Source of the DNA: Candidatus Aenigmatarchaeota archaeon
GTDB lineage: Archaea; Aenigmatarchaeota; Aenigmatarchaeia; QMZP01; JAFGSV01
Assembly (NCBI GenBank): GCA_016931255.1
Contig: JAFGFG010000009.1
Span: 164,661-228,660 of the forward strand
Length of the DNA stretch: 64,000 nucleotides
Direction of reading: 5' to 3'
Positions 1 to 64,000 of the stretch are shown piece after piece; positions within the stretch are counted from its first letter, which is position 1; each line of letters opens with the position of its first letter. The position numbers and the translations under genes are program-made. A model generated the notes under the pieces. That model searched no databases. It was given only the letters and a program-made list of their open reading frames with translations, and was not told the DNA's origin.

Positions 1-1
1 T

Positions 2-1171
2 GAACGGAAGGAGGTCATAAAGGCCATAGAATGGGCATGGTTCATGAAACCTGACTATGGAGATGTGGCGCTCACAGCGCGGGCCGGAGGGCTCGACGGC
101 CTGAGAAAATCAGGGCTTGAGATTGGAAAGCCATTTCAGGTGCTTCTTGCCGAGAAGGCTCCCTCACTTGAAGATGCGCTTGGGGCTTACGAGAATGTGC
201 AGGTTGAGTGGAAGTTCGACGGGGCAAGAATTCAGGCCCACAAGGACGGAGACAGTATCTGGCTGTTCACAAGAAGGCTTGAGAATGTTACAAAGCAATT
301 TCCTGATGTTGTCAGGATCCTAAGGAAGAATGTCACAGCGGACAGGTGCGTTCTTGAGGGAGAGGTTCTCGCAGTGGGAAAGAACGGAAAGCCTGCGCCG
401 TTCCAGATACTCTCGCAGAGGATACGCAGGAAATACGACATAAGCAGGATGGTCTCAGAGATACCCGTAAAGATGGTGTGGTTCGACATCGTGCTTCTCA
501 ACGGGAAGCAGCTTTTCGACAGGCCTTTCTCGGAAAGGAGGAAGCTTCTCGAGGGTATCATAAATACTGAGCCGGGGAGGAACGTCCTTTCCGAACCCCT
601 TATGACAAAGGACATCAATGCTGCAAGGAAATTCTACGAGGATGCGCTTTACGCAGGCCAGGAAGGCGTCATGGTGAAGAACCTCGATGCTATTTATCAG
701 CCAGGAAGGCGCGTTTCCGGAGGCTGGCTGAAGGTGAAGCCAATAATGGAGACGCTGGACCTTGTGATAACAGGAGCCCAGTGGGGCACCGGGAAAAGGG
801 CCGGATGGATGGGCTCTTTCATGCTTGCATGCAGGGATGATGAAAGCGGGGAGTTCCTCGACTGCGGAATGATGGGCACAGGAGTCAAGGAGAAGAAGTC
901 AGCTGAGAGCGATGTCACTCTCAAGGAAATGACAGAGATGCTGAAGTCGGACATACTCGGTGAGGACGGGAACATGGTCAGGATAAAACCAAAAATTGTA
1001 CTGGAGATAGCCTACGAGGAGATACAGAAAAGCCCGACATACAGTTCAGGCTATGCCCTGAGGTTTCCGAGACTTGTCAGGGTCAGGGTGGACAAGAGCC
1101 CGGATGACGCCGACAGCATGGAAAGGATGTCAGTTCTTTACGCCCAGCAGAAGGGAAAGAGCTCAAAATAA
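2..1171 (+). CDS. lig: ATP-dependent DNA ligase, C-terminal part (5' end lies outside the window)
   Basis: The frame is open to the window start. The adenylation-site KxDG motif is present (VEWKFDGARIQ), followed by nucleotidyltransferase and OB-fold-like regions. About 200 aa of a typical archaeal ligase N-terminus are missing. Confidence 0.8.
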   Translation, partial: ERKEVIKAIEWAWFMKPDYGDVALTARAGGLDGLRKSGLEIGKPFQVLLAEKAPSLEDALGAYENVQVEWKFDGARIQAHKDGDSIWLFTRRLENVTKQFPDVVRILRKNVTADRCVLEGEVLAVGKNGKPAPFQILSQRIRRKYDISRMVSEIPVKMVWFDIVLLNGKQLFDRPFSERRKLLEGIINTEPGRNVLSEPLMTKDINAARKFYEDALYAGQEGVMVKNLDAIYQPGRRVSGGWLKVKPIMETLDLVITGAQWGTGKRAGWMGSFMLACRDDESGEFLDCGMMGTGVKEKKSAESDVTLKEMTEMLKSDILGEDGNMVRIKPKIVLEIAYEEIQKSPTYSSGYALRFPRLVRVRVDKSPDDADSMERMSVLYAQQKGKSSK

Positions 1172-1204
1172 CGGAAGAAAAAAATACAGATAAATACCAA
1201 TGCT

Positions 1205-1222
1205 GATAATAATATAATATTC
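1205..1222 (+). promoter_or_regulatory. Putative archaeal TATA/BRE promoter for the surface protein gene (near-leaderless)
   Basis: The AT-rich motif gataataatataatat lies about 20-30 nt upstream of the ATG at 1239. Confidence 0.3.
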
Positions 1223-1238
1223 ATATGGGAGCTACTAT

Positions 1239-4200
1239 ATGGCGCTGAAATGTATCATTGAAAAATCTGGACTCATTGCACTTCTTGCAGTATTTATCAT
1301 TGCAGCTTTCATCATCCCATCCGATGCCGCCATAAGCACTGATACATATTCAGACGTTGAAGTGAACCTTTCCACAGCAGGTAATGACAACTGGACGGAA
1401 TCAGGGAGCTACGAATATTTTTCATTCAACCTCACCAACTCCAATGCAACCCTTGAGATAAACGAGATAAACATAACAGTTCCTTCTTCAGGCGGTTATT
1501 CGCTGTTCACAGTGAACATGAGCACCAAGGGAACAGATAACTCCTCATGGACCTGCTACAGCCAGCAGAACGACAGCGCCGGAAACGTCTCGGTGCTCAC
1601 GTGCAACACCAGCACCGACAACATCACGAACGGCGACACACTTGGAATATTCTTCTTTGCAACCGCAGCCATGACCTCATCGGAGGATGTGCATTACTGG
1701 ACTGTTGAGGCATTCAACCTGACACCGGCAACAGTAACATTGAACCTTTCCAGCGGCATAGACGGCGCAGGCCCGGCAGTGACGCTCTCTACACCAGGAA
1801 CCAATACATGGAATGCAGCAGGCGATGTCGAGTTCGACTTTTCCGCAAACGATTCAAATGCGATGGACAACTGCACCGTATGGCTTGACAATGGAACCGC
1901 ATGGGTATCCACCAATGGAAGCGTAGATTCACCGGTGGACAACACGGTCTACAACATAACCATCAACGGCACAAGCGATGGCTCATACATTTGGAACGTC
2001 GAATGCAGCGACACCTTCGGCAACTCTGCATTCTCAGCCGCCAACCGCACAATCAATGTGGGCAACAGGTCGAACATAATCGTTAGCAGCATAATCCAGC
2101 ACGGCTCCGTAGCTCCGTATGATTATTACAACATAACAGTCAACGTAACGCTGACCAACAACGGAACCGCGAATGTATCCAAAACCACGACTCTGACGGT
2201 TTACTTCGACGATGATAATGCTCCTTTATCCTCTCCTCTGAAAGTCTCAACATACACAATATACAGCTACCAGCTAAACTACAGCGGGAGCTACACAGTC
2301 CAGCCTCAGTTCTACATGAATACAACAGCTGACAGGTACTGGGTGATGGCAGTGGCTGACAGCGGGCTCGTAGAGACGGAGCAGTCCGAAGGCGACAACA
2401 CCCTCACGGAGACATTCGACACCGTGTTCAATGTCAGCATAAATTCAGTGACACGCGGCGCTTTCCTAGTGAAGCCCAATGTCAATGTCACTCAGGATGT
2501 CGTTGTCAATGTGACAGTTCTCTACTCCAACGGAACCCCTGCATCAGGACTGGAGTTGCTGAACTTCAGCATCTACGATACGTGGATTGCCAAGGACATG
2601 GGTAGAACCGAGAGCAATGCGATGAACAGCAGCGCAGTGCTTTCAGACTTCGATGACAGCGCAGATGCTTCAGGCATATACATATTCAATTACAGCGTTG
2701 TCGAGATGCAGTTCTACAGCCACGACGATCTCATAGCTCGTTATGCCGAGTATGGACTGCACAGGATAAGCGTGAAGGCTGTCGGCAACAATACATGCGA
2801 GTACTACACGGGAACCAGCACTGCAAGGATTGCCTACAACATAACAGCGCCTTTCTTGGATGGCGTTGAGGGCATCGATGGTTCCGTGCGTGTAGGCGAT
2901 GAAGACGAGGGTATATTTCAGATAACAAATAACGGAAATGAGAACATCTCCGTCACGATAACAATATCTGCTGATGTTGCCAGTTCAATATTAGACCTTG
3001 ACGACTGGAATGGTACTGGCGGTACGGTAAACACCGTCGGACTCAGTATCGGCCAGATGAAAGCTGTTAATGGTACAGTTCAGGCAATTTCAGCAGGTGT
3101 AACAAATTTCACTCTTAACGTCACCTTCACACACGAAGGGGAATTCTACTTCTTCAATTTCTTGGAGGAGGTTGAAGTCGAGGCAGCCAGCACCGGCGGT
3201 GATGACGACACCACAACCACCACAACCACCACAACACCGACAATCGAATGCACGAGGGACAGCGACTGCGACTCCGATGAGGAGTGCAAGAGCCTTAAGT
3301 GCGTTGAACTGGACTGCGACGATGGCTATGTGGCATCAGACCACGAGTGCAAGCTGAAGTCTGTCTATGAGATAGCATTCAAGAACGCGACTTTCGGTTA
3401 TTCCCTTCTCCAGGATGATGTGCTCACAGCAAAGGTGTTCATCAAGAACACGGGAAACAAGGACATCACAGTCGAGCTGGATACTTCCCTTGAGGTGGAC
3501 GGGCTTGAGATAAACATAAGCCCCTCCGAACAGACCATAGCGGACGGCAAGGAAGGACTTTTCGTGGTGCTTTTCACAACAGCCGAGGACGCCAAGGTCG
3601 GCATAAATGAAGGCACATTCAAGGCAACAACTGATTTCTCCACAGCCAAGGCCGAGCAGGCGTTCACTGTTACAATAGAGCCGCTTCCTGCGACAATAGC
3701 AAAGATAAAGACAGACTATCCCGATTATACATCCAGAGTGAACTCGATGTTCGCAGAACTTGAGGCTGCCAAGGCATGGCTGACAGAGGGAAACCTCACT
3801 CTGGCTGAAGCAAAGGCAGTGGAACTGGAGGCACTTCTCAACAGCCTGACAGACGCAATGGATTCAGAGGACTTTGTCCATGCATCGATGTACATGGATG
3901 ACATTGATGCGCTGCTCAGCGATGCAAGGTCAATACTGGATGCGTCCGCTGTTCCGGGAGCTTCATTCGACTGGAATACAATATTCATGTGGATTATGAT
4001 AGTTGTCGTGGTCGCAGGTGCAGCAGGCCTGCTGTTCTACATGATGGCCCCGACCAAGGGCTATGCACTCGGAAAGGGTTATGTGTCACAGAGCGGGACA
4101 AAGAAGCTCTCAGGCATCATCACATCGATAAGAGAGAGTTTTACCAGCAAGCCGACGAGCGCCGGCCAGATAGTCCAGAAGTACAGGCCGACTGCTTACG

Positions 4201-4286
4201 GCAGTGCGTACAGCAAGCTTCCGATAACTTACAGGCCGCCAGCAAGGACGATGCAGGAACGAATGAAAAAGGCGATGAAGAGGTAG
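1239..4286 (+). CDS. Giant N-glycosylated type-I surface (S-layer-like) membrane protein, 1015 aa
   Basis: An N-terminal hydrophobic signal or anchor is followed by dozens of N-x-S/T sequons and a poly-Thr linker (TTTTTTTTTTPT). After that come a Cys-rich module (CTRDSDCDSDEECKSLKCVELDCDDGY), an IKNTGNKDITVELD beta-domain, a coiled-coil, a C-terminal TM (IFMWIMIVVVVAGAAGLLFYMM) and a basic tail. It is a paralog of 18790..22224. Confidence 0.7.
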   Translation: MALKCIIEKSGLIALLAVFIIAAFIIPSDAAISTDTYSDVEVNLSTAGNDNWTESGSYEYFSFNLTNSNATLEINEINITVPSSGGYSLFTVNMSTKGTDNSSWTCYSQQNDSAGNVSVLTCNTSTDNITNGDTLGIFFFATAAMTSSEDVHYWTVEAFNLTPATVTLNLSSGIDGAGPAVTLSTPGTNTWNAAGDVEFDFSANDSNAMDNCTVWLDNGTAWVSTNGSVDSPVDNTVYNITINGTSDGSYIWNVECSDTFGNSAFSAANRTINVGNRSNIIVSSIIQHGSVAPYDYYNITVNVTLTNNGTANVSKTTTLTVYFDDDNAPLSSPLKVSTYTIYSYQLNYSGSYTVQPQFYMNTTADRYWVMAVADSGLVETEQSEGDNTLTETFDTVFNVSINSVTRGAFLVKPNVNVTQDVVVNVTVLYSNGTPASGLELLNFSIYDTWIAKDMGRTESNAMNSSAVLSDFDDSADASGIYIFNYSVVEMQFYSHDDLIARYAEYGLHRISVKAVGNNTCEYYTGTSTARIAYNITAPFLDGVEGIDGSVRVGDEDEGIFQITNNGNENISVTITISADVASSILDLDDWNGTGGTVNTVGLSIGQMKAVNGTVQAISAGVTNFTLNVTFTHEGEFYFFNFLEEVEVEAASTGGDDDTTTTTTTTTPTIECTRDSDCDSDEECKSLKCVELDCDDGYVASDHECKLKSVYEIAFKNATFGYSLLQDDVLTAKVFIKNTGNKDITVELDTSLEVDGLEINISPSEQTIADGKEGLFVVLFTTAEDAKVGINEGTFKATTDFSTAKAEQAFTVTIEPLPATIAKIKTDYPDYTSRVNSMFAELEAAKAWLTEGNLTLAEAKAVELEALLNSLTDAMDSEDFVHASMYMDDIDALLSDARSILDASAVPGASFDWNTIFMWIMIVVVVAGAAGLLFYMMAPTKGYALGKGYVSQSGTKKLSGIITSIRESFTSKPTSAGQIVQKYRPTAYGSAYSKLPITYRPPARTMQERMKKAMKR

Positions 4287-4287
4287 A

Positions 4288-6375
4288 CTATTCGATAACA
4301 ACCGGGGAATATCCCCTGTGACTTCTGAATCTTTCTTCAAGCTCTTCTATCTTGTCGTGTATTTCCTTAAGGTCGAACTTGTGAACAGTGCTCTCAAGCC
4401 AGTCAGCCTTTGTCTTGAGTATCTCTATGTCCCTCATCACATTCACAACACCGGAATCCTCGACATTCCTGACTGTGGAATCGAATGAGCTAAGCCTTGT
4501 ATTGAGAGCCTTCATGTCAATGCCGAGGGTCTCGTTCTCCTTGTTTACATTGTCTTCAAGTTTCTTTATGCTGTCCTTCAGGGAATTCAGCTGCTTCTGG
4601 AAGCTCTCGAACTGCCTGAGTATCGTTGTCATCTTGGCCTCTGAGGGTTTCATCACGTCCTCCATCTTGGCAACATTCCTGTCAAGAAGGTCTATCTTTC
4701 CTTTTATCTGGTCTCCGAGAAGCTTGCTTATTGTTCCCGGCTGCGCAAGAAGCTGCTCGATTGTGTTCTCCACAATCTCTTCCTTCAGGTCATCAAGCTC
4801 CTTGAGCTTGCCCTTCAGCTGTAGGCTGAAATCATCTAGCCTGTGCTTCGTGTCGTTTCCTACATATTCAGGAAGCCATTCCCTGAGCTCTTCCATCCTC
4901 CTTTCGAGGTCCTTGAACTTATCATAACCGACTCCCTCGCCTATTTCCTTCTCAAGGGATTTTACCCTCTTCTCAAGGGCTTCACTTACACTGCCCTTGC
5001 CGCTGTCAGGGATGTCTATGGGCTTGAGTCCCTCAGCGAGAATGTTGAGCTTTGATGTGCTTTTTTCGAGCTTCTCAATCTTGCTTTTCATTGCATGTAT
5101 CTCTTCAATGGGTATCTCGCCCTTGAACTTCCTGAGTTCCTCAAGCGCATCCGGAGCCATTCCGACGCTTGCCGCCTTCTTCTCGATGCCGGATATCTGC
5201 TCACGGACAGAATTGATGTCCCGGGAAAGTGTGTCTATCTTTTCAAGCAGTCCCGCTCCCCCCTTGTCTGTCTTCAGATCAAGTATATCCTTGCCCTGGT
5301 CGTCTATGGACGTCCTTATGCTTTCAATCATGCTCCTGAGTTCTTCCACATCGCCGTTCTCCTTTTTCTCAGACTTCTTTCCTGACTTCACCTTCACAGC
5401 GCTGAGCTTTTCGACATTGCCTTCAAGCTCTTTGATTTTCCTGATAATGTCTTCAGGAATCGCTTTCTGCGGTTTCTGGGCAGGCTCTCGGAAAGCATCA
5501 ACCCTTTTCTCTATTTTTTCAAACCTTTCAAGAAGTTCATCCGGAGAGTCGTGCGGAAGCCCGTCTATGGAATCATTGAGCTTTTCTATACGGCCTTCCA
5601 TCCGCTCAAGCCTTTTCAGCAGGTCCTTCGATGGTTTTGCATTCACTTCAACGGGCTTTGCGTCTTCCCCGCCGCCGATTGCGGCCTCAAGCAGCTTCAG
5701 CCTGTCAAGAACATCATCATCCATTTCAGTCCCATCCCCCCCTGCTCTGGACTTTATGCCCGAAAGGATACTCTTTTGTTCGCCTATCTCATCCTTCAGC
5801 TTTTCCATCTGAGCTGAGAATCTTTCTATCTTTTCCAGCTTGCTGAGTATGCTTTTAGGGGTGGGTACCGCCTTGCCGGACGGTGCTGATGCCGAAGATG
5901 CATTGACAGGGCCTGCGGTCTCAAGCTTCTCTATCCTTTCCCTGAGTGCCCTGATTTCGCTGCTCCCGGGAGCTGTTACCTTCACTTTCTTCCCCACAGG
6001 AAGTTTTTCGAATTCATCGAGCCTCTCCCTGAGGCTGTCTATTTCACTGTTTATCCCGCTGAGGTCAACATTCGCACCTGGAACTTTCGCAACCTTGGCA
6101 GGCCTTCTGTTAATATCATCCCTGAGTTCCTCAAGTTCTGAAACCAGCTTTTCAGCCTTCTTTATGCTGTCAGCCTTCTCGACCAGCTTCCTTATCTCAG
6201 ACATCTGGTCGGATGTGACAGCTGAATTGCCATCGGAAAGGCTCGCCCTGTCCAGCTCGTTCTTGACATTGATTATGTCCAGCTTGTTCACCAGCTGGAG
6301 ATCCTCGAGCTCAGCCAGCTTATCGTTTATGGATTTCAGAATTTCGCTCTCTGTGTTCTGGTTTTCCTCTTCCAT
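4288..6375 (-). CDS. Large acidic coiled-coil protein (695 aa), possible cytoskeletal or membrane-associated scaffold
   Basis: The protein is nearly all heptad-like E/K/L/D-rich sequence, with no TM segment and no ATPase motifs. It is convergent with, and abuts, the surface protein gene. Confidence 0.55.
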   Translation of the reverse strand: MEEENQNTESEILKSINDKLAELEDLQLVNKLDIINVKNELDRASLSDGNSAVTSDQMSEIRKLVEKADSIKKAEKLVSELEELRDDINRRPAKVAKVPGANVDLSGINSEIDSLRERLDEFEKLPVGKKVKVTAPGSSEIRALRERIEKLETAGPVNASSASAPSGKAVPTPKSILSKLEKIERFSAQMEKLKDEIGEQKSILSGIKSRAGGDGTEMDDDVLDRLKLLEAAIGGGEDAKPVEVNAKPSKDLLKRLERMEGRIEKLNDSIDGLPHDSPDELLERFEKIEKRVDAFREPAQKPQKAIPEDIIRKIKELEGNVEKLSAVKVKSGKKSEKKENGDVEELRSMIESIRTSIDDQGKDILDLKTDKGGAGLLEKIDTLSRDINSVREQISGIEKKAASVGMAPDALEELRKFKGEIPIEEIHAMKSKIEKLEKSTSKLNILAEGLKPIDIPDSGKGSVSEALEKRVKSLEKEIGEGVGYDKFKDLERRMEELREWLPEYVGNDTKHRLDDFSLQLKGKLKELDDLKEEIVENTIEQLLAQPGTISKLLGDQIKGKIDLLDRNVAKMEDVMKPSEAKMTTILRQFESFQKQLNSLKDSIKKLEDNVNKENETLGIDMKALNTRLSSFDSTVRNVEDSGVVNVMRDIEILKTKADWLESTVHKFDLKEIHDKIEELEERFRSHRGYSPVVIE

Positions 6376-6411
6376 TTTATCACTTATATTATTGCTTTTC
6401 TGCTATAAATC

Positions 6412-6921
6412 TTACAATTCAATGCTTGGCGCCACTTCCGGGCAGACCGAACTGATAATCTTCACATCATTAAGGCTGGCTGTTGACGCATTGAAGTCTT
6501 CTGTGACATTGGCCTCTATGAAGGCTGACATCCCCGGTCTCAGGGGGTCTGACGCGCCTATGTCAGTGCTGTCTGTCAGCACGTAATGGTATATGTTTTC
6601 CACTGATGCATTCTCAACTGTCACCTCAAACGTGAAGCTGTAAAGGTCTATGTTTCCGGTGTTCACTATTTTCACCCTTATGAGGTCTGTTTCATTGTTA
6701 GAGACGTTGTAGCTGAAATTGGACATGACGCCGTAATAACCGTAACTGCTGTCGAAATCAAGTCCGGCTGACCGGCATTTCATCTGCTGCTGTGCACTGC
6801 TGCCGGTCTGATTGGACAGCGTGAATGTAAGCTCATACATCCACGGAGCCATCATCGATGCTATTGATATAGATATGACAATCAGGATTACAACTGAAAC
6901 AAGAGGAGAGAGGCCTTTCAT
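6412..6921 (-). CDS. Type IV pilin-like protein (class III signal peptide)
   Basis: The N-terminus MKG|LSPLVSVVILIVISISIA has a short basic leader, then Gly, then a hydrophobic helix, as in archaeal prepilins. The mature part has N-glycosylation sequons. Confidence 0.6.
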   Translation of the reverse strand: MKGLSPLVSVVILIVISISIASMMAPWMYELTFTLSNQTGSSAQQQMKCRSAGLDFDSSYGYYGVMSNFSYNVSNNETDLIRVKIVNTGNIDLYSFTFEVTVENASVENIYHYVLTDSTDIGASDPLRPGMSAFIEANVTEDFNASTASLNDVKIISSVCPEVAPSIEL

Positions 6922-6943
6922 GAATATAATTGCTTTCCTGTCC

Positions 6944-7669
6944 TTAAAATTCTTCAGCCTCTATGGTAATGAAATCAGCACCGGATTCGAGCGTGAATGT
7001 GATGCTGTAGTTGTTGAGGTAGACATATGATGTGTTTATGTAGGCATTGACCATTCCCCTTGGAAGGTTGTAGCCTTCATCAGCAAGCTCTGTGTAACCT
7101 GTGCCGTACATTGAGTCAGGGCTTCCGTCTATTGATATCTCAAGCCTCTCAAGGTCCATCCATGCGTCAAGGTCCTTGTTGTATACCTTCATGAGAAGCT
7201 CGCTTGTGTTATAGGCCTCAGGGGAGGACGAATTTCCTATGTTCTTCAGGTACACTACCAGATGCTGATTCTCGAGTATATGGGCTCCCTGGGTGCTGTT
7301 GGTATACGCGCTTGTGTCAAGGTTGGCGCCTACCATGAGGTTGCCCATCCTCTGATAGCTTCTCGGAGAGACTATCATGCTGCTGGTCTCCATTGTCCAT
7401 TTGATGCTGTCAGTGTCACTATCGAGCAGGAGCTCGCCGCCGCCGAGGTTTATGTAAATCGTCCTCTTGCTGCCCTTGCCTTCTGATGCGACTTCCTGTA
7501 TCTTCTCGTCAAGGTCCAGCATCATGGACTTGGTCTGCTCGAACACCGATGCGTCCTGCATGGACTTTATAACAGGTGTTGCCATGCTGTAGACAAGGAA
7601 TACGAGTGTCACGGTGATTGCGAGGAATATCACTTCTGTGGTGATTGCTAAACCTTTCATAATCATCAT
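6944..7669 (-). CDS. Type IV pilin-like protein (class III signal peptide)
   Basis: The N-terminus MMIMKG|LAITTEVIFLAITVTLVFLVY is followed by a beta-rich extracellular domain. It is co-oriented with, and tightly spaced to, its neighbours. Confidence 0.6.
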   Translation of the reverse strand: MMIMKGLAITTEVIFLAITVTLVFLVYSMATPVIKSMQDASVFEQTKSMMLDLDEKIQEVASEGKGSKRTIYINLGGGELLLDSDTDSIKWTMETSSMIVSPRSYQRMGNLMVGANLDTSAYTNSTQGAHILENQHLVVYLKNIGNSSSPEAYNTSELLMKVYNKDLDAWMDLERLEISIDGSPDSMYGTGYTELADEGYNLPRGMVNAYINTSYVYLNNYSITFTLESGADFITIEAEEF

Positions 7670-7677
7670 TTGTTCTT

Positions 7678-8268
7678 TCAGGCTAATATCTCTTTCCTGA
7701 CTGAATTGTCCCCGCTGCTCACAGATATGAGAGAGTACACGGATGTCTTGTTTGTCAGGACGTCCGCGCTGAATGTTTCCCCGTAAACTTCCATCGCAAG
7801 CAATAATGTATAATCAGGTGTGCTGAAGGTTGTCGAGTTCTGTGTGCCTGCATCCGCATAAAGCGTCTTGTAGGTTCCGGATATGTTTATTCCCAGTGTC
7901 ACCGGGCTGTCCATGAAATTGCCTGCAGTCACATTCATGCTTCCTGCCATGGGCTCGAACAGCACCCACAGGCAATCAAGCTCAGCACCTGAATCCGATG
8001 CTGCGCTGAGTGCATAAACCGTGAAATTTGTAAGCACGCCTGCTGCATTGGAAGCATTGACGCCGACACCTGCTGCATGGGGAATTTCCATCTCAAGGTT
8101 TTTAGCGATATTCTCTATTCCCGCTGATGATGTCGATACGAGCCTTACCGCAGGCGTGAGACCGAAGAACAGCAGCATGCATATGGCCAGTGCGCCGACA
8201 AGGAAGAACTGGCCTTTCTTACCTGAATACATATAGAATAACCTCCATCGGCTGGTAAGTATCGTCAC
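7678..8268 (-). CDS. Type IV pilin-like protein; the likely true start is the internal Met at 8232 (MYSGKKG|QFFLVGALAICMLLF)
   Basis: A class III signal peptide motif (KKGQ followed by a hydrophobic stretch). The start is ambiguous between 8268 and 8232. Confidence 0.55.
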   Translation of the reverse strand: MTILTSRWRLFYMYSGKKGQFFLVGALAICMLLFFGLTPAVRLVSTSSAGIENIAKNLEMEIPHAAGVGVNASNAAGVLTNFTVYALSAASDSGAELDCLWVLFEPMAGSMNVTAGNFMDSPVTLGINISGTYKTLYADAGTQNSTTFSTPDYTLLLAMEVYGETFSADVLTNKTSVYSLISVSSGDNSVRKEILA

Positions 8269-8593
8269 CTGAAAGAATTATCCTTGATGTCCACACATCG
8301 CTGCTTTCAGGCACGCTTCCTGTGCATGAACCCGAATAATCGCATATGGAAACAGCATGGCTTAGTCCTGAGAGATATCCGGTTTCCTCTATGGCATCAT
8401 CTATTGACATGGTGTCACCCTGCGCGGCAAACTCCCTCAGCATTCCTTTCATGTAGATGTCATTGAGCGCTTTTTGTCCATTGTCCGAGAAGTCAGCAGG
8501 TTTTTCCATGTATGTTGCTGATATGACTGCCAGGAAGAGCAGTATAACCACTCCGGCAAGCATTGACTCAACTGTCTTCCATTGTCCTTTCAT
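8219..8593 (-). CDS. Type IV pilin-like protein (124 aa). The start is re-assigned to an internal Met and shares its T with the upstream TAA stop (TAATG)
   Basis: The sequence MKG|QWKTVESMLAGVVILLFLAVISATYM begins at aa 68 of the tracked ORF. The long ORF N-terminus has no features. The ATG at 8593..8591 shares one base with the stop of gene 8593..9282. Confidence 0.6.
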   Translation of the reverse strand: MKGQWKTVESMLAGVVILLFLAVISATYMEKPADFSDNGQKALNDIYMKGMLREFAAQGDTMSIDDAIEETGYLSGLSHAVSICDYSGSCTGSVPESSDVWTSRIILSGDDTYQPMEVILYVFR

Positions 8594-9282
8594 TACCACA
8601 ACCTCACTGTTATGTTTACAGTCCCGTCTTCCCATAGCCTTCCGGACTTCCGGAATGCGAAGACATCCCTGTCTGTTATCGGAACCGGCGGGCCGCATGT
8701 CATTTCCGTGCCGTTGTCTACCAGGACATTGAAGTCCATATTCAGCCCTATGGAATCCTTCACAGACTGGTAGCTGCTGTTGATGACATGACACAAATCA
8801 AGGTTCTTTGAGTCTGAGAAAAATTCAATTATCTCCGTAGGCCATAATTTTGTCTGGTTCTCGTCTGTCTCAGCCAGTGATGCGCCGCACTGCACAGGCA
8901 TGCCGTAGTCCAGTGACTCTATGAAGAAGAAGTTGTCGCCTGTTTTGATGTCTCCGGTCCAGTACAGCCTGTCTCCTGATATCATGCATGGCAAGGATGA
9001 CCCGGAGTATCTTGAGAGGACAATCCTTGTGGAATCCTCAGTGTCTCCGGTCCAGTTCATGTAAGCCCACATCACTGCGTCATCTGCATCAGAAGGCGCG
9101 TCCAGATAGGCTGCATTGGAGATGGAATCAGCTGAAAGATATGACACCACATTCTCCCCTGCCCTGATGGCGTAGTCAGCCTTTTCTGTTACAGCTCCGC
9201 TGTTCATCATGCCGTAATATGCAAAGGCCCATGTCGAGAACATGAGAAACATGAATATGGCGATTATCCAGTCGATGCGCAT
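8593..9282 (-). CDS. Membrane-anchored extracellular protein of unknown function (pilus operon member)
   Basis: An N-terminal TM (IDWIIAIFMFLMFSTWAFAYY) is followed by an extracellular domain with sequons and Cys. It is translationally coupled to the downstream pilin. Confidence 0.5.
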   Translation of the reverse strand: MRIDWIIAIFMFLMFSTWAFAYYGMMNSGAVTEKADYAIRAGENVVSYLSADSISNAAYLDAPSDADDAVMWAYMNWTGDTEDSTRIVLSRYSGSSLPCMISGDRLYWTGDIKTGDNFFFIESLDYGMPVQCGASLAETDENQTKLWPTEIIEFFSDSKNLDLCHVINSSYQSVKDSIGLNMDFNVLVDNGTEMTCGPPVPITDRDVFAFRKSGRLWEDGTVNITVRLW

Positions 9283-9285
9283 ACT

Positions 9286-9840
9286 TTATTTTTCTCTTAG
9301 CGCGATTATATGCTTTCTCAGCTTTGCTGTCAGTCTGTCCCATTTCAGCCAGCACAGCCATATAACCAGCACAACTGCAAGCAAACCCAGTTGCCACAGC
9401 CAGTCGTGGACGAACATTGCCGTGTCGTAGCCATACAATGATTCTGTGAAGACAACCGCAAGAATCCTCAGGAGGTTGGCAGCATATATGAGCGGGATTC
9501 CCACAGCAAGGCCGAGCAGCTTCCTCCTGTAGCCTGCTTCCATGGTCGCGAACATGAGTGCGAACAGCAGCATCATGGATTTCCAGCCTGTGCAGTCCTC
9601 TCCTATATAGAAAGTGAAGGGTTCTCCCGGACCGCATACGAGTACGAGTCCCATGCTGCTGACGTCGAATCCGGAAGCTGATATGAGCCATTCGGAATGG
9701 GCTGCGACTGCCTGCTGGAGAGGAAGCATGCTTATGCCAAGCACAATCACGAGGTAAAGCGGAACTGAAAGCAGGATGAGCCTTACCACGAAGAGCAGCA
9801 GTCTGACTAGTTTTTCATTCTCAGGAACTTTCAGAACCAT
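9286..9840 (-). CDS. Short exosortase/archaeosortase-family-like polytopic membrane protein (putative)
   Basis: It has about five TM helices. The segment EDCTGWKSMMLLF resembles the C-[ST]-G-x-[RK]-S Cys motif of exosortases, and the downstream AANLLRI has the conserved Asn and Arg. It is the first gene of the pilin-like operon. Confidence 0.4.
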   Translation of the reverse strand: MVLKVPENEKLVRLLLFVVRLILLSVPLYLVIVLGISMLPLQQAVAAHSEWLISASGFDVSSMGLVLVCGPGEPFTFYIGEDCTGWKSMMLLFALMFATMEAGYRRKLLGLAVGIPLIYAANLLRILAVVFTESLYGYDTAMFVHDWLWQLGLLAVVLVIWLCWLKWDRLTAKLRKHIIALREK

Positions 9841-9882
9841 ATAAATTATAATGGCGTTATATCTTTATAGAAAGGTGATGTA

Positions 9883-10188
9883 ATGACAAGCAGATGCGAG
9901 AAAGCTGTTCATGACATTTTCCCTGTAGCCAGGGCAATGATAGCCAAGAGGCTTGTTGATGTCTACAAGTTTTCCCAGACCAGGTCAGCGAAATACATGG
10001 GCATATCCCAGCCTGCCATATCGCAGTACAGGAAGAACATGCGCGGCAATAAGAAAACCTCATTCATGGATGACGCAGGATTTCTGGATGTGATAAATGA
10101 AATTGCAAAAGGCATAGCCGAGGGAAGCATAAAGCCCGAGCAGGTAGATGACAGTATGTGCAGGATATGCAGGGAAGTTCAGAAGTAA
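9883..10188 (+). CDS. Small HTH transcriptional regulator
   Basis: The segment YMGISQPAISQY is a helix-turn-helix. It is divergent from the pilin operon, and an SD (aggtga) lies 6 nt upstream. Confidence 0.55.
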   Translation: MTSRCEKAVHDIFPVARAMIAKRLVDVYKFSQTRSAKYMGISQPAISQYRKNMRGNKKTSFMDDAGFLDVINEIAKGIAEGSIKPEQVDDSMCRICREVQK

Positions 10189-10234
10189 ACCCAAACATAT
10201 TTAAGTTATTATTACAATTTATTACAATTCGATT

Positions 10235-11362
10235 GTGATTCTTATGGCAAAAAAATCAAGGGAAAAGAAAAGAAAAGCCGATGCTGCAAAGAAGGCAGAA
10301 CCCGTCAAGGCTGTTGCTCCGAGTTCCCCTAAGAAGACCTGCTGCAGGCATGCGCCAAAGCAGATATTCCTTGCCATTGCTGTTCTTGCTGCCGTCGCAT
10401 TGATCTCATGGTACGCAGGTTCCATGATGTCAGGCAGCGGCCCGGCAGACGCCGGAGATGATGTTGTCGGGGACAAGGTGGTCTCATTCCTCCAGTCAAG
10501 GCTTGCTGTATCATATCCGGGCATTGAGGTCGAGCTCGCGGGAGTTGAGGACTACCCGAACATGACAGACACTTATGAGGTCATGGTCAGCATAACCTAT
10601 CAGGGCCGGACACAGGAACTTCCGTATTATGCTTCAAAGGACGGTAAGCAACTGTTCACCATAATAGGCGACCTTGACGAGGTCATTGAGGCATCTGCAC
10701 CAGCCACACCTTCAGAGAACACAGGTGACTTGTGTTCACAGCTTGGCATAACTAAGAGTGAAAAGCCAAGTGTTGAAGTATTCATAATGTCCTATTGCCC
10801 TTACGGGCTCCAGATGCAGAAGGCGGTGCTTCCTGTCATGACGCTTCTTGGCGGCAAGGCTGACATGGAGATAAAATGGGTATACTACATAATGCACGGA
10901 CAGAAGGAAATAGACGAGAATAATATCCAGGAATGCATAAAAACAGTGTATCCGGACAAGTATATTGATTACGCAACGTGCTTCACAGTCAGCGGAACAA
11001 GTGATGAATGCCTTACACAGGTTGGAATTGACAGCGCGACAATAGACACGTGCATAGCAGCACTTGACACAGAGTTCAGGATAAGCGAGCTTTACGCTGA
11101 CCAGAGCACATGGCTAAGCGGAAACTATCCATTATACAATGTTCATGCCGAAGACAATGCAAAGTACAGCGTTGGAGGCTCGCCGACAACAGTGATAAAC
11201 GGAAAGGTTGTCTCAGTGAGCAGGTCACCCGAGGCAGTCAAGCAGGCAGTCTGCTGTGCATTCACGAACCCCCCTCCTGAGTGCGACACAGTGCTGAGCA
11301 CAGCATCCGCATCAGCAGGAATAGGTGGCGGAGCAGGCGCTGACACAGCCGCAACCTGCTAA
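10235..11362 (+). CDS. Membrane-anchored thioredoxin-fold (DsbA-like) protein with a degenerate CPYG motif
   Basis: A Lys-rich cytoplasmic N-terminus is followed by a TM (IFLAIAVLAAVALISWY), the extracellular segment VFIMSYCPYGLQMQK, and a C-terminal Cys and Gly-rich tail. Confidence 0.4.
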   Translation: MILMAKKSREKKRKADAAKKAEPVKAVAPSSPKKTCCRHAPKQIFLAIAVLAAVALISWYAGSMMSGSGPADAGDDVVGDKVVSFLQSRLAVSYPGIEVELAGVEDYPNMTDTYEVMVSITYQGRTQELPYYASKDGKQLFTIIGDLDEVIEASAPATPSENTGDLCSQLGITKSEKPSVEVFIMSYCPYGLQMQKAVLPVMTLLGGKADMEIKWVYYIMHGQKEIDENNIQECIKTVYPDKYIDYATCFTVSGTSDECLTQVGIDSATIDTCIAALDTEFRISELYADQSTWLSGNYPLYNVHAEDNAKYSVGGSPTTVINGKVVSVSRSPEAVKQAVCCAFTNPPPECDTVLSTASASAGIGGGAGADTAATC

Positions 11363-11368
11363 GAATAA

Positions 11369-12223
11369 TCAGAATTCTATTCCCGATGACTTGAGCACAT
11401 CAGGTATCTTTTCTATGATGTCCGTTGCCAGAAGTCCCGGCCCCATTTCATCCTTGGAGAGGTCGCCCGCGCTTCCGCAGACGTAAGCAGCCGCTCCCGC
11501 AGCTTTCATTGAATCCAAGCCCATTGCAAGGAACGCGCCGCATATGCCCGCGAGCACATCGCCTGTGCCTCCGACTGTCATGAAAGGGTTCCCTGTTGAG
11601 TTCACCATGACCTTCGTGCCTTCTGCTATGACATCCTTGTATCCCTTGAGAAGCACAGTTGACCTGAATTCTTTCGTGAATCGCGTTGCCTCTTTAATCC
11701 TACCCTCGACCTTGCTGTAGAGCCTGTGACCGCTGAGATTGAAGAACTCCTGCGAATGCGGGGTTATCACCCATCCCTTCCTGAGCAGCTTCTTGTCATC
11801 GCTTATCAGATGGAGCGCATCAGCGTCTATGACGCAAGGCTTTTTGAGGTACGTAAGGAATTCATGCACAGCATCCTTCGACATTAACGTCCTTCCGAGC
11901 CCGTTCCCTATCAGGACGGCATCATGCTTCTCTGCGAGGGATTCAAGATGAGAGGTGTTTCCTGTGTTTATGTAATCCCCAAACAGCGGCTCGACAATGA
12001 GATTCGGGGAGAATGATGATATCACATCAGCAGCAGATTCCGGTGCTGCTATTGTGACGATGTCCACGCCTGAACGCAGCGCAGCCATTCCCGCAAGCGC
12101 AGGGGCGCCCTTGTATTTTCTGCTGCCGCCTACTATCAGCAGCCTTCCGTGGTCGCCTTTCCTGTCCCACTGGTGCCTTTTCGGATAGCACTTCAGAAGG
12201 AAGTCGGATGTCACTGTCTCCAT
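11369..12223 (-). CDS. nnrD: ADP-dependent NAD(P)H-hydrate dehydratase (YjeF C-terminal domain)
   Basis: The motifs DHGRLLIVGGSRKYKGAPALAGMAALRSGVD and GTGDVLAG are hallmarks of the carbohydrate-kinase-like YjeF_C domain. Confidence 0.8.
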   Translation of the reverse strand: METVTSDFLLKCYPKRHQWDRKGDHGRLLIVGGSRKYKGAPALAGMAALRSGVDIVTIAAPESAADVISSFSPNLIVEPLFGDYINTGNTSHLESLAEKHDAVLIGNGLGRTLMSKDAVHEFLTYLKKPCVIDADALHLISDDKKLLRKGWVITPHSQEFFNLSGHRLYSKVEGRIKEATRFTKEFRSTVLLKGYKDVIAEGTKVMVNSTGNPFMTVGGTGDVLAGICGAFLAMGLDSMKAAGAAAYVCGSAGDLSKDEMGPGLLATDIIEKIPDVLKSSGIEF

Positions 12224-12257
12224 ATTTAACTATTGTTCATCCCTGCTAAAAAAGTTC

Positions 12258-13166
12258 TCACTTCCAGTACGGGTTCTTTATCATCTTGTATGCAGCGTAA
12301 ACAGCCTTTTCCCCGGTTGCGAGCGCCTGAGGTATTCTTTTCAGCGATGATATCATGTCTCCGGCTGCGAAGAGTCCTTCAACACTTGTCATGCAGTTTT
12401 CGTCGACTTTCACAGAGCTTCCCTCAGCCGTGATTCCAAGCTTTTCAAGGCATGAAGTCGAAGGCAGAGAGCCTATGCATATGACAGCATTGTCTATTGA
12501 CAGCTTCTTCTTTCCTTCCTTTCCGGACAGCACAGCGCCTGAGAGCTTGTCTTTTCCGGTGAAATTAACAACCTCGTGGCTCCAGAGCATCTTGACGGAT
12601 GATCTGGATATGCTTTCCCTGTTCTCGTCAGTTGCCCGGAGCTCATCCTTCCTGTGTGCCATCCATACATTCGCACCTGCTTCCTCAAGCCCGAGTGCGC
12701 AGTCAGCTGCTGAGTCGCCGCCGCCAACAACGAGCACATTCCTTCCCTTCATTTCAGATGGGTCTGAGACAGAGTATGACACTCCTGTGAGGTCCTCTCC
12801 CGGAACGCCCAACTTCCTCGGTGTCCCCCTTATGCCTGTGGCAACTATCACAGTCCTGGAATCGTAAATGCCCTTGGAGGTCTTCACTGAGAAGTGGCTG
12901 CCTTTCGTTATCTCCAGCACGCATTCATTCTCTTTTATCTCCGCGCCGCTGTCCATGACATGCCTCACTATGACATCGGATATCTCCCCTCCCTTCTTCT
13001 TATGGAAACCAAGGAATGAGTCAACACCCTTCCACGGGTAACTCTGTGACAGGGCACCGCCTGCTTTGTCAGCCTCTATGACAAGCGTCCTGAGCTTCAG
13101 GTAATGTGCATCCAGGGCTGCAGCGAGACCACCAGGCCCTGCGCCAACGATGATAAGGTCGTACAT
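12258..13166 (-). CDS. FAD/NAD(P)-binding oxidoreductase, thioredoxin-reductase-like but lacking the redox CxxC
   Basis: It has LIIVGAGPGGLAAA (FAD GxGxxG) and a second VVGGGDSAADCAL. At the TrxB CATC position it reads VSYSVSD. Confidence 0.65.
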   Translation of the reverse strand: MYDLIIVGAGPGGLAAALDAHYLKLRTLVIEADKAGGALSQSYPWKGVDSFLGFHKKKGGEISDVIVRHVMDSGAEIKENECVLEITKGSHFSVKTSKGIYDSRTVIVATGIRGTPRKLGVPGEDLTGVSYSVSDPSEMKGRNVLVVGGGDSAADCALGLEEAGANVWMAHRKDELRATDENRESISRSSVKMLWSHEVVNFTGKDKLSGAVLSGKEGKKKLSIDNAVICIGSLPSTSCLEKLGITAEGSSVKVDENCMTSVEGLFAAGDMISSLKRIPQALATGEKAVYAAYKMIKNPYWK

Positions 13167-13237
13167 AGACTGTTATTGGCGAAAGGATTAAATAATTTTT
13201 TAAAGAATGAACGTCAAAAGAAGTTATTGGTGCTCTT

Positions 13238-14158
13238 ATGGAAAAGGAGATGAAAGGTACAATTCTGGCGCTTCTGACAGCGCTCATAAGCGGCGTGTCG
13301 ATAACAGCCAACAAGGTTTTCGTCGTGGGCATAGACCCCACTGTCTTCACATCGGTCAGGGCGCTGATAATAGGGCTCGCATTCCTTGTGATAATAGCCT
13401 ACACAAAGAAGTTCGACACGAAGCAGATGACAGCAGCTTTCAGGACAGCTGACTGGAGAGCGCTTCTCGCAATAGGCATAGTCGGCGGGGCAGTCGCATT
13501 CCTCATGTTCTTCTCAGGACTTCAGATGACAACAGGCGGCCGCGCATCGTTCATACACAAGACGCTTCCGATATACGTGGCCCTCCTTTCGTACTGGTTC
13601 CTGAAGGAGAAGATACCCATCAGGCAGACCTATGCGCTCATCATAATGCTCCTCGGCACTGTGCTGATATTCGGCTCCGCAATAGAGCCTTCAGCCCTCT
13701 GGTCGAACCCCACGCTCGGCGATGCCCTTGTACTTGGCGCAACAGTAATGTGGGCGGTTGAGAACACCATAGCGAGGAAGACCATGCTCAAGGGGGAGAC
13801 CAACTGGATAGTCGCGTTCTCAAGGATGTTCATAGGCGCGCTCATACTGTTCGGAGTTGCGGGACTCACCGGAAAGGCCGGTATGCTCATGGCACTGACA
13901 ACCACCCAGACAGTGAACATACTCATATCCACGGGATTCCTGTTCGGCTATGTGTTCTGCTGGTACTGGGCGATAAAGCTTATCAACGTTTCAAAGGCGG
14001 CAACAATACTGTTATTGGCTCCGGTCATATCAACTGTGGCAGGCGTGCTTGTGCTTTCAGAGCCGGTGCCGATGGTGCAGATGCTCGGCTCGGCGCTGAT
14101 AATTGCGGGAGCATACGCCGTGACAACCGTAAGAAGCGAGATGGCAACAGGCGTATAA
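13238..14158 (+). CDS. EamA/DMT-family transporter (10 TM)
   Basis: Two repeated five-TM halves with the typical EamA hydrophobic pattern. Confidence 0.7.
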   Translation: MEKEMKGTILALLTALISGVSITANKVFVVGIDPTVFTSVRALIIGLAFLVIIAYTKKFDTKQMTAAFRTADWRALLAIGIVGGAVAFLMFFSGLQMTTGGRASFIHKTLPIYVALLSYWFLKEKIPIRQTYALIIMLLGTVLIFGSAIEPSALWSNPTLGDALVLGATVMWAVENTIARKTMLKGETNWIVAFSRMFIGALILFGVAGLTGKAGMLMALTTTQTVNILISTGFLFGYVFCWYWAIKLINVSKAATILLLAPVISTVAGVLVLSEPVPMVQMLGSALIIAGAYAVTTVRSEMATGV

Positions 14159-14174
14159 AAAACAACTAAGAAAA

Positions 14175-14783
14175 TCATTTCTTATTCTTCTTGGAAGCTT
14201 CCATCTTTATGGCCTTCACAGGGATTCCGAGCTCTTCAAGGCTTACCTTGAATTTCGCAAGTGCTGTATGGATTTCTTCCTCTTTCCTGGCTCCGGTGCA
14301 GATTATCTTTCCGGTTCCGAAGAGCAGGAATGCCACCCGCGGGTCTGATATCCTGTAGACAAGCCCGGGGAACTGCTCCGGCTCGTATTCCGCGTTCTCA
14401 AGGTTGTATGCTATGTGCTCGAGATTGAGCTTCTCCTTTGCCTCTATCTGCGTTGAAGCCACTATGTTCTCGACTCCTGTGTGGTACTCTGTCGGAAGGT
14501 CTATGTTCAGCGCCCTCATGTCATCAACAACCTTGTTGACAGCTATTCTTGCGAATTCAGGGCTTCTTGCGCCTGTGCATACGATTTTCCCTGACGAGAA
14601 TATCAGCGCAGCTGTCTTCGGGTCCTTTACCCTGTACACGACACCCGGGAATGACTCCGGCTTGTATTCAGCTTCAAGAAGTTCCCTGGAAATCCTGTCC
14701 ATGGGGATGTCTTTCCCAAGGGTTGTGAAGACAACGACGTTTTCAATCTTTACATCAAACTTGCTTGAATTATTTACAGTCAA
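14175..14783 (-). CDS. tbp: TATA-box-binding protein
   Basis: Two direct repeats with ENIVAST, FPGLVYR and GKIICTGA signatures, plus an acidic tail. An AT-rich promoter-like stretch lies at 14790-14850. Confidence 0.95.
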   Translation of the reverse strand: MTVNNSSKFDVKIENVVVFTTLGKDIPMDRISRELLEAEYKPESFPGVVYRVKDPKTAALIFSSGKIVCTGARSPEFARIAVNKVVDDMRALNIDLPTEYHTGVENIVASTQIEAKEKLNLEHIAYNLENAEYEPEQFPGLVYRISDPRVAFLLFGTGKIICTGARKEEEIHTALAKFKVSLEELGIPVKAIKMEASKKNKK

Positions 14784-14897
14784 AGAATCACCGATATAAT
14801 ATATAGTGCGTTGGTGATATTTAAATCCTATAAAAAGGTGATACTACTGACCGATAACAAGAAACGCTAAAACGGGGGTAAAATCTCAGTGTCTTTA

Positions 14898-17069
14898 CTA
14901 ACTTTTTCCGAAATTCCTGCCTACCAATGAGAGATCATCTATGCATATAACGCCATCTTTGTTAAGGTCAGCTAATGGATTCCATTTGTCCTGTCTTTGC
15001 GGTAAACAATCGCATGAACCGCCTACAATGTAATCCGATGCACATGATTTCATTGATTTGGCTACTATTACGAGGTCTTTAACATCCACTATATCGTCAC
15101 CGTTGGCATCGCCTTTAGGCTTGCATTCACAACTTCCATAACAGTAATCGTCAATGTTGCAGTCTCCATCACTTTCACACTCAGCACCGCACTGTATGAT
15201 GTCGCATGTGTGTGTCAGCGTAACAGTTCCAGTTGTGCATACATCATTGGCTTCGTCACAGCTTGATGTGAATCCCGGGAACCAGTCCCATGTGAATGCT
15301 ATGCTGTCAGGGTCATTCGTGCATGTGGCTATTGAGAGAATATTATTGGCTGAACAATCAACTGCAATTCCAGCTTGGCAATCCAGAAGTGCGTCACATG
15401 TCTCACTGCCGTCGCACCAAAGTTCATTGTCACAGTTCCCATTATTTGGTGTATTTACTATCACATCATTTATTTCATCACAACTGTCGTCAGTGCATGT
15501 TACACCATCGTCTACAACAGGAGGAGTTCCTGCCTGACAGTCAAGGAGTGCGTCACAGAATTCATTCCCATTACAGAAAAGAGTGTCATCACAGAGAGCG
15601 TTATTTACCGAGTTCTCACATGAGTCTGTTTCCTCGTCGCACGAATCAACAGTGCAGCCTACGCCGTCCGAGCAGTCTCTGGATTCGCAACTGCATTCCC
15701 CAGACTGGCACACATCATTCACTGTGCAGAAGTTCCCGTCGTCGCAGGGCGTCCCATCATCCTTGTTGCTGCTCGTACCGGTGTCGACCCACTGCGTGTC
15801 CGTCACGGAGTACTCGCATCCTGAACCTCCACATATGTAATCCCTGTATTCCTCTTCCTTCTGCTCTTTTTCAGTGCACTCGCCGGTGGATACCCACTGT
15901 ATCTCTCCTGTGTCGTACCAGACGTCTGATGCATTACAATCCTCTGTGAGATAGAAACATGAACAGTCGCTCTCGCACGAGCCGCCGTAATTGTAGACAT
16001 CGCCTACACACTTGTCGCTGCACGGATTCTGGGAGTCGCATTCCGCACCGCACTGGGAAACGTTGCATGTGCTCGTTATGCTTACGGTTCCGGTAGTGCA
16101 CACGTCGTTCTCCTCATCGCATGCCGATACGAATCCAGTGAAAACATCCAGTGTCCAATCGTAGCCGTCAGGTGTGTAACTGCATATTGAAATCGGTTCT
16201 ATGTCATTGTTGGTACAGTCAAACGGCTGGAAGAAGCATCCGTCAGGACCCATGCATTCACCGTCATGTCCTTCGCACCAAAGACCGCTTTCAGGAAGCA
16301 GACACAATGCATCCCCATCGTCATCAATCACTCCATTGCAATCGCTATCATTTCCATCACATACTTCATCCACGCTTTCATCAGCGCTTGCACCAGGGTT
16401 CGTGGAGCAGTCAGCAGTGCTTGTTCCCGAACACTCGACCAGTCCCAGTCCGCACTTTCCAATGCCGTCGCATGTCTGGTTTATGTTCAGGCCCTGATAA
16501 GTGAAATCCTCATCACTCAATCCATCGCAGTCATCATCGAGGGCGTTGCAGGTTTCCGATGCAGAATTGTCACGCGTACCGCCCGGGTTCGACCAGCATG
16601 ATGCTGTATTTACATTAAAACACTCGACTTTACCAAAGCCACATGTACCGATTCCATAGCATCCCTGTCCGACATATCTAGACTCTTCATAAACAGGATC
16701 ATCATAATAAAATTCTTCGTCTGTACTGCCGTCGCAGTCATTGTCAAATGTATCGCATATTTCAACGCTAGAGTTATCATGACTTCCACCAGGATTTGTC
16801 CAACAATCTACCTCATTTGTAAAGTTCTCACACTCGACTTTACCAAAGCCACATGTACCGATTCCATAGCATCCCTGTCCGACATATCTAGACTCTTCAT
16901 AAACAGGATCATTATATTCGTCTATGTATCCATCTCCATCATTGTCGATACCATCGCAAATCTCAGTAGCGGCTTTGACATTAGTTGGAGCAAAAAGAAG
17001 AACTAAAGTTACGACTAAAAGAAGAGCCAGTGGAATTGGGCTAGATTTTGTCATCTTAATCCCATCCAT
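14898..17069 (-). CDS. Secreted Cys/Asp-rich protein with MopE-like C-x-DNDCDG-x-DE repeats, internally duplicated Cys modules and a C-terminal dockerin type-I module
   Basis: It has a Sec signal peptide (cleavage after VKA) and four repeats of the form EICDGIDNDGDGYIDE / EICDTFDNDCDGSTDEE. The segment YNDPVYEESRYVGQGCYGIGTCGFGKVEC is duplicated. The C-terminus reads DANGDDIVDVKDLVIVAKSM...DLNKDGVICIDDLSLVGRNF, a paired Ca-binding dockerin repeat. Confidence 0.7.
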   Translation of the reverse strand: MDGIKMTKSSPIPLALLLVVTLVLLFAPTNVKAATEICDGIDNDGDGYIDEYNDPVYEESRYVGQGCYGIGTCGFGKVECENFTNEVDCWTNPGGSHDNSSVEICDTFDNDCDGSTDEEFYYDDPVYEESRYVGQGCYGIGTCGFGKVECFNVNTASCWSNPGGTRDNSASETCNALDDDCDGLSDEDFTYQGLNINQTCDGIGKCGLGLVECSGTSTADCSTNPGASADESVDEVCDGNDSDCNGVIDDDGDALCLLPESGLWCEGHDGECMGPDGCFFQPFDCTNNDIEPISICSYTPDGYDWTLDVFTGFVSACDEENDVCTTGTVSITSTCNVSQCGAECDSQNPCSDKCVGDVYNYGGSCESDCSCFYLTEDCNASDVWYDTGEIQWVSTGECTEKEQKEEEYRDYICGGSGCEYSVTDTQWVDTGTSSNKDDGTPCDDGNFCTVNDVCQSGECSCESRDCSDGVGCTVDSCDEETDSCENSVNNALCDDTLFCNGNEFCDALLDCQAGTPPVVDDGVTCTDDSCDEINDVIVNTPNNGNCDNELWCDGSETCDALLDCQAGIAVDCSANNILSIATCTNDPDSIAFTWDWFPGFTSSCDEANDVCTTGTVTLTHTCDIIQCGAECESDGDCNIDDYCYGSCECKPKGDANGDDIVDVKDLVIVAKSMKSCASDYIVGGSCDCLPQRQDKWNPLADLNKDGVICIDDLSLVGRNFGKS
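16621..16922. repeat. Intragenic direct repeat. Two identical 82-bp copies (16621-16702 and 16841-16922) lie 220 bp apart
   Basis: The copies begin cactcgactttaccaaagccacatgtaccgattccatagcatccctgtccgacatatctagactcttcataaacaggatc and match exactly. Each encodes one of the duplicated YNDPVYEESRYVGQGCYGIGTCGFGKVEC segments. Confidence 0.85.
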
Positions 17070-17253
17070 ATTAGATTCTTGGTTACTTGGATAATTAATA
17101 TTTATCGATTGTATTTAATACTGTGAAGTAGTTACTTATAAAGATTTCCACCCTTTTTTAAGGTGAAAAGCTTTCCAAAAATATGATTTATGTTTAAACG
17201 GTCATGTATAAATCTTATACAAGCTTATAAAACTTACTCAAATAATTTGAATT

Positions 17254-17676
17254 ATGGATTGGCTTATAATGCCAAAAAGACAGTTCTTATACGATTTCTT
17301 ATACATTTTCATATTGAAATTCAGACAAAAATCACTTTTTACTTTTGTTGGACGGGGGATGCTGCTGATGTCTGACATTCCAATGCGCTACTATAAAATC
17401 ATTGATATTCATGGCAGGCTGAAAACTGTTTACAGGCCGGTTCATATGATGCAGCCCTATGTTGATACGGGATTGGCTATGGAAAGACTTTCTGATTATG
17501 ATGGCTGGAGACGTTGTTACAAAGGTATCAGGAAAGCTGGCGGTGGAAGAATTGAGGTTGAGCCTTTCAAATGGGATCACGAGAAGATGGCAGAGGCTTA
17601 CGCGCCACTCATGGCCGCTTACAGAAAAATACTTTCAGGTCAGATATTACCGCCAGAATATAGGAGTGTAGCGTGA
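17254..17676 (+). CDS. Hypothetical protein. The start probably lies downstream at about 17359 (MLLMSDIPMRYY...), based on the composition shift
   Basis: The first about 35 codons are AT-rich promoter-like DNA. The remainder has coding-like composition and no recognisable domain. Confidence 0.35.
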   Translation: MDWLIMPKRQFLYDFLYIFILKFRQKSLFTFVGRGMLLMSDIPMRYYKIIDIHGRLKTVYRPVHMMQPYVDTGLAMERLSDYDGWRRCYKGIRKAGGGRIEVEPFKWDHEKMAEAYAPLMAAYRKILSGQILPPEYRSVA

Positions 17677-17724
17677 CAAATCCCGCATGTTTCACGATTC
17701 CTAAAAATATAGAGGTGAAATAAA

Positions 17725-17919
17725 ATGGAAATTAAATTAAAACGTGACTGGAGAGGAAATTACAAAGGAATGGAAATAACTGGTCAGGAACATGAAGTCG
17801 AGGACGTTGGCATGTACAAGAACATCATAGAGATGTACATGAAGGAAAACGATATCGAGAAGATTGAAGGCAACTCCGGATTTGACCTCGCAAATAGACT
17901 TCGCAGAGGTGACTATTGA
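17725..17919 (+). CDS. Mini-protein 1 of 5 (64 aa) in a tandem paralogous array
   Basis: Its own SD (agaggtga) lies 8 nt upstream. The stop overlaps the next start (ATGA). Confidence 0.5.
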   Translation: MEIKLKRDWRGNYKGMEITGQEHEVEDVGMYKNIIEMYMKENDIEKIEGNSGFDLANRLRRGDY

Positions 17920-18098
17920 TGGCAGATGGGGAAGTCAAAGTCACCATTACCGAAGATATCAAGTATAAGGGAGTCTTCAGGAAGAGCACAGAGTACATAA
18001 CTGAGGTGAAGATTGAAGGTGAAGGCGACCTTGGGAAATTAGCAAACAACTTCGGAACTTACATTGATAGCAGAAGCATGAATTCATATGAGGAGTGA
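17916..18098 (+). CDS. Mini-protein 2 of 5 (60 aa)
   Basis: An SD (gaggtga) lies upstream. The sequence GEVKVTITEDIKYKG...EGEGDLGKLANNF is paralogous to neighbours 3 and 4. Confidence 0.5.
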   Translation: MMADGEVKVTITEDIKYKGVFRKSTEYITEVKIEGEGDLGKLANNFGTYIDSRSMNSYEE

Positions 18099-18302
18099 TT
18101 GCATATGGGAGAGATAGAAATAAAGGTGAGAGGAAAAGTGGAAGAAAGACTATTCGGAGAAGGAGTGAAAGTCTCCGGCTCTGGAGAATTCTCGACCGAT
18201 GACCACAGTTATAGTGAGACATTAGGCTCATCTGTTCCGCATTATGCAAGCAGGTTGGCTGAAGTTTCATCTTCTCGGCATAACGAGAAGTATGAGAAGT
18301 GA
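18099..18302 (+). CDS. Mini-protein 3 of 5 (67 aa)
   Basis: An SD (aggagtga) lies upstream. The sequence GEIEIKVRGKVEE...GEGVKVSGSGEF...HYASRLAEV is present. Confidence 0.5.
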   Translation: MHMGEIEIKVRGKVEERLFGEGVKVSGSGEFSTDDHSYSETLGSSVPHYASRLAEVSSSRHNEKYEK

Positions 18303-18306
18303 TAAA

Positions 18307-18519
18307 ATGAATTACAGCGGAAGTTTCAATTTTGAAGGAGAAGCATACAGAAGAAGTGATGACCATTCAGGAGTAAGAGGTTCAGGTAATCTCTACAGCA
18401 ACGATAAAGACATCGCAATAAATCTTTCGCACTCAGTACCAGATGCCGCACAGTGGGCGGCAGGACATGCATCGGACATGGTTCGGAGCATAAGATTAAG
18501 TAAGGAAGCACATAGGTGA
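18307..18519 (+). CDS. Mini-protein 4 of 5 (70 aa)
   Basis: The start is re-set to the Met that follows an SD-like gagaagtga. The sequence SGSFNFEGEAYRR...GSGNLYSNDKD...GHASDMVRSIRL is present. Confidence 0.45.
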   Translation: MNYSGSFNFEGEAYRRSDDHSGVRGSGNLYSNDKDIAINLSHSVPDAAQWAAGHASDMVRSIRLSKEAHR

Positions 18520-18525
18520 ATAGAA

Positions 18526-18660
18526 TGTTCGGTGGTAGATTCAGATTCAGCTTTGATGACATAGATGGTCATCGGGATAACTACAGGTACTCTGCATCAG
18601 CTTCTCATGGCTACCTGAACAGAATACTCGACAGGAAGCTAAGAGGTCTTTACATTTAGG
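18526..18660 (+). CDS. Mini-protein 5 of 5 (44 aa, below the ORF-track cutoff)
   Basis: An SD (aggtga) lies 6 nt upstream of the ATG. The sequence MFGGRFRFSFDDIDGHRDNYRYSASASHGYLNRILDRKLRGLYI shares the C-terminal [YL]-[AL]-[SN]-R-[LI] motif with the other four. Confidence 0.4.
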
Positions 18661-18789
18661 GCGGCGACGCCCTTTTGAATTTTTGTATCATGGTAAGCCA
18701 ATAAATGATTCAGTCGGATATTTCTTATTTCGTGCTAGAAAATTGATATTAAGAAAGACGCCCAATTATTTAATAACAGGTGTTAAACC

Positions 18790-21700
18790 GTGGCTTTGGA
18801 AGATGGCGCGACCAAAAACAGAGTTGTTGTTATAGCCTTGAGCATAGCGCTCGTATTCGCTGTTTATTTCATTCCGGCTAATTTCACGGGTTTTGTGGCT
18901 TATGCTGTTACTGAGGAAACAGTTGATGGGGAAGGAACGACTCTGGGTGATGGTACTCTTCAAGGAGCTACAGATTACACAGACACTAATTCATTCGACG
19001 GAAACTTTGAGTACATAGAAGAAAATATCAGTAGAAGAGTTAAATGGGACTACGTCTTTAATACAAATTATAATGACACAATACCAGCTAGAATGGAATT
19101 TTTTGCATATTATGTAAATTTTGCAGAATTTGTGATGTTTGGTATTTATAATTATGAATTTTCTCAGTGGGATGTATTGAATCAAACTACACAAAAAAAT
19201 CAAAATTTAAATCTTACATACGTGTTCTCTTGGGATGTAAAGAATCTGACAGATTATATAAATCCAGTAAATGGTGAAATCAAGATATACTTTGAAGACG
19301 TCAACTCCTCGTCCATTCAAAATCTATTTTCAATCGACTACCTCGCCATCAACGTCACTGTGTCGCCGCTGTATGACCTTTCCTATGTGCTGACGAACTC
19401 ATCTGGGGATGCGCAGTCGGACGGCGTCAATGTGACCAGAAGCGGCTACCTCAATGCCTCTGCGCTCTGGAACCTCTCAGGTGTGGAGCAGTCACTTGCA
19501 TGGCTCAATGCAAGCGGCTATGTGAGCACATACAGCTTCCCTCACTACGATTCCAATGACAACTGGACGAATCATACTTTCAACTTCACGAACTATACGC
19601 TGTGCCCGGTTGCCGGGAATGTCAGTGTGAGGCTGAAGGCTTACGATGAGTTCTACCAGCAGAACTTCACGCAGGAGACGCGGTACTTCTACCTGTGGGG
19701 GCAGAGTGCACTTGGAAGCACGATGCTGGTGAATGCCTCGATATACGATGAGAATTATACGATTGCATCCGGCTCTGTTTATCAGGTTTCCTGCATTGTC
19801 ATGGACGCCAACAGCAGTGCTGCTGTTCCCGGCCATAACGTCACTTTCTACGAGGACCATGCTTTCATAGGGTCGGCACTTACGAATTCTACGGGATGGG
19901 CGGGTTTTGTCCATACAGCTTCCAGTGGTGCGGGAAGCCATGACATCATCTGCAACATAACCGATGATGGTTCCGTTTATTATACACTCGGCGGGGCGAA
20001 CACCACCAACACGACAGTCTATTACATCGATGACGTCTACCCGCCTTATTTCACAGAGGACTGGTTCGAGTATGAGGGGCAGAGGCTTGCCAATACATCC
20101 GGCTATTATGAGGCACCTTTCTACAGGAACGTGACACTCGTGGTCAATGCCAGCGACAACACGACGTACGTCACCAGCGTCATAGCGGAGGTAACGCACA
20201 ACGCAGGCACCCATATCAATCATACGCTGGCTGAAGGAGGAGATGGTTTATGGAGGATGGACTTTGACAATTCAGATGCGACAATGTCACTGAACGCCTC
20301 CCTCACATTCCACTTCTATTATCAGGATGCAGGAGGCAACTGGAACAACACGAATGTCGTCGGGCCAGGAGGCAGCCTGAGCCCGAACTGGACCATGCAC
20401 ATAAACCTCACATCCTGGAATTCGTCCGCAGTGTACAACCGCGGCGAGAACCTCACATTCTTCGCTTCGGACATCCACTGGTTTGCCTTTGATGAGGCCA
20501 ACTGGTCGCTGAATGTGAGCAAGTACAACCAAACAGGCAGCAATCTCTTTACTGGCGGCACGCAGGGATACTTCAATTACAGCGTGAATGCTACAGACCC
20601 TCTGGGCAACTGGTCATTACTGGTCAACACTTCATGGATGGACAACAACGGCACTGCGGACTTCACTTTCAATGTAACGGACCAGCTTTCCGTTGCCTTC
20701 ACATCGCCTGCAGGGACAGTCTTCCAGCCGAGTCAGTCCATTAGTCCAATAGTCACTGTGAAGAATGTGAGAGGAGGGATTGTCCCGTGGAACGTCACTG
20801 TCAACGTATCGTGCAATGGCGGGGAATACATGACGCTACTGAGGTCAGGCAACAGCTACATAATGAACGCATCTGACAACTCGCATACATGCACTGCTCC
20901 GGGTTCTTACAGTGCGTCCTTCAGCATCTCGGCGAATGTCACATGCCCGTACAACAACAGCAATGTGCTTGAGACTCTGTCACTCTCGACTGTGTCTGAA
21001 GGCGGCGGGTCGAATCCACCGGGAAGCAGCGGAAGCACTGTCTACATACCGCCTGCCTGCAACTGCACTGAATGGAAGGACGTGGACTGCGGCTCAGGGA
21101 ACTGCACTGAGGACGAGATGTATCAGGAAAGGGTGTGCGTTCCTTCCGGTTGCGAGGCCGAGGCGAGATGCATAGCTGTATCGGAGTGCAGGGACAGGAA
21201 GAACTTCCAGATAACGTCATACACTGAAGTGGTTGAGGTTACGCAGGGAAAGAACGGCACTGCATTGTTCACAGTGGAGAACACAGGCAACAAGGACTTC
21301 AGCCTTGCGATAAAACTTGACCATGACTGCTGCAGCATGTTTCCGAGATTCAATGAGTTCAGTCTTCCACAGAAGACAAGCGTTAGCATTCCGATAGTCA
21401 TTCATGCACCGCTTTCACAGGAGCCGGGTGAATACACGATGGAGGTGAAATTCACGGAACAGGATTTCGAGAAGACGGAGACCGTGAGGATTATTGTCAA
21501 TCCCAATGAGATGATTGATGAGCTCAGCAGTTTCAGGTCTCTTCTCAACAGCCTGCGGGAGCAGATTGATGTACTGGAGAATGCCGGCGTGGATGTCACA
21601 GGCCTCAGGAGGCAGCTGGACGAGCTGGCAGCAGCCATAGATTCCGCCCAGAGAAGCACGATTGAAGACGACCTGAATGCATTTGGCGCAATGCTGGACA

Positions 21701-22224
21701 GCATCCAGTCGGTTTCTGATTCAGTGAATGAGTCGCTTCTTCCTGTGAAACTGCAGGGATTCTTCTACATGTCATGGTACATGTTCGCAGCGATTTTAAT
21801 GGCTGCTCTGGTTGAGGTGTACCTGCTGAGACAATTCATGCTTCCTCCTGTTATCAATGAGGGAAGAATAAGAAGGCTTCGCGGAAAGCTTGATGATATC
21901 ACAAGTGCAAAGAAAGACACCCTGCGCAAGTACAGCAACAGGAAGATAGATGAGAAGAGCTTCGGGACGCTCTCCGAGAAATACTCCAGCGAAACAAGCA
22001 TGGTGAATTCTGAGATCATCAGGCTGGAGGAAGAGAAGAGGAACGCTCTGTCATCAGGGCCCAGTTTCAGCGGCTTCGCACGATGGCTGCTTCACAGGAA
22101 GACAGAAGAGGAAAAGAAGAGGGAGACGTCATCAAAGAGCAAGGCGAAGAACACGAAGATGATGGATTTCCAGAAAAAGTATCTCGACGCCAAGAAGCGG
22201 CAGGAAGAGATGGACAGAAGATAG
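18790..22224 (+). CDS. Giant N-glycosylated type-I surface membrane protein (1144 aa). It starts with GTG and is a paralog of 1239..4286
   Basis: An N-terminal TM (VVVIALSIALVFAVYFIPA) is followed by a very high density of N-x-S/T sequons. The C-terminal part has a Cys-rich module (PACNCTEWKDVDCGSGNCTEDEMYQERVCVPSGCEAEARC), VENTGNKDFSLAIKLD, a coiled-coil, a TM (FFYMSWYMFAAILMAALVEVYLL) and a K/R/E-rich tail. Confidence 0.7.
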   Translation: MALEDGATKNRVVVIALSIALVFAVYFIPANFTGFVAYAVTEETVDGEGTTLGDGTLQGATDYTDTNSFDGNFEYIEENISRRVKWDYVFNTNYNDTIPARMEFFAYYVNFAEFVMFGIYNYEFSQWDVLNQTTQKNQNLNLTYVFSWDVKNLTDYINPVNGEIKIYFEDVNSSSIQNLFSIDYLAINVTVSPLYDLSYVLTNSSGDAQSDGVNVTRSGYLNASALWNLSGVEQSLAWLNASGYVSTYSFPHYDSNDNWTNHTFNFTNYTLCPVAGNVSVRLKAYDEFYQQNFTQETRYFYLWGQSALGSTMLVNASIYDENYTIASGSVYQVSCIVMDANSSAAVPGHNVTFYEDHAFIGSALTNSTGWAGFVHTASSGAGSHDIICNITDDGSVYYTLGGANTTNTTVYYIDDVYPPYFTEDWFEYEGQRLANTSGYYEAPFYRNVTLVVNASDNTTYVTSVIAEVTHNAGTHINHTLAEGGDGLWRMDFDNSDATMSLNASLTFHFYYQDAGGNWNNTNVVGPGGSLSPNWTMHINLTSWNSSAVYNRGENLTFFASDIHWFAFDEANWSLNVSKYNQTGSNLFTGGTQGYFNYSVNATDPLGNWSLLVNTSWMDNNGTADFTFNVTDQLSVAFTSPAGTVFQPSQSISPIVTVKNVRGGIVPWNVTVNVSCNGGEYMTLLRSGNSYIMNASDNSHTCTAPGSYSASFSISANVTCPYNNSNVLETLSLSTVSEGGGSNPPGSSGSTVYIPPACNCTEWKDVDCGSGNCTEDEMYQERVCVPSGCEAEARCIAVSECRDRKNFQITSYTEVVEVTQGKNGTALFTVENTGNKDFSLAIKLDHDCCSMFPRFNEFSLPQKTSVSIPIVIHAPLSQEPGEYTMEVKFTEQDFEKTETVRIIVNPNEMIDELSSFRSLLNSLREQIDVLENAGVDVTGLRRQLDELAAAIDSAQRSTIEDDLNAFGAMLDSIQSVSDSVNESLLPVKLQGFFYMSWYMFAAILMAALVEVYLLRQFMLPPVINEGRIRRLRGKLDDITSAKKDTLRKYSNRKIDEKSFGTLSEKYSSETSMVNSEIIRLEEEKRNALSSGPSFSGFARWLLHRKTEEEKKRETSSKSKAKNTKMMDFQKKYLDAKKRQEEMDRR

Positions 22225-22443
22225 TCAGTCTGCTGTGACGTCCATGTAGAGTATGTGCTTTCTGTTCTCCCTTACAGGGCCTTTGCAGTGATAGCAGAAC
22301 TGTCTGTTGCCGTCGACGAATCCCGGAATGTATCCCCCGTCATTGAGACTGACATCGGATTCCGGTATCATCACGAAGCCGCCTGAGAAAGGCGCAATGC
22401 TTATTTCCCTTCCGGTAATGTTAAGTTTCCTGTATTCGACCAT
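22225..22443 (-). CDS. Small hypothetical protein (72 aa) downstream of mscS
   Basis: A clean ORF with coding-like composition, a Gly-rich beta-like sequence and a single CYHC motif. No family is recognised. Confidence 0.3.
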   Translation of the reverse strand: MVEYRKLNITGREISIAPFSGGFVMIPESDVSLNDGGYIPGFVDGNRQFCYHCKGPVRENRKHILYMDVTAD

Positions 22444-22472
22444 GAGAATAAGTGGAGAAAAGAAATTAAAGT

Positions 22473-23588
22473 CTACTTCTTCCGCGGTTTTCTGGCGGCT
22501 TTCACATGTTTGGGCGCACTGCTGTCGAAGTGGACGTCCATCTGCGGGAACGCTATCTCTATGCCTTCCCTGTCGAAGCGCTTCTTGATGTTCTTGATGA
22601 AGCCGTGCGTCGCGAAGTACGTGTCTCCCAGCGTCTTCGTTCTCATTATCACGCGGAAGTTTATGCTGGAACTTCCGAATTCCCTGAACCTGAATACCGG
22701 CTCAAAATCCTTGACCCCGTTGTATTCATTCAATGTCTCTTTGGCCACTTCCAGAGCCACCTTCTCTACCTTCTCGAGGTCAGAATCATACGCAACCCCG
22801 CAGTCCACAGTGAATCCAGCTGTCGGGTCCGGGATGCTGTAGTTTATTATCTTGCTGTCAGCTATCTTGCTGTTCGGAAGGACAACGATGTTGTTGGTGA
22901 ATGTCCTTATCTTCGTGCTTCTCCATCCTATGTCCATGACAACGCCCTTCTCAAGCGACTCTATCTCTATGTAATCCCCTATCCTTATCGGCCTGTCGGC
23001 TACCATCTGCGCGCCTGAAAAGAAGTTGGTGAGAGTCGGCTGGAGCGCAAGGGCCACAGCGAGTCCGCCTATGCCCAGTGCCGCTATCGCGGTCTCGACC
23101 TTGACGCCAAGCTGGTTGAAGACTATGAGTATCAGCACGCCGAATATCAGGGCGTATATGAGCTTCTTGACTATCGGCAGAAGCTGGTCATCGACCTTGG
23201 AGTTGGTCTTCGAAGCCACTTCAGTTGTATACCAGTCAATGAGCCCTCCTGCTATTCTCGATGCAAGGTAGCCGATGAAAAGCGGCACCAGTATAGTGTA
23301 AATCATCCTTATCTCGTTGACATATGCGTCAAGGATTGACATGTATTCAAGCGCCATGACTATGCCTATTATGACTATACCCACCTTCAGCGGGCCCTTT
23401 ACTGCCTCAAGTATCTTGTCATCAAGGCTGATCTTGCTTCTGGATGTTATGTGCCTCTCTATGAGCGTGATGATGTAGCTGGCTATGTTTGCTATCATGA
23501 ATGACAGCGCTATCAGTATCGCGGAGACGACATACTGCGTGTAAACAGGTCCCGCAAATCCAGAAACAATGTTTATGAGCCAGTCCAT
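22473..23588 (-). CDS. mscS: Small-conductance mechanosensitive channel (MscS family). The start is re-set to MDWLINIV
   Basis: Three N-terminal TM helices, the pore helix AIAALGIGGLAVALALQPTLTNFFSG, and a beta-domain IRIGDYIEI...GVVMDIGWRSTKIRT. The upstream 50 aa of the tracked ORF are featureless. Confidence 0.8.
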   Translation of the reverse strand: MDWLINIVSGFAGPVYTQYVVSAILIALSFMIANIASYIITLIERHITSRSKISLDDKILEAVKGPLKVGIVIIGIVMALEYMSILDAYVNEIRMIYTILVPLFIGYLASRIAGGLIDWYTTEVASKTNSKVDDQLLPIVKKLIYALIFGVLILIVFNQLGVKVETAIAALGIGGLAVALALQPTLTNFFSGAQMVADRPIRIGDYIEIESLEKGVVMDIGWRSTKIRTFTNNIVVLPNSKIADSKIINYSIPDPTAGFTVDCGVAYDSDLEKVEKVALEVAKETLNEYNGVKDFEPVFRFREFGSSSINFRVIMRTKTLGDTYFATHGFIKNIKKRFDREGIEIAFPQMDVHFDSSAPKHVKAARKPRKK

Positions 23589-23631
23589 TCGTAGAATATT
23601 ATTTCGGTATTTAAAAAAGTCTGACCAATAG

Positions 23632-24453
23632 ATGTTTATGCCGGCAAAAAAGAGAAAATCCTCAAAGGAACACGGCCTTGAGAAAGGCGTGGAGAATTTC
23701 TCAGAGGAGATGGGGAAGCTGGGCGAGAGGTTTGGCAATCACTTCGAGAAGAAGGGAAAATCATTTGACACGTGGTTCAGCTCGACATTCGGGATAGTCG
23801 GTCCTTTTATTTCAAGCATCTTCGGGCTCATCATAATAGCGGTTATGCTCTGGGTGCTGTCGCTGGTTAACATGCCCATAGGAAGCGGGCTGCTCAATCA
23901 CATCTATTACTTCCTGGCTGCGCACATATCATGGTTCTTCCTGATATTGCTTTTCTTCTCATACACGGCATTCATTTCAAGGAAGTTCCCCGGAGAGTAC
24001 AGGCTGCTTTCGCCTGTTGTGTCAGCAGCTGTAATCGTTGTAGCTTTCTGGCTGATATCCAGCGCACTGAGGATAGCGAGCCTTTCACTGGGCGTTGAGC
24101 TGTTCACGTCCGCTGCAGTCTTCATTGACAGCATGCTCATAACATTCTTCTACATATTCACGCTTCTCGGATATCTCATACTCCTCCTGATAGCGCTGAC
24201 AAAAGGTTTTGAGAGGAAGGCAAAGAAACATGCATTTTCAGGAAAGGAGCTTCCGGGCAAGAGGCTCTACAGGTCTGGAGACGAGAGGATTCTCGGCGGC
24301 GTGTGCGGGGGGATAGGCGAATACCTCGGGGTGGACCCTGTGCTGATAAGGATACTCTGGGTTCTCGGCTCCCTCGCATGGGGCTCCGGAATAATAGCCT
24401 ACATACTGCTCTGGATAATAATACCTAGAAATCCCAGGCACAAATGGAATTGA
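23632..24453 (+). CDS. Membrane protein with a C-terminal PspC domain
   Basis: The segment RLYRSGDERILGGVCGGIGEYLGVDPVLIRILWVL matches the PspC signature, and at least four TM helices lie upstream of it. Confidence 0.7.
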   Translation: MFMPAKKRKSSKEHGLEKGVENFSEEMGKLGERFGNHFEKKGKSFDTWFSSTFGIVGPFISSIFGLIIIAVMLWVLSLVNMPIGSGLLNHIYYFLAAHISWFFLILLFFSYTAFISRKFPGEYRLLSPVVSAAVIVVAFWLISSALRIASLSLGVELFTSAAVFIDSMLITFFYIFTLLGYLILLLIALTKGFERKAKKHAFSGKELPGKRLYRSGDERILGGVCGGIGEYLGVDPVLIRILWVLGSLAWGSGIIAYILLWIIIPRNPRHKWN

Positions 24454-24456
24454 TAC

Positions 24457-24726
24457 CTAGCGTTTTCTGGAATAGTGCACCTTCATCGCGATGAGCAGGA
24501 TGGCCATTGCGAATATGGCTATGTTCGCGTATATCACCACTCCGTCGCCTATGTGGATGCCATATGCTATCCAGAGGAATATCCCGAGCGCTATTATGAT
24601 GAGATACCACATGGAGAAATCATCCATCTTCTTGGTGTGGTAACTTCTCGTCATCTGCGGCACGTATGACAGTATGACGCACAGCGTGGCGGCTAATCCT
24701 ACGGTTTCCCAGAACATGAAGCTCAC
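24457..24726 (-). CDS. SemiSWEET / PQ-loop sugar transporter (89 aa, 3 TM)
   Basis: The PQ motif LSYVPQMTRSYHTKK follows TM1. The size and topology fit semiSWEET. It overlaps the pgk stop by 4 nt. Confidence 0.6.
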   Translation of the reverse strand: MSFMFWETVGLAATLCVILSYVPQMTRSYHTKKMDDFSMWYLIIIALGIFLWIAYGIHIGDGVVIYANIAIFAMAILLIAMKVHYSRKR

Positions 24727-26084
24727 GACTCCAGCACTTCTATCCCTGGAAGGCTTCCTTTCTCAATGAATTCGAGTGTTGAGCCTCCGCCTATGCTGGC
24801 GTGGCTTATCTTCACACCGACTGTGTTAACGAGGAGAGTGCTTTCACCGCCTGCTGTGACTGTCACTACACCGTGCCTTGTGGCATCCTCGAGCGCCTTT
24901 GCAATCTTGGTGCTTCCCCTCGCTGCCTCAGGGACCTTCTTGTCGAACATTCCCACTGGTCCTGACATCACCACGAAGCCTGCGGAATTTATCACACCGA
25001 TGAATGCATCTATGGTTTTCGGACCTATGTCCAGCGCCTTCCAGCCCTTCTCAATTGATGACGATACCTTGAGCTCTTCCTTCTTCATCACGAGATGGTC
25101 TTCAGGAATCATGACATTTATTCCTTTCTCCCTTGCCTTGAGAAGGACTCTTCCCGCGAGCATAATCTGGTCGTGTATCTGGTCCTCTGCTATGTAGGAA
25201 TCTCCGATTATATTTTTGATGTCACCTGATGATATCTTTGACACGGCATCGGGACCGTCTCTCACCCTGCCGAGGTTCTCCCTGGCTATCATGAATGTGT
25301 ATGCAACAGCCCCGCCAACGAGTATCCTGTCCTGCTTCTGCATGCGGTCCAGAAGCTTGAGAGCCACAGTTATCTTTGACACCACACCCGGCTTGGTCTC
25401 TATTTTCTTGCCTGCGAGTATGAACACGAACGGCTTTCTTTTGGCTTTATCCAGTTCCTTGCTTATGTTTCCTATGTATTCTATCTCTTCCATTAGGTGG
25501 ATGCCTGCATACCTCTTCTCCATGTGCTTGGCCATTGGCACTATGTCAGCAGCAGGACGGTGCCTCTGCGCGAAATCATCAGCCACGTATATGTCGACCA
25601 TGTCAGCAAGCGTCCTGGCGTAGGACTCGTCACCCTTGTTGTACTGGCTGTCAAACCTCGGGTTCTCAAGGACCAGCACCTGGCCGTCCTGGAGTCCTGA
25701 AATGCTTTTCCTGATTATCTCAAAATTGTCAGCTATCCCCCTGAAATTTCCGTCAAGGTCTGACGGCGCGAATAGCAGCTCATGTTTCAGCAGCTTCATC
25801 TCACCAAGCCGCTTCTTTATGTAGTAGTAGACTGTTATGGTGCTCTTTTCCTTCTCGATACCGTCAGGCCTTCCAAGCCAGCCGGGCTGAAGGACAATCC
25901 GGGCGCCGTTTTTTATCAGGTAAGCCAGCGTTGGAAGGAATGACTCTATCCTTGATATGTCATTTATCCTTGATACGTCATCAAGCTCCCTGTCATCCCT
26001 CAGCGGGACGTCAGCTGAGCCTCTCAGAAAAACAACAGACCCCTTGAGGGCTGATTTCCTCAGTTCTTCAACAGAGTGAATCAT
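24723..26084 (-). CDS. pgk: Phosphoglycerate kinase
   Basis: It has the C-terminal GGGSTLEF signature and the N-terminal VVFLRGSADVPL substrate-binding region. It lies directly downstream of gap. Confidence 0.85.
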   Translation of the reverse strand: MIHSVEELRKSALKGSVVFLRGSADVPLRDDRELDDVSRINDISRIESFLPTLAYLIKNGARIVLQPGWLGRPDGIEKEKSTITVYYYIKKRLGEMKLLKHELLFAPSDLDGNFRGIADNFEIIRKSISGLQDGQVLVLENPRFDSQYNKGDESYARTLADMVDIYVADDFAQRHRPAADIVPMAKHMEKRYAGIHLMEEIEYIGNISKELDKAKRKPFVFILAGKKIETKPGVVSKITVALKLLDRMQKQDRILVGGAVAYTFMIARENLGRVRDGPDAVSKISSGDIKNIIGDSYIAEDQIHDQIMLAGRVLLKAREKGINVMIPEDHLVMKKEELKVSSSIEKGWKALDIGPKTIDAFIGVINSAGFVVMSGPVGMFDKKVPEAARGSTKIAKALEDATRHGVVTVTAGGESTLLVNTVGVKISHASIGGGSTLEFIEKGSLPGIEVLES

Positions 26085-26088
26085 CTGC

Positions 26089-27099
26089 TCACCTCCATTT
26101 TCTCTTCATGAAGTCAATGAGGTCAACAAGCCTGTTGGAATATCCCCATTCATTGTCGTACCATGAGAAAACCTCTATCAGGTCGCCTTCCGCATTGGTG
26201 AGAAGCGAGTCGAATATGGATGAGTGCGGATTCTTTATTATGTCAGTTGATACCAGCGGCTCCTCTGAATACTGCAGTATTCCCCTGAGATTGCCTTCAG
26301 CTGCCTTCTTCATCACCTCGTTCACCTTCTCGGGCGGTGTCGGCTTCTTCTTAAGTTCCACCACAAGGTCTACTATCGAGCCGTTTGCAACAGGCACTCT
26401 TATCGCAGAGCCTGTGATTTTTCCGCCAACCTTCGGTATGACCTTCCCGAGAGCTTTTGCAGCTCCTGTGCTTGTTGGTATTATGTTCAGCGCAGCAGCC
26501 CTCGCCCTTCTCATGTCCTTGTGTGGTGCGTCAAGCAGCATCTGGTCTGATGTGTATCCGTGTATGGTTGTCATGAAACCCTTGACTATGCCAAACTCGT
26601 CATCAAGCACCTTGACAACAGGCGCAAGGCAGTTTGTCGTGCACGATGCATTGGATATTATCATGTCCTTCTTGTGGTCGTATGTCTCCTCGTTGACCCC
26701 CAGAACTATCTGCTTTATGGGCTTGTCATCCTTCGGAGGGGCTGAGAGGACAACCTTTCTGGCGCCTGCATTCAGGTGCTTCTCCGCATCCTCATACTTC
26801 CTGAATCTTCCTGTTGATTCAAGGACAACGTCTATCTTCAGCTTTCCCCACGGAAGCATCGCAGGGTCCTTTTCAGCGAATGTGGAAATCTTCCTGTTGT
26901 TCACCTTTATGAAACCATTGCCCCACTCTGTCTTTCCGTCAAATGGACCAAAAACCGAATCATACTTGAAAAGCCTTCCCAATGTCTTGGCATCAGCAAG
27001 GTCATTTATCGCAACAACGCTGAAGGACCTGCTCCTAAGAGAAGCCTTCAGGAAGTTCCTTCCGATACGGCCGAAGCCGTTGATTGCAACTTTAAGCAT
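26089..27099 (-). CDS. gap: Glyceraldehyde-3-phosphate dehydrogenase, type I (bacterial-type). The start is re-set to MLKVAINGFGRIGR
   Basis: The NAD-binding N-terminus AINGFGRIGRNFLKA and the catalytic motif SNASCTTNCLAPV are both present. Confidence 0.9.
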   Translation of the reverse strand: MLKVAINGFGRIGRNFLKASLRSRSFSVVAINDLADAKTLGRLFKYDSVFGPFDGKTEWGNGFIKVNNRKISTFAEKDPAMLPWGKLKIDVVLESTGRFRKYEDAEKHLNAGARKVVLSAPPKDDKPIKQIVLGVNEETYDHKKDMIISNASCTTNCLAPVVKVLDDEFGIVKGFMTTIHGYTSDQMLLDAPHKDMRRARAAALNIIPTSTGAAKALGKVIPKVGGKITGSAIRVPVANGSIVDLVVELKKKPTPPEKVNEVMKKAAEGNLRGILQYSEEPLVSTDIIKNPHSSIFDSLLTNAEGDLIEVFSWYDNEWGYSNRLVDLIDFMKRKWR

Positions 27100-27149
27100 A
27101 TAATCAACCTGTAACAATGTGTATAATTGCATTAATATCCTAAAAAGGT

Positions 27150-29624
27150 TTAACGTCTCCCTTTCCTGATGAAATTGGACAGGGAAGACTGCGTGTCCCC
27201 GTCTGTTATTATGTCCTCTTCTGTGTATCCCAATGCCGCGAGAACCCTGAGTGCTGTCGGCACCACCTGATTGTTTATGTAGTAGTCGGGGTCATAATTC
27301 GTGGCATCTTCAGCTGGCTCAGCCCTTTCGGATATCGAGCCGCTGCCCTTCGTTATCACGTAGGATATCATCGAGCCCTGCGCCACAGGCCTGCCCCTTG
27401 AAAGCGCCTTCCGCGCTGCTGCTATGTGCGGGCCTGTCTGTTCATAGTCCTTGAGGGGCCTTGTGAGCTGCGTGTGTATTATCATCTTCTCCATTGGCAC
27501 GGCCTCCTTCTGTATCCGGTTTATGGCTCTTCTTGCAATAGACAGCGCCTCATCCTCTGAATCATCCCTCAGTATGGCCATGAGAATCTTCTCCTGTGTC
27601 TCCCTTGCGATCGGGGACCAGTCCCTCCTGACTATCTCGAAGCCCCTTATGACCATTTCATCGTTCCTGTCCACGAGCGCGTACCTCTTCTTGGCTGCAA
27701 GCCCTGTCTTGGCAGGCACGAATATACCCGCCCTGTATATGCCCTGGAACTCCAGCTCCATCGCGCCCGGAAGGGTCTTGTTGACGCCATCTAGTAGCTC
27801 TAGTGCACTCTTCTTGGACCTGAGCTTGACAAAAAGCGAATCAGTATCCCCGTAAATCACTTCGTATCCGAGGTTCTCCACCCTTCTCATGACCCTCTGT
27901 ATGTAGTACCTGCCCCAGGCGGTTATGCTCTGGGCGCATACCCTTGAGTACCAGCGGGAGCCTGCGTACCCGTAGTATCCGTAGCTTGCATTGGCAAGTA
28001 TCTTGAGCGCGTACTGGCGGTTGTAAATGGATCTGTACTCCTCGCTGTCCCTGCTTTTTTTCATGAGTTCGGCTTTCAGCTCCCTTCTCTTCTCCACTAT
28101 GTCTTTCAGCGTCCTCGATACGAATCCTGCATGCGTCTTGCAGAAAAAGTATTCCTTTCCGGGAACCTTATGCACAGGCCCGTCATCTGACCCGTTGCAG
28201 CAGTGGCAGTTGAGGGTTTCCGGCGATATGTTGTGGGTTATGGTTATGCTCGGGTAAAGGCTCATGAAGTCGAACAGCGCTATGTTCTTGTGTATCCCCT
28301 CCTTTGGCGGGAAGACGTATCCGCCCTCGTAGGACGCGGCCTTTCTCCTTATTTGTATGACATCGTAATTAGGCCTCTCGGGTATCAGCTCTCCCGCCTT
28401 TCTTGTCTCCCTCATGAGCATCCATTCAACCAGCTGGGAGTATGTCATCCTGTTTATGTCGAACAGTCCCTGGCCGACTATCCTGCACAGCTCAGCCATC
28501 TGTGGTATGAATGTCTTCGTCAGCGAAAGCGTCAGTTCGGAATCGGTCATGCAGTACTTGACAATCCTTTCAAGCCCACTGGATTCCTCCCAGGCCTTCT
28601 GGAGGTCGTCCCATTCCATCTTGCGTTTCCCCCTTCCTATGATTTCCCGGGAGACGCTGTCAAGGCTCTTGGAATCGGATGAAAGCGTGTCAGAGAGTAT
28701 GTTGTCGACGAATTCGTATGCATCCACGTGAACCCTTCCCTCAATCCATGCCGCATAGAACCTTCCCCTCTTCTTCAGCATAGCGTGCTTGTCAGTCCTT
28801 CCGAGCACGAGCCCGATCTTGTGCTTCGCTGACCTGTCGATAAGGTGCTTGAAATCGAACCGGTCACCGTTGTATGTTGTTATGATATCCGGGTCCCTTG
28901 CCCTGACAATCTCCATGAGCCTTACGATGAGAGCCTTCTCGTCGCTGACCACCTCAAGGAAACCAACATCAGCTTTCTTGTAGCTTATGACCTTCCTAAA
29001 TCCGCGGTTGTCCTTGACGGAAACCATGATTATCTTCTCCTCATCGTTTTCCTCAACAAGCTCTATGTCCATTGCCATTATGCTGAGCCTTGGGAGTTCT
29101 GTGTCTTCGCATGGAGTTATGCTGCTTGAAGAAATTATTGCATAGCTGCCGTCTGTTGATGAGACACCTTCAACTTCGACCCATGACATCGGCCTTACCT
29201 GCCTCTCCAGAAGATACCTCCTGTAGAATGTTAACGACTGCTCGTGCATGGCCTTCACCTCCATCCAGTCTTTCAGCTTTTCCCTGAACCTTATGGCATC
29301 AGACGGCCTCGGAAGTTCTATTTTCAGAAGGTTTTTTTCCTTTCCGAAGAATCGTCGTGTTACAGGCCCGACCTTAAGGGGCTTGATACCTTCTATGGAA
29401 AGCTCTGAAACCTTTCTGGAAAGCTCTTCAACATCATCATCTTTCAGCGTGGCCTTGTACTCGATGAAGAAGAACGGATGAAAAGACCTGTCTATGACTA
29501 AAGCTGGTTCACCGCGCTCTGTCTTTCCCCAGAGAAGTATTTCATTACTGTCCTGCCCCCTCTGGCTGACGTCCAGTATGAAGAACTTGAGAGACTCAGG
29601 CATACACTTTAGTTTTGATTCCAT
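27150..29624 (-). CDS. polB: Family B DNA polymerase
   Basis: Exo I MAMDIELVE, Exo II YNGDRFDF, motif A FMSLYPSI, motif B KILANASYGYYGY and motif C YGDTDS are all present. Confidence 0.95.
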   Translation of the reverse strand: MESKLKCMPESLKFFILDVSQRGQDSNEILLWGKTERGEPALVIDRSFHPFFFIEYKATLKDDDVEELSRKVSELSIEGIKPLKVGPVTRRFFGKEKNLLKIELPRPSDAIRFREKLKDWMEVKAMHEQSLTFYRRYLLERQVRPMSWVEVEGVSSTDGSYAIISSSSITPCEDTELPRLSIMAMDIELVEENDEEKIIMVSVKDNRGFRKVISYKKADVGFLEVVSDEKALIVRLMEIVRARDPDIITTYNGDRFDFKHLIDRSAKHKIGLVLGRTDKHAMLKKRGRFYAAWIEGRVHVDAYEFVDNILSDTLSSDSKSLDSVSREIIGRGKRKMEWDDLQKAWEESSGLERIVKYCMTDSELTLSLTKTFIPQMAELCRIVGQGLFDINRMTYSQLVEWMLMRETRKAGELIPERPNYDVIQIRRKAASYEGGYVFPPKEGIHKNIALFDFMSLYPSITITHNISPETLNCHCCNGSDDGPVHKVPGKEYFFCKTHAGFVSRTLKDIVEKRRELKAELMKKSRDSEEYRSIYNRQYALKILANASYGYYGYAGSRWYSRVCAQSITAWGRYYIQRVMRRVENLGYEVIYGDTDSLFVKLRSKKSALELLDGVNKTLPGAMELEFQGIYRAGIFVPAKTGLAAKKRYALVDRNDEMVIRGFEIVRRDWSPIARETQEKILMAILRDDSEDEALSIARRAINRIQKEAVPMEKMIIHTQLTRPLKDYEQTGPHIAAARKALSRGRPVAQGSMISYVITKGSGSISERAEPAEDATNYDPDYYINNQVVPTALRVLAALGYTEEDIITDGDTQSSLSNFIRKGRR

Positions 29625-29633
29625 GATTTAAAA

Positions 29634-30425
29634 TTAACTGCCGAGCGCAGCGCCTATTGCCGCGCAGTACTCCGCGTTCTTAGGAACAGTGGCCATCCCG
29701 CCCATAAGTTTGACTGTTTCCGTTACAGTCTTCTTTACAATGCCGTTCATGGCAACCCTTCCGCAGACCAGTATGTTCTTCTCCTGGCTGACAGACTTTG
29801 CAGCGAAATATGCCATCACTCCGATGGTCTCGCCTGCCATCTTCAGCAGGCTGTGCGCTATCTCGGACTTGGGCGGTTTCCTTCCGACAGAACCGAAATT
29901 GGACGCTGTCGCATCACCCGGAATCCTGCCGACACCCGAGCCCACAATGTCCTTTACAGTCAGGTCAAGCCTGCCGTAGCCTTTCTTTGACATCTTCTCG
30001 GTCTGTGTTATGCTGCTGCTGAGGAGCAGTTGTGAAAGTCCCTGGAGAGTGCCGCCTCCCATGCCTGTTCCTCCCACATGCACAGACCTGCTGTTCTTGA
30101 CTGAAACGAATGCAGTGCCGGTTCCTATGCTTACGGTGAATATGTTCTTCTTCCCGGACAAGAACATTCCCCCTTTTCCGATGGCCTTTATCTCACTCAT
30201 GATTGCAAAAGGTTCGCCGATGTCCTTTCGTGTGACTTTTCTGGACCCACCTCCTGTGAAAACAAGCCTGTATTTTTTTCCATTAGCCTTCCTGACAAGA
30301 TAATCATGGCATTTCCTTACATGCTTCAATTCATTGCCCTTGACTGATATGCCTGCAACCAGCTTCTTCCTGTCGAAAAGAACCCCATGGGTGTTGGTCC
30401 CGCCTATATCTATTCCCACTATCAT
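29634..30425 (-). CDS. ASKHA-superfamily kinase resembling type II pantothenate kinase (Fumble-like)
   Basis: The motifs MIVGIDIGGTNT (phosphate-1), RLVFTGGGSRKV and VGGTGMGGGTLQGL match. It is 263 aa. Confidence 0.45.
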   Translation of the reverse strand: MIVGIDIGGTNTHGVLFDRKKLVAGISVKGNELKHVRKCHDYLVRKANGKKYRLVFTGGGSRKVTRKDIGEPFAIMSEIKAIGKGGMFLSGKKNIFTVSIGTGTAFVSVKNSRSVHVGGTGMGGGTLQGLSQLLLSSSITQTEKMSKKGYGRLDLTVKDIVGSGVGRIPGDATASNFGSVGRKPPKSEIAHSLLKMAGETIGVMAYFAAKSVSQEKNILVCGRVAMNGIVKKTVTETVKLMGGMATVPKNAEYCAAIGAALGS

Positions 30426-32164
30426 TTCATCAGCCTCTTCCTCGTTGCAACTGAAAGCAGAAGCACTGCTGCGAACAGCGCAAAGAGCGCAGCTGCTGCA
30501 ACTGTGAAGTCAGCTCCTGCCACGAACAGCGCCTTATGCCCGAGCCCTGCAATGCCTTCGCCGCCCATTATCCCTGCTGCTGTTATTATACCGACTGCAG
30601 TGAATATGCTTGCATTCCTCCTGTCCGTGATGTACCTGGCGATACCCCCTATCGCAAGGAGTATTCCCAACAGTGTTCCGAGGAACAGCCCTATTCCGAA
30701 TACCATGGGCATCACAGGCGCCTTCCTCCTTGAAATCGTCTCAGCGACTATCCATGCAAATGCTATGATGAATCCTGTATAGAATGCCCAGGGCTGTGCG
30801 AATCCGAATATGGAGCCAGCCACCATCTGGGCCTGGGGAGCAGGCATCGCCGCTGTGAAGAATTCCGAGCTGTAAACATCCGTTATCATTCCCAGGACAA
30901 AAGGTGCCAGAAGGCCGGCCACTATGACAGCTATGAGGTCAACGCGTATTATGTCACTGGCCCTTGTGCCGAGTATCTTTGCGGACTTGTAATCATGGCC
31001 TATGTCACCAGCGATAGCTGATGCTATGGAAACGAATACCACTATGAGGAATGCTGAAAGGTAGTCGAGCTGCATGCCTATGAGCGCAAAGAAGCCGATT
31101 GCGACCAATCCTATGATAATCCCGAACTGCTCAAGCGGGTCTATGTCAGTCTCACCTGTCATCATGGATGTCACGCTGACCATCACCCATACGCCAAGCA
31201 CTGCTATCAGAGCACCAAGGGGGTGTATCCCTGCAAGTGACAATATCACGAAAGCTGCCACTGAGAATAGCGGAGTGTATCTCGTGTACCACTTACTGTT
31301 CTTCCTTGAGAACAGCGGACTGAATATCCTTCTGGCCCTCGGAAGCACGTATGAAGCGAAGAAACCTATGCCGGCGCCTATGACCATGCCCATGCCGGCA
31401 TTCTGCATCATGCTTGCGCCCACATCAGGTGCGGCGTATCCAAGTCCTGCAAGTAATGGTATCAGTACGAACCATCCAAGAGCAGAGCCGCCGAACCAAG
31501 AGTTCACAGCAGCCTTCGGGCCGAGGAGATATCCTATACCTACAGCCAGCGGCATCGGATAAAGAGCAAGAGTGAGCCCTATCTCAGGTGCAATCGGGAA
31601 GGAACATCCGGCAGGGAAGTACAGCTCGCGCAGCAGAACGAATATGCCTGTCAGCGAGAGCGCGACTGCCAGGAAGAAAGTCCCCCTTCCCATGCTGCTC
31701 TCGGCCTTTATGACCTCTGCACCTGCTGTTCCGCTGGGATAAGGAAGGTTCTCATCGTCCACGAAGACACGCCTCATGGGAACTGAAAGCAGTACGCCAA
31801 GCACGCCTGCGGTGACGCACACCGCTGCCAGAGAAAGCGCTCCGGGCATGGATACAGGAACACCTTGGCTCTGGAGGTAAAGTATTCCGGGTATTGTGAA
31901 CACAACTCCTGAAGCCATGAGGCCGCCGATGGTGCCGCCGGCCTGTGCTACATTAATCTCATGCCTGCCGGTCTTTTTTCCGAATTTCGAAAACAGCTGG
32001 AGGAGCGTTCCTGCTGCAACAGCACTGAATATTATAGGCCATGGCAGCGCCCCCATCTTCAGGGCTATGTAGCTTGAGATGACGAGAAGGAATACCGTAA
32101 GCATGACAGCAACAGAAACAGACCTCAATGTGAATCCTGAATCACCGGTTTCCTCTGGTTGCAT
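30422..32164 (-). CDS. OPT-family oligopeptide transporter
   Basis: About 16 TM helices, an N-terminus MGALPWPIIFSAV and Gly-rich helices typical of the OPT superfamily. Confidence 0.55.
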   Translation of the reverse strand: MQPEETGDSGFTLRSVSVAVMLTVFLLVISSYIALKMGALPWPIIFSAVAAGTLLQLFSKFGKKTGRHEINVAQAGGTIGGLMASGVVFTIPGILYLQSQGVPVSMPGALSLAAVCVTAGVLGVLLSVPMRRVFVDDENLPYPSGTAGAEVIKAESSMGRGTFFLAVALSLTGIFVLLRELYFPAGCSFPIAPEIGLTLALYPMPLAVGIGYLLGPKAAVNSWFGGSALGWFVLIPLLAGLGYAAPDVGASMMQNAGMGMVIGAGIGFFASYVLPRARRIFSPLFSRKNSKWYTRYTPLFSVAAFVILSLAGIHPLGALIAVLGVWVMVSVTSMMTGETDIDPLEQFGIIIGLVAIGFFALIGMQLDYLSAFLIVVFVSIASAIAGDIGHDYKSAKILGTRASDIIRVDLIAVIVAGLLAPFVLGMITDVYSSEFFTAAMPAPQAQMVAGSIFGFAQPWAFYTGFIIAFAWIVAETISRRKAPVMPMVFGIGLFLGTLLGILLAIGGIARYITDRRNASIFTAVGIITAAGIMGGEGIAGLGHKALFVAGADFTVAAAALFALFAAVLLLSVATRKRLMK

Positions 32165-32232
32165 GATAACACCAATATTACCTAAGTCAGTCCTGAATCC
32201 TTAAATATGTTAGTTAATCTACTCGTTGATTG

Positions 32233-33429
32233 TCATGGTTTCAGCCACTCTATCTCGTAGTAGTCGTACTCGGAATCCCTGAGCCTTATCTTGTTGAGGG
32301 CGTAATATGTTATAGCAGTTTCACGGTCTGTTATCGAGAGTATGAGGTTCATTCCCATTACAGCGGATTTTGCAAGGAGTGATGCCAGTTCAACGCCTCC
32401 TATGTGCTCCTCCTCGCTCATTGCAGCAAGAAGGTATCTCGGCCTGTCCTTTGGCGGTGCTTCCCTTATCCAGTCCTTTCCCCTCTTCTTCCTCCTGTAA
32501 GCAGCGAAATCAGCAGGATAGTCCATGAAATCCTTCTTTGTTATCTTCGGGACACCCAGTATGAATGTCTTCTTGACGCCGTGAGCGACCCTGACAGCCC
32601 TAGCCCACTCCGAGACCAGCAGCTTCTCCTCTTTCGGGAATATGTGCAGCACATGCTTTGAGTGCACCCACTTTCCGTCGCCTGTCTCCCTGAGCGGCGA
32701 TGCATCAGGGAAGTATATCCTGAAATGCGTCCCGAACTTGAAACCTGTCTTCACTATGTATCCGCGCAGCCTCCAGTCCTCGTAAGCCTGGTACATGGCT
32801 TTGGCGAACTCCCTTCTCTTTGATATTTCATCCATTATCTTTCCGGATGTCGTGGCCTTTCCGGTCTTTGCATCAACGACCTTGAATCCGAAGCGCTTCG
32901 ACAGCAGCATGACCTCGAAGAAGTTCAGCTTGAGTATGCTTCCCCTCTCCTGCTTGTATACCCCTATCTGGCCGAGCCACCAGTCCTTGTAAAGCTCGAT
33001 ACCCGCCTTGTCATCGAAGACACCCATCGCGGATTCGGAATCCCATATGATTTTTGCTGCTGACTTCCTGATTTTCATTACATTCTCAGGGTATTTCTTT
33101 ACATGGCTCTCCCGGCTGCTTCCGCCTTTCGTGTATTCGTCCACCCTCTTGACTATGAGTCCGCGGTCCCTCCAGTCCCTGTAGGCGTTGTACTTTATCA
33201 TGAGCCTTGTGTCTTTTGAGGCGTAGGCGATAACGATATCCCCGAATCCCATTACAGCCTTTCCGTGCTTTATCTTCCCGTTCATAAGGTCGATTATGTA
33301 AAGCGCTTCCTCCGGATTGAGCCAGAGCTTGTCAGAGACCTGCTCGCCAAAAGAATTATTCCTGAGCCTGTCCGCATCCTCCTTCTCTGCCCATAGTCCC
33401 TTCTTGGGGTCGTAATTGATTTCTATCAT
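32233..33429 (-). CDS. endA: tRNA-splicing endonuclease, long two-repeat form
   Basis: The C-terminal catalytic unit LRGYIVKTGFKFGTHFRIY...HSKHV matches the EndA catalytic motif, and a degenerate N-terminal repeat is present (YRDWRDRGLIVKRVDEY). Confidence 0.8.
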   Translation of the reverse strand: MIEINYDPKKGLWAEKEDADRLRNNSFGEQVSDKLWLNPEEALYIIDLMNGKIKHGKAVMGFGDIVIAYASKDTRLMIKYNAYRDWRDRGLIVKRVDEYTKGGSSRESHVKKYPENVMKIRKSAAKIIWDSESAMGVFDDKAGIELYKDWWLGQIGVYKQERGSILKLNFFEVMLLSKRFGFKVVDAKTGKATTSGKIMDEISKRREFAKAMYQAYEDWRLRGYIVKTGFKFGTHFRIYFPDASPLRETGDGKWVHSKHVLHIFPKEEKLLVSEWARAVRVAHGVKKTFILGVPKITKKDFMDYPADFAAYRRKKRGKDWIREAPPKDRPRYLLAAMSEEEHIGGVELASLLAKSAVMGMNLILSITDRETAITYYALNKIRLRDSEYDYYEIEWLKP

Positions 33430-34247
33430 GCGAATGCATCTTCTATGACCGAGAGCTTGTCGCCGCTCTGGTCGAATGTGTATATCATCACTCCGTCTGT
33501 ATGTTGCTTCGCAAGGTTTAAAAGCTCCCCTATGTATTCGGGCGTTGTCGGAAACTGGGAAGAAGCAGGCGTCGCATAAACACCTATGACTATCATGCCT
33601 TTATACTTTTTACGGACATCTTCCACCATTCCTGTGAAAAAGTCAGCTTCGCTTGCGCCAGCTTCAGGGAAATGCGTGTAGTAAAGCTGTATGCCGTCGA
33701 AATACTGCTTCCTGTCAGCGAATTCAGCTGACATGACGTTATTGTAGTATACGACAGGAATGAATTTCAGCTCCGAATGCTCTTTCCCGGCCTCGGTTAT
33801 GCTCTTCAGGTAGGCGGGCGTGAAATACCTGTAGTCAAGGAGGACATTGTCCAGGCTCCATGCCTTCAGCGCGGGGTATTCCTCTGAGAGAGAAGACAGC
33901 CTCCTTGCTATCCCTATGTAGTCTGTGAAGCTATTGTTGTTCCTGTTGGCGTCTGAAAGCTCTGAAGGAGGCAGTATGGTGACCCAGACATCCACGCCTA
34001 TCCGTTCAGCCTCAGGAAGGAATTCCTCAAGCACCGGTATGTCCCTCTCAGGGCTCTGCACAAGGAAATTGTATGTATTCGCATTCCTTTTCGAAAGCAT
34101 CTGCGCCAGCTTCCCGGTGTCAGGCTTTCCGTCTGTACTGGGAAGCGCATCGTAATATCCTTTCACGAATGGGCCTGCATGCAGCTGCAATGCGACCAAA
34201 GCCAGCAGCACTGCGACGACAGGCACTGCGAGAAATTTCCTTTTCAT
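33426..34247 (-). CDS. Secreted protein, possible TIM-barrel glycoside-hydrolase-like
   Basis: A Sec signal peptide (LALVALQLHAGP) is followed by alternating beta/alpha-like segments. No definite catalytic motif was found. Confidence 0.3.
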   Translation of the reverse strand: MKRKFLAVPVVAVLLALVALQLHAGPFVKGYYDALPSTDGKPDTGKLAQMLSKRNANTYNFLVQSPERDIPVLEEFLPEAERIGVDVWVTILPPSELSDANRNNNSFTDYIGIARRLSSLSEEYPALKAWSLDNVLLDYRYFTPAYLKSITEAGKEHSELKFIPVVYYNNVMSAEFADRKQYFDGIQLYYTHFPEAGASEADFFTGMVEDVRKKYKGMIVIGVYATPASSQFPTTPEYIGELLNLAKQHTDGVMIYTFDQSGDKLSVIEDAFA

Positions 34248-34286
34248 CTTTAAAATAGGCTGTGGTAAATTAAATTAGGTGCTTTT

Positions 34287-34697
34287 ATGGACCTTGTGAT
34301 TTACACGGACGGCGGCTCAAGGGGAAACCCAGGGCCGGCTGCATTCGCGCTCCTGATATACGACATTAAAGGCAAGCTTCTGGAAAGCCACAGCGAGTAC
34401 ATAGGCGAGAACACGAACAATGTGGCTGAATACAGGGGCATGCTGAAGGCGCTCAAGATGGCGAAAAAGCACGGTGACGGGAATGTCACGTGCACGATGG
34501 ACAGCGAGCTTGCTGTCATGCAGCTTTCCGGAAAGTACAAGGTGAAGAAGCCGCACCTGAAGGAACTTTATGAAATGGTCAAGGCAGAGGAGAAGAACTT
34601 CAGGTCTGTGAAGTATGAACATGTCAAACGGGAAAACCAGTACATAACATGCGCAGATGCCATGCTCAACAGGACACTGGACAGGGTGAAAAAATGA
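34287..34697 (+). CDS. rnhA: Ribonuclease HI
   Basis: It has YTDGGSRGNPGPAA, NNVAEY and DSELAV with the catalytic D/E/D residues. Confidence 0.85.
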   Translation: MDLVIYTDGGSRGNPGPAAFALLIYDIKGKLLESHSEYIGENTNNVAEYRGMLKALKMAKKHGDGNVTCTMDSELAVMQLSGKYKVKKPHLKELYEMVKAEEKNFRSVKYEHVKRENQYITCADAMLNRTLDRVKK

Positions 34698-35524
34698 ACA
34701 TGAAGGATGTCCTGAAAGGCAAGCTTTCTGAAGAAGAACTTTCAAAGGTCCCGCGGGCATTCGATATCGTTGGTGACATAGCCATAATCGAGATACCATT
34801 CGAGCTCAAGCACAGGAAGATGGATATCGCGGAGGCCCTTCTGAAGGTAAACAAACACGTGAAGACAGTCTGCGACAAGTACGGCGAGCGTTCCGGAGAC
34901 TACAGGCTTAATGAAATCGAGATACTCATCGGCGAAAGCACAGTAACGGAGCACAAGGAAAACAACTGCAGGTTCAGAGTCGACCTGAGCAAGGCGTATT
35001 TCTCTGCAAGGGAGTCCACTGAAAGGCTGAGGATAGGCCGGATGATAAAGCCCGGAGAGAATGTCCTGGTGATGTTCAGCGGCGTGTGCCCCTCGCCGAT
35101 AACCTATGCGAGGATGCAGAAGAAGATAGGCAGCGCGTACGGGGTTGAGCTGAATCCGGACGCCCACACATATGCTGAAGAGAATGTCAGGCTGAACAAG
35201 GTCGAAGGGAAAGTCATACCTATATGCGGGAATGTAAGGGAAGCATGCCCCAAACTCGGAAAGAAGTTCGACAGGATAACCATGCCGCTTCCAAAAGGCG
35301 CATACGAGTTTCTGGACACTGTATTTGAAGTGGCTGCCAGGGGTTGCGTCGTCCATTTCTACTACTACGACCGTCAGGATGCTCTTTACGGGAAAGCGCT
35401 GGAATATGTTAAAAACGCGGCCAAGAAAGCCAAGAGAAAAATAAAAATATTGGACAAGCGAAAAGTGCTTCCTTACGGCCCGAGAATCTGGAAGGTATGC
35501 GTGGAGTTCAGGGTTCTTGACTGA
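34694..35524 (+). CDS. trm5: tRNA (m1G37) methyltransferase, Trm5/Taw2 family. The start is re-set to the ATG that overlaps the rnhA stop (ATGA)
   Basis: The archaeal Trm5/TYW2 N-terminal motif AFDIVGDIAIIEIP is present, followed by a class-I SAM-MTase fold. Confidence 0.7.
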   Translation: MNMKDVLKGKLSEEELSKVPRAFDIVGDIAIIEIPFELKHRKMDIAEALLKVNKHVKTVCDKYGERSGDYRLNEIEILIGESTVTEHKENNCRFRVDLSKAYFSARESTERLRIGRMIKPGENVLVMFSGVCPSPITYARMQKKIGSAYGVELNPDAHTYAEENVRLNKVEGKVIPICGNVREACPKLGKKFDRITMPLPKGAYEFLDTVFEVAARGCVVHFYYYDRQDALYGKALEYVKNAAKKAKRKIKILDKRKVLPYGPRIWKVCVEFRVLD

Positions 35525-35531
35525 TTCAGTT

Positions 35532-35963
35532 CTATTTGTGATACGAGAAAATCTCTTCCGGTGTTATGTATTTTGTTCTCGTGAGATTTGCACTGTAAGC
35601 GCTTGAAGCAGGACTCCTGTTCAGGTCGATCATGTTTCCGCACGGATTATATGCATCTATCCACTGAACATTGTCGCTGTCTGTACCCATGTCAGGAATA
35701 AAAATTGATTCATTTTCCCTGCTGACTCTAAGCTTGTTACCGTCAGGAAGCTCCAGAATGTCGCCCTTATCCATCTTGCTCAGATAAGGCTTAAGATTTC
35801 CGTTGAAATCCTCAGGTAGGATTATCTCATTCCTTATCTCTGCGTTATCCAGATATTTCGGGCCGTTTGTCTCGCAAGCTGCGTATGTAAGTCCGGCTAA
35901 TGTTGCGATGCCTGCACCCTTCAATATATCCTTTCCTGTTATTTTAATATTCATAATAATCAC
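35532..35963 (-). CDS. Putative secreted lipoprotein
   Basis: A signal peptide is followed by AAC (possible lipobox). No family is recognised. Confidence 0.35.
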   Translation of the reverse strand: MIIMNIKITGKDILKGAGIATLAGLTYAACETNGPKYLDNAEIRNEIILPEDFNGNLKPYLSKMDKGDILELPDGNKLRVSRENESIFIPDMGTDSDNVQWIDAYNPCGNMIDLNRSPASSAYSANLTRTKYITPEEIFSYHK

Positions 35964-36119
35964 TATTCAGTAGTTAATTTAATCCTTTATAAAGGTATCT
36001 GATGTTCTCATGATGCTGGTATTAACAATGAAAACACTGATTTTTAAGCTTTTCCGGGAAACCTTCCGGGGAAAGTACTGCGAAAGCTGGAATAAGGGTT
36101 GGCTACCTGCCTGAAGCCA

Positions 36120-36545
36120 TCATAACGGAATGAATCCGCGTACAATGCCTGTCAGCGTGGGCATGACGTATATGCTCACGAAGTAGCAGACAACGCTCAT
36201 TATCAGAAGAGGCAGAAGCTCCATCTCGCCAAAGAACACCTTCAGGAGACCGAACCACACGAGTACCGGAAGTGCGAACAGGAGTATGCTTCCGAATGGT
36301 ATCATCGCTAGGAATCCTCCGAGCAGTCCCATGATTCCGAAGATGTTTATGAGCGACACTATCAGCGCCACGATGAATGCGTTCTTCGGTGATATGCTCC
36401 CTGACGAGAACTTCTTTGCGAATATCTCCACAATAATCAGTATGACAATGCCGCCGACTATCGTGGAAAGTATCACCCCGATAACAAGACCCACCGGATT
36501 AGCGAACGAAAGCCCTGCCAGTGCTGATGAAAATGGATCCGCCAT
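36120..36545 (-). CDS. Small integral membrane protein (4 TM)
   Basis: The sequence is strongly hydrophobic. Confidence 0.4.
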   Translation of the reverse strand: MADPFSSALAGLSFANPVGLVIGVILSTIVGGIVILIIVEIFAKKFSSGSISPKNAFIVALIVSLINIFGIMGLLGGFLAMIPFGSILLFALPVLVWFGLLKVFFGEMELLPLLIMSVVCYFVSIYVMPTLTGIVRGFIPL

Positions 36546-36567
36546 AATGAATATTGTCTTTCCACCC

Positions 36568-37713
36568 TTAAATCTGCTTGTGGACTTTTCCTGCGCTGAG
36601 GAAGCTGCCGGGCTTTATCATCGCGCCGGGCATTATGGACGAGTTTATTCCTGTCCTGACATTGTCTCCCATGATGCAGCCGAGCTTCCGCCTGCCTGTG
36701 TCAACGGCCTTCCCTTTTATTTCCATCTTCACTGCACTGTCATCGAACCTGAGATTGGCAATCTTCGTGCCTGCGCCGAAATTGCAGTTCCTTCCTATCA
36801 CGGAATCCCCCACATATGAGAGGTGCGGTATCTTCGTTCCTTCCATGATTATTGAATTCTTGATTTCAACGAAGTTGCCTATGACGGCATTATCGCCTAT
36901 GACAGTATACGGCCTTATGACTGCGTTCTTGATTTCAGCGTTCTTGCCTATTATCACGTTCTTGTCAATCCTTGCAGACCTGTCAATCTTAGCTGCCGGG
37001 TCTATGCGGCCGCCGTGCTTCTTTATCATGTATTCGTTGACCCTGAGAATGTCCCATGGATACGTGATGAACTCGCATACGGATGCCTCGACTGCATGTA
37101 TATCATCCTCCTTTGCAAGGCTGACAATCGCATCGGTTATCTCATATTCGCCTCTCCTTGTCTTGGGCATCTTCATGCCGAATATCTTCCGGTCCAGAAC
37201 GTAAAGCGCAGCATTTGCCAGGCTGCTCTTCGGCTTCGCTGGTTTTTCATCGATATCCTTCAGGAGACCTTTTTCGATTTCGCATATCCCGAATATCTTC
37301 GGATTCTCCACAATCCTTGTGAGAATGGAATAATCATGTTTTATGCATCTCTCGATATCCTTCCTTTCGTAGAGGTTGTCGCCCATCATGAAAATGAACC
37401 TGTCCTTTATCAGTGCCTTCGCCTGAAGGAGCGCATGCCCTGTGCCCAGCTGCTCTTTCTGGACAGCATACGATATCTTCATGCCGAGAAACTCGTTTCC
37501 GAAATGGTTCCTGATAATTTCTTTCCTGTACCCGACTACGAGTATCACTTCATCGACAAGCCCCCTGAGCTTCTCGATGTTATGCTCCAGGATAGGTCTG
37601 TTGGCCACAGGAAGCATTACCTTGGGTACAGTCTCCGTGAGCGGCCGTAACCTTTCTCCTTTCCCTGCGGCCAGTATAACAGCTTGCATTTTATCGACCT
37701 TTATTTCCACCAC
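36568..37713 (-). CDS. glmU: Bifunctional sugar-1-phosphate nucleotidyltransferase / acyltransferase (GlmU-like, archaeal type)
   Basis: An N-terminal NTP-transferase motif [16 protein letters not shown] is followed by C-terminal left-handed beta-helix hexapeptide repeats. It lies in a cluster with glmS. Confidence 0.75.
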
Positions 37714-38732
37714 TGCTTGAGACCCATTGCTGTGTCAGTCTTCCTGACACTCGTCAGCGGGTCGCTTTCCATCTCGAGCATGGCCCTTATTGCGTCAACA
37801 TTCTCCGGCACGATATCACTTTCCTGATGGATAGCCTGCATGTAGAATAGTTCGCCTTTCCTGGCATTTATGCTTTCATGCCATACAGCTATTTCATTCA
37901 GGTCCGACCTCTGCCTTCCAAGCTCTTTAGCCCATTCCATTATGTGGGCTGTGGACTTTATTCCCTCTGCTGCCTTGATGAGCACAACCCTCGGAGCCTT
38001 CTCGAAGAGCCCGATTACATCGTCGGTGCTCGTGCCGTTCTTCAGCTTCACGTTCACTGTGTGCATGTGCATCAGGGTCGTCGGCACCTTCAGGGCCACT
38101 GTGGTTATGTTCAGGTCAGGGAATATGGTGTTGACATCCGGTCCGTGGTGGGATGGTACTGTCACTGGATCTGGAACAATGGCGTTCACCGGTCCCTTCT
38201 TTATGTCAGCCGGGTCCGGCCCTCTTCGTATCATGACTGCGCTGACGCTTTCTATTCCGTAGTTGCTGATTATGGGTCCGAGTGTCCTGCAGAGTCCTGT
38301 GGTGTTGCACGAGACCACCCTGACGAACTGCCTGCCAATGGAATTCTTGTAGTTGGATGTTGAGTTGAAGGAGACATCCGCAGTTCCGGGCTTCTCTCCG
38401 CCCTGGAATATTACCTTCTTTTTCATATGTATATAGAATTTTTCCTTGTTCTCTATGCCTATGCCGTCAGGTGCGCCGTCAACGATTATGTCTGCCTCGT
38501 CGATAAGCTCTTTTACAAGTCCTTCCACTTTCAGTCCTGCTTCCTCGAACAGCCTGATGTTCTCTTTGCTGGTTGTGTAAAGGGGGTAATTCTTGTTCAT
38601 AGCGCTGAAGGCCTCGAATGTGGGCTTGGTCTTGACTACACCGACTATCTTCATATCCTTCTGCACTGCCACTGCATCAGCAACCCGCCTGCCAACTGTT
38701 CCGTATCCGTTGATTGCCACTTTTACTGCCAC
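37701..38732 (-). CDS. gap2: Glyceraldehyde-3-phosphate dehydrogenase, type II (archaeal)
   Basis: It has [17 protein letters not shown], the catalytic [20 protein letters not shown] and VPTTLMH. It is near-colinear with methanogen GAPDH. Confidence 0.9.
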
Positions 38733-38759
38733 TTTTTCACCTCGCTAATTTAACATGAT

Positions 38760-40553
38760 TCATTCCACTGTCACTGACTTTGCCAGATTCCTCGGCTTGT
38801 CTACATCCAGCCCCTTCCTGTCAGCTATGTAGTATGCAAGGAGCTGCAGCGGAATTATGTTGACTACCGGTGACACTTCGTCCATGGTTTCCGGCACCCT
38901 TATCACCCAGTCGGCGAGCCTCTTTATGTCCATGTCGCCTTCTGTTGCTATTGCGATTATCTTCCCGCGTCTTGCCTTCACTTCTTCCATGTTCGATATG
39001 ATTTTGTCATAACCCTTTCCCTTGTTGGCAATGAAGACAATCGGCATGTTCTCGTCTATAAGCGCTATGGGGCCATGCTTCATCTCAGCTGCGGGGTAGC
39101 CCTCTGCGTGTATGTATGATATCTCCTTGAGCTTCAGCGCGCCTTCAAGCGCAGTGGGGTAGTTTATGCCCCTTCCGAGGTACAGGAAATTGCTGTGGTC
39201 CGCAACTGCATCCGCTATTGCCTTTATTTTCTTGTTCTGCTTCAGCACATGATCCACCTTTTCCGGAAGCCCCCTTATCTCCGAGATAATGTTGCTGTCC
39301 AGTGTCTTGCCATTGCTCTGCCTGAGATCGAGCGCCAGAAGCATTAATGCAACCAGCTGGTTGGTGTACGCTTTCGTGGATGCGACGCCTATCTCAGGCC
39401 CTGCGTGTATGTATATCCCGGTGTCCGCTTCCCTTGCTATGGTGGACCCGACCACGTTTATTATTCCCATTGTCTTTGCTCCCCTCTTCTTGGCTTCCTT
39501 CAGCGCGGCCAGCGTGTCGGCTGTCTCGCCTGACTGCGATATGACAACCACAAGGTCGTTCTTGCCGACAAGAGGTTCCCTGTACCTGAATTCAGATGCA
39601 TAGTCCACTTCTGTGGGTATCTCCGCTATGGACTCGATGAGATACCGTCCTATGAGGGCTGAATGCCAGGAGGTTCCGCACGCCACTATGATGATGCGCC
39701 TGCAATCGGAGAGTGTGCCGTTGACGCTGAGTTTTATGGTCTTTCCTATCCTTCCCCTCATGACGTTTCTGAGTGATTCCGGCTGCTCGAATATCTCCTT
39801 AAGCATGAAATGCTTGAAGCCTCCCTTCTCTATCTGGTCAAGGTCCCATCCTATTTCCTCAACTTCCTTGTCTATTTTCTTGTCAAAGAGGTTCTTCACA
39901 GTGACCTTGCCTGCCTTTATTGAGGCAATCTCCTTGTCTTCAAGGTATATCATCTTCTTTGTGTGCTCAAGTATAGCGGAAGCGTCAGAAGCTGTGAATG
40001 TCTCGTCGTCCTTGACACCTATTATGAGAGGAGACCCGTTCCTCGCCACTATTATCTCTTCGTGGTTCCTGTGTATCACAGCGATGCCGTACGTTCCCCT
40101 CACCTTGATGAGCGCTTTGCTCACAGCTCCCATGAAGTTTCCGGTGTAGAACTTCTCTATGAGATGCGCGAGAACCTCGGTGTCTGTGTCTGTCTGGAAT
40201 GTGTGCCCCTCGCTTTCAAGGAGGTCCCTGAGTGTGCTGTAGTTTTCAATTATACCATTATGCACAAGAGCAAGGTCGCCGTTGCATGCAGTATGCGGAT
40301 GGGCATTGACCATGTTCGGCTCTCCGTGGGTTGCCCATCTTGTATGGGCTATGCCTATTTTTCCGCCGAGTTTGCTGAAGTCGTGCTTTGTGTCAACCTC
40401 GTCTATCTTTCCGCTGTCTTTTATAACATCAAGGCTGCTGTTGAGCACAGCCATGCCCGCTGAGTCATAACCCCTGTACTCAAGCCTTTTCAGGCATTTC
40501 AGCAGTATGGGCGATGCCTTTCTCGGCCCTATGTAACCCACTATTCCGCACAT
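38760..40553 (-). CDS. glmS: Glutamine--fructose-6-phosphate aminotransferase. The start is re-set to MCGIVGY
   Basis: An N-terminal Cys nucleophile (MCGIVGYIG) is followed by two SIS domains and the C-terminal motif NLAKSVTVE. Confidence 0.9.
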   Translation of the reverse strand: MCGIVGYIGPRKASPILLKCLKRLEYRGYDSAGMAVLNSSLDVIKDSGKIDEVDTKHDFSKLGGKIGIAHTRWATHGEPNMVNAHPHTACNGDLALVHNGIIENYSTLRDLLESEGHTFQTDTDTEVLAHLIEKFYTGNFMGAVSKALIKVRGTYGIAVIHRNHEEIIVARNGSPLIIGVKDDETFTASDASAILEHTKKMIYLEDKEIASIKAGKVTVKNLFDKKIDKEVEEIGWDLDQIEKGGFKHFMLKEIFEQPESLRNVMRGRIGKTIKLSVNGTLSDCRRIIIVACGTSWHSALIGRYLIESIAEIPTEVDYASEFRYREPLVGKNDLVVVISQSGETADTLAALKEAKKRGAKTMGIINVVGSTIAREADTGIYIHAGPEIGVASTKAYTNQLVALMLLALDLRQSNGKTLDSNIISEIRGLPEKVDHVLKQNKKIKAIADAVADHSNFLYLGRGINYPTALEGALKLKEISYIHAEGYPAAEMKHGPIALIDENMPIVFIANKGKGYDKIISNMEEVKARRGKIIAIATEGDMDIKRLADWVIRVPETMDEVSPVVNIIPLQLLAYYIADRKGLDVDKPRNLAKSVTVE

Positions 40554-40595
40554 AATATCACCAAGGATAAGTAGAGACTTGTTGGGCATTATTTA

Positions 40596-40620
40596 AAGAC
40601 ATTACTGATAAAAATGTCTT
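40596..40620. terminator. Perfect 8-bp inverted repeat (aagacatt-N9-aatgtctt) in the glmS upstream / HTH-gene upstream intergenic region
   Basis: The palindrome is seen directly in the sequence. It is flanked by two TTATAAAT TATA-like boxes at about 40660 and 40685. Confidence 0.3.
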
Positions 40621-40715
40621 AATAGATGCCGGTTCTGGGGCATGAATTGGGTAAATGCTTATAAATGGTCCTATGGAAAACTTATAAATATTAAAACAAA
40701 ATTCATAAAGGTACT

Positions 40716-41642
40716 ATGTCAAAATATTTCCTCTTAAAGAGCGGCAAGGAGAATGAGGTAGCTCCTGTGCTGATTTTCAAGAATCCCTCAAGGCTGAGTG
40801 TCCTCACTTCAGAGCTTGGATGGAAGATATTCACAATGATGTCCCAGCCGCAGTGCCCGATGGACCTGGCGAAGAAGCTTGGCCTTCATGAGCAGAAGGT
40901 TTACTATTACATAAAGAAGCTCAGGGAAAGCGGGCTGATACATGAGCTCAGGACAGAGCAGAGGCACGGCGCAGTGGCAAAGTTCTATCAGGCATCCGAC
41001 GAGGCATTTGCGCTGGCATCTGAGAATGTCACATTCAGTAAGCTGAGCATAAAGTCTCCGCAGAAGTCGCGCCTGCTAAACCCTTTCATAAAGGATGGGA
41101 GGCTGAATTCAACCATAGTCGTTGGCTCCCCTGACCCGCACGGCCCGTACAAGGCCCGTGCGAGCGATGCCTGCTGCGCAATAGACCTCGCTCTCTTCAT
41201 GGGGGCATTCACGTCAGGCGACAACCTTCCCAATTACAAGCTGGACACAGAGGTCAGGGATGACACACTCAGAGGCAACATGGTCCTGATAGGCGGGCCG
41301 ACAGCGAACATGATAACAATGAAGCACAACAGGGAATTCCCGATATACATAGACATGGAGCACGAGAGGAACATCATCTCCACACTCTCCAAGAAGACAT
41401 ACACAGATGATGACACGGGCATAGTCAGCATAATACAGAATCCGGAGAACCCTGAGAAGAAGATACTCATGCTGGCGGGAAAGAGGTTCGCAGGAACCCG
41501 TGCGTCCATACTTTCAGTTGTGACAAGGTTCGAGGAGTTTCTTGATGGAAACAAGTTCAGCAGTGATGTCAAGGCGCGCGTTGTCAAGGGCTACGACATG
41601 GACGGCGACGGCATAATAGACACAGCAGAGTTCTTGGAGTAA
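40716..41642 (+). CDS. Winged-HTH regulator with a C-terminal EF-hand-like Ca-binding loop
   Basis: An N-terminal ArsR/TrmB-like wHTH (LAKKLGLHEQKVYYYIKKLRESGLI) and a C-terminal GYDMDGDGIIDTAEFLE (DxDxDGxIxxxE). Confidence 0.5.
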   Translation: MSKYFLLKSGKENEVAPVLIFKNPSRLSVLTSELGWKIFTMMSQPQCPMDLAKKLGLHEQKVYYYIKKLRESGLIHELRTEQRHGAVAKFYQASDEAFALASENVTFSKLSIKSPQKSRLLNPFIKDGRLNSTIVVGSPDPHGPYKARASDACCAIDLALFMGAFTSGDNLPNYKLDTEVRDDTLRGNMVLIGGPTANMITMKHNREFPIYIDMEHERNIISTLSKKTYTDDDTGIVSIIQNPENPEKKILMLAGKRFAGTRASILSVVTRFEEFLDGNKFSSDVKARVVKGYDMDGDGIIDTAEFLE

Positions 41643-41673
41643 CAGATTTTAATCATCTATACGATAAACACAT

Positions 41674-42564
41674 ATGATTTCAGAAGATGAGATTGCGAAG
41701 TACAGGGAAGCCGGCGCCATTGTGGCAAAACTTCGTGTGGACATGCTTAAGACAATCAGGCCCGGAACAAAGCTGCTGGACATCGGAGAGAAGATTGAAG
41801 GAACGATACTGAAAGCCGGCGCAAAGCCCGCGTTTCCTGTGAACATAAGCATAAACGAGTCCGCTGCCCATTATACGCCACAGATAGGCGATGAAAAGAC
41901 TGTTGGTGACGGAGACCTTGTGAAGATAGACATAGGCGCGCATGTCGATGGCTATGTGGCTGACATGGCTTTCACCTACTGCTCAGAGAAGAGCCCGCTC
42001 ATAAAGGCAGCGGAGGATGCGCTCAGAGAGGGCATATCCGTCATAAGGCCCGGTGTGAAGGTTTCAGAGATTAGCCAGGCGATTTATGGAAGCATGAAGT
42101 CTTCGGGATGCGCTCCTGTTGTGAACCTTTCCGGACACGGCATAGGCCGTTACGATTTTCACGGCAGGTTCTCCATACCCAATGTCCCGAACAACAGCAG
42201 CATCGTGCTGGGGGAAGGCGATGTCATAGCGCTTGAGCCTTTCGTTGCGGAAAGCGCTGTGCATGTGACCGAGGCGAACCCTGTTGAGATTTACCAGTTC
42301 GCGCAGAAAAGGCCAGTGAGAATGATGGAGTCGCGAAAGATAATGTCCTTGGCCGAGAATGATTACAGCAGCTTCCCGTTCGCGAAGCGGTGGCTTGCTA
42401 AGCACATATCGCCCATGAAGATAAAGATGGCGCTTCTTGAGCTTGAGCGCGCAGGCGCACTCCAGTCCTATCCTGTGCTCAAGGACATGCAGGGCCGAAA
42501 GATTGCTCAGGCAGAGGACACAATCATCGTCATGGACAAGCCCATAGTCACGACAAGACTTTAG
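41674..42564 (+). CDS. map: Methionine aminopeptidase, type 2
   Basis: Pita-bread fold with metal ligands (D...D...H...E...E) and the GHGIGRYDFHG motif. Confidence 0.85.
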   Translation: MISEDEIAKYREAGAIVAKLRVDMLKTIRPGTKLLDIGEKIEGTILKAGAKPAFPVNISINESAAHYTPQIGDEKTVGDGDLVKIDIGAHVDGYVADMAFTYCSEKSPLIKAAEDALREGISVIRPGVKVSEISQAIYGSMKSSGCAPVVNLSGHGIGRYDFHGRFSIPNVPNNSSIVLGEGDVIALEPFVAESAVHVTEANPVEIYQFAQKRPVRMMESRKIMSLAENDYSSFPFAKRWLAKHISPMKIKMALLELERAGALQSYPVLKDMQGRKIAQAEDTIIVMDKPIVTTRL

Positions 42565-42851
42565 AATACGTGTATATACTTCCCGTCGATTTTCCCGTTT
42601 CGGACTTCTATGCCGCTATCTTTCAGGAGCCTGATTTTTCCATTTACCCCGTCTCTTCCGGAATAACCGCCAACTGAGCCGTCAGATGAGATGACGCGGA
42701 AGCACTGCAGATTTTCAGTGTCCCTGTTCGTTTTCATGTAAACGGCAACAGCGCGCGGATGAATTCCTGCAGCTCTGGCAAGTTCCTTATAAGTGGTTAC
42801 CTTGCTTTTTGGTAACTGTTTCAGAAGTTTGTAGACCTTTTCTCTGGACAT
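42561..42851 (-). CDS. ogt: Methylated-DNA-protein-cysteine methyltransferase (DNA-binding/active-site domain only, 96 aa). The start is re-set to MSREKVY
   Basis: The motif LQCFRVISSDGSVGGYSG aligns to the Ogt active-site PCHRVV...GGY region. A single-domain form. Confidence 0.6.
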   Translation of the reverse strand: MSREKVYKLLKQLPKSKVTTYKELARAAGIHPRAVAVYMKTNRDTENLQCFRVISSDGSVGGYSGRDGVNGKIRLLKDSGIEVRNGKIDGKYIHVF

Positions 42852-42852
42852 C

Positions 42853-43008
42853 TCAGCTCCAGAAGTCTTCCTGTTCGTGTTCGGTTTCCAGCACAACGCC
42901 GAATCTTGAGAATATGGAACAGCAGTTCGGGCATTTCCATACCTCCGGGTTCTTATTCCACAGCTTGCCTTTGGTACCACATGTGTGGCATTTTTCCGTG
43001 AATACCAT
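42853..43008 (-). CDS. Unlisted 51-aa zinc-ribbon protein (MVFTEKCHTCGTKGKLWNKNPEVWKCPNCCSIF...)
   Basis: It has a CxxC-N15-CxxC pattern. The ATG lies 9 nt after the rpl32e stop, and its TGA stop is 1 nt from the ogt ATG, which indicates translational coupling. Confidence 0.45.
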   Translation of the reverse strand: MVFTEKCHTCGTKGKLWNKNPEVWKCPNCCSIFSRFGVVLETEHEQEDFWS

Positions 43009-43017
43009 AGTGCCAAC

Positions 43018-43422
43018 TCACTTTGAGCCCGGAAGCTTCGCCCTGTAAGCATTGCTGACTTTTATCTTAAGTTTTTCAGCTTCCTGAACTATTTCCATTC
43101 GCTTCTTTTTTCCAACACTGGACCTGATTATTGCGATTTCCTTCTTGCTATCTACTTTTCTCAGTTCTTCAACATTGGAAATGTGAACAGGAATGAATCC
43201 TTGCTTTGTCATTCCCTTTACAGCCTTTGGCGATCCGAATCCTGTTGAGGGCTTCTTTCCTCTAGGCTTCCTGCATTTTCTGAGCTTTGAATGCCTGCCT
43301 CTCGGCCTTCTCCAAACATCATCGAGCTTCTCGTACCTGTATCCTTCCTGCCGGACGAAATCAGGCTTCTTAGCCTTCTTTTTCTTCCTTATGCTGAGAA
43401 GCTTTGAAATTATTCCTGCCAT
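43018..43422 (-). CDS. rpl32e: 50S ribosomal protein L32e
   Basis: The sequence KKPDFVRQEGYRYEKLDDVWRRPRGRHSKLR is present. The start is set to MAGIIS, 1 nt after the rpl6 stop. Confidence 0.85.
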   Translation of the reverse strand: MAGIISKLLSIRKKKKAKKPDFVRQEGYRYEKLDDVWRRPRGRHSKLRKCRKPRGKKPSTGFGSPKAVKGMTKQGFIPVHISNVEELRKVDSKKEIAIIRSSVGKKKRMEIVQEAEKLKIKVSNAYRAKLPGSK

Positions 43423-43423
43423 A

Positions 43424-43960
43424 TCAACCATCCTCTGTCTTCGGCTTTCCAAGGGGGTATATGCCGTCCTGGAATACCCTTCTGTCGAATCCCCTTACAT
43501 GCGTTGCCTTCTCGATGTTGGCCACGCACTGTCCGACCTTCTCCTTGTCCGCTCCCGAGACTGTAATCTGGTCACCCTCTATCTTGACGTTTACACCGTC
43601 TTCGAGAACAGCCTTCCTGTCAGACCTTGCCCCTATGAAGTTCTTTATTATGAGTTCATTATCCTTCTGTTCAAGCTTTACAGGGAAATGCGCGTAGACG
43701 AGCTTCATTGAAGATGTCCATCCCTTTGTGGCACCCTTTATCATGTTGTTCATGTGCGCTCTCCATGTGCCCATCATGGATTTTATCTTCTTCTTGTCCT
43801 CTTCGGACCTGATAACTATCTTGTCATCTTTCTTTTCCACTTTTATCTTCGGATGTGAGAATGTCCTGCTGAGTTCGCCCTTCGCGCCCCTGACCTTGAG
43901 TAGGCTGCCCTCCATGGTCACTTCAGCGCCTTCTTCAATCCTGACTTCGTATTCTAGCAT
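43424..43960 (-). CDS. rpl6: 50S ribosomal protein L6
   Basis: Two L6 alpha/beta repeats (VKVRGAKGELSRTF ... VEDGVNVKIEGDQITVSG). Confidence 0.85.
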   Translation of the reverse strand: MLEYEVRIEEGAEVTMEGSLLKVRGAKGELSRTFSHPKIKVEKKDDKIVIRSEEDKKKIKSMMGTWRAHMNNMIKGATKGWTSSMKLVYAHFPVKLEQKDNELIIKNFIGARSDRKAVLEDGVNVKIEGDQITVSGADKEKVGQCVANIEKATHVRGFDRRVFQDGIYPLGKPKTEDG

Positions 43961-44070
43961 TCATTCACCTGATAAATTATCTAAATACTTGTAAGTATAC
44001 TTATAAATATTTGCTTTCTTCCTGAAAAGATTTAAAACACTGAAATATTAACTTGAATGGAGGTGTATGC

Positions 44071-44355
44071 ATGCTGTCGCAAATACCAATAGATTTCAAT
44101 CAGGTGAAAAAGAAAGGCATTGACATGGAAATACTCAGAGTCGGGATGATAGCCGAACTGGACGCCGTGAACCTTTATGAGCAGCTGGCTGCCATGGCGG
44201 AAAACGTGAACATCAGGAAAGCCCTCATGGACATAGCGAAGGAAGAGAAGACTCATATGGGTGAATTCCAGGCGCTTCTTCTGGAAGTGGACAAGGAACA
44301 GAAAAAGGAACTGGAAGAAGGCAAAAAAGAGATAGAAGAGATGTCAGGGAAATGA
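44071..44355 (+). CDS. Small ferritin-like/rubrerythrin-family diiron-carboxylate protein (single E...ExxH half)
   Basis: AELDAVNLYEQLA and AKEEKTHMGEF form one E/ExxH pair on a two-helix hairpin. The start is re-set to MLSQIP. Confidence 0.45.
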   Translation: MLSQIPIDFNQVKKKGIDMEILRVGMIAELDAVNLYEQLAAMAENVNIRKALMDIAKEEKTHMGEFQALLLEVDKEQKKELEEGKKEIEEMSGK

Positions 44356-44439
44356 ACAGACACTTCAGGATGCCAATAACATCATTTCCGGGAAGCCGTG
44401 TCTCACTCAATTTTTAAATCCCTGAGTTTTTCTACTATT

Positions 44440-45282
44440 ATGAGCGAGCTGTATGTTGAGAATCCACTGGAATTCTGGTGCAACAACTATGGAATGAGCT
44501 CTGCTGATGTTGTTTTCCTCGGAGTGCCTTTTGACGGGACCAGTACAGGAAGAGTGGGAAGCAGGGAGGCACCGAACGAGATAAGGAAGATGTCGTACAA
44601 TCTGGAGACTTTCAGCAAATATAACAAGCGCGACCTCTCGAAGCTGAAGATGCTTGATTACGGCAACCTTATAGTTGTTCCCGGAGACACTGACAAGACG
44701 CTTGACAGGCTTGAAAAGACAGTGAAAGAGCTGAAAGAAAAATTCCCCGTGGTAATAGGCGGAGAGCACATAATAACACTGCCAGTTGTAAAAATGATGC
44801 TTAAGCAGCATCCGAACCTGAAGGTAATACAGTTTGACGCGCACATGGACCTGAAGGATGAGTATATTGAAAACAATTATTCCCATGTGACTGTCATGAG
44901 ACGGATTTCAGAGATTATAGGCGACGGCCGCATCATACAGGTCGGGACGCGCTCATTTGACCCTGAAGAAAAGGAATACGCAAAGAAGCATACAATCACC
45001 AAGACTCCTGCGAATCTGCTGGATTACGCAGTTAAGGGACCTGTGTACATAACCGTGGACATGGATGTCTTCGACCCTGCAATAGCACCGGGAGTGTCGA
45101 CTCCGGCGCCTGGAGGCATGAGTTTCACTGAATACGTTGAACTTATCAATAAACTGTCAGAAAAGCTGGAAGTTGTGGGATTCGATGTCGTAGAGACATG
45201 CCCGCCCCATGACGATGCATCGATGACGTCGCTTCTCGCTGCTGAAGTCGTGAAAGAGACGATTCTGGCTTTCAGAAAATGA
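44440..45282 (+). CDS. speB: Agmatinase/arginase-family ureohydrolase
   Basis: The Mn-binding motifs GGEHIIT, DAHMD and DMDVFDPAIAPGVSTPAPGG are present. The start is re-set to MSELYVENP. Confidence 0.8.
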   Translation: MSELYVENPLEFWCNNYGMSSADVVFLGVPFDGTSTGRVGSREAPNEIRKMSYNLETFSKYNKRDLSKLKMLDYGNLIVVPGDTDKTLDRLEKTVKELKEKFPVVIGGEHIITLPVVKMMLKQHPNLKVIQFDAHMDLKDEYIENNYSHVTVMRRISEIIGDGRIIQVGTRSFDPEEKEYAKKHTITKTPANLLDYAVKGPVYITVDMDVFDPAIAPGVSTPAPGGMSFTEYVELINKLSEKLEVVGFDVVETCPPHDDASMTSLLAAEVVKETILAFRK

Positions 45283-46446
45283 TTACTTCTTTTTTGCAGT
45301 TTTTTTCGGCGCGGGCTTCTTGGTTTCTTTCTTTTCTATCTTCTTCTCGGCCTTCGGTTTCCATTCTGCCTTCTTTTCGGTCTTTTTCTCCACCTTCGGC
45401 TTTTCCGCTTTTATGGGTTCAGCCTTTTCCTTGGCTGCCGGCTTCATGGGAACCTTCGGGATGTCTCCGTAAAGGTCGAATGAGCCTGTGCCTGCCGGTA
45501 TGACCTGATTCACCATGATGTTTTCGACTATTCCGGAAAGGTCGTCTTCATCGTTCCTGATTGCAGCTGATATCAGATGTTTCTTGGTTTCCTCGAAAGC
45601 CGCCCTTGCGAGCACTGAGTCCTTCTCCCCAGCGATTCCGTAACGGCCTATTGCTTTTATTGTTCCTGAGAATGTCATAAGGTCTGCGAGAAGCATTATG
45701 TATCTTACGTCCACATGGAGTCCCTGCTCGTCCAGAGTGTACTTGGACTGGTTTATTATGGAGTTTCGTGCAGCCTCGACACCGAGCACTTCCAGTATCT
45801 CGAATATGCTGTTGCATGTGGTCTTGTAAGGGTCCACACCCTCTATTTTCTGGACTTTCTTGAGACTGGAGCCAAGTGTGTTGATTATCCACTCTCCGTT
45901 GTCCTTGTTGACTATGGCCTGCGTCACACCCTTGATGCCCTTCATGTGCAGCTCGAGAAGCTTGTACTTGAGCTTGTGAAGGTTCTTGACATCAACACCC
46001 ATGCTTGCCACCCTGAGTTCGTTTCCTGTGCCATCGACCTTGACCTTCTTCAGTTTGACTGCCTTCTTTATCTTTTCGATGTCCAGTTCAAGCTCTTTCA
46101 GCAATTTTGCATCAAGCTTGCATATGACCTCAAGGTTTGTCATGTCGAGCATGTCAGCTGTCACAAGGTCTTTGAGCTTCACTTCCTTGATGTTCTCAGC
46201 GACTTTTTTGGCCTTTTCAACTGTCTGATGGTCCTTGTCAAGATGAATCTCCATAGTCGGAGTTGCAAGCTCTTTCCTTGCGTCAAAAATCTCTATAATC
46301 CTAGGCAGACCCAGTGTCACCTGTATGCCTGCAGTTCCTGCGAAGTGATATGTTCGCATCGTCATCTGCGTAGCCGGCTCTGAAAGCGACTGGGCTGCCA
46401 CTACGCCTATTGCCTCTTCAGGACTGAACATTCTTTTTCCTTTCAT
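45283..46446 (-). CDS. rpoA2: DNA-directed RNA polymerase subunit A'' with a Lys-rich C-terminal extension
   Basis: It has [21 protein letters not shown]. The last about 60 aa are [39 protein letters not shown]. Confidence 0.9.
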
Positions 46447-48920
46447 TCTTTATCACTCCATTGTACTTTTGCTGGATCCACGCCATCCTCGCCGGCCTTG
46501 AACTGGACTATTTCTCCGTTGGAGTTCTTGACCGAGAGCGAGGTTGTCACGCGGAGGTCCTGCAATGCATTGACAAGCCTTCTCTGCATGTAACCGCTTT
46601 TCCTTGTTCTCAGTGATTTGTCCATAAGGCCTTCACGGCCGTTCATTATGTTCCAGAATAATTCTGTGGGGCTGAGTTCCTGCTTGAAACCATTCTTAAC
46701 GAAACCATGCCCGGCTGCTGAAAGGTCACCCTTCCTGAAATGAGGAAGCGTCCTGTTGAAGAAACCCCTCTTTATCCTCTGGCCGAGTATAGCCTCCTGG
46801 CCGACGCATGCAGCCATCTGCGTTGCGTTGATAAGAGAACCCTTTGATCCTGAATTTGTCATCGTAAGTATGTCACTGTCCTTGATGTTCTCCTTCACTA
46901 TCTCAGAAACGCTGTTTAGCCCTTCTGCAAGAACATTGAGTATCTGGCTTTCGAGCGACTCACTCTTTGTCATCCCAGGCAGTATCCTAATCTCTCCGGC
47001 GTTGTATTTCTCGATGAGGTCATTCGAATGCTTCTCCGCAAGGTCTACCCTTTTCTTGACCTTGACAAGCGTCTCTTCCGGAAGGTCGAGGTCTGATATG
47101 CCTATTGAGAATCCCCTTCTTGCTATGAATGCAACAGCAAGCCTGCCGGCATTGTCTATGAAGTTCTTTATTTCCTCGGTCTCGACAATCCCGTGGAGTT
47201 TGCTTATTATCTTACCCTTAAGTGCGCCGACAGCTGATGAGTCTATTGCACCCTGAAGCAGATGCCCATCCTTTATCTTTACGTAAGAATCAAACTTGCA
47301 TGCATCGCCGATGCATTTATCACACTGCTTGCAGCAGTTCGCCTTGAAATCCATGTTGAGACCCCTCGGAAGTAACAGGCTGAATATTTCCTTTCCTGTG
47401 AATTCCTTCCGTCCGTCAGGGAGGTCTATGTCTATACCAGCCCTTCCGAAAAGATTTGCCGTTTCCTTCCTGCTGACTTTTACATCGCCGTGCGTCAGAA
47501 GATACATGCCTGATATCTGGTCAAGGTCTAGTCCTATTAACGGACCGCCGAACCTTGGTGAAATTATGTTGTTCTTCACATCTATGAGCTCTGATGCTTC
47601 TACCCTTGATTCCTCTGTCTGTAGTGCGTGGAGGTTCATCTCGTCGCCGTCGAAGTCTGCGTTGTATGGCGGGCACACCTGAGGGGATATCCTGAAGGTC
47701 TTCCCTGGCATGACCCTTACTCTATGGGCCATTATGGATGGCCTGTGAAGGGATGGCTGCCTGTTGAAAAGGACTATGTCACTGTCAGTGAGCTGCCTGT
47801 CGATAATCCAGTCGCTTGTTATGTTCTCTATAAGCTCTTCCTTGTTATCATCTGTCACCTTTATTCTCCTTCCGTCAGGCCTCTTTGCGTAGTTGGCCTT
47901 GCCAGATCTTATGAGTTCTTTTATGTGGTTTATGCTGAGCTTCGTTACAGGAACCTCAATTGTCAGTTCTTTGGCTATAACATCCGGAACACCGACCTCG
48001 TTGATTGAAATCCTCGGGTCAGGCGATATGACTGTTCGTGCAGAGAAGTTTACCCTCTTGCCGAGAAGGTTGCCTCGTATCCTTCCTTCCTTCCCCTTCA
48101 TCCTCTGTATCATTCCCTTGAGCGGCCTTCCGCTCCTGTGCCTTGCCTGAGGTATGCCGGTAAGCTCGTTGTCGAAGTATGTTGTAACATGATACTGCAG
48201 AAGCTCCCACAGGTCCTTGATAATGAAATCAGGCGCACCTATGTCTATGTTCTCCCTGAGTGACTGGTTTATCCTGACTATGTCCACGAGCTTGTGCGTG
48301 AGGTCGTCCTCTGACTTCTCACCGCTTTCCAGTGTGATGCTAGGTCTTGTTGTCACAGGTGAAACCGGGAAGAGTGTAAGTATCATGCTTTCAGGCCTTC
48401 CGCCCTTGAACCCAACCCTCTTCAGCTCGTCTTCGGGTATGGCTTCAAATCGTTCCCTTATTTCCTGGGGTGAAAGCTCTTCCTTCTCCTCGTAGAATGT
48501 ATTGGGCTTGAGGAACTTTATCTTTCCCTGCTCTGCTCCGCAATGCGGGCACTTGCTTGGTGGGTTCCTTCCGAGCTCCTTGCTTGCCTTCTTGTCTTCA
48601 GGCTTTGAAAGTATCTTTCCGCACTTTGTGCAGGATATCTTGAGCATCTTGTATATGGCTTTTGTGTAAAGTATGTTTACAACAGGCTTCGCAAGCTCGA
48701 GATATCCGAAATGGCCCGGGCAGTCTCCTATTCCTGCACCGCATGTCCTGCAGTGAAGGCCTGGGTCCACGACACCGAGCCTTGGGTCCATGACGCCGCC
48801 TTCAACCGGATATCCGTCCACATCATATAGGTCTGAAGTGACTATTCTCACAGCTGCCAGTGACTTCACGTCTTCAGGTGTCAGTATGCTGAAACTTATA
48901 CCCTTTATCCTTGATACCAT
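46443..48920 (-). CDS. rpoA1: DNA-directed RNA polymerase subunit A'
   Basis: Zn-binding CxxC N-terminus, [10 protein letters not shown] (catalytic Mg) and the clamp and dock regions. Confidence 0.95.
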
Positions 48921-51900
48921 TATGCGTCACCAACCTTGAGTTTTGGAATTATGCACATTGAAGTCACCTCATCAAGCAGGAGCTTGAATGCGTATGATGT
49001 CTCCACCCATCTGACCTTGCTTTCCTTGCAAAGCTGGCAGTGTGTGCGGTTGTTCGACTTGTCATGTATCGCCATCATTCCGCAGTTCTCGCATACAGGT
49101 ATCATAGCTTTGTCCGAGTCGAACCTTTCCTTAAGCGTAAGTGCAGCACCGTGCGCCACAAGGCACTGCTGCTCCATTTCTCCGAGTCTCAGTCCGCCCT
49201 TCTTTGCACGGCCTTCTGTAGGCTGCCTTGTAAGAAGTGCAACAGGACCCCTTGACCTTGCATGGAGCTTATTTGCTACCATGTGATCGAGCTTGAGATA
49301 GAATGAAATTCCTGTGAATATCATCACTTCGTAGGCCTTTCCTGTTCTGCCGTCATAAAGTATTTCCTTTCCGTCTTCCCTGAATCCGGACCCAAGAAGA
49401 AGCCTTCTTATCTCTTCCTCTCTCATGTGTTCGAATGCGGTGCCCTTTATGTCTGCATTGGCGGTCATGGCCTTTGTCTTGCCTGCGAGTATCTCAAGCA
49501 GCTGGCCCATGGTCATCCTGCTTGGCACGCCGTGGGGGTTGAATATTATGTCAGGCACAACGCCCTTCGATGAGAATGGCATGTCTTCCTGAGGAACCAT
49601 GAGGCTTACGACACCCTTCTGTCCGTGCCTTGAAGCGAACTTGTCACCTATCTCAGGTATGCGCCTGTCACGCACCCTTATCTTGACTACGTGATTGCCG
49701 TTTGTGCTCTCTGATATCAGAATCTTGTCAGCAACACCCTGCTCTCCGTGCCTGACTGTTATTGACGTCTCCCTCTGGTTCTCTATTCCGGCTGCGAACT
49801 CCTCACCTGAAAGGAACCTCAGAGGGGATGTTTTTCCCACGAGAACTGAATCTGAATTTACCTGGGTTTCAGGATTTATTATGCCGTCAGCTGAAAGATG
49901 GGCATACGCTTCTTCGCCCCTGTGACCCTTTATGCCGGGTTCCGGTATGCTGATTTCATCCTCCTGTCCGCCCCAGTATCTCTTTTTCTCGGTTTCATAA
50001 GTTCTGTAGTACATTGACCTGAGGAGACCCCTGTCAACAGAGGACTTGTTCATTATTATGGCGTCGTTAAGGTTGTACCCGTCCATTGACATGACTGCTA
50101 ATACCACATTCTGTCCGCCCGGATAATCCCTTATGATTTGGGATGTGGCTGTGTCTATCAGTGGTGCCTGCGGGTAAATGAGTGTATTGAACTTTGTGTC
50201 AGTTCTTACCAGGAAATTGGTTGACGGGATGCCTATTGACTGTCCGACCATCTTTGCTCCGTAGTTAATCCTGTCACCTCTGTTATATCCCGGGTATGGT
50301 ATAAGCGTGGCCGGAAGGCCGAGCATTGCAAGGGGGGTTACCTCCGCGTGCGTGTGCTCTGCTGTGAGATTGACAGGCTTCATTGCGATGTATGAGTTTT
50401 CTTCTTCCTCAGCATCAATGTATTCCATCAGCCCGTGCTTCAGGAGGTATGATGTGTCAATTTCTCCCTTCGCCATTTTTGCGAGTATGTCATCAGTGAG
50501 CTTTATCTTCCCGTTCTCTGCAATAAGAAGAGGCCTTCGTGCCCTTCCGTTGTCTGTGTTTATCCTTATCTCGCCGAATTCAGCATAAATGACTACATTG
50601 AGCTGGTCGTTTATCAGGCCTGTCCTTCTTTTCTTCCTGAGGTTTTCCGTGACCTTTGTGGGTGCGAAAGTCCTTCCCATGAAGTCGCCGTTGAAATAAA
50701 TGTCATAAGCATGCTTTACTTCCTTGCCTGTGGCTTTTTCCATTTCAGCCCTAACGGACTTCACAAGCACATCATTCTCAGTCTTGCTGAGCCCCGGTGT
50801 TATCTCTGACAGGAGTGCAAGGTGCTTCCTGAGGCCGATTGAACTGCCTTCCGGTGTTTCTGCAGGGCAAAGCCTTCCCCATTCTGTGGGATGTATTTCT
50901 CGGGCGCTGAAGTGCTCCTGTGTGGTTGTAAGCGGCGACACAACGCTCCTGAGGTGTGAAATCGTCTTGAGGTAGCAGCTTCTGTCAAGTCTCTGGCTGA
51001 CGCCTGACCTGCCTCCTATCCAGTTTCCTGTTGCAAGTGATGAAAGAATCTGTTTTGTGACAGCGTTCGCCTCGACAATTCCCTGGACTGACGGCTGCTG
51101 TCCCCTCTTCGTAAGCTTCTGATAGTTGTAGGTCATCTTGGCGATGAGTCCCCATCGTCCAAGAAGCACAGACCTGAACAGCTGGGAAAGAAGCTCTCCT
51201 GACATGAGCAGCCTCTTGTTTCCGTAGTGGTCTATGTCATCCTCAGGTATCGCATCAAGCGATACTGATATGACCTTCTTCATTATCCTTGAAAGATAAA
51301 GTGCCTTTGACATCCTGTTGGATTTTTCCTGTCCGATGTGCGGAAGCAGGTACCTGTCAAGTATCTGGTTCACCCTTTCTATCCTGTAGTCTTCAGAAAC
51401 CTTGAGCTTCCTGCCCATCTCGTCGATGGCCTCGTTCTCGTCTATAGGCTCTGATTCGTAAAGTGAAACATAAAGTTCGTTCAGTATCTTCGGGTCGCTG
51501 CTTATGTTGTCGCAGATATCCTTGTCAGTTGACATCCCGAGCGCCTTGAGAAGGGTGACTATGGAAAGCCTTCTGATGTTTGCGAATGATATGGTGAGAG
51601 TGCCTTCAGGCCTTCTCTCTATCAGGTGCCTCTGTTTGAATCCGCTCCTCTCAGAGTTGACCCTTACTGTGACAGCGTCATCGTTCTTCTCGAAGACAGG
51701 CTTGTTGCCTGCTATCTCCTCTATAAGGACAAGTGCCCTCTCTGTTCCGTTGACAATGAAATATCCTGTTGCGTCATCAGGGTCTTCCCCTGCTTCTATG
51801 AGCTCCTTTCGTGTGATTCCGTATGTTGAGCAGAGCTTTGAACCTATCATGACCGGAAGGTCTCCGATGTGGACCCTTTCTGTCTTCTCCTGAACGCCGT

Positions 51901-52255
51901 TGACTATAGGTGTTATATTTACCCATATAGGGGCGGCATATGTGAAATTCCTTATCCTGCATTCATTCGGGAAAAGCGGGCTCTTGGTCTCCTTTGACCT
52001 TTTGTAGCCGTCGGATTCTATGAGATAAGGGCTTCCAACTTCGACCTTTCCGAATGAGAGCTTAACGTCACCCATGTCAGGAATGAGGTCAATGGTGCCT
52101 ATCTCGTTTATTATGTGCTGGAGACCGTTGTCAACAAATGCATTGAAAGAGTCTATCTGGAACTGGGTCCAGCCGTTCTCCTTTTCAAGGGTATTGAGAA
52201 CAGTAAGCAAGTCCATACCAGTGCCTACCCTTTTAACACCCTTTCCCTTAGTCAT
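48920..52255 (-). CDS. rpoB: DNA-directed RNA polymerase subunit B (unsplit, 1111 aa)
   Basis: A single ORF covers both the B'' and B' regions. It has GEMEQQCL and the C-terminal Zn ribbon CENCGMM...CQLCK. Confidence 0.95.
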   Translation of the reverse strand: MTKGKGVKRVGTGMDLLTVLNTLEKENGWTQFQIDSFNAFVDNGLQHIINEIGTIDLIPDMGDVKLSFGKVEVGSPYLIESDGYKRSKETKSPLFPNECRIRNFTYAAPIWVNITPIVNGVQEKTERVHIGDLPVMIGSKLCSTYGITRKELIEAGEDPDDATGYFIVNGTERALVLIEEIAGNKPVFEKNDDAVTVRVNSERSGFKQRHLIERRPEGTLTISFANIRRLSIVTLLKALGMSTDKDICDNISSDPKILNELYVSLYESEPIDENEAIDEMGRKLKVSEDYRIERVNQILDRYLLPHIGQEKSNRMSKALYLSRIMKKVISVSLDAIPEDDIDHYGNKRLLMSGELLSQLFRSVLLGRWGLIAKMTYNYQKLTKRGQQPSVQGIVEANAVTKQILSSLATGNWIGGRSGVSQRLDRSCYLKTISHLRSVVSPLTTTQEHFSAREIHPTEWGRLCPAETPEGSSIGLRKHLALLSEITPGLSKTENDVLVKSVRAEMEKATGKEVKHAYDIYFNGDFMGRTFAPTKVTENLRKKRRTGLINDQLNVVIYAEFGEIRINTDNGRARRPLLIAENGKIKLTDDILAKMAKGEIDTSYLLKHGLMEYIDAEEEENSYIAMKPVNLTAEHTHAEVTPLAMLGLPATLIPYPGYNRGDRINYGAKMVGQSIGIPSTNFLVRTDTKFNTLIYPQAPLIDTATSQIIRDYPGGQNVVLAVMSMDGYNLNDAIIMNKSSVDRGLLRSMYYRTYETEKKRYWGGQEDEISIPEPGIKGHRGEEAYAHLSADGIINPETQVNSDSVLVGKTSPLRFLSGEEFAAGIENQRETSITVRHGEQGVADKILISESTNGNHVVKIRVRDRRIPEIGDKFASRHGQKGVVSLMVPQEDMPFSSKGVVPDIIFNPHGVPSRMTMGQLLEILAGKTKAMTANADIKGTAFEHMREEEIRRLLLGSGFREDGKEILYDGRTGKAYEVMIFTGISFYLKLDHMVANKLHARSRGPVALLTRQPTEGRAKKGGLRLGEMEQQCLVAHGAALTLKERFDSDKAMIPVCENCGMMAIHDKSNNRTHCQLCKESKVRWVETSYAFKLLLDEVTSMCIIPKLKVGDA

Positions 52256-52256
52256 G

Positions 52257-52523
52257 TCACTTCACTACAAGCCTGAAATAATCAGCCTCACCGGCTGTCT
52301 GGGACTTTCTTGTTATCTTTATTACCTGACCAGGGACTGCTCCAATCATCTCTATGACCGGATCAGAAGAACGTATTTTCGGCAACTGGCTTTCTGTGAC
52401 ACCGTATTTTTCTAAAACAGCTTTCTTTTCTGCGTCCTTAAGAATTTCATGTTTCGGCACAAGTTCATGTTTCGTTATATCTACTATGCAATCACCCTCG
52501 AGTCTGCGAATCCCCAGTAACAT
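52257..52523 (-). CDS. rpoH: DNA-directed RNA polymerase subunit H
   Basis: Rpb5-like, with HELVPKHEIL and GQVIKITR. Confidence 0.85.
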   Translation of the reverse strand: MLLGIRRLEGDCIVDITKHELVPKHEILKDAEKKAVLEKYGVTESQLPKIRSSDPVIEMIGAVPGQVIKITRKSQTAGEADYFRLVVK

Positions 52524-52549
52524 TGTAAATAGATGAATTAACTATTAAA

Positions 52550-52575
52550 TCACTCGCATATATATAAACCTTTCG
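52550..52575 (-). promoter_or_regulatory. Putative TATA box for the rpoH-rpoB-rpoA operon
   Basis: On the minus strand, GGTTTATATATATGCG lies about 35 nt upstream of the rpoH ATG. Confidence 0.35.
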
Positions 52576-52649
52576 GTGTTTGGGCCAAAAACTCCTCAAA
52601 ACAGCGTTTTCGCATGCAAATATTCATTCTGCGGTCTGTAAAAATGTAA

Positions 52650-52887
52650 TGGGCCCGGCAGGATTTGAACCCGCGACACCCAGGTTTGTTCTGTCATCGG
52701 ACCCTTTTGCGGTTCAGTGGTTCGCAAAGCGTCCACGGAAAACCTCCGCTTGGGGGTCCTTTACACGCTTTTAACGCGTTTGCTGAAGCTTTTTGAAAGC
52801 TCCAATGACATTAAAAGCTTCACCTGAGGTGCTGCACAACGTGCAACACGCTCGTCTAGTGCTCTAGCCAGACTGAGCTACGGGCCC
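52650..52887 (-). tRNA. tRNA-like gene with a ~160-nt structured insert (probably one or more introns). Isotype and exon junctions are unresolved
   Basis: The minus strand begins GGGCCCG-TA-GCTC-AGTCTGGCTA-GAGC (acceptor and D-arm). It ends A-CCTGG-GTGTC-GCGGG-TTCAAAT-CCTGC-CGGGCCC-A (anticodon-stem 3' half, variable loop, T-arm, acceptor, discriminator). In between are 9-10-bp hairpins (GAAGCTTTT/AAAAGCTTC) and a TAGACGAGC motif shared with the tRNA-Tyr intron. Confidence 0.55.
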
Positions 52888-53183
52888 ATTGCAAAGAAAT
52901 ATGGTTTCGTACTTTTAAATTAGTTAAGAAGAATCCGGACAGGACCCCTGGCGCAAAAGGCCCTGTCCGGCATGGAGGAATTTAATTTTCACGGACTATC
53001 GAATCATAGTCTTTTTCCCTTTCCAGGTGCTGCGAGCACAGGCACACTGTAAGGTCCTTTATGGTGCATCTGAATTCACTGTTTAATCCGCACGCTATGC
53101 AGGTCATGATAAAGCATTTGTATTCCGCTTATAAAGACTTTTCCCGACTTCTGTCCAGTGTTATTCCCAAATCTTTTCCGAGT

Positions 53184-53465
53184 CTATTCCCAGGTCACGT
53201 ACAGAAGCACGAGAAGTCCCATCATCTCAAGGAACTTGACAACTAGATGGAATGTCGTTATGGATGTTATTCCCTGCAAAAGAAGGGAGTTGTAGAAGTA
53301 CAGGCTCATAGCGTTCTCTAAGAGGAACATGACAGCGAAGAACAGCATCCCCATTGTCATCTTTGATTTAACGAGCTTGTGGTTCCTGGAGTATATGTAT
53401 ATGAGAACCAGCGTGAGGACCACATTCAGGCCGCTTATCCCGAGAACTATCTCATCAAACATCAC
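53184..53465 (-). CDS. Small membrane protein (3 TM), partner of the wHTH regulator
   Basis: Hydrophobic. Its start overlaps the upstream stop (ATGA). Confidence 0.45.
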   Translation of the reverse strand: MMFDEIVLGISGLNVVLTLVLIYIYSRNHKLVKSKMTMGMLFFAVMFLLENAMSLYFYNSLLLQGITSITTFHLVVKFLEMMGLLVLLYVTWE

Positions 53466-53755
53466 TTCTCACCTACCTTATTCTTTATTTCATTAAATAT
53501 ATCTTTTACGTTTTCGAACATTGCTGACGGGAAGTAAATTGTGCCGTATTTCTTCTCCTCTGCTGTGAGCACCCTGTTTTCCTCAAGGACGCGTATGTGG
53601 TGCTGGACAGTCTTGTAGTCGAGTTTGAGCTCCTTGCTTATCTGATGCATGTTGTATGGTCTCTTTTCGAGAAGGTTAACTATCCGTACCCTTGTCGGGC
53701 CGCCTTTGGTTGTAGCAAAGACATACCACAAAATCCGGCCGAAATTCCCGTTCAT
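53462..53755 (-). CDS. Winged-HTH transcriptional regulator
   Basis: It has ILWYVFATTKGGPTRVRIVNLL and MHQISKELKLDYKTVQHHIRVLEE. Confidence 0.6.
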   Translation of the reverse strand: MNGNFGRILWYVFATTKGGPTRVRIVNLLEKRPYNMHQISKELKLDYKTVQHHIRVLEENRVLTAEEKKYGTIYFPSAMFENVKDIFNEIKNKVGEK

Positions 53756-53789
53756 TGCTTTATTTTTCGTCAGAGAATTAAAAAAACAG

Positions 53790-53862
53790 CGCCCCGACCG
53801 GGATTTGAACCCGGGTCATGACCGTGACAGGGTCATATGCTAGGCCACTACACCATCGAGGC
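53790..53862 (-). tRNA. tRNA-Asp (GUC)
   Basis: The minus strand reads GCCTCGA-TG-GTGT-AGTGGCCTA-GCAT-A-TGACC-CTGTCAC-GGTCA-TGAC-CCGGG-TTCAAAT-CCCGG-TCGGGGC plus discriminator G. It forms a cloverleaf with anticodon loop CUGUCAC. Confidence 0.85.
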
Positions 53863-54093
53863 AGGTGAAATAAATTATGCAGCAACATCTTTTAAAGGTT
53901 TGCTGTTTCCGAGAAATATAAGAATTGGCAGCGATCTGGATTTCCCAGCCGAAACCAGTAATGTCCAGACCGTCAGAGAGCTTGACTTCCGTGTTCGAAA
54001 AGGGAACGGGTAAACCTCTCTCCTTTGGCCGCCGAATATTATATTACATGTGTCATTTATAAAGGTATTCCTTTGAAGGTTTCTATTGGTAAT

Positions 54094-54729
54094 ATGATAA
54101 AGGCAGTGATATTCGACTGGGACGGAACCCTTGCAGACAGCCTGAAGTACCATTATGCAGCATACAAGGTTGCACTTGAGCCTTATATGAAGCTGAAACC
54201 CGGGGACATCTATAAGAGGGAAGGCGGAAAGAGTATGGATATTATTTCAGACCTTCTGAGGAACGTTCAGATAGATGAGTATGAGATGAAGAGGATTGTT
54301 GAAAGAAAGCAGAAGTATTACAAATATAATGCAGTCTCAATCAGGATGCTTCCTGGTGGAAGGAAACTCATAGAGAATCTGAGGAAACTCAATTTCAAAA
54401 TAGGGCTTGCGACAGGCACTCACAGGGAAGGTCTTATGATGAGCCTTAAGGAAGACGAAGTCGGACTGTTCGATTATATTCTCACAGCTGACGAGACCAA
54501 GAAGGCAAAGCCGGACCCTGAGCCTTACATTAACTGCATGAAGGCGCTTGACGTGAGGCCCGAGGAGACCGTAGTAATCGAGAATGCGCCTCTCGGAGTC
54601 GAGTCAGCCAAGAGCGCAGGATGCCTTTGCGTGGCCATAACGAGCACCGTGAAAAAAGAAGACCTGAAAAGGGCTGATTTCGTGGTCGGGAGCCTCGATG
54701 AAGTCGGGGACATCATAAAGAGCCTCTGA
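54094..54729 (+). CDS. HAD-IA family hydrolase (beta-phosphoglucomutase/phosphatase-like)
   Basis: Motif I VIFDWDGTLADS, motif II GLATGT and motif IV ENAPLGVESAKSAG. The start is re-set to MIKAVIFDWDG. Confidence 0.75.
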   Translation: MIKAVIFDWDGTLADSLKYHYAAYKVALEPYMKLKPGDIYKREGGKSMDIISDLLRNVQIDEYEMKRIVERKQKYYKYNAVSIRMLPGGRKLIENLRKLNFKIGLATGTHREGLMMSLKEDEVGLFDYILTADETKKAKPDPEPYINCMKALDVRPEETVVIENAPLGVESAKSAGCLCVAITSTVKKEDLKRADFVVGSLDEVGDIIKSL

Positions 54730-54811
54730 GTTTTCCGCTATCTTCTCGCTGCACATTCCAAACTTCCGTTTTCTGGCGTGCGCCACTGGGAAATGTTTAT
54801 AAATCCGGCTT

Positions 54812-55363
54812 TTGAATACACCCATCTATATGAAAGCCAACATCGTGCTGGAGGACATCGGTTCCAATGCATGGGAGAAATATGCAGGCCATATAATGCA
54901 GCTTGAGAATACATATCCCGAGTCCATGAGGTCCACTGAGGACGACATGGCTTATATACTGGATTCTGAGAAGAAAGTGGCCAAGATAGCATTTTCAGGC
55001 AATGAATGTCTGGGTGCTATCATAGGATTTCATGTCGCTCCGGAAGATTACGACTACTACGGGCTCTCCGGAATTCCCGAAGGCGCGAAAGTTATATACC
55101 TCATGAACATGGTCGTTAATCCGAAATACAGGGGAATGGGCTTCGGAAGGATGCTCCTGAATGAATTCATAAAGGATTCCAGAAAGAATGAATTCCATGT
55201 GATTGCAGGCCATTTCAGGCAGTCTTCCTCGCTTAATGCATTCAGGAAATCCGGTGGAGTGGAGAAGGCAGTCTTCAGTAACTGGGAAGGATCCGGAGAG
55301 GATTTCGTGCTCTGCTACCTGAATCTCTTCGGCATGACTCAGTCTCTTCCTGTCCCGGCATAG
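54812..55363 (+). CDS. GNAT-family N-acetyltransferase
   Basis: Motif A VVNPKYRGMGFGRMLL. Confidence 0.65.
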   Translation: MNTPIYMKANIVLEDIGSNAWEKYAGHIMQLENTYPESMRSTEDDMAYILDSEKKVAKIAFSGNECLGAIIGFHVAPEDYDYYGLSGIPEGAKVIYLMNMVVNPKYRGMGFGRMLLNEFIKDSRKNEFHVIAGHFRQSSSLNAFRKSGGVEKAVFSNWEGSGEDFVLCYLNLFGMTQSLPVPA

Positions 55364-55852
55364 TGAAAGCCTCGCGATTGAAAAACATATTTTCCTCACA
55401 TCTATGAAATTATGAAGGACATGTATCTGCGGCTACGGGGTCCAAGAACGAATGACCCCGCTAAACCGAATCTGTATCGAATATGTATCTATTCCTGCCC
55501 GGAGCCGGTGTAACCTGAGTCGTCACGGCTCCTGCGGCCGGAACGTAGTCTGCCTTCCCGTCAGCATACGAATGGAATATGCTTTCCAGATCCCATATGT
55601 CGCACATCTTTTCCATTTTTTCCATAAAGTCTTCGGTCATATTCAACCTCCTTAATTACATGTACCCGCAAGACCAGGACGAAAAGATTAACTTCTTCTG
55701 CCATGAAGGAGAACCAGTCCGCACCCGGCAACGGCTAATGAAATCACAGAGACTTCATTAGCACGATTAGCAATGCTGGGTGCATGGAATATTATTGGCC
55801 GCGCACCTTTTTAAGCATAGTGCTTTCACACGTGTTCCGGAAAAAATAAGAA

Positions 55853-56048
55853 ATCCCGAGAGGGAGATTTGTCCGCTCCTTTTCCGTTGACGCTTTTTCA
55901 TGTCTCTAACCGAAAAGGGTCATTGAACTCCCGGCCTATCGGTCTCTTTCGAGCGACTGCGTCCAACAAACACACTCATAAGACCGTGCATATATCACGG
56001 TGTGCTCGTCTACAGCCGATCGCTCTAGCCAGTCTGAGCTACCTCGGG
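55853..56048 (-). tRNA. tRNA-Tyr (GUA) with two putative introns (66 nt after position 37, and about 50 nt in the T-loop)
   Basis: The minus strand begins CCCGAGG-TA-GCTC-AGACTGGCTA-GAGC-G-ATCGG-CUGUAG. A 66-nt intron follows, then A-CCGAT-AGGCC-GGGAG-TTCA, a second insert, then AAAT-CTCCC-(T)-TCTCGGG-A. The anticodon loop CUGUAGA equals the canonical archaeal tRNA-Tyr loop. The anticodon stem ATCGG/CCGAT, the T stem GGGAG/CTCCC and the acceptor CCCGAGG/TCTCGGG pair perfectly or with one G-U. There is one extra T at the T-stem/acceptor junction. Confidence 0.55.
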
Positions 56049-56092
56049 ATTTGTATAGAATATAAGAAGAGATAAACCTTAAAAAAGTAAGC

Positions 56093-57439
56093 TTATGCGG
56101 CCAGATGGATGTCTTTCGTCCTGACCTTTGTTTTCTTGCCCTTTTCTGTCACATATCTCATGTAGGCTTTAGGCACCTTGAGATTGCCCTTCACAAGAGG
56201 GGTGACCCTGTAGTGGATTATCCGGTGGTCGCCCGGCTCTATGACAGGAAGATTCCAGATGAGCTCTGTGCCGTCTTCCATGTGCTTGAGCACAGGCTTG
56301 ACGGACTCAAATTCGTGCCTGACCTTGAATAGTGGTGATACAACGTCCCTCACGACAACATCGGTTATTTTCCTTCCCGCATTCTTTATCTCGATGACTG
56401 CAGTGTATGAACCATCATCTCCTGTTTTGAATTTCTTGCTGAGTGCCGGAACATTTATCCTGTTCCAGCCGAAAATAATGAAACCTCCGAGAAGAACTGC
56501 TATCAGGAGTCCTTCAGCGAACAGCGGCCAGTATTCTATTCTGTACTTTATCTCTGCGCTTTCCTTCGGCCCGAGCGAAAGCGTCCATTCGCATTCCCCG
56601 TTCTCGCACTTGTCGGGCTGCTGGACGAATGACACGAATCCTGTCGGAAGCGTTGATACAACAGTGTATCCGTCTTCATGGACATTACCCTCGTTAGACA
56701 CGCTTATGATTTTTTCATCGTACATCGACCCGGACACATCGTTTTCTGTTGTCACAATCATTCTTACAGGCTCTACTTTTACAATATCCTCAAAAGCGAT
56801 TGTTGTCCCTTTCACATATACTTTCAGCGTGTATGTCCCAGCTTCAAGTTCTCCAGTGAGGTCAAGCGTTTCAGTCACTTGGGTTTCCCCGTTTATCATG
56901 TATGACTTCGTGTACGCAGCTGAGTTAATGCCCCCTGAATTAACGAGAATGTAATCAACTGTTATATCCTCTTTCTGGGATGAGACAAGGTTCATTGTTA
57001 CAGTCGCTGCGTTGTCTTTCATGGTTATGCTGTGTCCCATGTCATCAACCTTCTCCCCTGAACGTACAATAAGCGTTATGTCTTTGCTGACCTTCAGCGA
57101 CTTGTCAAGGAATGATTGGAGGTGTACAATGTATTCGTATACGCCGGTCTTGTCATTGGGATAGAACTCCATCTCTATGTCCTTGGCATTAAGCAAGGGC
57201 ATATCAATGTAAGAGGTTCCCATGCTTATCCAGCTTGAAGGAGTCCCTTCAATGAACAGGTAAAGTCCTCCTTCCTGCATGTCGCTCTCGACATGCGCTG
57301 TGAAGAACGCAGAATTGAACGGTGTTGTGGTTTTCTCGTTTTCAGCTATATCCAGGCTGAAATCCATGGCCGAAGCAAAACTGAATGTGAGAAGAAACAC
57401 AATGAACATCGACGTCAAAATCTTTTTCACAATAACCAC
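56093..57439 (-). CDS. Secreted, membrane-anchored surface protein of unknown function
   Basis: A Sec signal (FIVFLLTFSFASA), a beta-rich ectodomain, a TM (LLIAVLLGGFIIFGW) and a C-terminal about 125-aa domain. Confidence 0.45.
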   Translation of the reverse strand: MVIVKKILTSMFIVFLLTFSFASAMDFSLDIAENEKTTTPFNSAFFTAHVESDMQEGGLYLFIEGTPSSWISMGTSYIDMPLLNAKDIEMEFYPNDKTGVYEYIVHLQSFLDKSLKVSKDITLIVRSGEKVDDMGHSITMKDNAATVTMNLVSSQKEDITVDYILVNSGGINSAAYTKSYMINGETQVTETLDLTGELEAGTYTLKVYVKGTTIAFEDIVKVEPVRMIVTTENDVSGSMYDEKIISVSNEGNVHEDGYTVVSTLPTGFVSFVQQPDKCENGECEWTLSLGPKESAEIKYRIEYWPLFAEGLLIAVLLGGFIIFGWNRINVPALSKKFKTGDDGSYTAVIEIKNAGRKITDVVVRDVVSPLFKVRHEFESVKPVLKHMEDGTELIWNLPVIEPGDHRIIHYRVTPLVKGNLKVPKAYMRYVTEKGKKTKVRTKDIHLAA

Positions 57440-57542
57440 CTAATCATTTGTGGTAGTTTATTGAATCTTAAATTTATAAAGGCTACTACAGAAAGGAAAA
57501 CAGCCAAGATTTATATTTGATTTTTTCAATATAGTCGTACAC

Positions 57543-57617
57543 GGGATCGTAGTGTAGCTTGGCCTAGCATCGGAGCTTCGGGAGTTCCAGACCTGAGTTC
57601 AAATCTCAGCGATCCCA
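57543..57617 (+). tRNA. tRNA-Pro (CGG)
   Basis: GGGATCG-TA-GTGT-AGCTTGGCCTA-GCAT-C-GGAGC-TTCGGGA-GTTCC-AGAC-CTGAG-TTCAAAT-CTCAG-CGATCCC-A. Confidence 0.85.
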
Positions 57618-57638
57618 TCAGTAATCAACTGGAAATGG

Positions 57639-57713
57639 GGGGCCGTAGTGTAGCTTGGCCTATCACTCGGGGCTGGGGGTCCCGTAACCGGAGTTCGAAT
57701 CTCCGCGGCCCCA
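57639..57713 (+). tRNA. tRNA-Pro (GGG)
   Basis: GGGGCCG-TA-GTGT-AGCTTGGCCTA-TCAC-T-CGGGG-CTGGGGG-TCCCG-TAAC-CGGAG-TTCGAAT-CTCCG-CGGCCCC-A. Confidence 0.8.
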
Positions 57714-57788
57714 TTGAACACTTTTAGAAAAAGCGCTCCCGGAAAATCCTGAAAGGTCTTTTTTATTTGATTTAGGACAACTATTACT

Positions 57789-58637
57789 ATGCTTGGCTGG
57801 ATACTGCTCGCCATTGGAATCGCCGGTTTCGGCTATGGCGGCTGGAAAGACCTAAAGACAACGGAATTCCATGACTGGCTTCCGTACTCAATGATAATAG
57901 CAGCACTCGCTGTGCGGGGGATTTTCTCCTATATCACAGGAGACCTTTCCATCATAACAGGTTCCGTCTTCTATGGGCTGCTGTTCCTCGGCTTCGGATA
58001 TCTCCTCTACTTCGCAAGGCAGTGGGGTGATGGCGATGCATGGCTCATGGGCGCATTGGGATTCCTCTTTCCGGACAGCGCAGGTTTCATTCCACCGCTG
58101 ACAGACATAATGCCTTTCCCGTTCGTCCTTGTTTTTAACTTCTTCCTGCTTTCCCTCTTGTACCTCATAGGATATGCGTTTATACTCGGAATGATGAAGC
58201 CGCATGTTGTCAGGACTTTCAGGAAGAATCTGAAGAGCAGGATAAAAGCGATATATGCGATATTCATATCAACAGGCATTGCATCTGTTGCAGTTCCCCT
58301 TTACATGAGTTATACTTATTCAGTTCCTCTTGAAAGCTTCGCGGGCATTTTCACCATTCCGTTCATAGGGCTTTTCATGATGTTCTTTTTCCAGTATGCA
58401 AGGGCTGTTGAGAACGACTTGTTCAAGAGGAAGATAAAGGCCAAGGATCTTCATGAAGGTGATGTGATAATAACTGACAAATGGAGAGGCATTACGGAGA
58501 AGGAAGTCAAAGAGCTTAAGATAAAAGGCGGGGATGTGTGGATAAAGGAGGGGGTGCGGTTTGCACCTGTGTTCATTCTCACGCTTCTCTTCACAGTTTT
58601 CGTCGGCAGTCTTACGGTTATACTATTTCCTCTTTGA
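57789..58637 (+). CDS. Archaeal prepilin/preflagellin peptidase (A24 family, FlaK/PibD-like)
   Basis: The first catalytic Asp motif WKDLKTTEF (DLKxRxI-like) follows TM1. The second is QWGDGDAWLMGALG (GxGDxKL-like). It has 6 or more TM helices plus a C-terminal domain. Confidence 0.6.
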   Translation: MLGWILLAIGIAGFGYGGWKDLKTTEFHDWLPYSMIIAALAVRGIFSYITGDLSIITGSVFYGLLFLGFGYLLYFARQWGDGDAWLMGALGFLFPDSAGFIPPLTDIMPFPFVLVFNFFLLSLLYLIGYAFILGMMKPHVVRTFRKNLKSRIKAIYAIFISTGIASVAVPLYMSYTYSVPLESFAGIFTIPFIGLFMMFFFQYARAVENDLFKRKIKAKDLHEGDVIITDKWRGITEKEVKELKIKGGDVWIKEGVRFAPVFILTLLFTVFVGSLTVILFPL

Positions 58638-58699
58638 CGTTCTGAAGTAAGATGGCGCATTTTTCTCTAATCGCTTGTTAAACAGTTTTTCAGCTTTCC

Positions 58700-59303
58700 C
58701 GCGTTCCTTAACTTACAGTGTATCCAGTCCTGTATATTTCATTTCGAGTCCCAGTGTTTTCCGGTCATCTGCCGGAAGCCTGTCGTCATACCTGTCAATC
58801 AGGAACTTTGCCACATCAAGATCGTTCCTTGTTCCTCCGTGTAACAACGCATCACCCGGAAGTGCCATAATCGCTAGTGTGGCGAATCCTCCGCCAATTG
58901 CATATCTCCATTTTTTGGGATAATGTGAATGCGGGAATCGAGCTTACTGGCTTCCCTTATAAGGTAATCGGGTATGTCATCTATCTTCATGGGGCTCAGG
59001 CAGTCCGCCAATCATAACCTTCCCTGACGACGCTGCTGTGCCTCCTGTCTGCGTTATATACCTTTCGAGCTCTTCCTTTATGTTGCCGTTGCCTATCATG
59101 CTCGGGATGACACCTATGCGCCTTTCGGAGTATGTCGGTGACATGTTATTTTTTTCGTAGTCCCTGAATGTGAAAACAAACTCATCGTCTGTTCTCTCTA
59201 TGTAGAGGTCGAATTGCTTGTATCTTCCTTTCTCTGGATCTTTCGGGATTACGGTCATTGATGATGTGAATTTCTTCATGATATCGCCAAAAGCAATAAT
59301 CAT
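58700..59303 (-). pseudogene. Probable disrupted gene. Three consecutive minus-strand reading-frame pieces are interrupted by a stop and a frameshift
   Basis: ORF 58977..59303 ends at a TAG (...GKVMIGGLPEPHEDR). Immediately downstream, MKIDDIPDYLIREASKLDSRIHIIP continues in frame to another stop. Then ...GGGFATLAIMALPGDALLHGGTRNDLDVAKFLIDRY... continues in the +1 frame. Confidence 0.4.
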
Positions 59304-59475
59304 AATTGAGAATAAGTTTTTAAGTCTGCCCTTTGCGGTAGTTTAAGTTCATCGCTAAGGTCTTTTTAGATTCGGTGTATAAATAAGTATCGTTTATTGC
59401 ACGCTTGCTATTGTTTTTCATTTATTTTTACTTTATCATATTACTCCAATCATCGTAGGCTGGGGATGGCATCCT

Positions 59476-59847
59476 TCAGTAAAAGCTCATCCAGATTAGC
59501 CACGCTCCCAGAAGCATCAGGACAACTGTGCTAAGAGCCTGCTTGTTCTTGAACCTCTGAGCCTGCTTGTGAATGTGTTCTGGGAATCCAATCTTCATAA
59601 TCCCCTTGATTAAGGTGAACCAGCCCAAAAGCGTGATTACAATCCTCCAGTCGGCAACCCAGACGTTGTGCAGGATTACCGTAGCCAGTCCCATAAGAAG
59701 TGTTATGTAACCCGTGGAGATTACAAACGATTTATCCTCTGTCATCTCTATCGTTTTGCCCAGCTGCCTCGTTATGATGAACAATAAGCCGAAAATCACA
59801 AAGAAACCGCCCAGGAATCTTGCGAGAAATATCGAGACTTCAATCAT
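59476..59847 (-). CDS. Small integral membrane protein (4 TM)
   Basis: Four hydrophobic helices. No family is recognised. Confidence 0.45.
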   Translation of the reverse strand: MIEVSIFLARFLGGFFVIFGLLFIITRQLGKTIEMTEDKSFVISTGYITLLMGLATVILHNVWVADWRIVITLLGWFTLIKGIMKIGFPEHIHKQAQRFKNKQALSTVVLMLLGAWLIWMSFY

Positions 59848-59948
59848 ATTTTATTATTATCTCCAGAGGATATAAAGTTTTATCTGGCTCCCAGGCTTAT
59901 CTTATAATATACTCAAAGTAGTTGAAAAGGAAAGGTCTTTCCCTACCT

Positions 59949-60632
59949 TCACCATTTTCTTGGACAGGTGGCTGCCCTCTGTATAATCCAGGCAACCCTA
60001 TTGCTTGAAATCCTTGTAGCGGTTTTGTCCTTTTCTCTTATGGTCACGAATAACGGCAGGTTCTGCCTGTTGGCATTGGTTCTGTAAGGGTATTCATTGA
60101 GCCAGGCCTTGATACTTTCCATACATGCAACGGCTGGCACCTCACGCTTTCCAGTTTTTCCGTTCAGGTTGACCTTGAAATAGTTGCCACAAAAAGTTAA
60201 ATCGCCTATGTTCAGATTGCATAACTCACCAAGCCTTGCCCCGTTTTCGGATAGCAGGCTTAGCATTGCCCTGTCCCTTGTATTCGCTGTACAGCCTATT
60301 ATCTGCTTGATTTCCTCGCTGGTCAGGAGGTCTTTTGCCTGAAGCGAACGTTCCTGGGCTCTGCATATTCTGTTTATCTTTAATCCAGCCACGCAGTCTG
60401 GATATACCCCACGCTTCTTTATGCCATACAAGAACCTGACGAATTTCCTTAATGTAAATTTGTACAGATTCATCGTTGAACTATTTTGAATCTGCTGCCT
60501 TACCACTGGGTTCTTCTTGCCGTGCTTCTGCCAGCAGTTAGAATATTTTCTGTTCAGCACGTTCATTGCATCAATCTTTTTTATGTACTTTGCGTAGATA
60601 TCTTCTCCTTTATCTTCAGGCATATCAAACAC
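59949..60632 (-). pseudogene. Tyrosine recombinase (XerC/D-like integrase) fragment lacking the C-terminal HxxR...Y catalytic boxes
   Basis: It has a core-binding domain and box I with the catalytic Arg (TRDRAMLSLLSENGARLGELCNLNIGDL). The ORF ends (...RVAWIIQRAATCPRKW*) just before the position of the HxxR box, and no downstream continuation was found. Confidence 0.6.
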
Positions 60633-60767
60633 CCCTTATTAAGCCCTCTTTCGGACTCAATTTAAGCAACGATGGCTTAAGCCATCGTTAGGGGTGCCAA
60701 AAAGTTTTTTAAGGGTTGGCGTGTTTGTAAAAACAAAAGAAAAAGAAAAACAGGGAAGAAGTCAAAA

Positions 60768-61052
60768 TCAGAACTTCTTTACCCTCTCAACGCCGGACTT
60801 CTTAACTACCGGCTTCTTGACCTTGGCTGGAAGCCATGACGGCCTGTTGGCGGGTGCATTGATTACCTTGACAGAACCCTTGAACCTGTGGATGGTGTAA
60901 GTACCGTCCTTGTTCCTCCTGCCTCTCTCCCTGAGCTTTATGTCACCGAAGCCTCGTGCTGCGGCCTTAAGAGCTGCCTGTCTGGGAGATTTTCCGGTAA
61001 ATACATGCTTGTTGCTGCCAGCCTTCATCTCATAATATTTTTTAGCTACCAT
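60768..61052 (-). CDS. Archaeal chromosomal protein MC1
   Basis: The segments HVFTGKSPRQAALKAAARG...IKLRERGRR...HRFKG...APANRPSWLP...KPVVKK align closely with Methanosarcina MC1. Confidence 0.75.
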   Translation of the reverse strand: MVAKKYYEMKAGSNKHVFTGKSPRQAALKAAARGFGDIKLRERGRRNKDGTYTIHRFKGSVKVINAPANRPSWLPAKVKKPVVKKSGVERVKKF

Positions 61053-61185
61053 ATTATTTACCTCCCGTAGAAGATTTCTATAAAACTTTTGCTTTTATGG
61101 TTTATAAAAGTTTACGCTAAGTGCCTGTTTCCGGAGCAAATAGTAACAAAAACGGACACATGAGCTTTAATTCACTAAAAAATCG

Positions 61186-62073
61186 CTATCTTGCGGACTT
61201 GTACCATTCAACCATTTTTGCAGACTCCTTATCGAAGTCTGCTTTCGGCTCGAACCCGAGCTCCCTTCTGGCCTTCCTTATGACATAATGCCTGTTCATT
61301 GTGAGGACGTTGAGATATATGCCCATCTTCATTGCTGCGGCTGCTGCCCTGACCATGAAGAAAGGAAGATGCCTGGGCTTTTTTCCGAGGAGCGTAAGAA
61401 GCTTATCTGCAAAGTCAGTGAAATGCATGGGAGAACTGTCAGCTATGTTGTAGGTTCCGCTGCCTTTTTCAACAGCTTTTACGAATGCGTCAGCAGCATC
61501 TGTTACATGGAGTACATGGGTCATATTGTCTGTATTAGGTACAGGGAATCCCTTTTCAAGAAGCTTCAGGTTCTTTTTCCAGCTTGGGCTGCCTTTCCCG
61601 TATACAGGCGCCATTCTCAGTATAACGTGGTTTATTCCCGAATCCCGGACGAACTGCTCGGCCTTCAGCTTTGACTCCCCGTATGGCGTTGAAGGAGTAG
61701 CAGGATAGTTCTCATCCGCCTCCCCCTTTACCTCTCCGTAAACCGAGACGCTCGATGCGTGTATGAATTTCTTTACGCCAGCGCACTGCTGGAGCAGATG
61801 CTTCGTTCCTATGGCATTGATTCTGAAAAGCTCCTCTGTCGAAAGAGAATATGATACAATTCCCGCAAGATGTATTACTATGTCAACACCGTCCGTGGCG
61901 CTTATCAGGGTCTGTTCTTTTGTGATGTCTCCCTCAACAGCCTCAACGCCTTTCGGAAGGGATGCTATGCTGTTTCTGTTCATGCACAGTGCCCTGACTT
62001 TGTAGCCTTTCTCAATAAGTCTTTTGGTAACTTCGCTTCCGACAAAACCAGTAGCGCCTGTGACGAGAATCAT
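61186..62073 (-). CDS. NAD-dependent epimerase/dehydratase (extended SDR)
   Basis: The Rossmann motif MILVTGATGFVGSEV is followed by an SDR catalytic region. Confidence 0.75.
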   Translation of the reverse strand: MILVTGATGFVGSEVTKRLIEKGYKVRALCMNRNSIASLPKGVEAVEGDITKEQTLISATDGVDIVIHLAGIVSYSLSTEELFRINAIGTKHLLQQCAGVKKFIHASSVSVYGEVKGEADENYPATPSTPYGESKLKAEQFVRDSGINHVILRMAPVYGKGSPSWKKNLKLLEKGFPVPNTDNMTHVLHVTDAADAFVKAVEKGSGTYNIADSSPMHFTDFADKLLTLLGKKPRHLPFFMVRAAAAAMKMGIYLNVLTMNRHYVIRKARRELGFEPKADFDKESAKMVEWYKSAR

Positions 62074-62124
62074 ACTTTATTCTTCTCTCGGGTACATTTA
62101 AAAACCTGTGGACAATCTATAACA
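62074..62124. promoter_or_regulatory. Short bidirectional intergenic region with a TTTAAAAA TATA-like box between the divergent SDR and GGGPS genes
   Basis: The sequence ...ggtacatttaaaaacctgtgg... lies about 25-30 nt from either start. Confidence 0.3.
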
Positions 62125-62937
62125 ATGGCAAGAAAGATGGGCCGGTATGTCCGGAAGATAATACCAGGCAAGAAGAATGTTGTCAAGAAAGGAAAGGTCG
62201 AAAAATACATTGATTCTATCATAGCTGACAGGAGAGGCGTCTTCATGGGACTCATAGACCCGGAAAAGCATACTTCTGAGAACGGAGCCAAGCTCGCCAA
62301 GACGATGTACGAGGGCGGTGCTGATGTAATAATGCTCGGAGGCTCCATAGGCGCTCAGGGTAATGTACTTGACGAGATGGCGAAAATTATAAAGGAGAAT
62401 ATTTCGGTTCCTCTTCATCTCTTCCCGGGAAATGTGAGCAACATAACGAGCCATGCTGATTCGATGTACTTCATGAGCCTCCTGAATTCCAAGAACCCAT
62501 ACTGGATAACAGGCGCCCAGTCACTTGGAGCAGGCACTGTCAGGAAGTATGAGATAGAGTCAGTGCCGACAGCCTACCTGGTCTTCGAACCAGGACAGAC
62601 TGTGGGATATGTCGGCGAGGCGAACCTGCTTCCAAGGGAGAAGGTCGACCTTCCTGTTGCATATGCGCTCGCAGCCCAGTATATGGGAATGAGGTTCGTC
62701 ATACTCGAGTCAGGCTCGGGAGCACCGGCTCATGTGCCTCTGGAGACTGTTGCCGCCATAAGGCAGATGACCAATGTGAACATAGTGATAGCAGGAGGGG
62801 TTAAGACACCGGAGGACGCCAGGAGCCTGATAAAGTCAGGAGCCAACTGCATACATATAGGAACCAAGATAGAGGACGAGAAGAACCCACTTGAGCAGGC
62901 GAAGAAGTTCGCAAAGGCCATACACGCCAAAAGGTAA
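62125..62937 (+). CDS. Geranylgeranylglyceryl phosphate synthase (PcrB/GGGPS family). The start is re-set to MARKMGRYV
   Basis: It has GGADVIMLGGS, HLFPG and FVILESGSGA, which fit a TIM-barrel GGGPS. The upstream 85 aa of the tracked ORF are antisense to the SDR gene. Confidence 0.75.
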   Translation: MARKMGRYVRKIIPGKKNVVKKGKVEKYIDSIIADRRGVFMGLIDPEKHTSENGAKLAKTMYEGGADVIMLGGSIGAQGNVLDEMAKIIKENISVPLHLFPGNVSNITSHADSMYFMSLLNSKNPYWITGAQSLGAGTVRKYEIESVPTAYLVFEPGQTVGYVGEANLLPREKVDLPVAYALAAQYMGMRFVILESGSGAPAHVPLETVAAIRQMTNVNIVIAGGVKTPEDARSLIKSGANCIHIGTKIEDEKNPLEQAKKFAKAIHAKR

Positions 62938-63084
62938 AGAATAAAATCTACTTGCATCGTTATTTAAGTTAAGGACATAAAATGTAGTATGAAAATCGGG
63001 AAAGTAATTAATAGGTCGCATGATACCAAATATCACTTCTTCGGTGGAAAGCGAATGAATTGAAATTCGCCCATTTAAGGAGGA

Positions 63085-63978
63085 GTGGGTAAGACATCCA
63101 TGGCAACAGCCACAGCAGTCACGCTGGCAGGCCGCGGGAAGAAAGTGCTTCTCATATCAACTGACCCCGCCCACTCACTCTCGGATTCCCTTGAGACTGA
63201 AATAGGGGGCGAAGTAAAGAATATGATGAAAAACCTCTTCGCTGTGGAGATAGACCCCCGGAAGTCGATGGATGATTACAAGGCGAAGATAATGCCCAAG
63301 ATTGAGGGCATGAATGTACTCAAAGGGCTCGGACTTGGAGACACATTCGACATGATGGGCATGACACCTGGAATAGATGAGATGGCTGCGATGGACAAGT
63401 TCATGCTGTACATGCGCTCGAAGGAGTACGATGTCATAATATTCGACACGGCCCCGACGGGTCATACGCTGAGATTCCTTTCGCTGCCTGAGGTCATGGA
63501 TTCCTGGGTGGGAAAGATGATAATGGTAAGGATGCGCTTCTCCGGGATGATAGGCGCGTTCAAGAAGATACTTCCTTTCACGAAAGATGAGGATTCTGAT
63601 GACATGGGGCTTGAGCAGCTGCAGGAGATGAAAGTCCGCATGGAGGAGGCCCGCAAGACCATGTCAGACCCCGAAAAGACACTTTACAATCTGGTCATGA
63701 TACCGGAGGAGATGAGCATACTGGAATCCGAGAGGACGCTTCCTGTCCTCAGGCAGTATGGCATAAACATCGGCAGCGTCATCGTCAACCAGATAATCCC
63801 CGCCAATTCGAAATGCAGCTTCTGCTCCGAAAAAAGGAAGCAGCAGATGGAAAGGCTGAAGATGGTGGAGAAGAAGTTCAGTAGCTTCCCGATAAAGCAT
63901 GTCGAGCTTTCGAAGGAAGAGGTGAAGGGCATGAGGATGCTCAAGAAGATAGGAAATGCTCTTGAGGCAAAACAATAA
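63085..63978 (+). CDS. ArsA/Get3-family ATPase with an apparently disrupted N-terminal P-loop
   Basis: It has VLLISTDPAHSLSDS, DVIIFDTAPTGHTLR and a CxxC (CSFC). A GGVGKTS is encoded in frame directly after a TAA stop, so no start exists that would include the full GKGGVGKT Walker A. Confidence 0.55.
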   Translation: MGKTSMATATAVTLAGRGKKVLLISTDPAHSLSDSLETEIGGEVKNMMKNLFAVEIDPRKSMDDYKAKIMPKIEGMNVLKGLGLGDTFDMMGMTPGIDEMAAMDKFMLYMRSKEYDVIIFDTAPTGHTLRFLSLPEVMDSWVGKMIMVRMRFSGMIGAFKKILPFTKDEDSDDMGLEQLQEMKVRMEEARKTMSDPEKTLYNLVMIPEEMSILESERTLPVLRQYGINIGSVIVNQIIPANSKCSFCSEKRKQQMERLKMVEKKFSSFPIKHVELSKEEVKGMRMLKKIGNALEAKQ

Positions 63979-64000
63979 ATACTCCTGTCTACTATAATAT

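Follow-up and report, generated by a model that had tools for sequence, protein, structure and literature searches.

A strain-specific AT-rich island of tandem mini-genes in an Aenigmatarchaeota genome, probably mobile-element cargo

A tandem array of very small genes lying between two surface-protein genes of an archaeal genome raises the question of whether it represents a new small-protein system of the cell envelope or foreign DNA. The host is an uncultivated member of the Aenigmatarchaeota (DPANN) known from a MAG from sample SRR13394437, and the window analysed here is a stretch of 64,000 nucleotides of its contig JAFGFG010000009.1. An inspection of the letters alone (the sequence-only reading) had described an island of low GC between a divergent MopE-motif protein gene and the second surface-protein gene. 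The ORF coordinates confirm this position (Table 1), and the composition is indeed unlike the remainder of the contig. The GC of the whole island is 0.41, with 0.324 at 17001-17500 and 0.42-0.43 at 17501-19000, as against 0.493 +/- 0.021 in host long ORFs. The GC3 of the five mini-genes, p1-p5 (0.43), is 3 SD lower than that of host genes (0.589 +/- 0.048), and the host-codon log-likelihood of the island genes is intermediate, higher than that of spurious ORFs but lower than that of real genes. Surface proteins, TBP, EamA and MscS are encoded within 5 kb of the array. A search of 16900-19000 against Rfam returned no family at E up to 1. A resident TATA-like element is seen in the sequence at the left border of the island.

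Table 1. Coordinates of the island, its genes and signals, and its neighbours in the window
Feature	Position	Strand	Remarks
MopE-motif protein gene	14898-17069	-	723 aa; left neighbour of island, divergent
Imperfect hairpin	17145..17169		TTTCCACCC-TTTTTT-AAGGTGAAAA; exactly on left island junction
AT-rich island	17149..18738	+	1,590 bp; strain-specific, compared with closest relative L002
Gene A	17359..17676	+	~98-105 aa; lead gene; start 17359/17368; rare unnamed family
SD of p1	17712..17718	+	GAGGTGA; 6 nt ahead of ATG
p1	17725..17919	+	64 aa, acidic, pI 5.1; ORF and SD
SD of p2	17906..17912	+	GAGGTGA; within p1 3' end
p2	17919..18098	+	59 aa, acidic, pI 4.7; ORF and SD
SD of p3	18090..18098	+	GAGGAGTGA; p2 stop codon inside
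p3	18105..18302	+	65 aa, Ser/Gly-rich; ORF and SD
SD of p4	18294..18302	+	GAGAAGTGA; weakest; p3 stop codon inside
p4	18307..18519	+	70 aa; ORF, SD and homologues
SD of p5	18514..18519	+	AGGTGA; p4 stop codon inside
p5	18525..18659	+	44 aa, basic, pI 9.8; ORF and SD
Terminator-like element	18658..18685	+	6-bp GC hairpin AGGGCG-GCGA-CGCCCT right after p5 stop, then TTTTGAATTTTT (T-tract)
Surface-protein gene	18790-22224	+	1144 aa; right neighbour of island

On the plus strand, gene A of about 100 aa is followed by the five mini-genes, p1-p5, arranged back to back. Each had been described as led by its own Shine-Dalgarno (SD) sequence at a distance of 6-8 nt. All five are indeed preceded by an SD core that agrees with the anti-SD complement over 5 nt or more, at a spacing of 3-8 nt from the ATG and with a weak SD at p4; such a core is found at 5% of all ATGs in the window and at 8 of 42 host long-ORF starts. 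Where ATGA or short-spacer junctions had been proposed, p1 and p2 overlap by 1 nt (TGATG) and the next spacers are 6, 4 and 5 nt, and in three cases out of four the SD of the following gene encloses the stop codon. ORFs tile 98.8% of 17725-18659. A set of 3000 dinucleotide-preserving shuffles gave a mean tiling of 19% and a maximum of 76%; given this difference and SD sequences at 5/5 mini-genes vs 5% of ATGs, the array is not due to chance. As TGA serves as the stop codon of 17 of 42 host long ORFs, the in-frame TGA that separates p2 from p3 is unlikely to be read through. By their SD sequences, tiling and junctions, these are real-looking, individually SD-led and translationally coupled mini-genes, as had been claimed. 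The sizes given earlier hold for A (105 aa), p1 (64), p4 (70) and p5 (44), and p2 and p3 come to 59 and 65 aa instead; these two likely start at ATG 17919 and ATG 18105, not at TTG 17916 and 18099, and the ATG of p5 lies at 18525, not 18526.

Each of the six ORFs obtains its best score in its own frame, and p2 has the best host-codon score among the six genes. For p1, p2 and p5, which are without homologues, the signals in the sequence suggest coding status. Gene A and p1-p4 are annotated by NCBI as hypothetical proteins JW789_04560-04580 with identical boundaries for p1-p4; p5 is absent from that annotation, and p3 and p4 were skipped by one gene caller. The mini-proteins are hydrophilic and, as first reported, have no Cys, no signal peptide and no recognisable domain; transmembrane and hydrophobic segments are also absent. 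The three proteins p1-p3 (59-65 aa) are acidic, with pI 4.7-5.5. Searches of p1-p5 against Pfam (E up to 10), NCBIfam (E up to 1), PHROG and PADLOC (E up to 1) gave no match, in agreement with the view that they belong to no described family.

The sequence-only reading had taken the five mini-proteins for mutually similar paralogues that arose by tandem amplification. Smith-Waterman comparison of the ten pairs with shuffled sequences places p3-p4 alone above chance (z = 2.9); the remaining nine stay at chance level. The p4-family profile aligns with p3 without a shift in register, residues 19-51 of one facing residues 19-51 of the other (HHalign P = 7.6e-4), and p3 and p4 are each among the other's best non-self matches within the window. 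These two are probably diverged tandem paralogues, and five-fold paralogy is not supported. Nor does the proposed C-terminal motif [YL][AL][SN]R[LI] have statistical backing; the best common motif, K[IV]xGxGx[FL], is marginal, being equalled in 3-5% of shuffled sets (p ~0.03-0.05). Only p4 has homologues elsewhere. Two stand-alone 70-aa proteins (P0017 and P0018) share 76% identity with it and the same start and end, and the C-terminal 40 residues of the family are almost invariant; p4 is therefore a real gene, and the suspicion that the array is the decayed fragment of a larger gene finds no backing in these intact proteins. P0017 is encoded on a contig of up to 7.8 kb. The other homologue, P0018, is located on a 71-kb contig, and no A-family member occurs on any contig that long, so p4 may be a chromosomal gene in other archaea rather than element cargo. 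Profile searches found no relatives of p1, p2 and p5, with reduced power especially for p5 (44 aa), whose self match scored 32 bits. Scans of genome, viral and metagenome contigs for the concatenated A + p1-p5 pattern found none; these scans are weak, with six 8-mers each, several of them across artificial junctions and none from p4.

Gene A is the part of the island with informative relatives. It comprises 105 aa if read from 17359 and 140 aa in the NCBI form, which begins at 17254; since conservation sets in at RYYKIID, translation probably begins at ATG 17368 or 17383. It matches four non-self cluster representatives at phmmer E 3e-19 to 4e-26, and a profile search of 5.8 billion proteins recovered a family of 11 members. 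Their alignment shows full-length similarity with 11 invariant and 17 nearly invariant columns (consensus RYKIID...GLAME.LP...GW..CYKG...EP.EWD...EAYAPL..AY). A predicted structure of the protein (pLDDT 85) contains no HTH and has no significant fold match. Ten contigs outside the window, carrying eight members, have been inspected. They are small (0.9-10 kb), AT-rich (35-39% GC) and packed with tiny genes. With the exception of the 881-bp L053, each has a mini-gene of another family, B (72-87 aa), directly after the A homologue; in L052 and L056 a gene C and a glycoprotein-like gene follow A-B, and the genes 3' of A differ from contig to contig. In the island this place is taken by p1, which has no detectable similarity to B, and family-B profiles match the island ORFs in no frame. 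Two ways of relating the array to B were tried and rejected. A reading of p1 as diverged B gave an hhalign E of 0.75, an HMM score at shuffle level and a PSSM Fisher p of ~0.3, and a reading of p5 as B that has lost its central part received no support from HMM, hhalign or PSSM-versus-shuffle tests. The resemblances visible by eye (RFSFDDIDG vs RYxYxDxDG; GxLAxxY) reach p 0.03-0.05 at best individually and ~0.3 combined.

Among the contigs that carry gene A, L056 is circular (30-nt terminal overlap) and 10.2 kb long, with many tiny ORFs. It encodes a P-loop ATPase (phrog_5484, E = 1.7e-10), AbrB-like and wHTH-like proteins, a lectin-domain protein and a glycoprotein-like protein of ~770 aa with signal-peptide/TM features. 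L057 carries a phage-type Dam methyltransferase. Searches of IMG/VR and GenBank phage records found no relatives of these contigs, and they are called virus-like because of the genes they carry and because one of them is circular. By BLASTP, gene A is the only gene common to the island and the element contigs; the 1144-aa surface protein has no similarity to the 773-aa glycoprotein-like protein of L056, and, gene A apart, neither have the other ORFs of the window to the element proteins.

Comparison with the closest relative, L002, shows an insertion/deletion polymorphism. L002 has 17 bp only (TGTTCTACGGAATGCCC) in place of 17149-18738, and its two surface-protein genes adjoin, with no island between them. 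Sequence on either side (17070-17148 and 18739-18789) aligns cleanly with 92-94% identity, and the neighbouring TBP, EamA and TrxR proteins are 95-97% identical. No remnant of the island was found in the 17-bp filler. In 48 related Aenigmatarchaeota loci anchored on TBP, neither island-like sequence near TBP nor element genes were present. Target-site duplications or direct repeats were searched for at the island junctions and none was found; a terminal inverted repeat around A-p5 (31 nt, 74%) proved to be at chance level. The scanned flanking genes contain no integrase domain and the window no att site or other mobile-element gene; the island does not carry the integrase, att repeats and full gene set of an integrated provirus or integrative element. 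With one close relative compared, the sequences suggest gain rather than loss, and the absence in L002 may be a deletion there. Because L002 has the gene pair without the island, adjacency to the surface genes appears to be a chance outcome of the insertion and to reflect no conserved functional link, and the envelope-related role proposed from the neighbours is not supported.

On balance, we favour the reading that the island is mobile-element DNA that this Aenigmatarchaeota lineage either acquired by insertion or alone retained, as one A-p5 unit of accessory proteins. Most probably it is cargo left behind by a mobile element rather than a new system of the cell envelope. Through its lead gene, A, the island is connected with small elements of virus- or plasmid-like character, which makes mobile-element cargo the more economical reading; the earlier description of the array as the best candidate for an undescribed small-protein system is not supported. 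The island would occupy the short divergent promoter region that separates two variable surface-protein genes and would form one transcription unit, in which gene A is followed by five coupled mini-genes and which ends at the hairpin and T-tract; co-transcription and translation of A-p5 are predicted from sequence features. Gene A would be the conserved hallmark, its family occurring otherwise on small, AT-rich, gene-dense virus- or plasmid-like contigs. The mini-genes would encode soluble, non-secreted and non-enzymatic proteins of 44-70 aa, with p4 conserved elsewhere, p3 as its diverged duplicate, and p1, p2 and p5 as fast-evolving orphans. The mini-proteins would most likely act as small accessory proteins that bind or modulate macromolecules of the host or the element; an enzymatic, secreted or envelope-subunit role is unlikely. 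The island would then be ordinary archaeal "dark matter" of mobile-element origin. Archaeal ORFan islands and integrated remnants are similarly strain-specific, with lower GC, atypical codon usage, very short hypothetical genes and one gene in common with extrachromosomal virus- or plasmid-like elements. In contrast to them, the present island is just 1.6 kb long and has no integrase, att sites or tRNA target, and its operon appears intact, not degraded.

Vertical inheritance has to be weighed against this. A host operon, with cytoplasmic products serving an envelope or attachment role together with the flanking surface genes and deleted in the L002 lineage, would fit the place of the island between two surface-protein genes, its possible reading from the TATA-like element at the left border, the p4 homologue on a 71-kb contig apparently without gene A, and the failure to find integration scars. 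However, the surface genes stand side by side without the island in the closest relative, GC3 is 3 SD under that of host genes, gene A is found elsewhere only on small AT-rich element-like contigs, and the mini-proteins have neither signal peptide nor transmembrane segment. Such an operon is considered unlikely. It is also improbable that the island is non-functional, decaying foreign DNA in which the mini-ORFs, except A and p4, are untranslated or are remnants of larger genes. The orphan status of p1, p2 and p5, the merely intermediate host-codon scores, and the omission of p3 and p4 by one gene caller and of p5 by NCBI agree with decay, whereas five well-spaced SD-ATG units, nearly complete tiling and stops embedded in SD sequences would not be expected from it, the p4 homologues are intact 70-aa proteins, and B profiles match no frame of the island ORFs.

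A cassette of the anti-CRISPR/aca type, acting in anti-defence or host takeover, is suggested by analogy. In it, the orphans behind A would inhibit host functions by binding. As in anti-CRISPR/aca loci, small, acidic, fast-evolving orphans (p1-p3) stand in tandem beside a conserved mobile-element marker gene, and the genes 3' of A vary between contigs; this is a resemblance only. Unlike an aca gene, the marker A encodes no recognisable HTH regulator and shows no known fold. The mini-proteins match no known family, and searches of PADLOC (E up to 1) and Pfam returned neither an anti-phage defence nor a toxin-antitoxin system. Elsewhere A is followed by the conserved B, with C and a glycoprotein-like gene in L052 and L056, which is more like a structural module. 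The anti-defence role is judged quite improbable. A bolder form of the mobile-element reading, in which gene A marks undescribed circular viruses or plasmids of ~10 kb in Aenigmatarchaeota/DPANN and p1-p5 are a captured cassette of acidic binders for anti-defence or host manipulation, is rather doubtful; if true, it would provide the first host link for such elements and a new archaeal small effector family. The analogies with RiPP-like precursor-peptide arrays and CsbD-like stress proteins (PF05532), the latter also ~60 aa, hydrophilic and sometimes tandem, draw on tandem small SD-led genes only and are effectively refuted. Cys is absent from p1-p5, which show no common leader or core organisation, p3-p4 being the only pair with similarity above chance. 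The neighbours of the array, which encode surface proteins, TBP and MscS, include no modifying enzyme, transporter or protease, and no CsbD match was obtained in NCBIfam or in Pfam at E up to 10.

Pleolipovirus- and fusellovirus-like genomes are small, circular archaeal elements with a gene for a large membrane-anchored glycoprotein. L056 resembles them in its circular ~10 kb genome, tiny ORFs, ATPase, AbrB-/wHTH-like genes and glycoprotein-like gene, but no sequence similarity to described virus families was found, and of the L056 genes the window holds A alone. Inovirus-like proviruses have been reported in Aenigmarchaeota (Roux et al. 2019, PMC6813254). Such elements typically have short genes, and their host phylum is that of the island. 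In contrast, the island has no pI/Zot-like morphogenesis ATPase, or any other ATPase, and no short single-TM coat proteins, and the ATPase of L056 has no Zot match in Pfam.

Assigning hosts to DPANN mobile elements is very difficult. If the mobile-element reading is right, unclassified small AT-rich circular elements with an A-B-C-glycoprotein module would be linked to an Aenigmatarchaeota host, and the apparent link to cell-surface genes would stem from the insertion site and not from function. The locus would also be a clean case, from a DPANN genome, of mini-genes coupled through SD sequences, with p5 left out of the public annotation. The practical value is modest but real, and no long-standing question is opened. 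As to shape, the mini-proteins would probably form a short beta-hairpin followed by a helix; an AF2 model of p4, of low confidence (pLDDT 54), suggests a beta-hairpin and a long helix.

Five small genes (p1–p5) stand back to back behind a lead gene (A) in an AT-rich island between two surface-protein genes. Each of p1–p5 has, 3–8 nt 5' of its ATG, a Shine-Dalgarno (SD) core, 5 nt or longer, that complements the 3' end of the 16S; in the window, only 5% of ATGs overall and 8 of 42 long-ORF starts follow such a core. The SD of the next gene contains the stop codon of p2, p3 and p4, and the p1 stop and the p2 start share one base. Together the five ORFs cover 98.8% of 17725–18659, compared with a mean of 19% and a maximum of 76% in 3000 dinucleotide-preserving shuffles. 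A hairpin with a 6-bp GC stem, followed by TTTTGAATTTTT, begins at the p5 stop. Codon scoring gave spurious-level scores for antisense ORFs of the island region, and an Rfam search of that region returned no match. The SD-led, back-to-back mini-genes described in the sequence-only reading are thus real and far beyond chance. The table gives a corrected ATG for p5, and likely corrected ATGs for p2 and p3, in place of the starts chosen in that reading.

Island genes, their neighbours and tRNA genes (window positions)
Feature	Position	Strand	Description
MopE-motif protein gene	14898-17069	-	723 aa, Cys-rich; left neighbour, divergent
Island	17149-18738		AT-rich
A	17359-17676	+	105-aa ORF; lead gene
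p1	17725-17919	+	64 aa
p2	17919-18098	+	59 aa
p3	18105-18302	+	65 aa
p4	18307-18519	+	70 aa
p5	18525-18659	+	44 aa
Surface-protein gene	18790-22224	+	1144 aa; right neighbour
tRNA-Asp	53789-53862
tRNA-Pro x2	57543-57713		CGG and GGG anticodons; adjacent

The genes p2 and p3 share a reading frame and are separated only by TGA and two codons (18096–18104). Readthrough is not indicated because TGA is an ordinary stop in the host genome, ending 17 of 42 long ORFs. Small-gene calling at the island is inconsistent: p5, with its good SD and terminator hairpin directly 3', is absent from the NCBI record, and the Logan gene call has p5 and omits p3 and p4.

The five proteins had been read as one paralogous set, of which only the p3–p4 part is supported. 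Among the ten p1–p5 pairs, p3–p4 alone was elevated over shuffles in Smith-Waterman comparison (z = 2.9), the rest being at chance. A p4-family profile matched p3 with P = 7.6e-4, aligning residues 19–51 to 19–51 (for example, VRGSGNLYSNDK...SHSVP with VSGSGEFSTDDH...GSSVP), and when the whole window was searched in six frames, p3 and p4 were reciprocally among the best non-self matches. These two are probably tandem duplicates. The motif K[IV]xGxGx[FL] occurs in p1–p4, with a weaker DIDGHRDN in p5, and was equalled in 3–5% of shuffled sets; kinship among the remaining mini-proteins is unproven. As had been noted, none of the five contains Cys, and none has a hydrophobic segment; p1–p3 are acidic and p5 is basic.

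The earlier statement that the mini-proteins lack a recognisable domain agrees with the searches. No family match was obtained for p1–p5 and A in Pfam (E up to 10), nor for the island proteins in PHROGs, NCBIfam and PADLOC (E up to 1) or GenBank phage records (tblastn). A profile built from the p1–p5 alignment returned all five query proteins themselves, which served as positive controls, and two further 70-aa proteins, P0017 and P0018. Both are 76% identical to p4, with the same start and end and an almost invariant C-terminal 40 residues, so p4 is a real, conserved, stand-alone gene; a fragment of a decayed larger gene, which the sequence-only reading had named among its refuting cases, is thereby ruled out. 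The contigs that encode these p4 homologues measure up to 7.8 kb and 71 kb. The recorded A-family members include none from contigs of such lengths, so p4 and A seem not to be tied to each other. The other mini-proteins gave self matches only in the profile search, which had good power for p1 and p3 (92 and 88 bits to self) and poor power for p2 and p5 (56 and 32 bits). No relationship was found between p1–p5 and the B family (described below) or any other ORF of the contigs carrying A relatives.

The probable source of the island is indicated by gene A. Scanning 1.84 billion cluster representatives in full with HMMER yielded four non-self relatives of A (52–68% identical), and a profile search of 5.8 billion proteins extended the family to 11 members. 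Genomic context was inspected on ten contigs for eight of the other members. These contigs are 0.9–10 kb long, have 35–39% GC and are packed with tiny unannotated genes. A conserved gene of 72–87 aa (B) lies directly 3' of A on all of them except the 881-bp L053. On L052 and L056, B is followed by a very basic protein of ~75 aa (C) and then by a large gene whose glycoprotein-like product has a signal peptide and, at its C-terminus, a transmembrane segment. L056 (Logan SRR26113683_1902; 10,240 bp, 38% GC) is a circular, complete element, as its 30-nt terminal overlap indicates. Besides the A-B-C trio and the 767–773-aa glycoprotein-like gene, it encodes a P-loop ATPase (phrog_5484, E = 1.7e-10), an AbrB-like protein and a ConA-like lectin-domain protein (Laminin_G_3). 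Another contig, L057, carries a phage-type Dam methyltransferase, and L058 a wHTH protein. The A-bearing contigs look like small viruses or plasmids, a label that we can only infer because none, L056 included, has relatives in IMG/VR or GenBank phages. L056 may stand for a group of DPANN viruses or plasmids that has yet to be described.

The island itself lies in a cellular genome. Its neighbours include archaeal housekeeping genes (TBP, thioredoxin-reductase-like, EamA, MscS, PGK, GAPDH), TBP-anchored scans placed the host in Candidatus Aenigmatarchaeota (DPANN), and NCBI lists A and p1–p4 as JW789_04560–04580 of a Candidatus Aenigmarchaeota MAG. In the closest available genome (locus L002; TBP 95%, EamA 97%, TrxR 95% identical), the same two surface-protein genes stand head to head, and 17 bp replace the 1,590 bp of the island between flanks that are 92–94% identical. 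The envelope-related function once suggested by these neighbours is therefore not supported. Nothing similar to the island was found at 48 related TBP loci. Flanking direct repeats were not found, and the best inverted repeat was at chance level. The surface-protein region is hypervariable: over its first 300 aa the 1144-aa protein is only 61% identical to the relative, compared with 95–97% for housekeeping neighbours. Opposite the 723-aa MopE-motif/dockerin-like gene, L002:1075-4135 has a 347-aa ORF and then ORFs of 407 and 228 aa. Island GC is 0.41, and GC3 of p1–p5 is 0.43 versus 0.589 +/- 0.048 in 42 host ORFs. The own frame scores best for all six island ORFs, and a composition-corrected host-codon model ranks them above spurious ORFs and below segments of real host genes. 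This composition fits foreign or young genes. ORFan islands of mobile-element origin, made up of tiny hypothetical genes, are familiar in archaeal genomes. On balance we favour, with some reserve, a small cassette that came from a mobile element and now sits between the two hypervariable surface-protein genes, in their divergent promoter region.

That the island was a host operon, lost in L002, is unlikely. Foreign DNA that is largely non-functional is a doubtful reading. Similarly doubtful is a new DPANN virus group that has captured a cassette of small effectors. No description exists for the A and p4 families or for the A-B-C-glycoprotein elements. The chief gain on the side is that a set of unclassified circular elements of ~10 kb can possibly be tied to Aenigmatarchaeota hosts.

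Under the favoured mobile-element cassette, A and p1–p5 would form a single expressed operon, SD-coupled, with its end at the hairpin/T-tract. The mini-proteins are too small and featureless for enzymes and are not secreted; plausibly they bind or modulate macromolecules of the host or of the element, as the products of accessory genes in archaeal viruses and plasmids typically do. An anti-defence-type cassette is quite improbable, and a RiPP or CsbD-like array is scarcely credible. For p4, a low-confidence structure model (pLDDT 54) suggests a beta-hairpin with a long helix after it.

Neither the two tRNA-Pro genes nor the tRNA-Asp gene adjoins the island, which thus shows no hint of tRNA-targeted integration. 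An imperfect hairpin straddles the left junction, and a TATA-like TTATAAAG lies just outside the left border (17136–17169 region). In the island-free relative this TATA-like element precedes the 1144-aa gene by ~80 nt, so the insertion may have taken over the promoter for the island operon, displacing it from the surface-protein gene. The NCBI model of A (JW789_04560, 140 aa, 17254–17676) starts at 17254; as conservation in the 11-member family alignment begins only at RYYKIID, ATG 17368 or 17383 is likelier. The N-terminal hairpin motif of A, RYYKIIDIHGRLKTVYR, compared with the N-terminal block RYxYxDxDGxxxxIE of family B, beats 98% of shuffles (p = 0.016), which hints at an N-terminal module common to A and B.

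Follow-up and report, generated by a model that had tools for sequence, protein, structure and literature searches.

The window, as the whole stretch of 64,000 nucleotides analyzed here is called, contains a gene for a 308-aa protein that probably acts as a transcription factor and is referred to below as the regulator. The protein is made of three parts: an ArsR/PH1932-type winged helix-turn-helix (wHTH), an α/β domain of ~150 aa, and a C-terminal loop, DMDGDGIIDTAE. On the opposite strand, beyond a short intergenic region, lies an operon of amino-sugar genes. The features of the locus are the following:

36568..40553, minus strand: divergent operon glmS-gap-glmU, the proposed target
36568-37713, minus strand: archaeal bifunctional glmU (NCBIfam TIGR03992, 428 bits)
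37701-38732, minus strand: gap, type II GAPDH (NCBIfam TIGR01546, 494 bits)
38760-40553, minus strand: glmS (NCBIfam TIGR01135, 829 bits; Pfam matches)
40554..40715, no strand: glmS/regulator intergenic promoter region, 162 bp
40716..41642, plus strand: regulator coding sequence, taken from the list of open reading frames
40785..40994, plus strand: wHTH, aa 24-93 of the regulator, preceded by an N-terminal beta hairpin (aa 3-21)
40890-40928, plus strand: recognition helix of the wHTH, aa 59-71, HEQKVYYYIKKLR
41100..41543, plus strand: S-layer-anchor-like alpha/beta domain, aa ~129-276, the putative dimerisation/sensor module
41544..41639, plus strand: family-specific C-terminal extension, aa 277-308, with the calcium-type loop

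A homolog search with this protein gave 991 matches, the top 120 of which are all full-length and about 308 aa long. The family, sampled as 175 clusters at 50% identity (E<=1e-30), occurs in at least 168 species-level genomes of Aenigmarchaeota, Bathyarchaeia, Nanohaloarchaea, and Nanoarchaeia. No published work on it, on HTH + S_layer_C fusions, on archaeal glmS regulators, or on PF05124 was found in the literature. A hydropathy scan detected neither a transmembrane segment nor a signal peptide (maximum KD19 1.26), and the regulator is, as read from its sequence, a cytoplasmic protein. This bears on the database name "S-layer protein" carried by some homologs (P0031 and P0034), a designation that the NCBIfam model TIGR01564 S_layer_MJ favors by a narrow score (25.1 vs a cutoff of 25). 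The true S-layer proteins encoded at the same loci are 755-914 aa long, begin with a signal peptide, and have their anchor domain in two pieces, while the regulator carries a wHTH, has no large lattice-forming domains inserted into its anchor domain, and thus fails the definition of a whole S-layer protein. That it is a small S-layer protein is refuted by the absent export signals and lattice domains, and the probability of this reading is practically nil.

An earlier note on this DNA had placed an ArsR-like DNA-binding domain at the N-terminus, and profile and structure searches bear this out: both detect the wHTH fold, with its three helices, recognition helix, and beta wing, and the domain is of the ArsR/PH1932 type. 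Among archaeal transcription factors, the family profile matches PH1932-type proteins (5e-18), Phr (1e-9), and SurR (5e-7), and few segments of the family are as conserved as the recognition helix. The Pfam model HTH_5 is passed marginally (22.4 vs a cutoff of 22.0), and the TrmB model gives 16.7 against 25.6, with a match confined to the HTH. The metal-sensing sites of ArsR/SmtB proteins (alpha3N/alpha5) are absent, with NCBIfam HTH_metalloreg at 16.0 bits against a cutoff of 55 and the CmtR and Rv2640c models far under cutoff. The wHTH would be expected to bind DNA sequence-specifically as a dimer, for which the conserved recognition helix, the conserved palindrome at the regulator promoter (see below), and a C-terminal domain whose homolog forms dimers speak indirectly. 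PH1932 of P. horikoshii (PDB 1uly/2cwe) and Phr of P. furiosus (PF1790, PDB 2p4w) likewise join an archaeal ArsR-like wHTH to a C-terminal dimerisation domain; however, this domain is helical in both and their targets are heat-shock genes, whereas the regulator has in its place an alpha/beta domain of the S-layer-anchor type together with a Ca loop, and the proposed target is an amino-sugar operon. The likeness to the TrmB family is a functional analogy only, namely that of one-component proteins in which a wHTH and a C-terminal effector domain control sugar metabolism; the sugar-binding domain of TrmB has no homology to the sensor domain of the regulator.

The middle of the protein, taken in the earlier note for an uncharacterised domain of about 200 aa, is in fact identified as S_layer_C, with the fold of the S-layer anchor 9fsa, by a sequence profile, by hhalign, and in two fold searches; Pfam PF05124 scores above cutoff and the fold matches the solved anchor domain. 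It is the 9fsa domain that makes up the dimeric S-layer anchor (PMC11410804). In S-layer proteins this "cell wall anchoring" domain (PF05124; solved for Methanococcus voltae, PDB 9fsa) lies outside the cell, and lattice domains of hundreds of residues separate its N-piece from its C-piece, whereas the copy in the regulator is cytoplasmic, contiguous, and fused to a wHTH, and has an extra GSPDPHGP motif and a 32-aa tail with a Ca loop. Such whole reuse, in a cytoplasmic DNA-binding protein, of an extracellular anchoring module normally split by the lattice is an unusual case of domain recruitment. The GSPDPHGP motif (aa 137-144) is invariant in the regulator family and missing from S-layer proteins; real S-layer proteins are only about 22-26% identical to the regulator in this domain and have the motifs LDTEV, LIGGPxxN, and AGxRxxGT in common with it. 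Since the same domain forms a two-fold dimer in S-layer proteins, by analogy it most likely dimerises the regulator, and it most likely also senses the effector. No ligand pocket is recognisable by homology in this domain, and its fold relatives (the S-layer anchor, the BcsB module, and GH N-terminal domains) are structural, non-catalytic modules.

The homology to a dimer-forming anchor also suggests a different kind of sensor, in which heterodimers of the regulator with S-layer subunits that have not been exported or assembled, or with some other carrier of the domain, would report S-layer supply and adjust glycan precursors. An S-layer structural gene does adjoin the regulator gene in 11 loci, in 10 of them downstream on the same strand and in L053 on the opposite strand, and the motifs in common (LDTEV, GGPxxN, and AGxxxxT) provide candidate interface and core residues. 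However, most loci, the window included, have no adjacent S-layer gene, the identity is low, and the invariant motif specific to the transcription factor has no counterpart in the presumed partners. Moreover, a folded S-layer partner in the cytoplasm is unlikely, because its domain is split by at least 600 residues and exported via a signal peptide. We consider this sensing of envelope assembly very unlikely.

The C-terminal extension comprises a short helix, a strand (287-293), the Dx[DN]xDG loop (294-305, nucleotides 41595-41630), a second strand (303-306), and a terminal Leu-Glu. The earlier note had described a textbook EF-hand here, of which the 12-residue ligand pattern stands: DMDGDGIIDTAE fits the PS00018-type EF-hand loop pattern, as do 116/119 close and 76/131 diverse homologs. 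A helix-loop-helix, paired hands, and a Pfam score above cutoff are lacking. In two AF2 models (the better one with a pLDDT of 94 overall and 98 in the tail) the loop lies between the beta strands 287-293 and 303-306, and flanking helices are absent from both. The loop is single and unpaired, with no second hand in the protein, and the Pfam EF-hand models are under cutoff (EF-hand_1, 14.7 vs 25.4; EF-hand_5, 12.7 vs 25.9; EF-hand_8, 12.3 vs 28), while the phmmer matches, polcalcin and calcium vector protein, are weak (E about 2). There is no space for an exiting helix, since in 201 of 224 members the chain ends only three residues past loop position 12. The loop is a predicted strand-loop-strand Dx[DN]xDG Ca2+ site, not a helix-loop-helix EF-hand. 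With canonical EF-hand proteins such as calmodulin and the polcalcins it has in common the ligand pattern and, in most members, the Glu at position 12; unlike them, it has neither entering and exiting helices nor a paired hand, and the chain ends three residues after it.

The match is not fortuitous, a possibility that the earlier note had allowed for, because it is conserved family-wide. The DxDxDGxxD core is kept in 115-116 of the 119 close homologs and in 109 of 131 diverse representatives, the conservation of D294, D298, G299, D302, and E308 stays at or above 90% among members as distant as 29% identity, and position 12 is acidic in 194/224 members and non-acidic in about 13%. The other 22 of the 131 diverse, full-length members have lost the ligand set but still form the hairpin and end in LE. 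Binding of Ca2+ by strand-loop-strand Dx[DN]xDG loops is well established, with a near-identical geometry across many folds (PMC3123361). Like the "calcium blades" of integrin-like propellers and the dockerins (Rigden et al., 2011, PMC3123361), the loop of the regulator has flanking beta strands and, two residues past the Gly, an extra acidic ligand (position 9); unlike them, it belongs to no propeller or repeat array and stands alone, at the very end of a DNA-binding protein of the cytoplasm. Known non-EF-hand examples are strongly biased to secreted and surface proteins and were rare in archaea (PMC3123361); a cytoplasmic archaeal protein is a context where such loops were considered rare. 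The calcium tail is absent from the real S-layer proteins at adjacent positions, whose chains stop directly after the last helix. Only one internal DLNGDGSIE was noticed among these proteins, in L004.

S-layer lattices are typically calcium-dependent. Occupancy of the loop might itself be the signal, in keeping with the Ca2+-responsive regulator proposed in the earlier note, altering dimerisation or DNA affinity and thereby tying glmS expression to calcium availability. The conservation of the ligands and of E308, the fixed end of the chain three residues past the loop, and the addition of the loop in the regulator family to a domain that lacks it in S-layer proteins are consistent with such a switch. 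It is important to note, however, that most non-EF-hand Dx[DN]xDG sites are structural and only some regulatory (PMC3123361), and that a single unpaired site outside a helix-loop-helix has no known conformational-switch mechanism. The members with a non-acidic position 12 also speak against it, and the loss of the ligands in 22/131 diverse members argues against Ca2+ as a universal signal. In our view a Ca2+-switched regulator is unlikely.

The position of the gene, noted earlier as divergent to the glmS cluster, is borne out and conserved across phyla. Among 87 regulator loci examined for synteny, glmS is directly divergent from the regulator gene in 60 (Aenigmarchaeota, Nanohaloarchaea, and some Bathyarchaeia) and lies on the opposite strand, 1.1-2.7 kb upstream, in a further 16; seven loci were uninformative and four were without glmS. 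Of these four, one has a divergent operon of a PGM/PMM-family (GlmM-like) mutase, a HAD hydrolase, and an NTP-transferase, and another has a GT2 glycosyltransferase in the divergent position. The operons beside the regulator also contain glmM, glmU, or an acetyltransferase. Being almost always back-to-back with UDP-GlcNAc genes, the regulator is a strong candidate for their control, although the synteny would fit either regulation of glmS or co-regulation with it. The elements found in the intergenic region are the following:

40586..40629, no strand: imperfect 17/18-nt inverted repeat, GCATTATTtaAAGACATT-N9-AATGTCTTAATAgATGC, which includes the 40596-40620 palindrome and overlaps the glmS TATA-like element
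40590..40623, minus strand: glmS-proximal conserved block, from the information-content profile over 48 loci; it consists of a TATA-like element, a BRE-like AAAG(C/A)N, and some 20 nt further upstream
40590-40597, minus strand: TATA-like element of glmS, TTTAAATA
40599-40611: part of the glmS-proximal block, ATTACTGATAA
40659..40666, plus strand: regulator-gene TATA-like element, TTATAAAT, with a BRE-like AAATGC before it, a putative promoter
40685..40694, no strand: palindromic element, TAAATATTAA, the window-clade variant of the family's ATAATATTAT, a candidate autoregulatory operator

Two conserved blocks are common to the intergenic regions of 60 loci, which measure 110-320 bp. The glmS-proximal block has in Aenigmarchaeota the plus-strand consensus cTAT(A/T)TAAAcgCTTTAyTGAgAA...TTAA. 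It is unique in the window (24.4 bits vs 10.6 for the next-best PWM match), where no second site pointing to a wider regulon was found with the same PWM, and it is kept in L057, where a GlmM-like gene stands in for glmS. The glmS promoters of Bathyarchaeia have a similar TAAAAC-N4-TTCC...TTATA block. The glmS-proximal block may act as promoter or operator. No glmS ribozyme or other Rfam element was found in the glmS leader: on 40300-40900 no family reached threshold, and the one match was at chance level (CbSR9, 18 bits vs 279). The palindrome at 40596-40620, proposed in the earlier note as a candidate operator, is real in the window, in that the surrounding inverted repeat is statistically supported (z -5.5), and the same architecture recurs with other outer bases in L010, L012, L013, and L014. 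Beyond the nearest clade the dyad is not conserved: the median folding z is -0.1 over 48 loci, and complementarity in the same geometry is 0.37 in the 48 anchored promoters, against a shuffled mean of 0.38. It is ruled out as a family-wide operator and kept as a lineage-limited dyad.

On the other side, a AAAGCTTTATAAA block is conserved at the regulator promoter in Aenigmarchaeota, and the TATA-like element is one of two CTTATAAAT copies. The columns of the ATAATATTAT palindrome are the strongest conserved in this block, and of the 12 exact copies present in 314 kb of Aenigmarchaeota loci, 10 stand no more than 140 nt upstream of the regulator gene. The palindrome is centred some 27 nt downstream of the middle of the TATA-like element, close to the predicted transcription start, a placement that resembles that of the Phr site, which lies over the transcription start (PMC6316755). 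Alternatively, the palindrome could be the TATA box of a leaderless mRNA. Positions -9 to -5 of the regulator gene show a conserved SD-like A(A/T)GGT, and this enrichment (29/50 vs 7/50) would modestly favor a leadered mRNA.

Both promoters are also linked by exact motifs. In Bathyarchaeia a 14-mer promoter motif is found only at glmS and the regulator gene, though these are kilobases apart, and the extended motif of Aenigmarchaeota has 26 matches at these two genes against four at others. This exact-motif census replaced a cross-phylum PWM transfer, because the result of the latter was judged to be confounded: the upstream-element PWM of Aenigmarchaeota had its top match on the regulator's own BRE/TATA in 13/18 Bathyarchaeia loci, which was discounted on account of AT-rich core-promoter similarity and of the comparison of orthologous promoters, which are non-independent observations. 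The common motif overlaps the BRE/TATA and could therefore be an unusual core promoter instead of an operator. Since the glmS-side block and the regulator-side palindrome are unlike in sequence, a single operator motif was not identified. Together with the barely passed HTH_5 cutoff, this would suit a protein whose wHTH contacts other proteins or RNA, that is, a scaffold or chaperone that works in the cytoplasm for the biogenesis of amino sugars or of the S-layer, with the synteny reflecting co-expression only. We regard such a role as highly improbable, given the strong profile matches to archaeal transcription factors and the conserved recognition helix; besides, the divergent layout and the promoter-proximal elements, including the specific palindrome in its own promoter, look like the classic signature of an autoregulated transcription factor.

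The reading that we favor, and hold to be probable, is that of a one-component transcription factor acting as a dimer, with the glmS-gap-glmU (UDP-GlcNAc) operon and probably also its own gene under its control. The domain homologies, the conserved loop, the synteny across phyla, and the conserved promoter blocks are shown by the data, whereas DNA binding, dimerisation, the target genes, the sign of regulation, and the effector are inferred. The PH1932/ArsR-type wHTH would bind DNA in the 162-bp divergent promoter region and would be joined by a flexible linker to the compact copy of the S-layer anchor domain, which would dimerise the protein and act as the effector-sensing module, with the family-specific C-terminal beta hairpin predicted to bear the calcium site. 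The dimer would control, with either sign, the transcription of glmS-gap-glmU and with it the supply of UDP-GlcNAc to glycans of the envelope and S-layer; through the site over its own transcription start it would probably act on its own gene too. The effector may be an amino-sugar metabolite, Ca2+, or both. Most likely an intermediate or product of amino-sugar metabolism would bind at the surface formed by GSPDPHGP, D177, and N198 that is specific to the transcription factor; in that case Ca2+ would serve as a cofactor, either structural or modulating.

N-glycans, S-layer glycans, and other polymers of the envelope have UDP-GlcNAc as their precursor. In bacteria the supply of this nucleotide sugar is controlled by a ribozyme, small RNAs, or NagC/NagR-type repressors. 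To these controls (the glmS ribozyme, GlmY/GlmZ-RapZ, and NagC/NagR), which exert feedback on GlcN6P and UDP-GlcNAc supply, the regulator would correspond by functional analogy. No archaeal equivalent was found in the literature, and we know of almost no experimentally studied regulators in the DPANN lineages and Bathyarchaeia. The family is thus a concrete candidate for the missing archaeal control. A broader proposal, which we hold to be quite unlikely, is an envelope-homeostasis switch, in which a transcription factor that recruited the S-layer anchor domain and gained a Ca2+ site would read free Ca2+ or unassembled S-layer-type subunits as a measure of envelope status and adjust how fast UDP-GlcNAc is made and, in some lineages, how strongly S-layer genes are expressed. 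If true, it would be a conserved circuit common to DPANN archaea and Bathyarchaeia and the first described archaeal regulator of amino-sugar precursor supply. As a minor point, the name "S-layer protein" on some database entries of the regulator family should be corrected.

The regulator gene was confirmed at the position that an earlier note had given it:

40716-41642, plus strand: regulator open reading frame, ATG start, 308 aa

The product has neither a hydrophobic N-terminus nor a transmembrane segment (maximum 19-residue hydropathy 1.26) and is therefore cytoplasmic. Its N-terminus lies marginally above the Pfam HTH_5 cutoff, with a dozen other winged helix-turn-helix (wHTH) families marginally below theirs, and a profile of 61 family members matches the archaeal regulators PH1932 (1uly, E 5e-18, positions 15-121), Phr, the Pyrococcus heat-shock regulator (2p4w, E 1e-9), and SurR (2quf, E 5e-7). 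These matches bear out the DNA-binding type of domain proposed before and make the regulator a member of the PH1932/ArsR-like wHTH group. Few segments of the family are as conserved as the recognition helix, HEQKVYYY. An ArsR metalloregulator was rejected, since HTH_metalloreg scores 16 against a cutoff of 55.

The middle domain, formerly described as uncharacterised, matches Pfam S_layer_C (PF05124; E 1.2e-10, 41.7 bits against a cutoff of 23.9). The structure of the anchor domain of the Methanococcus voltae S-layer protein (9fsa) comes from an engineered construct that joins residues 24-75 to 484-576; natively, the anchor domain is interrupted by lattice-forming domains and makes a two-fold dimeric anchor (PMC11410804). 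The same split anchor occurs in real S-layer proteins encoded beside some regulator orthologs: the segment directly after their signal peptide (…VVIGGSATAPP…GIDVGVALAGF) aligns with regulator residues 130-166, and their C-terminal ~90 residues (…LILIGGPCAN…ALVIAG…TR) with residues 172-264 (hhalign, 96.1%, E 3e-9). The regulator thus possesses a natural, uninterrupted form of the S-layer anchor domain. The GSPDPHGP motif (H142 and G143 invariant), D177 and N198 set the regulator family apart from S-layer proteins, which lack them; they are therefore a candidate effector site. The regulator lacks export signals and lattice domains, which refutes the idea that it might itself be a genuine S-layer protein and leaves that idea practically no credence. 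Family members are named in databases as 'ArsR family transcriptional regulator', 'hypothetical protein' or 'S-layer protein', the last name probably arising from NCBIfam TIGR01564, which gives the regulator 25.1 against a cutoff of 25. The NCBI entries so named include the homologs P0031 and P0034, which are cytoplasmic wHTH proteins without signal peptide, so that the name is probably a propagating annotation error.

Real S-layer proteins stop directly after the last helix of the anchor domain; the regulator has ~32 residues more, the last 15 being D-M-D-G-D-G-I-I-D-T-A-E-F-L-E. The 13-residue PROSITE-type EF-hand pattern matches aa 294-306 (nt 41595-41633), and any match was found in only 31 of 20,000 shuffles of the protein. 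Of the canonical EF-hand loop first read here, the conserved 12-residue ligand pattern stood but the canonical fold did not. Two AF2 models (the second from a 61-sequence alignment; mean pLDDT 94.3, pTM 0.75, tail pLDDT 98) predict a strand (287-293), a loop (294-302) and a second strand (303-306). The calcium-type loop is single, Pfam EF-hand models stay under cutoff, and in 201 of 224 members the chain runs on for exactly three residues past loop position 12, to a terminal Leu-Glu, which leaves no space for an exiting helix. The loop is kept in homologs, which speaks against a fortuitous match: the DxDxDGxxD core is present in 115/119 close and 109/131 diverse full-length members, D294 is invariant, D298, G299, D302 and E308 are at least 90% conserved to 29% identity, and position 12 is acidic in 194 of 224 members. 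By its signature the loop belongs with the Dx[DN]xDG calcium loops known outside EF-hands, whose surroundings may be strand-loop-strand or of another kind and whose Ca2+ geometry resembles that of an EF-hand (PMC3123361). Secreted and surface proteins strongly predominate among the known examples, and archaea had supplied few (PMC3123361), so that one fused to an HTH in a cytoplasmic archaeal protein is unusual. It is rather unlikely that the regulator is a true Ca2+ switch: the ligands are gone in 22 of the 131 diverse members, which still have the hairpin and the terminal LE, and this disfavours Ca2+ as a universal signal. The loop would rather be a structural or modulating site. The regulator belongs neither to the EF-hand nor to the S-layer proteins, nor is it an ArsR metalloregulator, since one defining feature tested for each class is missing. 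Six homologs of 173-204 aa (P0155, P0183, P0229, P0238, P0258 and P0264) match only profile positions ~118-308, covering the S-layer-like domain and the calcium tail but no wHTH; these are stand-alone sensor-domain proteins unless their gene calls are truncated.

Relatives of the regulator account for 991 matches in the 90%-clustered database (essentially all full length among the top 120 listed) and 175 clusters at 50% identity (E ≤ 1e-30). Relatives are encoded in 168 stretches of GTDB species representatives, the best 80 coming from Aenigmarchaeota, Bathyarchaeia, Nanohaloarchaea and Nanoarchaeia; one protein, from an uncultured-archaeon MAG, is 98% identical to the regulator. The divergent orientation to glmS holds in the window and, with a gap of 110-320 bp, in 60 of 87 fetched loci, a few of them redundant. 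In 16 further loci, mostly of Bathyarchaeia, glmS lies 1.1-2.7 kb upstream on the opposite strand; in seven the upstream DNA was too short for judging its position, and in four it is absent. Two loci without glmS have, as divergent genes, an operon for a PGM/PMM-family (GlmM-like) mutase, a HAD hydrolase and an NTP-transferase (L057), and a GT2 glycosyltransferase (L074). After glmS, these operons commonly carry glmM, an acetyltransferase and glmU; in the window, the next minus-strand genes after glmS encode a type II GAPDH and the bifunctional GlmU of archaea (TIGR03992, 428 bits). Of the functional evidence, this linkage to UDP-GlcNAc synthesis across phyla is the strongest.

In 11 Aenigmarchaeota loci an S-layer structural gene (755-914 aa) directly adjoins the regulator gene, downstream on the same strand in ten and on the opposite strand in L053:

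L004, 7229-9562: adjoining S-layer gene
L005, 7185-9653: adjoining S-layer gene
L023, L029, L032, L034, L037, L049, L053, L054, L055: further loci with such a gene

Their products have a MNIRKILAGGLAAIAAGAT-type signal peptide, a split S_layer_C-type anchor and a conserved C-terminal ...AAKVMxGTLSYEA, and could serve to define a DPANN S-layer family. That the regulator senses unassembled S-layer-type subunits, with which it would heterodimerise, seems improbable.

GlmS requires Cys as its first residue once Met is removed, Cys1 being the nucleophile, and residue 2 of the shorter GlmS form is where the TIGR01135 alignment starts. The real glmS start is therefore the MCGIVGY methionine at 40553 (minus strand) and not 40589, where the mechanical open reading frame begins, 12 codons early. 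With this start, the intergenic region is 40554-40715 and the palindrome previously proposed as operator lies 43-67 nt upstream of glmS, over the TATA-like TTTAAATA. The elements of this region are:

40590-40623, glmS-proximal: window copy of conserved block (i), PWM score 24.4 bits
40596-40620: proposed palindrome, AAGACATT-N9-AATGTCTT
40685-40694: palindrome of conserved block (ii), window-clade variant TAAATATTAA

The two blocks are common to the Aenigmarchaeota intergenic regions. Block (i), on the glmS side, has the plus-strand consensus cTAT(A/T)TAAAcgCTTTAyTGAgAA…TTAA and comprises, on the glmS strand, TATA, a BRE-like AAAGCG and ~20 more upstream nt. It is unique in the 64 kb (the runner-up PWM match reaches 10.6 bits) and is kept in L057, where the GlmM-like gene takes the place of glmS. 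The proposed palindrome overlaps it as part of a longer dyad (40586-40629, z -5.5 to -5.8), and L010, L012, L013 and L014 (71-80% protein identity) have a dyad of the same build with other bases in the outer arms. Across the wider family, the palindrome geometry is at chance (complementarity 0.37 against 0.38 shuffled; folding z-scores centred on zero). The palindrome is thus real but lineage-limited, over a sequence conserved family-wide.

Block (ii), on the regulator side, is AAAGCTTTATAAA, followed after ~22 nt by the perfect palindrome ATAATATTAT; 10 of the 12 copies of its exact 10-mer in 314 kb of Aenigmarchaeota loci lie at most 140 nt upstream of a regulator gene. The palindrome centre falls ~27-28 nt 3' of the TATA centre, where transcription is expected to start, and Phr, a homolog of the N-terminal domain, occupies an AT-rich 29-bp site that covers the start (PMC6316755). 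Alternatively, the palindrome could be the TATA box of a leaderless mRNA; SD-like motifs before the regulator ATG (29/50 versus 7/50) modestly favour a leadered one. In Bathyarchaeia, the 14-mer AAAA[AT][GA][CT]TTATA was found only upstream of glmS and of the regulator gene (19 loci, ~10 kb each), which there are kilobases apart:

L064 (among Bathyarchaeia loci L060-L087), 3869, minus strand: 14-mer
L064, 4955, plus strand: 14-mer

The analogous extended BRE/TATA form of Aenigmarchaeota has 26 matches at glmS and regulator genes and four elsewhere. Both counts indicate a distinctive promoter signature common to the two genes, which would be either an operator or a special core promoter. Bathyarchaeia glmS promoters have in addition an upstream TTTTAATTCTAAAAC-N4-TTCC element resembling the Aenigmarchaeota block. 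No Rfam family, the glmS ribozyme included, was found in the glmS/regulator intergenic region.

Homologies, conservation, synteny and conserved promoter blocks are observed directly, and they make it reasonably likely that the regulator is a one-component transcription factor working like Phr, SurR and TrmB. It would bind DNA as a dimer and control both its own gene and the divergent glmS-gap-glmU operon, targets and sign of control alike being putative, and its S-layer-anchor-like domain would serve for dimerisation and effector sensing. A non-regulatory scaffold at this locus is very improbable. A search of the literature found no paper on the combination of a wHTH joined to an intact S-layer anchor domain, a cytoplasmic Dx[DN]xDG hairpin and cross-phylum synteny with UDP-GlcNAc genes.

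Downstream of the regulator in the window is a MetAP-II gene, whose start (41674) is separated from the regulator stop by only 31 nt (41643-41673), an arrangement shared by L001; the two genes may be co-transcribed in the window's clade. In L064 (5988-6419, plus strand) and L073 (5993-6418, plus strand), the Bathyarchaeia loci with glmS in which it was examined, the gene directly 3' of the regulator encodes a ~142-aa protein with similar N-termini, identified in L064 as DUF371 (Pfam PF04027, E 3e-47); it is not downstream of the regulator in L074. Elsewhere in the window, a 738-aa open frame (14901-17114, minus strand) ends in two EF-hand-like repeats, DANGDDIVDVKDL and DLNKDGVICIDDL, with hydrophobic, helix-like residues after each:

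15072-15110, minus strand: EF-hand-like repeat
14931-14969, minus strand: EF-hand-like repeat

The pair looks like a type-I dockerin module and, if truly one, would imply a cohesin-dockerin type of surface system in this DPANN genome.

Follow-up and report, generated by a model that had tools for sequence, protein, structure and literature searches.

A tRNA-Lys(UUU) gene with a seven-nucleotide micro-exon between two predicted bulge-helix-bulge introns in Candidatus Aenigmarchaeota

Introduction

Archaeal tRNA genes interrupted by more than one bulge-helix-bulge (BHB) intron are already known, and the Aenigmarchaeota tRNA-Lys gene described here is a further example. Genes of this kind in the Thermoproteales and Thaumarchaeota (Pyrobaculum calidifontis, Thermofilum pendens; tRNAscan-SE 2.0, SPLITSX) carry two or three BHB introns, at the canonical position 37/38 and at non-canonical sites, some lying so near to one another that one intron must leave before the next BHB can form (PMC8450103). 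According to the abridged account in PMC4090602 of work from 2010, near-identical transposed introns in different tRNA genes and positions of Thermoproteales point to intron spread at the DNA level. Disrupted tRNA genes are also known from the DPANN, with the ε2 tRNA splicing endonuclease (EndA) system of ARMAN-2 (PMC3239211) and α4 EndAs carrying an L3 loop (PMC5829648), and incomplete tRNA sets in DPANN genomes have been read as a sign of disrupted genes that stay hidden without manual curation (PMC5829648). In the literature searched, Aenigmarchaeota tRNA introns were not specifically described.

The tRNA-Lys gene resembles its Thermoproteales and Thaumarchaeota counterparts in combining a 37/38 intron with a non-canonical one and in the sequential removal predicted for them. 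It differs in its lineage (DPANN, Aenigmarchaeota), in that introns at 30/31 and 37/38 leave the anticodon loop on a 7-nt micro-exon, and in that one intron is unusually long (126 nt) with a nested inverted module. With other disrupted DPANN tRNA genes it shares non-canonical introns and, presumably, the need for a broad-specificity EndA.

Results and Discussion

Gene structure and spliced product

We consider it very probable that the minus-strand locus at 52887-52650 of the window (the whole 64,000-nucleotide stretch of DNA that was analysed) is a functional tRNA-Lys(UUU) gene comprising three exons and two archaeal BHB introns, laid out as follows.

52887-52650, minus strand: tRNA-Lys gene, directly upstream of rpoH-rpoB-rpoA'; host Candidatus Aenigmarchaeota (DPANN)
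52913..52919, minus strand: TATA-like box TTTAAAA, with its centre about 29 nt ahead of the tRNA 5' end
52856..52887, minus strand: exon 1, 32 nt, positions 1-30 (5' strand of the acceptor stem, D-arm, A26, anticodon-stem bases C27-G30)
52819..52855, minus strand: intron 1, 37 nt, position 30/31 (ACGAGC, a hairpin, then CUCA-GGUG-AA)
52812..52818, minus strand: micro-exon GCUUUUA, 7 nt (G31, C32, U33, anticodon U34-U35-U36, A37)
52686..52811, minus strand: intron 2, 126 nt, canonical position 37/38
52650..52685, minus strand: exon 3, 36 nt, positions 38-73 (A38, 3' strand of the anticodon stem, variable loop, T-arm, 3' strand of the acceptor stem, discriminator base A73)
52640..52644, minus strand: T5 tract, 6 nt past the tRNA 3' end

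Removing both introns in silico yields a 75-nt canonical cloverleaf that ARAGORN calls tRNA-Lys(UUU), with predicted exon junctions (marked by slashes) GAGCACUAG/GCUUUUA/ACCUGG. The anticodon loop is CUUUUAA, 7 nt long, with UUU at 34-36, U33 and a purine at 37, and the body, of class I, is nearly identical to that of intronless tRNA-Lys(UUU) genes found at the syntenic position before rpoH. The acceptor stem (GGGCCCG/CGGGCCC, with A73), D-arm (GCUC-AGUCUGGCUA-GAGC), T-arm (GCGGG-UUCAAAU-CCUGC), variable loop (GUGUC) and anticodon-stem 3' strand (CCUGG) that an earlier note had recognised in this DNA are all real and lie on the minus strand, reading from 52887 to 52650; CCA is not encoded.

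Between positions 30 and 38 of the tRNA lie 170 nt of intervening RNA, which the earlier note had taken for a single insert of about 160 nt; they are instead a 37-nt and a 126-nt intron on either side of the micro-exon. The earlier note was right to allow for a non-canonical intron position, given the intron at 30/31. The anticodon arm's 5' half is not missing; it cannot be placed by eye because G31 and the anticodon loop are supplied by the micro-exon.

The TATA-like box and the T5 tract were both read from the sequence. We regard the former as a putative promoter; the same box or ATATAAAA occurs at equal distance in most orthologues (L002, L003, L082, L084, L086, L085, L087, L090). The T5 tract is likely to serve as a terminator, and T-rich tracts lie downstream of the orthologous genes too.

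Orthologues and conserved synteny

The tRNA-Lys(UUU) gene stands upstream of rpoH in many archaea, intronless in L008, L009, L025, L037 and L060 and intron-containing in L017, L018 and L073. Orthologues in more than 12 related genomes have the same exons, with introns that vary in length and in number (2-4 per gene, as against a published maximum of three), and in silico splicing of all 12-13 complete orthologues gives tRNA-Lys(UUU). Their stems differ by compensatory changes (C6-G67 to U6-A67 in L086; A29-U41 to G29-C41 in L012 and L066). Identity to the window is 88-100% in the exons, 59-90% in intron 1 and 35-84% in intron 2, the last ranging from 49 to 167 nt with conserved ends. Judged by this comparison the exon parts are not a chance resemblance, because they match the orthologue exons to this degree and are near-identical to intronless tRNA-Lys genes such as that of L060, which agrees with the proposed exons almost base for base; exon 1 in particular is near-identical in both sets.

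Five orthologues (L082, L084, L002, L003, L012) were found through RpoH, independently of the tRNA sequence, and show the layout exon 1, intron, GCUUUUA, intron, exon 3. Together with L066 they make six genes found independently of the window sequence that contain GCUUUUA; for ten metagenome loci picked by an exact 21-nt match across the micro-exon, conservation of that stretch is not independent evidence. L066 has a homologous long 37/38 intron without the 30/31 intron, so that GAGCACCGG-GCUUUUA is contiguous, and thereby fixes the exact boundaries of the 30/31 intron. In the intronless genes (L060, L037, L008 and others) the micro-exon is contiguous with both flanking exons, which defines the same boundaries of both introns independently.

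Bulge-helix-bulge geometry

At the 30/31 site, BHB 1 would consist of an outer exon-side helix AGAG/CUUU, a central helix CACU/GGUG with 4/4 pairs, and 3-nt bulges AG/A and AA/G; on the intron side a helix GAG/CUC, preceded by a conserved C-opposite-A mismatch, continues into a 9-bp hairpin (GUGUUGCAC-GUU-GUGCAGCAC, 52849-52829). BHB 2, at 37/38, would have a central helix CUUU/GAAC with 3/4 pairs (C32 opposite C), bulges UA/A and AA/A, and a 9-bp intron-side helix UGUCAUUGG/CCGAUGACA. At position 32 all orthologues except L066, where C32 pairs with G, have this mismatch, with C facing C or U. The predicted motifs are both relaxed rather than strict because of these conserved mismatches, at position 32 in BHB 2 and C opposite A in BHB 1, and cutting BHB 2 would take an EndA of broad specificity.

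The intron 1 helix covaries, with 8 pairs changed on both sides and none of 500 shuffles reaching the observed score; 91% of cells are paired, against 36-46% with the partners slid. Because the outer and central helices of BHB 1 do not vary, covariation speaks neither for nor against them. RNAalifold applied to the intron 1 region recovered the outer exon-side helix and the hairpin, with the 4-bp central helix missing from the minimum-energy fold; applied to long-form intron 2 it returned no BHB, little covariation and an ambiguous interior fold. A simple BHB scorer run over all site pairs in the gene gave decoys that scored at least as high as the true sites, and BHB geometry was therefore dropped as stand-alone evidence. 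As for the long hairpin GAAGCUUUU/AAAAGCUUC proposed in the earlier note, the complementarity exists and the stem could form, but it is out-competed by a local hairpin, GGAGCUUU/AAAGCUUC, which covaries in L091 by eye without being registered in the MAFFT-based count.

Proposed processing

We posit that a TATA-type promoter of the gene's own drives transcription of a precursor of about 240 nt. EndA would cut in the 3-nt bulges of the 30/31 (37 nt) and 37/38 (126 nt) introns, and an RtcB-type ligase would join exon 1 (positions 1-30), the micro-exon (31-37) and exon 3 (38-73). The ends would be trimmed by RNase P and tRNase Z, with CCA added after transcription because the gene does not encode it. 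Micro-exon bases C32-U35 would be needed both for the outer exon-side helix of BHB 1, which also uses anticodon-stem bases 27-30, and for the central helix of BHB 2. Since the two motifs share these four bases they could not coexist, and the introns would therefore be removed one after another, with refolding in between.

A module shared among introns

Intron 2 contains a sequence of about 50 nt that recurs in other structural RNA genes of the window and its relatives.

52699..52748, plus strand: module copy in intron 2 (ACCCUUUU, hairpin, AAAGCGUCCACGGAAAA), about 50 nt, antisense to tRNA-Lys and nested
55854..56048, minus strand: two-intron tRNA-Tyr(GUA) gene; introns of 66 nt at 37/38 (56009-55944) and of 54 nt at 58/59 in the T-loop (55922-55869)
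57727..57751, plus strand: partial copy of the module, located in the tRNA-Pro(GGG) 3' trailer ahead of a T-tract (nhmmer E = 7e-4)

The first clue was a BLAST match over 34/44 positions in inverted orientation. An nhmmer profile built from sense T-loop introns alone finds the intron 2 copy at E = 0.013 and its counterparts in orthologues at 3e-4 to 9e-4, and an expanded profile that includes the intron 2 copy itself gives E = 1e-10. The tRNA-Tyr gene, which splices in silico to a 75-nt product called tRNA-Tyr(gta) by ARAGORN, holds a sense copy in its T-loop intron (55921-55873; E = 1e-8, with the copy itself in the profile). The layout of the module is ACCCUUUU, a hairpin, AAAAGCG, four variable bases and GGAAAA.

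By nhmmer the module occurs in T-loop introns of Tyr, Lys, Asp and Pro genes as well as nested in the Lys 37/38 intron, where its orientation is inverted between orthologues. In relatives it further occurs in other tRNA introns and within an insert in a 5S rRNA gene, and it lies in a tRNA 3' trailer and a tRNA 5' leader as well. In L091 the tRNA-Lys gene carries at its 5' end a copy flanked by an 11-nt direct repeat. The BHB-bounded insert in the 5S rRNA gene of L085 is likely a 5S rRNA intron, which may be the first reported in archaea. Among viral contigs the module core had four matches, all inside unrelated coding sequence and, by a rough estimate, about the number expected by chance.

The presence of one module in T-loop introns of four tRNA genes recalls the transposed introns of Thermoproteales. 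Compared with the account of those introns in the source cited above, the module is distinctive in being antisense and nested in another intron, inverted between orthologues, and found in tRNA trailer, leader and 5S rRNA insert; in the literature searched we did not find antisense-nested, orthologue-inverted, trailer/leader or 5S-insert intron modules described. Tentatively, and at rather less than even probability, the module could be a small non-autonomous mobile DNA element of this Aenigmarchaeota clade that inserts in either direction, survives in structural RNA genes only where its ends form a BHB for removal by EndA, and seeds new introns. If true, this would explain the tRNA-Lys genes with up to four introns, the inversion at the nested 37/38 site, the L091 copy with its direct repeat, the trailer copies and the L085 insert.

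A relation between the tRNA-Lys and tRNA-Tyr introns had been proposed earlier from the shared motif TAGACGAGC. There are exactly three copies in the window, two of them at 5' splice junctions (tRNA-Lys, 52858-52850; tRNA-Tyr, 56012-56004), and the tRNA-Tyr gene is indeed related, but the motif is weak evidence and the real link is the inverted module of about 50 nt in other introns. Orthologous intron 1 sequences start with ACGAGC, ACGAGT, ACGGGT, TCGGGT, ACGGCT or ACGAAA, so that the motif is partly kept in Lys orthologues, and beyond ACGAGC nothing is common with Tyr intron 1; as a marker of intron homology it was dropped.

Possible RNA functions of intron 2

The interior of intron 2 and its nested module might instead be a functional RNA, for instance a stable circular intron, a protein-binding element or a chaperone sequestering the micro-exon through the invariant UUAAAAGC, rather than a spacer or the remnant of a mobile element. 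In its favour, no orthologous intron 2 departs from UUAAAAGCGUG, a stretch complementary to the micro-exon together with A38 (GCUUUUAA); RNAfold and RNAalifold both pair the two, and many introns conserve the module blocks ACCCUUUU, AAAAGCG and GGAAAA. However, the module is tolerated in either orientation at one nested site and is missing from otherwise intact short-form orthologues, which argues against an essential sense-strand RNA function, and covariation is weak (3/44 pairs). We regard such a function as improbable.

A more specific proposal is a box C/D (k-turn) guide RNA encoded by the long intron and directing 2'-O-methylation, as in the euryarchaeal tRNA-Trp intron. Intron-encoded C/D guides are known from archaeal tRNA-Trp, and the Haloferax volcanii-type pre-tRNA-Trp intron is likewise long (about 100 nt), structured and situated at 37/38. 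The strings GAUGA (52698-52694) and CUGA (52717-52714), on which the earlier note had based its suggestion of a C/D-box-like guide, are indeed present near the intron 3' end, but the tRNA-Lys intron, unlike that of tRNA-Trp, is without conserved C/D boxes or a k-turn. GAUGA forms the 3' strand of the 7-9-bp Watson-Crick helix UGUCAUUGG/CCGAUGACA that closes the intron and is fully paired; in L012 it reads GAUGG, which loses the GA step of the box and by eye pairs with an altered 5' strand, UGACCAU. CUGA lies 5' of GAUGA, the wrong order for a guide (C then D), is not conserved (missing in L084, L003, L090 and L091), and the whole region is absent from short-form orthologous introns of 49-51 nt. 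No Rfam C/D family matched even at E ≤ 10. The suggestion fails on these counts, and we consider a guide highly unlikely.

Other readings of the locus

The earlier note also raised a chimeric or pseudo-tRNA left by recombination, which would amount to two non-functional tRNA halves around unrelated inserted DNA. Such a reading would fit the silence of standard tools (default ARAGORN and Rfam at its gathering threshold make no call at the locus), an intron content that differs among relatives, and the mobile-looking repeated module within the insert. Absence or variability of the locus among close relatives had been named as a sign of such a scar: intron content does vary, whereas every close relative that could be examined has the locus itself, in syntenic position, which goes against it. 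Moreover, conserved exons stand beside diverging introns, changes in the acceptor and anticodon stems are compensatory, a perfect tRNA-Lys results from splicing every orthologue, and the promoter box is conserved. A scar is thus very improbable, and the spliced cloverleaf and the orthologues bear out a genuine tRNA gene in which one intron occupies a non-canonical position.

A further alternative, with scarcely any probability left to it, is one long non-canonical intron (about 144-170 nt) and an imperfect anticodon arm, as in the single implausible Phe(AAA) model (96-nt tRNA, 144-nt intron) that ARAGORN returns with introns allowed (-i300), or with CUAGA pairing with CCUGG (C27-G43, U28-G42, A29-U41 and G30-C40 can pair without the micro-exon), but it requires a 96-nt tRNA with an aberrant arm and an anticodon, AAA, that to our knowledge is not normal in archaea, ignores the conserved GCUUUUA that is contiguous with the exons in L066 and intronless homologues, and leaves the synteny with tRNA-Lys upstream of rpoH unexplained.

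A split or permuted tRNA was rejected, all exons being collinear on one strand within 238 nt, as was tRNA-Pyl (from the CUA of CUAGA), the body being that of a standard class I tRNA-Lys. An Rfam search of 52300-57900 at E ≤ 10 gave a weak tmRNA-model match on the T-arm/acceptor part alone and no other family, and a regex sweep of the window for further orphan D-arm/T-arm signatures found nothing convincing.

Implications

The organism's tRNA-Lys(UUU) may well be encoded by this gene, which was called correctly by neither tool run, that is, by ARAGORN with or without its intron option or by the Rfam tRNA model. Such loci explain "missing" tRNAs in DPANN bins and distort estimates of completeness and decoding capacity, a gap already flagged (PMC5829648). 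With G31 and the anticodon loop on a 7-nt exon and two predicted BHBs competing for four bases, the gene is a natural test case for ordered splicing with refolding by a broad-specificity EndA. The wider family may be of more value than the window gene itself: with intron gain and loss among close relatives, four-intron genes, a module that flips its orientation and a likely 5S rRNA intron, it offers a tractable system for studying how archaeal BHB introns spread.

Gene model of the tRNA-Lys(UUU) locus

The locus at 52887-52650 (minus strand) of this DPANN archaeon is, with high confidence on comparative sequence grounds, a functional two-intron tRNA-Lys(UUU) gene. The acceptor stem, D-arm, T-arm, variable loop and 3' strand of the anticodon stem recognised in an earlier note, which described a tRNA-like locus with a long insert, are real, all on the minus strand. 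This confirms the observation; its interpretation is supported in part. The three-exon gene model follows from the presence in relatives of tRNA-Lys upstream of rpoH together with the sequence GCUUUUA inside the insert, which represents G31 followed by the Lys(UUU) anticodon loop through A37.

Elements of the predicted tRNA-Lys(UUU) gene (minus strand, 52887 to 52650)
Acceptor stem: GGGCCCG/CGGGCCC, discriminator A73
D-arm: GCUC-AGUCUGGCUA-GAGC
Anticodon stem, 3' strand: CCUGG
Variable loop: GUGUC
T-arm: GCGGG-UUCAAAU-CCUGC
52887-52856, minus: exon 1, 32 nt, tRNA positions 1-30
52855-52819, minus: intron 1, 37 nt, between positions 30 and 31
52818-52812, minus: micro-exon, 7 nt, tRNA positions 31-37
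52811-52686, minus: intron 2, 126 nt, between positions 37 and 38
52685-52650, minus: exon 3, 36 nt, tRNA positions 38-73

Joining the exons in silico produces a perfect 75-nt cloverleaf that ARAGORN calls as tRNA-Lys(UUU), with anticodon stem pairs C27-G43, U28-G42 (wobble), A29-U41, G30-C40 and G31-C39. Run on the whole window, ARAGORN (default) and Rfam (gathering threshold) made no call at 52887-52650; the same runs called a tRNA-Asp, two tRNA-Pro genes and one 5S rRNA. ARAGORN with introns allowed returned only a 96-nt "tRNA-Phe(AAA)" with a 144-nt intron, which was rejected as implausible.

The gene is located immediately upstream of rpoH (52523-52257), an unsplit rpoB and rpoA', all on the same strand. 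The encoded RpoH is identical to a protein annotated as "Candidatus Aenigmarchaeota archaeon", which places the source among the DPANN archaea. Many archaea have a tRNA-Lys gene upstream of rpoH, containing one intron in the related loci L017 and L018 and three in L073, and intronless in Methanosarcina, Hydrothermarchaeota and others. Orthologues keep a TATA-like box ~29 nt upstream of the gene as well as a T-tract after its 3' end. Just upstream of the putative promoter lies a GC-rich hairpin of 15 bp with a T-rich tail (52935-52970, minus strand), which has a counterpart in the orthologous locus L084 and probably terminates the preceding transcription unit.

Comparison with orthologues

Orthologues reached via RpoH, and not via tRNA sequence, were considered independent (L082, L084, L002, L003 and L012). 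In each of them the gene recurs, with GCUUUUA again forming a micro-exon flanked by homologous introns; RpoH identity to the window is 89% for L082 and 74% for L084, with L012 more distant. Scanning metagenomes for a 21-nt junction pattern gave ten further loci, in which conservation of that pattern reflects ascertainment and is not evidence. The exon boundaries are fixed without recourse to bulge-helix-bulge (BHB) geometry by L066, which has a homologous long 37/38 intron but lacks intron 1 (contiguous GAGCACCGG-GCUUUUA), and by genes lacking both introns (L060, L037, L008 and others), L060 being an almost base-for-base match to the window's exons.

Splicing in silico yields tRNA-Lys(UUU) in 13/13 complete orthologues, and compensatory exon changes occur at C6-G67 (U6-A67 in L086) and A29-U41 (G29-C41 in L012 and L066). 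Identity to the window is 88-100% in exons, 59-90% in intron 1 and 35-84% in intron 2. The intron 1 helix covaries, with both sides changed in eight pairs and 91% of cells paired versus 36-46% with slid partners, a score reached in 0 of 500 shuffles. The outer and central helices of the first BHB are invariant, which fits the gene model and is uninformative. Orthologue conservation, boundaries, splicing, compensation, covariation and the conserved expression signals together reject the alternative that the locus is a pseudo-tRNA or scar left by a recombination event.

An intron-encoded C/D box, also proposed from the sequence, finds no support. GAUGA forms the 3' strand of the closing helix of intron 2, and L012 has GAUGG in its place opposite an altered 5' strand UGACCAU (pairing by eye). 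CUGA, located 5' of GAUGA, does not occur in L084, L003, L090 and L091; the whole GAUGA/CUGA region is absent from the short-form intron 2 (49-51 nt) of L002, L012, L082, L085 and L086, and Rfam found no snoRNA-type match even at E <= 10. The suggested GAAGCUUUU/AAAAGCUUC stem is possible but competes with a local hairpin, GGAGCUUU/AAAGCUUC, for which a compensatory change in L091 is visible by eye though not registered in a MAFFT-based count, and with pairing of the micro-exon to the invariant intron block UUAAAAGC.

Splice-site structure

The BHB motif cut by the archaeal splicing endonuclease comprises two 3-nt bulges around a 4-bp central helix, with outer helices on the exon and intron sides. 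At intron 1 (5'-AGAG CACU AG^A C GAG C, 9-bp hairpin, CUC A GGUG AA^G CUUU-3', exon-intron junctions marked ^), the outer exon-side helix is AGAG/CUUU, the central helix CACU/GGUG has 4/4 pairs, both bulges are 3 nt, and a conserved C-opposite-A mismatch precedes the intron-side helix. At intron 2 (CUUU UA^A UGUCAUUGG ... CCGAUGACA GAAC AA^A CCUGG), the intron-side helix is 9 bp and the central helix has 3/4 pairs, with C32 opposite C. Given these mismatches, both motifs are relaxed. A simple BHB scorer gave decoy site pairs in this highly structured sequence scores equal to the real ones, and the gene model was thus not rested on BHB geometry.

Both BHBs require C32-U35 of the micro-exon; BHB 1 in addition engages bases 27-30 of the anticodon stem. 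We infer that the two motifs are mutually exclusive, in which case the introns would be removed one by one with refolding between steps. The same one-before-the-other situation has been described for closely spaced introns (tRNAscan-SE 2.0 paper, PMC8450103).

A module shared among tRNA introns

A 9-mer, TAGACGAGC, had been taken as a sign of related introns in tRNA-Lys and tRNA-Tyr. It occurs exactly three times in the window, including at both of these loci, but is suggestive at most; at the start of Lys intron 1 orthologues only ACGAG is frequent, and the similarity to Tyr intron 1 goes no further. The actual link between the two genes is a ~50-nt module consisting of ACCCUUUU, a hairpin, AAAAGCG, four variable bases and GGAAAA, to which the T-loop intron of tRNA-Tyr belongs. 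Splicing of the window's tRNA-Tyr in silico gives a canonical tRNA-Tyr.

The tRNA-Tyr gene and module copies in the window (expanded profile)
56048-55854, minus: tRNA-Tyr(GUA), two introns, at 37/38 (66 nt) and in the T-loop at 58/59 (54 nt)
52699-52748, plus: module copy 1, antisense to tRNA-Lys
55921-55873, minus: module copy 2, Tyr T-loop intron
57727-57751, plus: module copy 3, partial, GAAAAAGCGCUCCCGGAAAAUCC, tRNA-Pro(GGG) 3' trailer, just before the T-tract

A first profile, built from four sense-orientation T-loop introns only, detected the module nested inside the 37/38 intron of tRNA-Lys. It is antisense in the window (52701-52742, plus strand, E = 0.013), L003, L084, L090, L091 and L066, and sense, at the same nested place, in L087 (1082-1129) and L088 (3537-3584). 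Either orientation sits between the same short inverted repeat, GRACCC...GGGTYC, which suggests that the DNA was inverted or that the module inserted independently in each direction. Short-form introns lack the nested module and have a plain hairpin at its spot (e.g., GAACCC-AUCA-GGGUUC in L085), indicating that the extra length of intron 2 represents insertions; its 126 nt is largely explained by an ancestral ~50-nt intron plus the module and a micro-exon-like hairpin. The copy in the tRNA-Pro(GGG) trailer shows that the module is not confined to introns. A search of viral contigs with the module core returned chance matches only.

An invariant UUAAAAGCGUG block in intron 2 (52764-52774, minus strand) is found in every orthologous intron 2, also in L066, which is without intron 1. 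Its sequence complements that of the micro-exon and A38 (GCUUUUAA), RNAfold and RNAalifold both pair the two, and the block could sequester the anticodon micro-exon or be the remnant of a sense module copy.

Intron turnover in relatives

Four orthologues, L003 (1607-1952), L084 (2044-2435), L085 (minus strand, = L093) and L094, have four BHB introns, at 22/23, 30/31, 37/38 and 59/60 (L003/L094, L084, L085/L093). These genes reach 392 nt for a 75-nt tRNA, contain two micro-exons, AGCACYAG (8 nt) and GCUUUUA (7 nt), and each yield tRNA-Lys on in-silico splicing, with 4/4 central helix pairs for the D-arm and T-loop introns. The published maximum per archaeal tRNA gene is "up to three" (PMC8450103).

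The 5S rRNA gene of L085 (5258-5105, minus strand) is 154 nt, versus 114 nt in the window, L084 and L091, and carries in loop C a 47-nt module-containing insert bounded by a BHB (central helix UCCC/GGGA, 4/4; bulges AU^A and AA^U; intron-side helix CACC/GGUG). With the insert taken out, the gene again reads as an intronless 5S sequence; another insert is probably present further 3'. Neither a four-intron tRNA nor a 5S rRNA intron turned up for archaea in a literature search, which is weak evidence that none has been reported.

Upstream of tRNA-Lys in L091 (8140-8245), a module-bearing insert lies between 11-nt direct repeats of the tRNA 5' end (order GGGCCCGTAGC, insert, GGGCCCGTAGC-TCAG), with a TATA box upstream of the first repeat. 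The repeat looks like a target-site duplication, and RNase P could trim off the insert as an extended 5' leader, or it could be removed as one more intron. The tRNA-Asp(GUC) gene, intronless in the window (53789-53862), has a module-type T-loop intron in L084 (986-1126) and L092 (~640-870), and the window lacks an AbrB/MazE-like gene present between tRNA-Lys and rpoH in L002, L003, L083 and L084; these differences show rapid intron and gene turnover among close relatives. Adjacent tRNA-Asp and tRNA-Lys genes in L073 (~2060-2460), a Guaymas Aenigmatarchaeota MAG, have nearly identical T-loop introns (AUAAGGGCGCCUUCCCCGCCCUUAU...) of a sequence family other than the window's module, suggesting that introns have been shared among tRNA genes a second time, independently.

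Multi-intron BHB-spliced tRNA genes are well described in Thermoproteales and Thaumarchaeota and anticipated in DPANN (PMC8450103, PMC4090602, PMC5829648), and the window's tRNA-Lys belongs to this same class, its notable features being the 30/31 and 37/38 intron pair, the 7-nt anticodon micro-exon and the long intron with a nested inverted module. While this kind of gene is already known, the four-intron orthologues, the module orientation flips and the module-bearing 5S insert of L085 go beyond the published record as found, and these observations on intron mobility merit follow-up of their own.
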